The translations under genes and the position numbers were made by a program. Source: Myxococcota bacterium (GTDB taxonomy: Bacteria > Myxococcota > XYA12-FULL-58-9 > JALHOP01). From it: a stretch of DNA of 24,068 nucleotides. Under the pieces are notes generated by a model. It did not search any database and was not told the origin of the DNA. It saw only the letters and a program-made list of their open reading frames with translations. Where the stretch lies: the NCBI GenBank assembly GCA_041288095.1, contig JBGGMJ010000122.1, positions 1 to 24,068 on the forward strand, given 5' to 3'. Of the stretch, positions 1 through 24,068 are shown piece by piece (positions within the stretch are counted from its first letter, which is position 1; each line of letters opens with the position of its first letter).

Positions 1-1
1 G

Positions 2-187
2 GCTCCCGTGCGCGCCTCGACTCCGGTTCGCGCCGCCGGTCCGATCACGCCCGCGGCGACCCGTCGCGACGCGCCCATCGGTGCAAAATCCTCCGAGGAC
101 GAGACCAAGGCCATTGGCGCCCGTCAGTCGCCGGTGCTCGCCAGCAAGAAGCTCAAGAAGAAGGTCGTCGTCAAAAAGAAAGTCTAA
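2..187 (+). CDS. 3' end of an unknown protein (partial), Pro/Ala-rich with a Lys-rich C-terminus
   Basis: Frame open from position 2 to TAA at 185-187: APVRASTPVRAAGPITPAATRR...ASKKLKKKVVVKKKV*. Not in the ORF track because its start lies outside the window. Confidence 0.6.
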   Translation, partial: APVRASTPVRAAGPITPAATRRDAPIGAKSSEDETKAIGARQSPVLASKKLKKKVVVKKKV

Positions 188-195
188 CGTCGCTG

Positions 196-225
196 TTGTG
201 CTTCCGGTTTCCCCGGAACTACAAC
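196..225 (+). promoter_or_regulatory. Possible sigma70-type promoter for pyrE, with an inverted repeat in the spacer
   Basis: TTGTGC(196-201)-18 nt-TACAAC(220-225), ending 7 nt before the ATG. Spacer contains TTCCGG-N5-CCGGAA (202-218). Weak consensus match. Confidence 0.3.
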
Positions 226-232
226 TCACGGC

Positions 233-811
233 ATGGACGACTTGCGAGCGGCGCGTACGCGTCTGCTCACCCTCTTGAAAGAACGCTCGTGGCGGCGCGG
301 CCCTGTCGTGCTCGCCTCGGGACGCACCAGCGACTTTTATCTCGACTGCAAGCAGACGGCTCTGTCCGCCGAGGGCGCGTACCTCATCGGCAAGCTGGTC
401 TTCGAGCACGTCCGCGAGCTGCGTAACAAAGGTGTCACCATCGAAGGGGTCGGCGGCCTGACGCTCGGCGCCGATCCGATCGCGGTGGCAACCGCTCTGA
501 CGAGCCAAGCCGCGGGTGAGCCGGTGCAGGCGTTCATCATTCGCAAGGAGCCCAAAGGGCACGGCACCGGCGCTTGGATGGAAGGCTCCGCGATGCTCCC
601 GGAAGGCTCGAAGGTCCTCATCGTGGAGGACGTCGTGACGACCGGCGGCTCCTCTCGCAAGGCGATCGAGCGCGCCGTTTTCTCCGGGCTCACGCCCATG
701 GCGCTCATCTGTTTGGTCGACCGCGAAGAAGGCGGGCGCGCCGCTTTAGCGGACACAGGCCTGCCGATGACGTCTATTTTCACCCGCAGCGACTTTTTCG
801 CGGAGCCTTGA
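233..811 (+). CDS. pyrE: Orotate phosphoribosyltransferase
   Basis: LASGRTSDFYLDCK N-terminal motif, flexible loop IRKEPKGHGT, PRPP-binding motif VLIVEDVVTTGGS, LVDREEGG; 192 aa. Confidence 0.96.
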   Translation: MDDLRAARTRLLTLLKERSWRRGPVVLASGRTSDFYLDCKQTALSAEGAYLIGKLVFEHVRELRNKGVTIEGVGGLTLGADPIAVATALTSQAAGEPVQAFIIRKEPKGHGTGAWMEGSAMLPEGSKVLIVEDVVTTGGSSRKAIERAVFSGLTPMALICLVDREEGGRAALADTGLPMTSIFTRSDFFAEP

Positions 812-1470
812 TGTTGCGTCGCGTAGGTCTCGCCCTCGTCCTCTGTGCGTCCGCCTGTACCAAGCCCGCCCCACCGGTGGCCGGCCGCTACGATGCCGCC
901 GGAACGGACGTGCAGGCGGAGGACTACCCACACGTGCTCGCGAGCTGGACGCGTGACAATCGGCTCTACAACGGGCTCGAGAATAAAGTCTTCGTCACCT
1001 CCGTCTTTTTGACTCCAGAGCTACGCGCCGCCGTGCGTACCGCTTACCCGGACGTCGTCGGCCATGGCGGAGCAGTGACGCGCGATGAGCTCGCCACTGG
1101 TCCCGGGAACGACCTGGTGTTCTTCGTCACCATGTACACGGCGGACCGCAAGTGGAACGACCTGCAGGCGCCGACGTCGATCTGGAAAGTGACCCTGAAG
1201 GGCGCTTCGGAAGTCGCGCCGACGTCAATCGTCCGCGTCCGCCCGGACGAGAACATGCGCACCGTGTTTCCTTTCATAGGGCGCTACGACGAGACCTACG
1301 TCTTGCGCTTTGCCCAGGGCGACGGCGCCGTCATCGGCTCGGGCACCAACGAAGCGACCCTGCGTTTGGCAAGCGGGCTCGGCGAAACCAGCCTCACATG
1401 GCAGCTCGCGCGTGGCACGCAACCGGTACCGAAGACCGGCGAGCCACCGATGGCTCCAGCGGTGCGTTGA
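811..1470 (+). CDS. Putative lipoprotein of unknown function (219 aa)
   Basis: ATG at 811 overlaps the pyrE stop (TGATG). Signal MLRRVGLALVLCASA-C with lipobox-like Cys16. The ORF-track start at 574 lies inside pyrE and is rejected. Confidence 0.82.
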   Translation: MLRRVGLALVLCASACTKPAPPVAGRYDAAGTDVQAEDYPHVLASWTRDNRLYNGLENKVFVTSVFLTPELRAAVRTAYPDVVGHGGAVTRDELATGPGNDLVFFVTMYTADRKWNDLQAPTSIWKVTLKGASEVAPTSIVRVRPDENMRTVFPFIGRYDETYVLRFAQGDGAVIGSGTNEATLRLASGLGETSLTWQLARGTQPVPKTGEPPMAPAVR

Positions 1471-3830
1471 TGAGACAGCGCGGGGCGGTGCTCATTGCGC
1501 TCGTCACCGCCTGCGGCGTCGACCTGCCGTTGCGCGACGACGTTACTTACACCTGCCGCACGAGCGCCGATTGTCCGCTCGAGCTGTCTTGCGCGGTTGC
1601 CATCCAGAGTTGTGTCGCCGACCTCGACACGATTGCACCACGACTCACGAGCATCACGACGTCGAACCGCCAGACGGTCATTCTCGTCTTCGACGAAGCG
1701 GTCGACCACGACCTCGCGGCACTGCCATCGACCTTCATCATCGTCCGCGATGATGGACAGCCGCTCGAGGTCCTCGCGGCGGCGCCGCTCGAGGACGGCA
1801 AGAGCATCGTTCTGCGCACCGGCACGCAACGGGGCGCGGCGGTCTATACGCTCGAGACCTCGATTACCGACGCCCAGGGGAACCTCGCGACCCTCGACCA
1901 AGAAACGTTCACCGGCTTTGGCAGCGCGCCGGACTCGACGCCGCCGCAAACCATCGCGCCCGTCGACGCGAGTGTCATCGTGGTACCGCCGCCCGATCGC
2001 GACGACCTCACCGTCATCCTCGCCTGGACGCCCCGGTCTGGCGCCATCAACTACACCGTCGAGGTGTCGAGCAAGGCGACGTTCGATCCGATCGACATGA
2101 CGATCGAGGTCCGCGGAGATGAGTCGTCGCAGGTGTTACGCGTCGTCGAAGGCACGACCTACTTCTGGCGTGTGCGCTCCGATGCCACCGTCCCGGGTGA
2201 GTTCGGGAGCGCTTCCTTCACCATCCTATTCGATACCGTCTACGTTTATTGTCCGGTGGGCACGGCCTGCAGGGCGGGCGACGGAGTCGGGAGCAAAAAT
2301 GTGCCGCTCGCGAGTGTGGCCCGGGCGATTACGCTAGCGACGGATCGTGCCTTGCCGACCATCGCGGTCGCGGCGCGCGGCAATGATGCGGGTGGCAACG
2401 TAGCGACCTACGACGAGCCGATCTCCATCACCGGCGCGGGCCGAACCATCGTCGGCGGCTACGACGGCAGCTTCGCGGGTCCACCCAATCGGGCCATCAA
2501 CCGCGCGCGCATCGCGTACGAGCTCGGCGTCCTCACCGTCACGCAGAACACGGGTGTCATCACCATCGACAAGCTCGAGCTCGAGGCGACACTCACGAAC
2601 GAGGTCGCGCCACCGACGCAGGAGCTCGTCACCGCGACGATGTCGGAGCTGGGCGCCGACGTCGTCTTCAGGGATTGCCTCATCACCACCGCCGACACCA
2701 ACGATGGAGGCACACCGGAAACGACCTTGCCCGCGGCGACGCTGGCGCTCGCGGCCGTGAATATCGGGACGGCAGCCGTCCGCCTCGATGCCGCGACGAC
2801 GGTGACCGCCGGCCGCGCGTTTCGCAGCACCACGGCCGCGCTGAGCTTGAACGGCCACCTGGTCGTCGAAGGCAGCCACCTGACGGCCCGGCGCGTGTTC
2901 GACTCCAACGCGGGCGCTAGCTCGGTAGGGCTCGCCGCCGTGGGCGGCATCGTCGAGGTCGTCGATGCGCTGATCGAGGCGGGGAACTTCGTGCCGACCA
3001 TCGGCTTCCCGTCCGGCGCCGTCAACGTGCTGAACACCGCCGGCGCGATTCGCCGCTCGACGATCGTTAGTGGCGATGGTGGCGCGCGCGGCAATGGCGT
3101 CGTCGTGCTCGGGTTGACCAACGACCTGCTGGAGCTCACGGGCAACACCGTCGTCGTGACCTCGGCGATCGAGAATGGGACCGGCATCATCTGGCAGGAG
3201 ATGGCGTCGACCCTCGCGAACAACGTCGTCGTCGTCGACAGCCCAACGAGCGCGCGCGGCATCCACGTGGTGGGCCTCGAGATTCACCGCGTCGTCAACA
3301 ACACCATCGTCGTCTCCGGCGCCGGCGACAGCACCGGCTTTTACGTGAGCACGGGCGCCCCGGACCTCGCAAACAACTTGGTCGTCTGCTCTAGCGGCGC
3401 CGGGGCGAGCAGCGGCGTCACCGAGAGCCTCCAGCAGTCCGATCCGCGCGCGCTCATCAACAACGTCTTCATCGGTTGCGACACGGCGTACCAGCAGGAC
3501 GACGGTGCCCTGGTCGCCGACGCCAACGGCGTCGACGGCGAGCTGATGGACTGCGGAGGCTGCACGCAGGTCCGCTCGAGCGGCAACGTGTCGATGGCAA
3601 GCTTCGACCCCTTCGTGTCGGCCGGTGGCGCCGACGGCAATCTCGATACTCCCGACGGCGACTTCACGCTCGCAACGACCGACGTCGCCATCACCGAGGG
3701 TGGAGTCGACACGGCATCGACGAGCTGCGGCAACACCGGCCAGCTCCACGATTGCGGCGCGCTGACCGTCGACTTCGCCGGCCGCGCGCGTACCCTCCCC
3801 ACCTCGATCGGCGCCCATGAGAAGGACTGA
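1470..3830 (+). CDS. Large multidomain lipoprotein A (Cys-rich motif, Ig-like, FN3-like, parallel beta-helix, C-terminal cap), 786 aa
   Basis: ATG at 1470 overlaps the upstream stop (TGATG). Signal MRQRGAVLIALVTA-C; C-x5-C-x5-C-x6-C motif; DTIAPRL...VILVFDEAV (Ig-like); LAWTP...YTVEVS...TYFWRVRS (FN3-like); Asn ladders (GNTVVV, ANNVVVV, VNNTIVV, ANNLVV, INNVF); terminal DFAGRAR...SIGAHE. Domain names assigned by eye. Confidence 0.8.
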   Translation: MRQRGAVLIALVTACGVDLPLRDDVTYTCRTSADCPLELSCAVAIQSCVADLDTIAPRLTSITTSNRQTVILVFDEAVDHDLAALPSTFIIVRDDGQPLEVLAAAPLEDGKSIVLRTGTQRGAAVYTLETSITDAQGNLATLDQETFTGFGSAPDSTPPQTIAPVDASVIVVPPPDRDDLTVILAWTPRSGAINYTVEVSSKATFDPIDMTIEVRGDESSQVLRVVEGTTYFWRVRSDATVPGEFGSASFTILFDTVYVYCPVGTACRAGDGVGSKNVPLASVARAITLATDRALPTIAVAARGNDAGGNVATYDEPISITGAGRTIVGGYDGSFAGPPNRAINRARIAYELGVLTVTQNTGVITIDKLELEATLTNEVAPPTQELVTATMSELGADVVFRDCLITTADTNDGGTPETTLPAATLALAAVNIGTAAVRLDAATTVTAGRAFRSTTAALSLNGHLVVEGSHLTARRVFDSNAGASSVGLAAVGGIVEVVDALIEAGNFVPTIGFPSGAVNVLNTAGAIRRSTIVSGDGGARGNGVVVLGLTNDLLELTGNTVVVTSAIENGTGIIWQEMASTLANNVVVVDSPTSARGIHVVGLEIHRVVNNTIVVSGAGDSTGFYVSTGAPDLANNLVVCSSGAGASSGVTESLQQSDPRALINNVFIGCDTAYQQDDGALVADANGVDGELMDCGGCTQVRSSGNVSMASFDPFVSAGGADGNLDTPDGDFTLATTDVAITEGGVDTASTSCGNTGQLHDCGALTVDFAGRARTLPTSIGAHEKD

Positions 3831-3831
3831 C

Positions 3832-6180
3832 ATGAAGCGCTTGCTGCCCTTGCTGCTGCTCACGGGCTGCGGCGTCGACCTCGAGGTACCCGAGGGCCTC
3901 GAAGTTACCTGCGCAACGGACGCCGAGTGCCAGGACGGTAAGGTCTGCGCGCTCCTCATCGGTCGTTGCGTCGACAGCGTGGATTCCGTCGCCCCACGCA
4001 TCGTCGCCGCCGACCCGCCCACGCCCGATCGCGTTCGTGTCGTTTATAGCGAACCGGTCGCTTGCACACAGGCCACGAGCAGTGCCACCTACGTCATCTC
4101 GCCGCCACTAGCGGCCAGCTTGGTGAACGGCAGCGGCTGCAAGGATAGCGACTCCTTCACCACCGAAGCCGTCCTTTTCACCGACCTCCAAGCGCCGCTC
4201 GTCGATTACACGCTGACGGCAATCGGCATCGTCGACAGCGGCGGTAATCTCCTCGCCGCCGACGGCAGCTCCACGACCTTCAAGGGGTTCGGTGCAGCGC
4301 CGGATCCGTCGCCGCCACTGGCGCTCGTCCCGCTCGACGCGAGCCGCGTCCTCGGGCGGCAGCAGAGCCTCGTCTGGACCGCGCGTCCCGGTGTCGACAC
4401 GTACATCGTCGAGGTGGCGACGGACGCCGGCTTCGCGACCCCGATCTCCGGTAGCCCGTTCGTGGTCGAGGAGGCGACCCTCAATCTGACCGGGCTCGAG
4501 GACGTGACCTACTTCTGGCGCGTGCGCTCGAACCTTACCGCCGTCGGCACCGTGCTTGCCGTACAGAGCTTCGACGTCTTGGTGGACACGGTCTACGTCG
4601 CTTGCGCGAGCGAGCCATGCGAGGGTGGCGTCCGCAATGGCAGCCGCACCCGCCCATATGCGGGGCTACAGCGCGCCCTCGCCGCGGCCGCCGAGCTCTC
4701 CACGTCCATCGACGTGCCAACGCCGACCATCAAGATCGCGGCGCGGGGCCCGAGCACGCCTTACGTCGGCGCGGTGATTTTGCAGTGGCAATCGGTACGC
4801 GTCGAGGGCGGGTGGGACGCGACGTTCACGAGCAGAAGCACTGACCCGACACAGACCGTCCTCGAAGCACCAGGCTCGGTCATGCTGGTGAGCAACCTGC
4901 CTGGAGCGGTGAGCGCGTCCATCGAGCGGCTCACCTTGCGGACGCCCAGCGACATCGACGCGAACACGCTTACCGTGACCGCGGCGAGCAGCAGCCTCTT
5001 GTTCAGAGAGGTGATCGTCGAGGGTCGTTCGAACGGTCTCAGCCACGCCCTCAGTATCAGCGGTGGGCCGGCCGCCGGACCGCGGTTCCAGAGCTGTGTC
5101 TTCACGATGGCGCCCGCCGACACCAGCAGCGTGCAATTGGCGGTCATAAGGAACGCCGCGCCGTCTTTCGACAGTTGCACCTTCGCGTTTGCCCCAGGCA
5201 GCGCTCAGGACGCCGTCGCGGTCGAAGTGCAGGGGCCGCTGCCCGGCAATCTTGTCTTCGACGGCTGCGACATCGCGAGCGGCGCGGGCGCCAATCTCGA
5301 CGGTCATTCCTATGGTGTGCAAGTGAGCATGGTGGGTGCGTCGGCCGGCCGCGTCGAGCTCGTGCGATCGACGGTGACCAGCAACACCGCGGACGTGAGC
5401 GGCGCCGTCTACCTCCAGCAACAAGCGCGCATCATGGTCGATTCCTCGGTGCTCGCGGCGAGCGACGCCGTCGCGGCGAGCGAAGCCCTGACCCAGAGCA
5501 TCCTCCTGGATGCTCCCGAAATAGTCGTCCGCAATAGCGTTCTGTCGGCGGGTGAGGCCACGAACGCCTATGCGCTACGCGCCGCGAACAGCCCAAGCCT
5601 CACGGTGACCAACTCTTTGCTCCTGACGCGCGCCACGTCGGCAGGCGCCGCCGACGCGATGACGCTGTACAACATCCATCCCATCCTCACGAACAACATC
5701 TTCGCCACGGCGGACATCAACCAGCCATGCGTCGGCATGCAGCTACTGGACAGCGACGTGCTGCCCATCGCCATGCTCAACAACGTCTTCCTCCACTGCA
5801 ACGGCTACAGAACCGGCACGTACACGGCAACAACGACCGCCGGCATCAACGCTCTCGATGGCGTAGAGATCACCGACGACGGTTGCCTAGAGCCTGCGTG
5901 TCCCAACGCGCGGTTCGCGGGCAACGTGGTGATGGCCGACACCTTCGACAACGTCTTCGTCGATTGGGACGGAGACGACGACGACCCGGCCACGATAGCG
6001 GACAACGACTATCACCTACTCGCCGGCGCCGACGCTCAGATCACCGAAGGCGGCCTGGACAGCAGCGCCAACAGCTGCGCGCCGCAAGGCGAGAGCGCGC
6101 CGTGCAACGTGCCACTCACCGACATCGACGGCCAAGCGAGGGACGTCCCCTACTCGATCGGACCCGACGAAGTACCCTAG
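3832..6180 (+). CDS. Large multidomain lipoprotein B, paralog of the preceding gene, 782 aa
   Basis: GAAGGA SD-like sequence before ATG 3832. Signal MKRLLPLLLLTG-C; same Cys spacing, TYFWRVRS, DTVYV, AARG, ITEGG and terminal DIDGQAR...SIGPDE. Confidence 0.82.
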   Translation: MKRLLPLLLLTGCGVDLEVPEGLEVTCATDAECQDGKVCALLIGRCVDSVDSVAPRIVAADPPTPDRVRVVYSEPVACTQATSSATYVISPPLAASLVNGSGCKDSDSFTTEAVLFTDLQAPLVDYTLTAIGIVDSGGNLLAADGSSTTFKGFGAAPDPSPPLALVPLDASRVLGRQQSLVWTARPGVDTYIVEVATDAGFATPISGSPFVVEEATLNLTGLEDVTYFWRVRSNLTAVGTVLAVQSFDVLVDTVYVACASEPCEGGVRNGSRTRPYAGLQRALAAAAELSTSIDVPTPTIKIAARGPSTPYVGAVILQWQSVRVEGGWDATFTSRSTDPTQTVLEAPGSVMLVSNLPGAVSASIERLTLRTPSDIDANTLTVTAASSSLLFREVIVEGRSNGLSHALSISGGPAAGPRFQSCVFTMAPADTSSVQLAVIRNAAPSFDSCTFAFAPGSAQDAVAVEVQGPLPGNLVFDGCDIASGAGANLDGHSYGVQVSMVGASAGRVELVRSTVTSNTADVSGAVYLQQQARIMVDSSVLAASDAVAASEALTQSILLDAPEIVVRNSVLSAGEATNAYALRAANSPSLTVTNSLLLTRATSAGAADAMTLYNIHPILTNNIFATADINQPCVGMQLLDSDVLPIAMLNNVFLHCNGYRTGTYTATTTAGINALDGVEITDDGCLEPACPNARFAGNVVMADTFDNVFVDWDGDDDDPATIADNDYHLLAGADAQITEGGLDSSANSCAPQGESAPCNVPLTDIDGQARDVPYSIGPDEVP

Positions 6181-6602
6181 AGGTGCTTCAAGAGAAAATC
6201 AGCGAGCATGTCCTCGGGCTCGCCGAACGAGCTGCCGGTCTTCGCTGGGTCCACGGGAGCAGCCGCCTCGGGTGCGTCGGCGGGGGCGGTTGGCGTGGCC
6301 GGGACCACACTCTTGGCGGCGCCCAGAAACCCTTCTTCGCATTGGTAGGCGGTGTCGCCGACGATGAGGCTGCCCTGGAAGTGCTCGGCGCCGGCCGCCT
6401 GGGCCTCTTCGACCGAGAGGACGCAGCCCATCCAGCCATGCACGTCATCGCCCGAAAGCAGCTCGGTGACGCGAACCGCGGGTGCCAGCTTGTACGAGGT
6501 ATTCTGCTCGAAGATCGTGAGCATATCGTCTTCGAAGAGCACTTCGCCGTCGTCGATCCACTGTTCGATCATTTCGTGCGTAAAGAACAGCGGACCAGCC
6601 AC
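6177..6602 (-). CDS. Small acidic hypothetical protein (about 141 aa) with a Pro/Ala linker and a C-terminal amphipathic helix (DMLADFLLKHL)
   Basis: Non-shadow composition filling the gap between two + strand genes. GTG at 6602 is preceded by GAGGG; the alternative ATG at 6629 overlaps a likely -10 box. Resembles myxobacterial hypothetical proteins from memory (unverified). Confidence 0.75.
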   Translation of the reverse strand: MAGPLFFTHEMIEQWIDDGEVLFEDDMLTIFEQNTSYKLAPAVRVTELLSGDDVHGWMGCVLSVEEAQAAGAEHFQGSLIVGDTAYQCEEGFLGAAKSVVPATPTAPADAPEAAAPVDPAKTGSSFGEPEDMLADFLLKHL

Positions 6603-6627
6603 GTTGCTTTCCCTCGTACCCGCCCGC

Positions 6628-6633
6628 ATAGTA
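6628..6633 (-). promoter_or_regulatory. Candidate -10 element (TACTAT) for the small acidic gene
   Basis: TACTAT on the - strand in the divergent intergenic region, about 25 nt upstream of GTG 6602. No convincing -35. Confidence 0.35.
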
Positions 6634-6692
6634 GTGGAACGTCATAAACCGCGCCAGCATTCAGGCTGGCTGCACGCGGGAAGAGCAAACCA

Positions 6693-7022
6693 ATGGCAGA
6701 AGGCATCCTGACCCTCACAGATAGCGACTTCGACTCCAAGGTCATCAAGGCCGAACGCCCCGTTTTGGTCGACTTTTGGGCCGAATGGTGCGCCCCGTGC
6801 CGTGCCCTGACCCCCATCGTCGAAGACGTGGCCAAGCAGTTTTCCGGCAGAATCGATGTCGCCAAGATGAACATCGATGAGCATCCGGAAGCACCCGGCC
6901 GCTACTCGGTTCGTGCGATTCCGACCCTGCTCGTGTTCAAGGGCGGCAACGTCGTCGACCAGATCGTCGGCTTGGTTTCGAAGGCCAAGCTCGAGCAAGT
7001 CCTCGCCAAGCACGTCGCCTGA
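6693..7022 (+). CDS. trxA: Thioredoxin
   Basis: VLVDFWAEWCAPC active site, cis-Pro motif VRAIPTL, 109 aa. Confidence 0.96.
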   Translation: MAEGILTLTDSDFDSKVIKAERPVLVDFWAEWCAPCRALTPIVEDVAKQFSGRIDVAKMNIDEHPEAPGRYSVRAIPTLLVFKGGNVVDQIVGLVSKAKLEQVLAKHVA

Positions 7023-8125
7023 GACGTTTTCGGCTCGGATTCGCCAGCATCGCGACGCTGACGATCGCGGTGCCGGCGTGGGCACAAATCGAGACGGCCG
7101 AAGACGCCGCGCGAGCGACCAACGCCAAAGTGGTCGATCTCGTTGCCAGCGACAATCGTACGTGCGCGCGACTGCGCGACGGTACCTGGACCTGCTGGGG
7201 CGAGGCCTTGCTCGGCGATGCCGGCGCCGTCGCCAGCTATCCGCGGGAGCTTCGCTACCTGGTGCCGAAGGCGTCGGGGTGCGGCGTCGCCCAGGCAGGG
7301 GACGTCGTCTGCTGGGGCAGCTGGGGCGACGGCACATCACGGCCAACGCGCATCGACGCTCAGCGCGGCGCGCGCGTCATCGGGCTCGCCGACGATCGCT
7401 TGTGCATCGGCACCAGCGACAACCACGTATTTTGCCGTCGCCGGAAGAGTGCGTGGCAACCGCTACCCTACGACGACGTCGTGCGCTTGGGCGTCGCGGA
7501 CAACCGCGTGGGCCTCGTGCGCCATGGTCACCAGCTGACGCTGGTTCAATATGCCCGCGATAGCGACGTGAGCAAAGCGCGCGACATCGGCCTCCCGGCG
7601 CGCACGATCGTTTTCGGCGCGGACACGAGCTACGTGGTCACACGCGACTATCGCGGCGTCGCCATCCCGGACGGTGGCGAGCCACAAGGACTGCCCGGAC
7701 TTCCGAACGCCGTGCACATCGGCGCTGATCCCTCGGCGCGCCACGTCTGCGCCACCGACAAAGGGGGGACAGTTCGCTGCAGCGGACAAAACCAGGCGGG
7801 GCAGCTCGGCACCGGCGACACCGCGAACCGGGCGTCATTCGAGCTGGTCCCTGGTATCGCGGGCGCTCAGCGCGTGGCCGTCGGCGCGTTCCACACGTGT
7901 GCCCTCACCACGACCGGCGAGGTCTTCTGCTGGGGCGCGAACGACGCGGGTCAACTCGGCGTGAAGCTCGCCGAGCCCGAGCCCGCCGCTCCGAAGGGCC
8001 GTCAGAAGGGCTCGTTCACGCGCGCCAACGTCGGCGAGAGCCCGCGAGCGAGTCTCTGCACGATCGCCAAGAAGACCGCGCCGGTGCAGTGCGCGCTGTC
8101 GCCTGTTCAGGTCGCCGTGCCCTGA
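7019..8125 (+). CDS. RCC1/BLIP-II-like Cys-rich beta-propeller repeat protein, probably secreted
   Basis: Repeats such as HTCALTTTGEVFCWGANDAGQLG, HVCATDKGGTVRCSGQNQAGQLG, RTCARLRDGTWTCWG. First canonical start is GTG 7070, but an in-frame signal peptide extends back to CTG 7019. Confidence 0.8.
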   Translation: MRRFRLGFASIATLTIAVPAWAQIETAEDAARATNAKVVDLVASDNRTCARLRDGTWTCWGEALLGDAGAVASYPRELRYLVPKASGCGVAQAGDVVCWGSWGDGTSRPTRIDAQRGARVIGLADDRLCIGTSDNHVFCRRRKSAWQPLPYDDVVRLGVADNRVGLVRHGHQLTLVQYARDSDVSKARDIGLPARTIVFGADTSYVVTRDYRGVAIPDGGEPQGLPGLPNAVHIGADPSARHVCATDKGGTVRCSGQNQAGQLGTGDTANRASFELVPGIAGAQRVAVGAFHTCALTTTGEVFCWGANDAGQLGVKLAEPEPAAPKGRQKGSFTRANVGESPRASLCTIAKKTAPVQCALSPVQVAVP

Positions 8126-8152
8126 CCCTGGGTCTCCTCGGACGAGGAAGCG

Positions 8153-9793
8153 TCAGCCGACGCGCCGCCGCAGGTGCACGTTGAGGACGATGCCAATCGC
8201 CGCGAGCTTCGCAATGAGACTCGAGCCGCCGTACGAGAAGAACGGCAACGTCAAGCCAACCACCGGCAGCACCCCGATGACCATGCCGACGTTGACGATG
8301 GCTTCCCAGAACAAGCCCGCCCCCAGCCCGGCCGCGAGTAGCGCTCCATAAGGCTCACGCGCATCGGCCGCGACGCTGAAGATGATGACGAGGAGCGCCG
8401 CGTACATGGCGAGCAGCAGGGCACAGCCGACGAAGCCCTGCTCTTCCGCCCATACGCTGAAGGCGAAGTCGGTGTGCTGCTCGGGCAGGAACGATAGCTG
8501 CGTTTGCGTCCCTTCCATGTGACCCTTGCCGACCCAACGACCCGAGCCGACCGCGATCATGGACTGCACGGCGTTCCAACCAGCGCCCTGAATGTCGTTC
8601 TGGGGGTCGATGAACGTCATGATGCGTCGCTTCTGGTAGTCCTTGAGGACACCGAACCAGCTGACGCCTGCGACCGCCGTGCCGAGGAGGCCCAACAATA
8701 CGATCGTCCGCAATCGCACACCAACGACGAGCACCATGGTAAGGCCGGTGCAGAAGATGACGATGGCGTTGTCGAGGTCCGGTTGCATGGCGACGAGCGC
8801 CGCCGGCACCGCCATGATGTCGATGGGCGCGATCAAGATGTCCGTGAGAGAGCCACTCTGCCGTCTTCGGACAGCGAGCAACGAGCCCGTGAGGTACGTA
8901 GCCCCGAGGCCGACGAGACCGATGCGCAACCACCAGCTCGCGGCGAGCTCGGCATGGCTGCCGCCCGGCGTGCCCGCTTCGTTGAGGGCGTTGATGAGGA
9001 ACGCAATCGGATCGCGCACGAGCGGCGCGTTCCACGACAGCCCGAGCCACACCGCGAGCGCGACCGTCATGAGACCGATGAGAATCAAGATGCGCCGCCG
9101 GCGTGTGCGCGGCCAGGGGTTGAGCAGGGCTTGGCTGCGCTCGATGCGGACGACGACCGCGATCGCGATGGCGGCGATAATGACGACCCCGAGGGCCAGC
9201 ACCACGCGGAACCACATGAGATCCGCGGGCTCCACGCGGGCGGTGCCCATGCGCCGGTGGACCAAGCGCGCGAGCTCGCCGATAGGGTCCGCTAAAACAG
9301 GCTTGTTCCAGAACGCGGCAATGCCGGCGAGCACCGCGAGCGGCCGCGACGGATTCAAGGGGCGTAGCAACGACAACAACGTGTAGCCGTCCGGCACGAC
9401 GCGCGTGCTCAGGTAACGCGACATGCCGAAGACGATGGCGAGCTTTGCGAACTCGCTCGGTTGGAACTGGAACGGCCCCAGCATCAGCCAGCGTTGCGCG
9501 CCCTTCGCGTGATGGCCGTGCATGATGACGCCGACCAAGAGCAGGCAGAAGACGCCGTATACCGCATAGGCCACGCTCTCGCTGACGCGATAGTCAGGAA
9601 TGAGCAAGAGCAAGGCGAAGGCGATGCCGAGGCCCATGAACTTGAGCTGTTGGAGATAGAGGCCGGGTGATTCCGCCGCGGCCGCCGAATGCAAGTTGTA
9701 AACGCCGAGTAACGACACCAGGATGACCGCGCCGGCGAGCGGCCAATTGAAGCCGGAGAGGGTTACTCCGCCGCGGCGGACACTCGGGCTCAC
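8153..9793 (-). CDS. rodA: Rod shape-determining protein RodA (SEDS glycosyltransferase), atypically long (546 aa)
   Basis: GAQRW, FQPSEFAK, QPDL, YQKRRI..F.DP, QSMIAVGSG, LPEQHTDF, EEQGFVG, LPFFSYGGSS motifs. GTG at 9793 overlaps the mrdA stop (GTGA). Confidence 0.93.
   Translation of the reverse strand: MSPSVRRGGVTLSGFNWPLAGAVILVSLLGVYNLHSAAAAESPGLYLQQLKFMGLGIAFALLLLIPDYRVSESVAYAVYGVFCLLLVGVIMHGHHAKGAQRWLMLGPFQFQPSEFAKLAIVFGMSRYLSTRVVPDGYTLLSLLRPLNPSRPLAVLAGIAAFWNKPVLADPIGELARLVHRRMGTARVEPADLMWFRVVLALGVVIIAAIAIAVVVRIERSQALLNPWPRTRRRRILILIGLMTVALAVWLGLSWNAPLVRDPIAFLINALNEAGTPGGSHAELAASWWLRIGLVGLGATYLTGSLLAVRRRQSGSLTDILIAPIDIMAVPAALVAMQPDLDNAIVIFCTGLTMVLVVGVRLRTIVLLGLLGTAVAGVSWFGVLKDYQKRRIMTFIDPQNDIQGAGWNAVQSMIAVGSGRWVGKGHMEGTQTQLSFLPEQHTDFAFSVWAEEQGFVGCALLLAMYAALLVIIFSVAADAREPYGALLAAGLGAGLFWEAIVNVGMVIGVLPVVGLTLPFFSYGGSSLIAKLAAIGIVLNVHLRRRVG
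8825..9358 (-). repeat. In-frame ~178-aa insertion in RodA made of two diverged ~92-aa repeat units
   Basis: LNP..TM..WNKPVLADPI...WFR..TM versus LNP..TM..WNAPLVRDPI...WLR..TM. The two WN codons (9310, 9034) are 276 nt apart. Confidence 0.75.
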
Positions 9794-11859
9794 TCGTGCG
9801 CCTCGGTCGTCGCTGCCGCGGTCGCCCTCTTGGGCGCTGGTGGCGGTACCCACGGCACCGGGTTGCCCGACGTGAGACTCATGTCGCGCAACGCGCGCTT
9901 CTCGGCCAACCGGTAGAAGGTATCGATGACCTCGGTCACCACGGGCTCGGCGGTGACGCCGCCGTGACCCGAGTGCTCGTTGAGCACCGCCACGACGATC
10001 TCCGGCTTTTCGGCGGGAGCCCAACCGACGAACCAGCCGTGGTCGCGATGGAAGTAATCCATCTGCTCCATCTTCAAGCGCACCGCCCCGATGCGCACGA
10101 CCTGCGCGGTGCCGCTCTTGCCGGCCATCGTCACCTTCTGTGAGCGGTTGCGATAGCCGGTGCCACCCGGCTCGGCGACGGCGATCAGGCCCTCGCGGAT
10201 GGGCGCCAGATAGTCTTTCGGTAGCTCCACCTTGGAGCGCACGACGCTTACGAGCTCGCGCATGAGCGAGGGCGCGTCACCCTGAACGTCTTCGCGGATG
10301 GCTCCGTAGGCCTGCAGGGTACGGCGCTTCACGCGCAGGTCCGCCGACTCGATGCGCTCGACCATGCGCGGCCCATAGACGGTGCCGTCGTTCGCTATAG
10401 CGGCATAGGCATAGGCGAGCTGCAGCGGCGTGACGAGCACCGAGCCCTGACCGATGGCGGCGTTGATCGCCATACCCTTCTGGTAGCCGCCGGAGGCCTT
10501 GTCGGCGCGGTTGTGATACGCCTCGTCGGGAATGAGGCCCGAGCGCTCGCCGCGGAGCGCGATGCCGCTGACACTACCGAGGCCGAGCATGCGCGACGCC
10601 TTGGCGATGGGCTCGAGGCCCATGCGGCCCGCCATCGTATAGAAGTAGGTATCGCACGACACCTGCAGGGCACGCTTCAAGTCCACCGACCCGTGCGTGC
10701 CGTGGCAGCGCCACGTGTAGTGGCCCATGCGGTACTGGCCAGGGCAGTGCACGTGCTCGCTCGGTGTCGCCGTGTTGCTCATCAGCGCGGCGAGAGCGGT
10801 CGCGACCTTGAAGGTCGACCCCGGCACGAACTGGCCCTGGATAGGACGGTTCAACCACGGGCGCAGAGGGTCCTTGTCGAGCGCGGCTTTCTCGCTGGCC
10901 CCGAGCGCGCCACTCGCGGCATTGGGATCGAACTCCGGCGCGGACACCATCGTCAGCACGCTGCCGGTGTTCGGATCGATGGCGACGACGCTACCGGCGA
11001 CACCTTGCTTCTTGAAGGCGGCCTCGGCGGCGAGTTGCAAATCGAGGTCGACCGACAAGTAGACGTTTTTGCCTGGCTTGGGCTCGAAGCGGCGCTGGTC
11101 GCCGAGCAACGACGTCACGAACGCGTCATGCTGGCGGCGTCCCTTGGCGTCGACGACGACTTGCTCGTAGCCATCGGCGCCACGCAGATCTTCCTCGAAG
11201 GCGCGCTCGATGCCTTCGCGGCCAACCAAGTCGCCGAGCTCGTAACCCATCGGGTTGTTCTTGGCACGCTCGGCCTCGAGCGACATCGGGTCGATCTCGT
11301 TGACGTAGCCGAGCATGTGCGCGGCGAGTGCGCCATAGCGGTAAGCGCGTCGGCGGCCTTCCATGATGTCGACACCGTCGAGCAGGAACACGGCACGGTC
11401 GGCTTCGACGGCTTCGATCTCGCTCGGGCTCAAGTCGCGCTTCACCAGCACGGCCTGGAACTTGTTGAGTCCGCTCTTACGGAGCACCTGAGCGGCGACC
11501 TTGTCGATGTCTTCTTGCGTGAGTCCGAGAATGGACTGAAGACGCGACAACGTAGCCTTGGCGTTGGGACCGCGGCCCAAGAACGCCGGCGTGATCTGCA
11601 GGTCGAGCGACGGCCGGTTGTCGACGAGGATGCGTCCGTGGCGGTCGAAGATGATGCCGCGGTCGTGGGGAATGCGGACGTGCTGCACGAAGTTGCGCTG
11701 GCCCTGGGACGAGAGCTCGTCGCCGCGCACGATCTGCAAGGTGTAAAGGCGAACGAGCATCGCCACGAACACGATGATGACGATGGCCATGGCAAGGCCC
11801 AAGCGCGCCCCGAAGGCGCGGACCGGATTGCGACCCGTGGATTCGGCGGTAAGGGCCAT
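9790..11859 (-). CDS. mrdA: Penicillin-binding protein 2 (class B PBP, elongation transpeptidase)
   Basis: N-terminal TM anchor, RGIIFDRHG, RAYRYG, GREGIE, SxxK (GSTFK), SxD (SCD), KSG (AGKSGTAQV), DHGWFVG; adjacent to rodA. Confidence 0.96.
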   Translation of the reverse strand: MALTAESTGRNPVRAFGARLGLAMAIVIIVFVAMLVRLYTLQIVRGDELSSQGQRNFVQHVRIPHDRGIIFDRHGRILVDNRPSLDLQITPAFLGRGPNAKATLSRLQSILGLTQEDIDKVAAQVLRKSGLNKFQAVLVKRDLSPSEIEAVEADRAVFLLDGVDIMEGRRRAYRYGALAAHMLGYVNEIDPMSLEAERAKNNPMGYELGDLVGREGIERAFEEDLRGADGYEQVVVDAKGRRQHDAFVTSLLGDQRRFEPKPGKNVYLSVDLDLQLAAEAAFKKQGVAGSVVAIDPNTGSVLTMVSAPEFDPNAASGALGASEKAALDKDPLRPWLNRPIQGQFVPGSTFKVATALAALMSNTATPSEHVHCPGQYRMGHYTWRCHGTHGSVDLKRALQVSCDTYFYTMAGRMGLEPIAKASRMLGLGSVSGIALRGERSGLIPDEAYHNRADKASGGYQKGMAINAAIGQGSVLVTPLQLAYAYAAIANDGTVYGPRMVERIESADLRVKRRTLQAYGAIREDVQGDAPSLMRELVSVVRSKVELPKDYLAPIREGLIAVAEPGGTGYRNRSQKVTMAGKSGTAQVVRIGAVRLKMEQMDYFHRDHGWFVGWAPAEKPEIVVAVLNEHSGHGGVTAEPVVTEVIDTFYRLAEKRALRDMSLTSGNPVPWVPPPAPKRATAAATTEAHE

Positions 11860-11958
11860 GGCTCCGATTTCCCAGCTATCACAGCCGACTAGGCATGACG
11901 ACCACCCGCTTCATGGTCGCGTACTTTTTGTTCCGTGGAAGTTCGGTGAACCCTTGCC

Positions 11959-12840
11959 ATGGAGCAGTCGATAACCCCGGCCATGCAGGTCAGCGGTATC
12001 CCCTCCGGCACCCCCGCGCGAACGACAGCTCCGCTCACGCTTCCAGTGAGCGAATGGCTGAAGGTCTCCCGCTTCCATCCACTCGGACAAGCCGAGACGC
12101 TGCGCCTCGTGCTGCAGCTCACCAGGCAGGCGATGGATGCCTACCGCCGTGGTGAGGGCCCGCGCCCGGTCGTGGTCTTCGACCTCGACGACACCTTGTT
12201 CGTGAGCCATCAGCCGCGGACCCACCGCATCTTGCGCGAGTGGCTTGCCGCGCGGCCCGCGCTCGATACCGGCATCGCGCGGGCGCTCGCCGCGGTGAAC
12301 GAACGCGACATCCCCTACGGCGGCGTGAAGCCGACGTTTCAGAAGGCGGCGCGCCTCGAGCTCGGGGATCCGAAAGTCGCGGCGGCGCTGGTCGATTTCG
12401 AGACTTTCTGGAAAGCGCGCTTCTTGTCCAACGCCTACGTCATTCACGACCCACGGCAACCGGGGGGCGTCGATTACGCGCGGGCCATTTTCGCGATGGG
12501 CGCCGGCATCGCCTATCTCAGCGGACGCGACGCTCCCAATATGGGGGAAGGCACGCGCATAGCTATCCGCAATAGTGGACTTCCGGAGCCGTCGGATCGC
12601 GTGCAGCTCTACCTGAAGCCGCGAGCCGACATGGACGACGCGGAGTTCAAACGTAGCGTGCGCGCGGCCATCGCGGCGTCGGGCAAGGTCGTCGCGACTT
12701 TCGACAACGCTCCAGCGAACGTGGTCGTGCTCTCGAAGTCGTTTCCGGACGCCGCGCACGTTTTCGTGGACACCATTTACGACAGTGCGCCGGTGGAGGT
12801 TCGCGACGGCCTCTATCGCGTCAAAGGCTTCACCATCTAG
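11959..12840 (+). CDS. HAD-superfamily hydrolase (acid-phosphatase-like)
   Basis: Motif I VVVFDLDDTLF, motif II YLSGR, candidate motif III Lys (AEFK), motif IV variant TFDN. Start could also be ATG 11983. Confidence 0.85.
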   Translation: MEQSITPAMQVSGIPSGTPARTTAPLTLPVSEWLKVSRFHPLGQAETLRLVLQLTRQAMDAYRRGEGPRPVVVFDLDDTLFVSHQPRTHRILREWLAARPALDTGIARALAAVNERDIPYGGVKPTFQKAARLELGDPKVAAALVDFETFWKARFLSNAYVIHDPRQPGGVDYARAIFAMGAGIAYLSGRDAPNMGEGTRIAIRNSGLPEPSDRVQLYLKPRADMDDAEFKRSVRAAIAASGKVVATFDNAPANVVVLSKSFPDAAHVFVDTIYDSAPVEVRDGLYRVKGFTI

Positions 12841-13349
12841 CGCCAGGAGAGCGAGGCGCGGGTATCTGGAGCCAGACGGCGTTCGATCTTGTCGAGCAAC
12901 GGCGTCACGAGGACACCGACGAATGCGGTGAGCAAGGCTGCGGGCACCAGGATGGCGGTCGAGAAGCTCGCGAACCCCACGCTGCCGCGTAGGCCATAGA
13001 GCAGCGCGAAGAGCAGCGCGTGGTACGCGGCTGTCGCCGCCGCGGTCACCAAAGCGGCGAACACCGGGCCGCTAGCCGCAATCGAGCCAGCCAAGAGCTG
13101 CGTGCCCAGCGCGATGACCCCCAGCGCCAACGGATGCAGGCCAGTAGGGCCCAACTCTTGGCGGCCGACGAGATAGCCGAGCGCCAGCGCAATCATCACG
13201 ACCTGCAGCGCTTCGCGACGCAGGGCCAGGTACACGATGACGATGATGACGGGGTCGGGCATCACGTAACCGAAGCCACCGTGAGCCTCGAGAGCGGTGA
13301 TGAACGACGTCCCTATCCACGCGACCACGATCCACACGAGCGCGCTCAA
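12837..13349 (-). CDS. mreD: Rod shape-determining protein MreD (divergent, 170 aa)
   Basis: Highly hydrophobic multi-TM protein with PDPVIIVIVYLAL resembling the MreD PD-l motif. TTG at 13349 overlaps the mreC stop (TTGA) with GAGGTG upstream. Directly follows mreC. Confidence 0.8.
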   Translation of the reverse strand: MSALVWIVVAWIGTSFITALEAHGGFGYVMPDPVIIVIVYLALRREALQVVMIALALGYLVGRQELGPTGLHPLALGVIALGTQLLAGSIAASGPVFAALVTAAATAAYHALLFALLYGLRGSVGFASFSTAILVPAALLTAFVGVLVTPLLDKIERRLAPDTRASLSWR

Positions 13350-14314
13350 GGCGTCACCTCGCGCACCGGCTCGGCGAGCTCCACCGCGTTGGGCGCAAAG
13401 AGACCCTCGCCGCGCAGCAAGACGTCGGGTGAAATGGGCCCTATGTCGGCTTCCGGTGTCTCGAACGTGGTTCCGGGAGCCCAGCGGCCGATGACCACGA
13501 GCACGTCCTCGAGCTTGCCGACATCCACCGCCGGCTCGATGGTGGCGTTCTGATAGAGCCCGAAAGCGCGCGTCTCCGTCGCCAAGACCTTGCCGACGCG
13601 CAGGCCCTTGGGGAAGACCTCGCCGACGCCACTGGTAACCAAGACGTCGCCGGGCTGCACGTCGGCGGTGCGCGACAGGTACTCGACCTGGATACCGAGC
13701 TGGCGATCGCCGCCGAAGCCACGCACCCGGGCACGGGCGCGCGTGCGCTGCACGAGGACGTCGGTCGAGCTGTTGGCGTCGACGAGCAACATCACATCCG
13801 ACCACTGCATGGTCACGGCGGCGACGCGACCAACGACACCGTCGGCGTTCACCACGGCGGAGCCCACGGTCACGCCGTCGTTGCTGCCACGATCGATGCG
13901 CACGGAGCGAAAGAGCGGCGTCGACGCCATGGCGATGATTTGCGCGTGCACCATGGGCACTCCGCTCGCGCGGTGTCGCACCGACATCAGTGACTTCAAA
14001 CGCTCGTTCTCGAGCCGCATCTCTTCATCGCGCGCGAGCTGTCCGCGTAAGCGGCCAAGCTCCTCCGCCATCACCAAGTTCTGCTCGGCGGTGTCGATGA
14101 GATAGACGTAGCGGTTCCAGACGTTGATGACGCCCTCGACGGTGCCGCGAACGATCCACTGGAACGGCGCCGAGACCGTGACCACGACCTTGTCGAAGAT
14201 GTTGTGGTCGCGCGCTTCCTTCGCGTTCGAGACGTAAAAGACGAACGGCAGCGCGAGCAGCGTCAGGACGATCAGCGGGTCGCGGTAGCGACGTAGAAAT
14301 TCCGACGAGGCCAT
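13346..14314 (-). CDS. mreC: Rod shape-determining protein MreC
   Basis: N-terminal TM, coiled coil (EMRLENERLKSLM), IDRGSNDGV, GVVGRV, GDVLVTSGVGEVFPKGLRVG. Confidence 0.95.
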   Translation of the reverse strand: MASSEFLRRYRDPLIVLTLLALPFVFYVSNAKEARDHNIFDKVVVTVSAPFQWIVRGTVEGVINVWNRYVYLIDTAEQNLVMAEELGRLRGQLARDEEMRLENERLKSLMSVRHRASGVPMVHAQIIAMASTPLFRSVRIDRGSNDGVTVGSAVVNADGVVGRVAAVTMQWSDVMLLVDANSSTDVLVQRTRARARVRGFGGDRQLGIQVEYLSRTADVQPGDVLVTSGVGEVFPKGLRVGKVLATETRAFGLYQNATIEPAVDVGKLEDVLVVIGRWAPGTTFETPEADIGPISPDVLLRGEGLFAPNAVELAEPVREVTP

Positions 14315-14342
14315 GGGCGCTTACGAAATGAAATCACCCGGA

Positions 14343-14390
14343 CACACTGCCGCGTCAACTCGATCTGGGTCGAATTGAGCGCAGTTTGTG
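14343..14390 (-). other. Intercistronic RNA hairpin between mreB and mreC
   Basis: mRNA strand: CAC-aa-ACUGC-GC-UCAAUUCGA-cccaga-UCGAGUUGA-c-GC-g-GCAGU-GUG, 19 pairs including one G-U. No adjacent U-tract. Confidence 0.6.
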
Positions 14391-14403
14391 ACCACCACGT
14401 ACG

Positions 14404-15459
<1,056 letters not shown>

Positions 15460-15680
15460 TCAGCGTATCACAGCGCTCACCAGAAGCTACAATTCCATAA
15501 CGATTCCCGAGCCATATTGGCCTCGAGCACGAATTGACTGTGGGTCATGCCTTACATCGGCCCACATGATCAACCTGGCGCGCAATGCCCCGAGCGATCG
15601 CGTGGCGCGACATAAATGTCAGAAAAACCGCGGCCAAACACAGCTTGCGGCCCGCGCGCGCGGCTTGATAGTCGCGGCGC

Positions 15681-16481
15681 GTGCATTGGGTTATTCGGTC
15701 GCATTGCTTCCCTCTACGGGCTGAGCCGATCCAGCGGATCGATCGCCGGGCTTGCCGAGCGCTTTTTGCGATCGCCCTGCTCGCTTTGGCGGGCTGCGGC
15801 TACGGCTTTGCGGAAGCCCGGGCGCCCTTCGGTGGCAGCCGGGTCGCCGTTTTGACCTTCGCGGAATATGAGCCCTTGGGGATCGCGCCGGACATTGCGC
15901 GTTATCTCGCCGAGCTCGCCGGCCACGAGGGCGCCCAAATCGTTTTCGATTCCGCCAAAGCAGACGAGACCATCAAGGGTGTCATTCGTCAGGGTCGAAC
16001 GGCGGCGTTGCCGGTCGTCGATCCGCAGGCCGCGATCGCCGGATACCAGATCGTCGTCGACATCGATGCGCAGATGGTCGACGGCGCCGGCACCGTGTTG
16101 TGGGCCTCGACCATGAGCTTCAGCGAGGATTTCTTGCCGGGCGCGGGCAATCCCGCGCAGCTCGCCTTGGGCACCGAGACCTCGCGCCGGCGTGCCCTCG
16201 ACCGCGTGGCGCAGCGGGCGGCTCGGGAAATCTACGATCGCATTGCCATGTCGAGCGCCATGGGAGTGCGCGCCGGGCCGCTGCAGCCCGGCAAGAACGT
16301 TCCGCGGATGTCGCCATGGGCGCCGCTGCCGCCACTCACCGCCGCCGGCGCCCCGGTCCTCGGCACCGAGGCGACGACACAGACCGCTCCGCAGAGCGGC
16401 ACCTACGCGCCGCCACAATCACCGACCAATACTCCGGCGACCCGCATCCAGGAGCCCGCCGAGACCACGGAGACGCCCTGA
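15681..16481 (+). CDS. lptE: LptE-like LPS-assembly lipoprotein with a Pro/Thr-rich C-terminal extension
   Basis: Lipobox LALAG-C followed by GYGF; alpha/beta core ending RALDRVAQRAAREIYDRI; directly upstream of holA as in the widespread lptE-holA arrangement. Start codon uncertain. Confidence 0.68.
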   Translation: MHWVIRSHCFPLRAEPIQRIDRRACRALFAIALLALAGCGYGFAEARAPFGGSRVAVLTFAEYEPLGIAPDIARYLAELAGHEGAQIVFDSAKADETIKGVIRQGRTAALPVVDPQAAIAGYQIVVDIDAQMVDGAGTVLWASTMSFSEDFLPGAGNPAQLALGTETSRRRALDRVAQRAAREIYDRIAMSSAMGVRAGPLQPGKNVPRMSPWAPLPPLTAAGAPVLGTEATTQTAPQSGTYAPPQSPTNTPATRIQEPAETTETP

Positions 16482-17473
16482 TGCCGGCACGCAGCGATTT
16501 CGACCGCTACATCAAGGATCCCAACGAGCCTGTCGTCGCCCTCGTCGGCACCGACACGCTGTTGCTCCGCGATGCCATCGACGTCCTGCGGGCCAAGACG
16601 TTGACGCGCGCGCCCGACTTCAACCGCGACGAGATGCGGGCCGGCGAAACGACCATCGAGCGTGTCCTCGATGCCGCGCGCACCATGCCCATGATGGCGG
16701 AGAAGCGCTGGGTGCACTTGTCGGCCATCGACAAGCTCAAGGTCGAGGCTCAAGCCGCCGTGCTCGCCTACTTGGAGGCGCCGTCGCCGACGACCGTGCT
16801 CTGCTTGTCGGGCGAGAAGATCGACCAGCGCACCAAGCTCGGGTCACGCCTCGCCAAGGACGGTCGCTTGTTCGCCTTCGAGCCGCCACGGCAGAACGAG
16901 CTCGCCCAGTGGGTTGCGCGACGCGCGGCACGCCATCAGACGAAGATCGATCCCGACGCGGCGCAGCTGTTGGCGGATCTCATCGGCATCGAGCTCGGCT
17001 CGCTCGACATGGCTCTCTCCAAGCTTGCCGTGTACGCCGGCGCGGATACAGCGATCACCGCGGAGCACGTCGAGCAGTTGGTGGCTCCGACGCGCGTCCA
17101 CAGCATCTTCGAGCTGACGGACGCGATCGGCGCTCGCGATGCCGCGAAGGCGTCGGGCTTGCTTCGCAACGCCTTGGACGGCGGCGAGAACGGCTTGATG
17201 GTGCTGGGGATGATCGCTCGCCAGTTCCGTCAGCTCATCGGCGTCAAGGAGATGCTCGACGAGGGCGCGCGCAACAACGATCTCGCGAGCGAGCTCGGCA
17301 TCCGGCCCTTCTTGGTCGACGCGTTGAAGGCGCAGTCGCGACGCTATAGCAAACGCGAGCTGGAAGAGGCGTTGCTCGCGGTGCAGCGCACCGACGTGAA
17401 GCTCAAGTCATCGCGGCTGGCGCACGGCGTGACCCTCGACCGGCTGCTCGTCGATGTGATGGGCGGCGCCTAG
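16481..17473 (+). CDS. holA: DNA polymerase III delta subunit (330 aa)
   Basis: ATG 16481 overlaps the upstream stop (TGATG); LVGTD..L, DFN, ARTMPMMAEKR, YLEAPSPTT, IDPDAAQLL, LSKLAVY, SIFELTDAI, DVKLKSS. Confidence 0.92.
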   Translation: MPARSDFDRYIKDPNEPVVALVGTDTLLLRDAIDVLRAKTLTRAPDFNRDEMRAGETTIERVLDAARTMPMMAEKRWVHLSAIDKLKVEAQAAVLAYLEAPSPTTVLCLSGEKIDQRTKLGSRLAKDGRLFAFEPPRQNELAQWVARRAARHQTKIDPDAAQLLADLIGIELGSLDMALSKLAVYAGADTAITAEHVEQLVAPTRVHSIFELTDAIGARDAAKASGLLRNALDGGENGLMVLGMIARQFRQLIGVKEMLDEGARNNDLASELGIRPFLVDALKAQSRRYSKRELEEALLAVQRTDVKLKSSRLAHGVTLDRLLVDVMGGA

Positions 17474-17841
17474 CGCCAGACGTTGGAGTTGTCGTCGGTG
17501 AGCGCGCCTCGCTGTGGCTTCACGACACAAAAGCGCGCGCCCGTCGGCGCTTCCATGACCCACCAGGTGCGGATCAGCGCAACGCGCTTGGCTCCAAGGC
17601 CCTCGAGCCTCCGCACCTCCGCCTCGATGTCATCGCTCTCGATGTCGATGTGCGCTCGGCTCTCGTGCGTGACTTGCTGCACCGCCATGGTCGGTTGGTC
17701 CGGCGGCGTCGTGAGCGCAACGTATTTGCCGTCGTTCTCACCCATGGCGCAGCCTAGAGCCTTGCTCCAGAACGTCGCGGCGGCGGCCAGGTCATTGGTC
17801 TGGGAATCGAGGATGACGGTGGCGAAGCGGCTACGGTGCAT
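17470..17841 (-). CDS. VOC/glyoxalase-like family protein (123 aa)
   Basis: MHRSR...ILD...AATFWSKALG, RAHIDIESDDIEAEVRRLEGLGA, WWVMEAPTGARFCVV. Confidence 0.88.
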   Translation of the reverse strand: MHRSRFATVILDSQTNDLAAAATFWSKALGCAMGENDGKYVALTTPPDQPTMAVQQVTHESRAHIDIESDDIEAEVRRLEGLGAKRVALIRTWWVMEAPTGARFCVVKPQRGALTDDNSNVWR

Positions 17842-17892
17842 GCCCCGGACGATGGCAACGGCCACCGCCCGGAGCAAGCGCGAGCTTCGCTC

Positions 17893-19146
17893 TTAGAACT
17901 GGTGCGCCTCGGTCGAATCCTTGAGCGCCAAGGTCGACGAGCTGCCGCCGGTGATCACCTGCATGACCTCGTCGAAGTAGCCGGTGCCGACCTCGCGCTG
18001 ATGGCGCGTGGCCGAGTAGCCCTTCTTCTCGCTCGCGAACTCGGCCTGCTGCAGCACCGAGTAAGCGGCCATGCCGTTCTGGCGGTAAGCGTCGGCCAGC
18101 TCGAACATCGAGTGGTTGAGCGCGTGGAAGCCCGCCAGGGTGACGAATTGGAACTTGTAGCCCATGGCGCCGATTTCCTTCTGGAACTTCGCCATAGCGG
18201 ACTCGTCCATCTTCTTCTTCCAGTTGAACGACGGCGAGCAGTTGTAGGCCAGGAGCTTGCCCGGAAACTTGGCGTGGACGCTCTCGGCGAACTTCTTGGC
18301 CTCGCCCACGTCGGGGGTCGAGGTCTCGCACCAGATGACATCGGCGTAGGGCGCGTAAGCGAGGCCGCGCGCGATCGCCTGGTCGATGCCTTCGCGCACG
18401 CGATAGAAGCCCTCGGTGGTGCGCTCACCCGTGCAGAACGGCTTGTCGCGCTCGTCGACATCGCTGGTGAGGAGGTTCGCGCCGTTGGCATCGGTGCGCG
18501 CCACGAGCACCGTCGAGACACCCATGACGTCGGCCGCGAGACGCGCCGCCACCAGCGTGCGGATGTGTTGACTCGTCGGCACGAGAACCTTGCCGCCCAT
18601 GTGGCCGCACTTCTTCTCGCTCGCGAGCTGGTCCTCGAAGTGAACGCCGGCCGCGCCCGCTTCGATCATCGCCTTCATCAGCTCGAAGGCGTTGAGTGGT
18701 CCACCGAAGCCGGCCTCGGCGTCGGCCATGATCGGCGCCATCCAGTGGCGGGTCACCTTGCCCTCGGAGTGCTCGATCTGATCGGCGCGCTGCAGGGCCT
18801 GGTTGATGCGCTTCACCACCATGGGCACGCTGTTCGCGGGATAGAGGGACTGGTCGGGATACATGTGGCCCGCGAGATTGGCGTCGGCGGCGACTTGCCA
18901 CCCCGAGAGGTAGATGGCCTTCAAACCGGCCTTCACCTGCTGCACCGCTTGGTTGCCGGTGAGCGCGCCGAGCGCGGGGACGTAGTCGTCCGTGTGCATC
19001 AGCTCCCACAGCCGCCGAGCACCCATGTCGGCGAGCGTGTACTCGATCTTCACCGAGCCGCGCAGCTTCTCCACGTCCGCTTTCGAGTACGGACGGTTGA
19101 TACCTTCCCAACGTTTGGCGGCGATTTCGTCAGCAGACTTCGACAT
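17893..19146 (-). CDS. aceA: Isocitrate lyase
   Basis: [29 protein letters not shown], signature [39 protein letters not shown]. Confidence 0.98.
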
Positions 19147-19159
19147 TCTTACATCCTCT

Positions 19160-20755
19160 TTAGTTTTGACGTGAAACCTCGACGAGCCGGTCGTACGCCG
19201 GCAACGTCAGAAAATCCTCGAGGCGGGAGCTTAGCGAGAGCCGTGCGAACAGTTCCTTGGCCTCCTCGAACTTGGAGGCGCCAAAGTTGTCACCGAGCTC
19301 GACTTTGATCTTGGCCATCTCTTCGTCGAGCACCTGGTTGAACAGATCACGCGTCACGGTGCGGCCGTCGTCGAGCTGTGCGCCATAGTGGATCCACTGC
19401 CACACCTGCGTGCGCGAGATCTCGGCCGTCGCGGCGTCTTCCATCAGGTTGTAGAGCGGCACGCAGCCGATGCCTCGCATCCAAGCTTCGAGATAGCGGA
19501 CACCGACATCGATGTTCTGCCGCAGGCCCTTTTCGGTGCGGGCCCCGGCGGGCACTTTGACGAGGTCGGCGGGCCCGACCTTCACGTCCTCGCGCTTGTT
19601 GGCGATCTGATTCGGCGTCTTCATATGCGCGTCGAAGATCTCGAGCGCCACGGGCACGAGCCCCGGGTGGGCAACCCAAGTGCCGTCGTGGCCGGCCTTC
19701 ACCTCGCGCAGCTTGTCGGCGCGCACCTTGGCGAGCGCGGCATCGTTGGCCTTCTCGTCGCCCTTGATGGGAATCTGCGCGGCCATGCCGCCCATCGCAT
19801 GGACGTTGCGGCGGTGGCAGGTCTTCACCAAGAGCTCGGTGTAAGCCCGCATGAACGGCTGCTCCATGGTGACGAGCGCGCGATCCGGCATGACGTATTC
19901 GGAGCGCGACCGGAACGTCTTGATGAAGCTGAACATGTAATCCCAGCGGCCGCAGTTGAGGCCCGCCGAGTGGTCACGCAGCTCGTGGATGATCTCGTCC
20001 ATCTCGAAGGCCGCCGGTAGGGTCTCGATGAGCACCGTGGCGCGGATCGAGCCGTTGGGGACGCCGAGCTTCTGCTGCGCGTGCACGAAGACGTCGTTCC
20101 AGAGACGCGCCTCCAGGTGGCTCTGCATCTTCGGCAGGTAGAAGTACGGGCCCGAGCCCTTCGCGAGCAGGGGCTTTGCGTTATGGAAGAAGAACAGGCC
20201 GAAGTCGAAGATGCCGCCGGGCACGGGCCGATCGCGCAAGCGGACATGCTTCTCCCACAGGTGCCAACCACGCGGGCGCACCATCAAGGTCGCGAGCTTC
20301 TGGCCCAGCTTGTAGCTCTTGCCGCTCTTCGTATCGTCGTAGGTGATGGTGCCGCGAACCGCGTCGCGAAGGTTGATCTGGCCGTCGATCTGGTTGTCCC
20401 AGAGGGGCGTATTCGAGTCCTCGAAGTCCGCCATGAAGACGCGCGCGCCCGAATTGAGCGCGTTGATGATCATCTTGCGGTCGACTGGGCCGGTGATCTC
20501 GACCCGACGATCCTCGAGATCCTTCGGAATGGAGGGACCGGTCCAGCCGCCCTCGCGGATCGCCTTGGTCTCCTCCAGGAACTCAGGAAGCCCACCGGCG
20601 TCGAGCTTGGCGATGAAGGTCTTTCGCCGCTCCAGCAGGTCGTCGACCCGCGCAGTGAACGCCAGCGCAAGATCCTCAACGAAATCCAGCGCCTCGGGCG
20701 TCAAAATGTCGCGGTACGCTGGGGTTAGACGGCCAAGTACTTCGAGCTCGCCCAT
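19160..20755 (-). CDS. aceB: Malate synthase A
   Basis: [68 protein letters not shown]. Start is ATG 20755 or TTG 20767 (GGAGG lies only 1 nt before the TTG). Confidence 0.98.
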
Positions 20756-20815
20756 GTCCTTGTTCAATCCTCCCGCCGGTCCAAGAAAGTTCCTGGTGCT
20801 TTCTCAAGCGGCGGC

Positions 20816-20845
20816 AAACTATCAACCAATGACGCACTTTGTCAC
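20816..20845 (-). promoter_or_regulatory. Candidate sigma70-type promoter of aceBA with an overlapping inverted repeat
   Basis: - strand GTGACA-18 nt-TAGTTT with TG one base upstream of the -10; TGAC-N7-GTCA at 20830-20844. Confidence 0.45.
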
Positions 20846-20919
20846 GCGACCTCGAAGACAATGATGATCGCGCGGCGCGACTTCAATGCCGGGCCTCAAG
20901 CTGGTAGCCAGCGGGCCTC

Positions 20920-23763
20920 ATGGCTAGCGAGACACTCTATCTAGTCGACGGTAGCGGCTACATTTACCGCGCCTTCTACGCCATCCGTTCCCTGACGAAC
21001 CGCCAAGGCGTGCCGACCAACGCGGTTTTCGGGTTCGCGCGCATGCTCATCAAGTTGCTGCGCGAGAAGAAGCCGCACCTGTTGGGGATCGCTTTCGATA
21101 CCGACACCGACAACTTCCGACACGAAATTTATAGTGAGTATAAAGCGACGCGCGACGAGAAGCCGGAGGATCTCGCGCCGCAGTTCCCGCTCATTCACGA
21201 GCTGGTGAGCTGCATGGAGATCCCGCTCCTGGCGCACACGCGCTACGAGGCGGACGACATCATCGCCACCCTCGCCCACCAAGGCGTGGCGAGCGGCTAC
21301 GACGTCGTGGTGGTCAGCGCCGACAAGGATCTCATGCAGCTCGTCGGCGACCACGTGCGCATGTACGACCCGATGAAAGACGTCACCTACGACCGCGCCG
21401 GCGTCATCGAGAAGTTCGGCGTGCCGCCGGAGCTCGTGGCCGACGTGCTCGCTTTAGCGGGCGACACCAGTGACAACGTGCCGGGCGTCCCCAAGGTCGG
21501 CATGAAGAGCGCCGCCAAGCTGGTCGATACCTACGGCGACGTCGAAAAAGTCATCGCCGGCTTGGAAGCTCAGGCGAAGCTGAAGGCGGTCGAGCTCTCG
21601 GTGATCGAAAACGCGCACCTGGCGCGCTTGTCGAAGCAACTGACGCTGCTCGCCAAGGATGCACCGTTCACGTTGGATATCGAGAAGCTCAAGTACACCG
21701 CGCCGCGTGCCGAGCTGATGGCGCCGTTCCTGCGCAAGATCGACGCGCTGCAGCTCTTGCGTGAGCTTGGGCTCACTGAGATTGCAGCGGCGCCACCACC
21801 GGGAGCGACCAGCGACCCAGATGTGCCCGATGCGTCGCCGGAAGCCGTCGATGGAGATGACGGCGACGAGCAAGGTGATTTGTTCGGCACGCCGACCGAA
21901 GCCGAGGTCGTCGAAACGCGGATGGTCACTTCACCGCTGCGCATCGTGGAAGAACCTGTGTCGATCGACCGCAGCGTCTATCGCATGGTGACGACACTCG
22001 AGGAGCTGGACGCCTTCCTGGCGCTTGCCCGCAAAAACAGTCAGCTGACCTTCGACACCGAGACCACCTCGCAAGATCCCATGCGCGCCATCTTGGTCGG
22101 CGTCGCCTTGAGCACCGCCGGCACGCCCGCGGTCTATGTGCCGGTGAGCCACCGCTATCTCGGAGCACCGCCACAGCTCTCGACCGTCGACGTGCTCGAT
22201 CGCCTCCGGCCGCTCCTCGAGGACTCAAGCGTGCGCAAGATCGCCCACAACGCCAAGTACGACATCATCGTCCTGGCGCGCGCCGGCATCGATATCCGCG
22301 GCGCCGTCGACGACACCATGATCGCGGCTTACATTCTCGACCCGTCGCGCCTCTCCTACTCGATGGACACCTTGGCGCGCGAAGTGCTCGGCCACGACAC
22401 CATCCGCTACGACGACGTCACCGGCACCGGCAAGACGCGCCTCAACTTCGAGGAGGTGCCGCTCGACCGCGCCACCGAATACGCCGCCGAAGATGCCGAC
22501 GTCACTCAGCGTCTCGCCTCTACCCTGATGCCCCGTGTCGATCTCGCCGGCCAGAGCGAGCTCTACAGCGATCTCGAGATGCCGCTCACATACGTTTTAG
22601 CGGACATGGAGCGCACGGGCATCCGCGTCGATCACGACACCTTGGCATCGCTCGGCAACGAGCTCGGCGAGCGCATCCGCGCCATCGAGATCCGCGCCCA
22701 CGCGAGCATCGGCGAGCCCGTGAACCTGGGGTCACCCAAGCAGCTTGCCGAGCTCTTTTTCGTGAAGCTGGGTTACCCGGCAGGCAAAAAGACGCGCACC
22801 GGCTTCTCCACCGACTCCGAAGTGCTCGAGGTCCTCGCCAAGGACTACGAGCTGCCGCGCATCGTCCTCGAGCACCGGCTGGTAACCAAGCTCAAGTCGA
22901 CCTACGTCGACGCCCTGCCGCGCATGGTCAACCCGGACACCGGACGCGTGCACACGACCTTCAATCAGACCGGCGCCGCGACCGGCCGTTTGTCGAGCAC
23001 CGATCCGAACCTCCAGAACATTCCCATCCGCACCGAAGACGGCCGCCGCATCCGCGCCGCGTTCGTGCCCGAGCCCGGCTGGACCATGATCTCGGCGGAC
23101 TATTCGCAGATCGAGCTGCGCATCATGGCGCACCTCTCCGAAGACCCGGACTTCATCGAGGCCTTCCAGCGTGGCGAGGACATTCACGCGCGCACCGCCC
23201 GCGAGATCTTGAAGGGCTTCGATGAACGTGAGGCGCGCCGCCGCGCCAAGGCGATCAACTTCGGCATTCTCTACGGCATCTCGGACTTCGGTTTGTCGAA
23301 GAACCTGGCCATCCCTCGCGCCGAGGCGGGGGCGTACATCCGCGCCTACTTCGCGCGCTACCCGCGCATCCGTCACTTCCTCGACGCCACGATCAACGAG
23401 GCACTCGAGCGCGGGTTCGTGGGCACCATCTTCGGACGCCGTCGTTTTCTCCCGGATCTCGCCAGCAAGAACCGCACGATCCGTCAGGGCGCCGAGCGCA
23501 TCGCCATGAACACGCCGATGCAAGGGAGCGCCGCCGACATCATCAAGGTGGCGATGTTGCGCATCCACAAGCGGCTGCGTGAGGAGAAGCTCAAGGGGCG
23601 GCTGCTCTTGCAAGTGCATGACGAGCTCGTGCTGGAGGCGCCGCCCGATGAGGCGGAGCGCGTTGGCGAGCTCGTGAAGCACGAGATGCAGAACGTCGTG
23701 AAGCTACGGGTGCCGCTCGACGTCGACGTCGGGACGGGGCCCAACTGGGCCCTTGCGCATTAG
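20920..23763 (+). CDS. polA: DNA polymerase I
   Basis: 5'-3' nuclease (LVDGS, YEADD, DKD, GDTSDNVPGV), intact 3'-5' exonuclease motifs (FDTETT, HNAKYD, YAAEDAD), polymerase motifs (TGRLSS, ADYSQIELR, AKAINFGILYG, LQVHDEL). Confidence 0.99.
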   Translation: MASETLYLVDGSGYIYRAFYAIRSLTNRQGVPTNAVFGFARMLIKLLREKKPHLLGIAFDTDTDNFRHEIYSEYKATRDEKPEDLAPQFPLIHELVSCMEIPLLAHTRYEADDIIATLAHQGVASGYDVVVVSADKDLMQLVGDHVRMYDPMKDVTYDRAGVIEKFGVPPELVADVLALAGDTSDNVPGVPKVGMKSAAKLVDTYGDVEKVIAGLEAQAKLKAVELSVIENAHLARLSKQLTLLAKDAPFTLDIEKLKYTAPRAELMAPFLRKIDALQLLRELGLTEIAAAPPPGATSDPDVPDASPEAVDGDDGDEQGDLFGTPTEAEVVETRMVTSPLRIVEEPVSIDRSVYRMVTTLEELDAFLALARKNSQLTFDTETTSQDPMRAILVGVALSTAGTPAVYVPVSHRYLGAPPQLSTVDVLDRLRPLLEDSSVRKIAHNAKYDIIVLARAGIDIRGAVDDTMIAAYILDPSRLSYSMDTLAREVLGHDTIRYDDVTGTGKTRLNFEEVPLDRATEYAAEDADVTQRLASTLMPRVDLAGQSELYSDLEMPLTYVLADMERTGIRVDHDTLASLGNELGERIRAIEIRAHASIGEPVNLGSPKQLAELFFVKLGYPAGKKTRTGFSTDSEVLEVLAKDYELPRIVLEHRLVTKLKSTYVDALPRMVNPDTGRVHTTFNQTGAATGRLSSTDPNLQNIPIRTEDGRRIRAAFVPEPGWTMISADYSQIELRIMAHLSEDPDFIEAFQRGEDIHARTAREILKGFDEREARRRAKAINFGILYGISDFGLSKNLAIPRAEAGAYIRAYFARYPRIRHFLDATINEALERGFVGTIFGRRRFLPDLASKNRTIRQGAERIAMNTPMQGSAADIIKVAMLRIHKRLREEKLKGRLLLQVHDELVLEAPPDEAERVGELVKHEMQNVVKLRVPLDVDVGTGPNWALAH

Positions 23764-24068
23764 GCGACGCGCGGCGCCGCTGCTCGCTGGAAGCGCTGGA
23801 TAGTTTCGTTGAACGCGCGCATCGTTTCGGGCGCCGCCTCGAGGAAGCCTTGCGCGCGCATGGTGTCACGGAACTGCACGACCGTGCCGAGCATGCCGCC
23901 TGGATCGGCGGTGGTATTGGCGAAGGTCTCGCGCACACGCGCCGCCAAAGCGGTGTCGAGCGCGCGGCGCGACTCGGCGATGCCGCGCGACGTGGAGTTG
24001 AACACCTCGCGGGTCATGCCCTGCGAGCGCATGGCCCCCAGCGACGTCTGCATCTCGCGCAGCCGGGC
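23760..24068 (-). CDS. 3' end of an unknown, probably helical protein (partial)
   Basis: Frame open from the window edge to TAA at 23760-23762, stop overlapping the polA stop; no recognisable motif. Confidence 0.6.
   Translation of the reverse strand, partial: ARLREMQTSLGAMRSQGMTREVFNSTSRGIAESRRALDTALAARVRETFANTTADPGGMLGTVVQFRDTMRAQGFLEAAPETMRAFNETIQRFQRAAAPRVA

Follow-up and report, generated by a model that had tools for sequence, protein, structure and literature searches.

The DNA analysed (the window, a stretch of 24,068 nucleotides) carries the gene order mreB-mreC-mreD-pbp2-rodA, which is the gene context of an elongasome (Table 1). The GTG start codon of rodA overlaps the pbp2 stop codon as GTGA, and the TTG start codon of mreD overlaps the mreC stop codon as TTGA. 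Among the related loci, this gene order, with the pbp2-rodA arrangement in it, was found to be kept at L001-L007 and L009, and mreD homologues were detected at 8 loci. The rodA product, with the length of 546 aa given in a preliminary description of this DNA, scored 300.7 bits with the Pfam model PF01098 (cut-off 26.4) and 366.3 bits with the NCBIfam rodA model TIGR02210 (cut-off 336.7), and the FtsW and SpoVE models of NCBIfam scored under their own cut-offs. Judged by domain models and gene context, the protein is RodA (MrdB), the peptidoglycan glycosyltransferase of the elongasome, and comes from an uncultured bacterium of Myxococcota-like affiliation. RodA is a SEDS polymerase (CAZy family GT119); polymerases of this kind are essential to cell-wall synthesis and are targets of antibiotics.

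Table 1. Positions in the window of the rodA gene, the parts of its product and the neighbouring elongasome genes.
Feature	RodA residues	Positions	Strand	Details
rodA CDS	1-546	8153..9793	minus	546 aa + stop; GTG start at 9793, stop 8153-8155
RodA core, N-terminal part	1-135	9389..9793	minus	TM1-TM4, including the QPSE/K117 helix; aligns with E. coli RodA 24-135
Insert	136-325	8819..9388	minus	TM4-TM5 cytoplasmic loop; replaces about 10 E. coli RodA residues (136-145)
Repeat unit 1	139-221	9131..9379	minus	Delimited by hhalign, model DSSP, conservation and hydropathy
Entry motif RPLNPSRP	144-151	9341..9364	minus	Best-conserved piece of the insert; common to the 111-aa forms
Arg-rich linker between units	216-234	9092..9148	minus	Predicted cytoplasmic
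Repeat unit 2	222-310	8864..9130	minus	Delimited by hhalign, model DSSP, conservation and hydropathy
RodA core, C-terminal part	326-546	8156..8818	minus	TM5-TM10, with QPD (D339) and HTDF (D442); aligns with E. coli RodA 146-364
pbp2 (mrdA)		9790..11859	minus	Class B PBP, 689 aa; PF00905 and PF03717; overlaps rodA, directly upstream
mreD		12837..13349	minus	170 aa; PF04093, 23.1 bits, slightly below the cut-off of 24
mreC		13346..14314	minus	PF04085, E 1.4e-41
mreB		14404..15450	minus	PF06723, E 5.7e-152

The SEDS core of this RodA is complete and intact. Residues E114, K117, D339 and D442 correspond to E114, K117, D159 and D262 of E. coli RodA in the alignment to 8tj3_B; across 112 sequences K117, D339 and D442 do not vary and E114 is nearly invariant, in agreement with the earlier statement that the catalytic motif is intact. 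The AF2 model (pLDDT 89.4, pTM 0.85) contains all ten core helices, those of the N-terminal part at residues 17-37, 45-62, 70-92 and 112-130, and four more helices between TM4 and TM5. When the PDB was searched with Foldseek, the seven matches at E<=1e-3 were all RodA or FtsW (target-normalised TM-score 0.76-0.84), among them 6pl5_A with E 6.3e-14 and a target-normalised TM-score of 0.82. Lipid II glycosyltransferase activity is predicted for this core. Ten TM helices are the number described for SEDS proteins of known structure (PMC10920833, PMC10449877), and the extra helices seen in the model are an architectural departure from this ten-TM rule in which no core element is lost.

The position of the insert was established by alignment to RodA proteins of known structure. 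In a phmmer search of the PDB sequences, E. coli RodA (8tj3_B) aligned in two separate blocks, its residues 24-135 with 25-135 of the query and 146-364 with 326-544; the T. thermophilus RodA alignment splits in the same two blocks, and the matches to PF01098 and TIGR02210 are likewise divided in two stretches. Therefore, 10 residues of E. coli RodA correspond to 190 residues here, which makes the chain longer by about 180 aa. The 178-aa insertion first reported at 8825..9358 (residues 146-323), in the normally short TM4-TM5 loop, falls within this interval and translates as quoted, and it aligns neither with ordinary RodA columns nor with a known domain.

The insert is genuine and no product of misassembly. 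It is present at nine independent genome loci, all from MAGs of Myxococcota-like bacteria, and 108 of the 112 aligned relatives carry 170-199 residues at the insert site. The authenticity of the junctions was judged from the independent assemblies. An artefact or a selfish element (misassembly, frameshifted fusion, intein or IS remnant) is effectively refuted as an explanation, given that the same architecture occurs in 9 independent assemblies and more than 100 protein clusters, that the insert is in frame and under purifying selection, that it has no match among the Pfam or NCBIfam families, those of inteins included, and that the GC content is uniform, with no DNA-level repeat remaining in the insert and none at its borders.

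Two repeat units had been described in the insert, and their similarity has been corroborated by profile comparison. The alignment of unit 1 to unit 2 with hhalign gave a probability of 96.5 and E 7.3e-10 with 13 sequences, and when 108 sequences were used the probability was 97.9, with E 4.8e-13 over 67 columns, whereas the best control values were E 0.029 in 14 core-window comparisons, E 0.012 in 20 further ones and E 0.0064 in 30 column shuffles. The two halves of the insert were thereby shown, at the level of sequence profiles, to be homologous, the module having arisen by tandem duplication of one unit. An origin of the unit from RodA's own helices was considered and rejected (34 unit-versus-core comparisons, best E only 0.012). 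In each unit, a membrane helix and a Trp are followed, after six residues, by an interfacial helix capped by Asp-Pro, then by a loop, a (W/L)xR motif and a second membrane helix. Unit 1 comprises the short helix h1 (151-162), the predicted periplasmic loop 1 (163-193) and the helix h2 (194-215), with W162, D169-P170, G172, A175 and R176 in its loop region; unit 2 comprises the helix h3 (235-253), the predicted periplasmic loop 2 (254-287) and the helix h4 (288-307), with W254 and D261-P262 in loop 2 and R290 and Y300 in h4. The linker between both units has a mean of 5.5 K+R versus 1.4 D+E in 108 members. In the entry motif, P145 and R150 show no variation among 112 sequences; used as a scan pattern, RPLNPSRP recovered all 13 loci.

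In the AF2 model, the insert (block means of pLDDT 91-98) forms four helices of membrane or near-membrane length (149-160, 193-221, 229-252 and 287-310) and two interfacial helices (170-182 and 262-274), and the same helices were obtained when the insert was folded alone. The four hydrophobic segments noticed previously are present, and the first of them is indeed short: h1 is invariably 12 residues long in the model and in the family, which is little for a full membrane crossing. The family-mean hydropathy of h1-h4 is 2.04, 2.10, 2.23 and 1.71, the ten core helices ranging from 0.63 to 2.38. The mean net charge in 108 members is +2.9, +4.1 and +0.5 for the predicted cytoplasmic loops, and -0.8 and -1.3 for the predicted periplasmic loops. 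These charges fit an in-out-in-out-in path, from which we infer the membrane topology of a 14-TM RodA with two new predicted periplasmic helix-loop caps and one Arg-rich linker placed in the cytoplasm; about 14 TMs and two new periplasmic loops had been anticipated in the preliminary description, and the four added crossings are an even number and would thus leave the core topology unchanged.

A 12-TM arrangement, in which h2 and h3 are the only membrane crossings, with h1, h4 and the two conserved loops in the cytoplasm and the Arg-rich linker in the periplasm, would also keep the core topology through an even number of crossings, and the shortness of h1 is in accordance with it. When a 19-residue Kyte-Doolittle window was applied with a threshold of 1.6, only h2 (3.35) and h3 (2.47) stood out in the insert; however, TM4 and TM10, which are genuine helices of the core, also escape this threshold, the family-mean hydropathies of h1 and h4 are as high as those of core TMs, and the model gives h4 a length of 24 residues. 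The arrangement would moreover put the positively charged h2-h3 linker outside and both net negative loops inside, the opposite of the positive-inside rule, and it is considered highly improbable.

Searches for a known domain or fold in the insert gave negative results. With Pfam and NCBIfam, nothing was found below E 0.1 in the insert region, and no shared family for the insert was found when 13 family members were searched singly. Foldseek with the insert model gave 0 matches at E<=1e-3 (best 0.71), and the best score in the ESM Atlas, 0.79, is at chance level. Claudin-3 and claudin-4 appeared in a PDB profile search (E 0.014-0.19, claudin-3 being the best with 0.014), and this similarity was read as a four-helix membrane composition and not as homology. 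In a phmmer search of all libraries, 7 matches were obtained, without stand-alone or otherwise-fused copies of the module, and PF01098 is present in 6 of them; the remaining one, P0021 (960 aa), was discarded as a module carrier, with only the hydrophobic stretch of h2 in common and unrelated Pfam domains. The module was found in this search only inside SEDS proteins. No described SEDS protein with this module was found in the literature search, consistent with the earlier statement, nor was any experiment on a family member. The enzyme itself is a known one, a RodA of the SEDS family; what is new is the duplicated four-helix module, which is absent from the solved RodA structures.

The protein is not a one-off, since more than 100 sequence clusters with the module stand in the databases under plain RodA or FtsW names; the taxon labels of the insert carriers rest on 13 loci. 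Other Myxococcota-labelled MAGs have two shorter forms of the insert at this site, one of 111 aa (L010-L013 and P0123-P0125) and another one, a hairpin, of 79 aa (P0126-P0129); a search with the 79-aa form matched only 4 clusters. The shorter-insert RodA proteins agree with the 190-residue form in the insertion point, in an entry of RPLNPSRP type, which reads RPFNLSR in the 79-aa form, and in the IAPxD exit; their first helix is homologous to h1 (hhalign E 1.2e-12 over the initial 25 columns) and their last one to h4 (E 4.2e-5 over the final 43). They differ in having two extra hydrophobic helices instead of four, joined by a short loop in the 79-aa form and by a charged segment of about 50 aa in the 111-aa form. 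This segment has no detectable similarity to the W-x6-DP loops of the repeat, so that a loop function conserved across all the insert forms is not supported. In a core-only tree, built with no insert-free outgroup, the 108 double-insert sequences were split from the 11 shorter-insert ones with support 1.0.

The insert varies more than the core, the mean pairwise identity of 108 members being 0.38 for the insert versus 0.63 for the core, and the dN/dS values were 0.054-0.148 for the insert versus 0.019-0.063 for the core in 6/6 pairwise comparisons. Conservation is poor in the membrane helices h2 and h3, and the conserved residues of the insert are located at the loop ends and not within the helices. 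It could be argued that the insert is ballast, either neutral or at most stabilising: a permissive loop would have tolerated a 2-TM hairpin, which was later duplicated and is retained only because folding would by now be destabilised by its removal. The occurrence of three insert sizes (79, 111 and about 190 aa) at one site in related groups does indicate that the loop is permissive, and the evolution of the insert, 2-3 times faster than that of the core, and the middle of the 111-aa form, which is not detectably related to the repeat loops, point in the same direction. However, a dN/dS of 0.05-0.15 means strong constraint, about 24 insert positions are near-invariant across the 108 members in spite of an insert identity of about 38%, and both the unit length and the length of h1 are fixed across the family, which makes mere ballast unlikely.

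RodA of E. coli (8TJ3) and T. thermophilus (6BAR, 6PL5) share with this protein the family, the ten-helix core fold (target-normalised TM-score 0.79-0.84), the key residues, pbp2 as operon partner and mreBCD as neighbours. The difference lies at the insert site, at which E. coli RodA has 10 residues and the present protein 190, which are predicted to form four additional membrane helices and two caps in the periplasm. Additional membrane helices on, or acting on, a ten-helix SEDS core are also found in the anchor helix of PBP2/FtsI, the FtsL/FtsB helices and RagB, which modulate SEDS activity as stated in PMC7614612, PMC10449877 and PMC12457691; the whole FtsWIQBL complex of the divisome amounts to 14 TM helices. 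Those helices, however, belong to separate polypeptides that bind TM8/9 or TM1, whereas here the RodA chain itself contains the extra helices, attached to TM4 and TM5, and any modulating role of theirs is putative. A RodA with more than ten predicted TM segments, namely 12, has been mentioned for C. glutamicum (PMC4285798), a count that is a 2015 TMHMM prediction predating any SEDS structure, and the two proteins are likened by description only.

During processive lipid II polymerisation, the TM3-7 bundle of RodA is thought to move against TM1-2/8-10. As described in PMC10449877, TM3-7 form a flexible bundle, cavity B lies between TM2, 3, 4 and 10, cavity A is framed by TM5 and TM6, and periplasmic arginines coordinate the lipid II pyrophosphate. 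A module hung between TM4, which lines the acceptor cavity, and TM5, which frames the donor cavity, would be part of the TM3-7 bundle; the variable sequence of its membrane helices suggests that these face the lipid. W162, D169-P170, G172, A175, R176, R196, W254, D261-P262 and R290 cluster at the periplasmic membrane face, where the module probably acts. We infer its position relative to the cavities and any substrate-handling or regulatory role, and the explanation to which we incline, with some reserve, is that the mobile TM3-7 bundle bears the module as an accessory 'outrigger' built into the enzyme. The outrigger would extend the periplasmic rim beside the substrate cavities, its invariant arginines being candidates for holding the pyrophosphate of lipid II or Und-PP, and it may also damp or bias the movement of TM3-7, while catalysis would remain with the ordinary core. 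Several observations weaken this proposal: the brevity of h1 for a membrane crossing, the lower identity of the insert than of the core, which also fits a looser and purely structural role, and the loop of the 111-aa form, without detectable similarity to the repeat loops. The Asp-Pro and Arg pairs could also be mere helix caps and salt bridges without substrate contact.

Conserved residues of surface type at the periplasmic face, in a module under purifying selection, could also be expected if the module, through its four helices and two caps, were a cis-encoded docking platform for a canonical or lineage-specific membrane partner (MreD, the MreC anchor, RodZ, a hydrolase or an aPBP), analogous to the binding of the FtsL helix to TM1 of FtsW in the divisome. 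Control of SEDS enzymes by membrane partners has precedents: the PBP2 helix on TM8/9 stimulates RodA (PMC10449877), the TM helix of FtsL contacts FtsW TM1 (PMC7614612) and RagB binds B. subtilis RodA (PMC12457691). However, the poor conservation of h2 and h3 is unusual for a specific helix-helix interface, in the canonical Rod complex models RodA-PBP2 has no contact with MreC-MreD within the membrane (PMC12625996), and beyond the ordinary mre/mrd genes no visibly co-occurring partner gene was found in the related loci. A complex prediction of RodA with MreD, in which both alignments were used, gave a score of 0.00 (mark 0.32), which was taken as 'no answer' and has no weight either way. Docking of a partner is regarded as rather unlikely.

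In comparison with the outrigger proposal, a more specific function has a small probability, namely that the module is a cis-encoded regulatory subunit, fused to the mobile TM3-7 bundle, that would act as a gate for incoming lipid II or for the release of Und-PP, or would set the balance of open and closed states of RodA. If this were true, the protein would be a self-regulating 14-TM SEDS polymerase, doing in one polypeptide the job of separate membrane activators, and the 79-, 111- and 190-aa forms would record its stepwise building.

The observation of the preliminary description has thus been confirmed and its interpretation is supported, the regulatory or scaffolding role suggested there being a possible one. 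A natural RodA with a conserved, duplicated four-helix module, putatively on the TM3-7 bundle, constitutes a ready-made perturbation of the mechanism, and shorter natural intermediates exist in sister lineages. If activity, PBP2 dependence and structure were compared in the presence and in the absence of the module, it could be learned on which face RodA tolerates or makes use of additional helices, and also whether substrate access is tunable from the TM4-TM5 side. There is also a lesson for annotation, in that this architecture is concealed in more than 100 database entries with plain RodA or FtsW names.

Alignment against PDB sequences (phmmer) has revealed that the 546-aa RodA matches E. 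coli RodA (8tj3_B) in two blocks, residues 24-135 with 25-135 of the query and 146-364 with 326-544, and the same two-block alignment was obtained with T. thermophilus RodA. The stretch between the blocks (residues 136-325, window 8819-9388) is an insert of 190 residues, compared with ten in E. coli RodA. The preliminary description had placed the insert at 8825-9358, within this interval, and the translation agrees with the residues that it quoted. E114, K117, D339 (QPD) and D442 (HTDF) align with E. coli E114, K117, D159 and D262, and they were invariant or nearly so across the family.

The protein matched PF01098 with 300.7 bits and the RodA equivalog TIGR02210 with 366.3 bits (cut-off 336.7), and remained below the cut-offs of both the FtsW and SpoVE models, a profile pattern that identifies it as the elongasome RodA and not as a stray SEDS paralogue. 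Two four-base overlaps, GTGA (9790-9793) between the rodA start GTG at 9793 and the pbp2 stop, and TTGA (13346-13349) between the mreD start and the mreC stop, suggest translational coupling along the operon. The G+C content was 62-69% over the whole window. Upstream, the mreD frame continues without a stop for another 152 codons (12837-13805, - strand), overlapping mreC in another frame, and this overlap is open in four related loci (L001-L004) as well, with about 75% identity. Most likely it arises incidentally from high G+C and mreC conservation and is not an extended MreD.

Genes of the mre-rodA region (window positions) and elements of the RodA insert (residue numbers; h1-h4 are the four insert helices, in two units)
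Feature	Position	Strand	Remark
mreB	14404-15450	-	
mreC	13346-14314	-	
mreD	12837-13349	-	
pbp2	9790-11859	-	
rodA with insert	8153-9793	-	product of 546 aa
Short helix, then h1	139-143, 149-160		AlphaFold2 model
Interfacial helix	170-182		AlphaFold2 model
h2; h3	193-221; 229-252		AlphaFold2 model
Interfacial helix	262-274		AlphaFold2 model
h4	287-310		AlphaFold2 model
Short helix, then TM5	316-320, 323-336		AlphaFold2 model
Entry motif	Y137, L142, P145, N147, R150, P151		near-invariant
Unit 1, predicted periplasmic end	W162, D169, P170, G172, A175, R176, R196		near-invariant
Unit 2, predicted periplasmic end	W254, D261, P262, L270, G278, R290, Y300		near-invariant
Exit	A322, P323, D325		near-invariant

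A search carried out with the insert alone recovered 13 clusters, all of 538-548 aa and all with PF01098, with insert identities from 37% to 100%. The whole protein gave 608 matches at E<=1e-20; among the 120 of them that were listed, 108 were proteins of 530-549 aa, the others being one 501-aa form, seven proteins of 308-412 aa (three labelled partial) and four of 442-470 aa. An alignment of 112 listed proteins, made without the cluster of the window's protein (P0003), the 501-aa form (P0062) and seven rows that were short or partial (P0016, P0110-P0114, P0122), showed 170-199 residues at the insert site in 108 proteins, 111 in three and 79 in one. Scanning one genome per species yielded 13 loci, nine with the long insert (L001-L009, of which L005 and L008 are truncated at the end of a contig) and four with the 111-aa form, all of them in MAGs titled Myxococcota, Myxococcales, Deltaproteobacteria or 'uncultured Bdellovibrionales'. 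The insert is not an artefact. Across all six pairs formed by the window and the three loci closest to it, dN/dS was 0.054-0.148 for the insert and 0.019-0.063 for the core. Mean pairwise identity in the family was 0.38 for the insert and 0.63 for the core; these values indicate that the insert is translated and under constraint, looser than that of the core. One long-insert RodA (P0007), 80% identical to the window's protein, carries the NCBI name of a 'Clostridia bacterium' MAG, at odds with all other labels, probably by a binning or labelling error.

The profile of residues 138-221 matched that of 222-325 with a probability of 96.5 (E 7.3e-10) on 13 sequences and of 97.9 (E 4.8e-13, 67 columns) on 108 sequences, helix aligning on helix and W-x6-D-P on W-x6-D-P. 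Controls were far weaker, with best E values of 0.029 in 14 core-window comparisons, 0.0064 in 30 column shuffles and 0.012 in 20 further core windows from the deep alignment. By profile comparison the two halves are homologous to each other, and the tandem duplication proposed in the preliminary description is borne out. Likeness of the units to RodA's own helices was not detectable in the core-window comparisons, and no DNA-level repeat is left between the units, so the duplication is old.

The AlphaFold2 model built on the 112-row alignment had a mean pLDDT of 89.4 and a pTM of 0.85, with insert block means of 91-98, and the insert modelled by itself gave the same elements (pLDDT 82.3). When the core was compared with solved structures, all seven matches at E<=1e-3 were SEDS proteins, with target-normalised TM-scores up to 0.84. 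Family-mean hydropathy of h1-h4 was 2.04, 2.10, 2.23 and 1.71 (0.63-2.38 for the ten core helices), and on a four-crossing path the net charge in 108 members was +2.9, +4.1 and +0.5 for the predicted cytoplasmic loops and -0.8 and -1.3 for the predicted periplasmic ones. A caveat to the four-crossing path is that h1 is invariably only 12 residues long. A path in which h2 and h3 alone cross the membrane is disfavoured because it would put the +4.1 linker outside. Predicted helices, hydropathy and loop charges are consistent with four added membrane crossings; the early observation of an inserted RodA is confirmed and its structural interpretation supported. Within h2 and h3 the sequence varies freely; the conservation pattern suggests that the helices face lipid and that the membrane faces are where function or structure is concentrated.

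The insert had no match in Pfam or NCBIfam, none in Foldseek with its model (best E 0.71), nothing similar in the ESM Atlas beyond the chance level (0.79) and no significant hit among PDB sequences. The best PDB hit, claudin-3 (E 0.014), was taken as four-helix membrane composition. Among 1.84 billion representative proteins only seven matched, six with PF01098; the seventh, of 960 aa, is unrelated and aligns only over the hydrophobic h2 stretch, and the module was therefore seen only inside SEDS proteins. SEDS proteins are described with ten TM helices in passages of PMC10920833 and PMC10449877, and the '14 transmembrane helices' in a passage of PMC7614612 are those of the whole FtsWIQBL complex. 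Twelve segments were predicted by TMHMM in C. glutamicum RodA, the extra ones not being located in the relevant passages (PMC4285798). Literature on SEDS or RodA proteins with extra TMs or a Myxococcota insertion described no such insert, subscription papers being mostly outside coverage, so that absence is not proof. The inserted RodA has a new variant architecture and is widespread within a single uncultured lineage.

Related RodAs from other Myxococcota-labelled MAGs carry shorter inserts. The 111-aa form (L010-L013, P0123-P0125) is matched by unit 1 in its entry motif and first helix (E 1.2e-12, first 25 columns) and by unit 2 in its last helix and exit (E 4.2e-5, last 43 columns), and profile comparison detected no relation between its charged middle (about 50 aa) and the repeat loops. 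The 79-aa form (four clusters, P0126-P0129) consists simply of two hydrophobic helices in a hairpin. An RPLNPSRP-type entry and an IAPxD exit are common to both forms at the TM4-TM5 site. A core-only tree of 119 sequences separated 108 long forms from 7 + 4 shorter ones with a split support of 1.0, each shorter-insert class forming a clade; the tree has no insert-free outgroup and the order of insert states is not readable from it. From these sequences, membrane helices seem to have been gained repeatedly at the TM4-TM5 loop within the phylum.

In E. coli RodA, as described in parts of PMC10449877, acceptor cavity B lies among TM2, 3, 4 and 10, TM5, TM6 and their loop frame donor cavity A, and the pyrophosphate of lipid II is coordinated by arginines on the periplasmic side. 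The same source describes TM3-7 as a flexible bundle, which has to shift relative to TM1-2/8-10 if the growing chain is to reach the donor site from the acceptor site. A divisome paper places a lipid-tail cavity between TM7 and TM5 (passage of PMC7614612). Through its attachment to TM4 and TM5, the insert is part of the mobile TM3-7 bundle. It may be a docking site for a partner, or it may be simple structural ballast; the best reading is a built-in accessory module of RodA with a putative function. In such an accessory module, the conserved predicted periplasmic caps, with three near-invariant arginines, would extend the rim near a substrate cavity, and the mass of the module may bias the movement of the bundle.

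The mreD-pbp2 gap is about 0.98 kb in the window (11860-12836) versus 31 bases in L001. It contains a 293-aa ORF (11959-12840, + strand), on the opposite strand to the mre genes, with a DxDxT-like stretch and a weak, sub-threshold match to the HAD hydrolase family PF00702 (E 0.0059, 17.5 bits, cut-off 26.4); by tblastn, none of the 13 loci showed a counterpart. Between thioredoxin and the rodA end lies the gene of a 351-aa protein with RCC1 repeats (7070-8125, + strand), which the related loci essentially lack, the sole match being one of 45 residues in L002. Two large adjacent ORFs of 892 and 787 aa (1152-3830 and 3817-6180, + strand), with no Pfam match, are kept in L001 and L002 with 46-51% identity.
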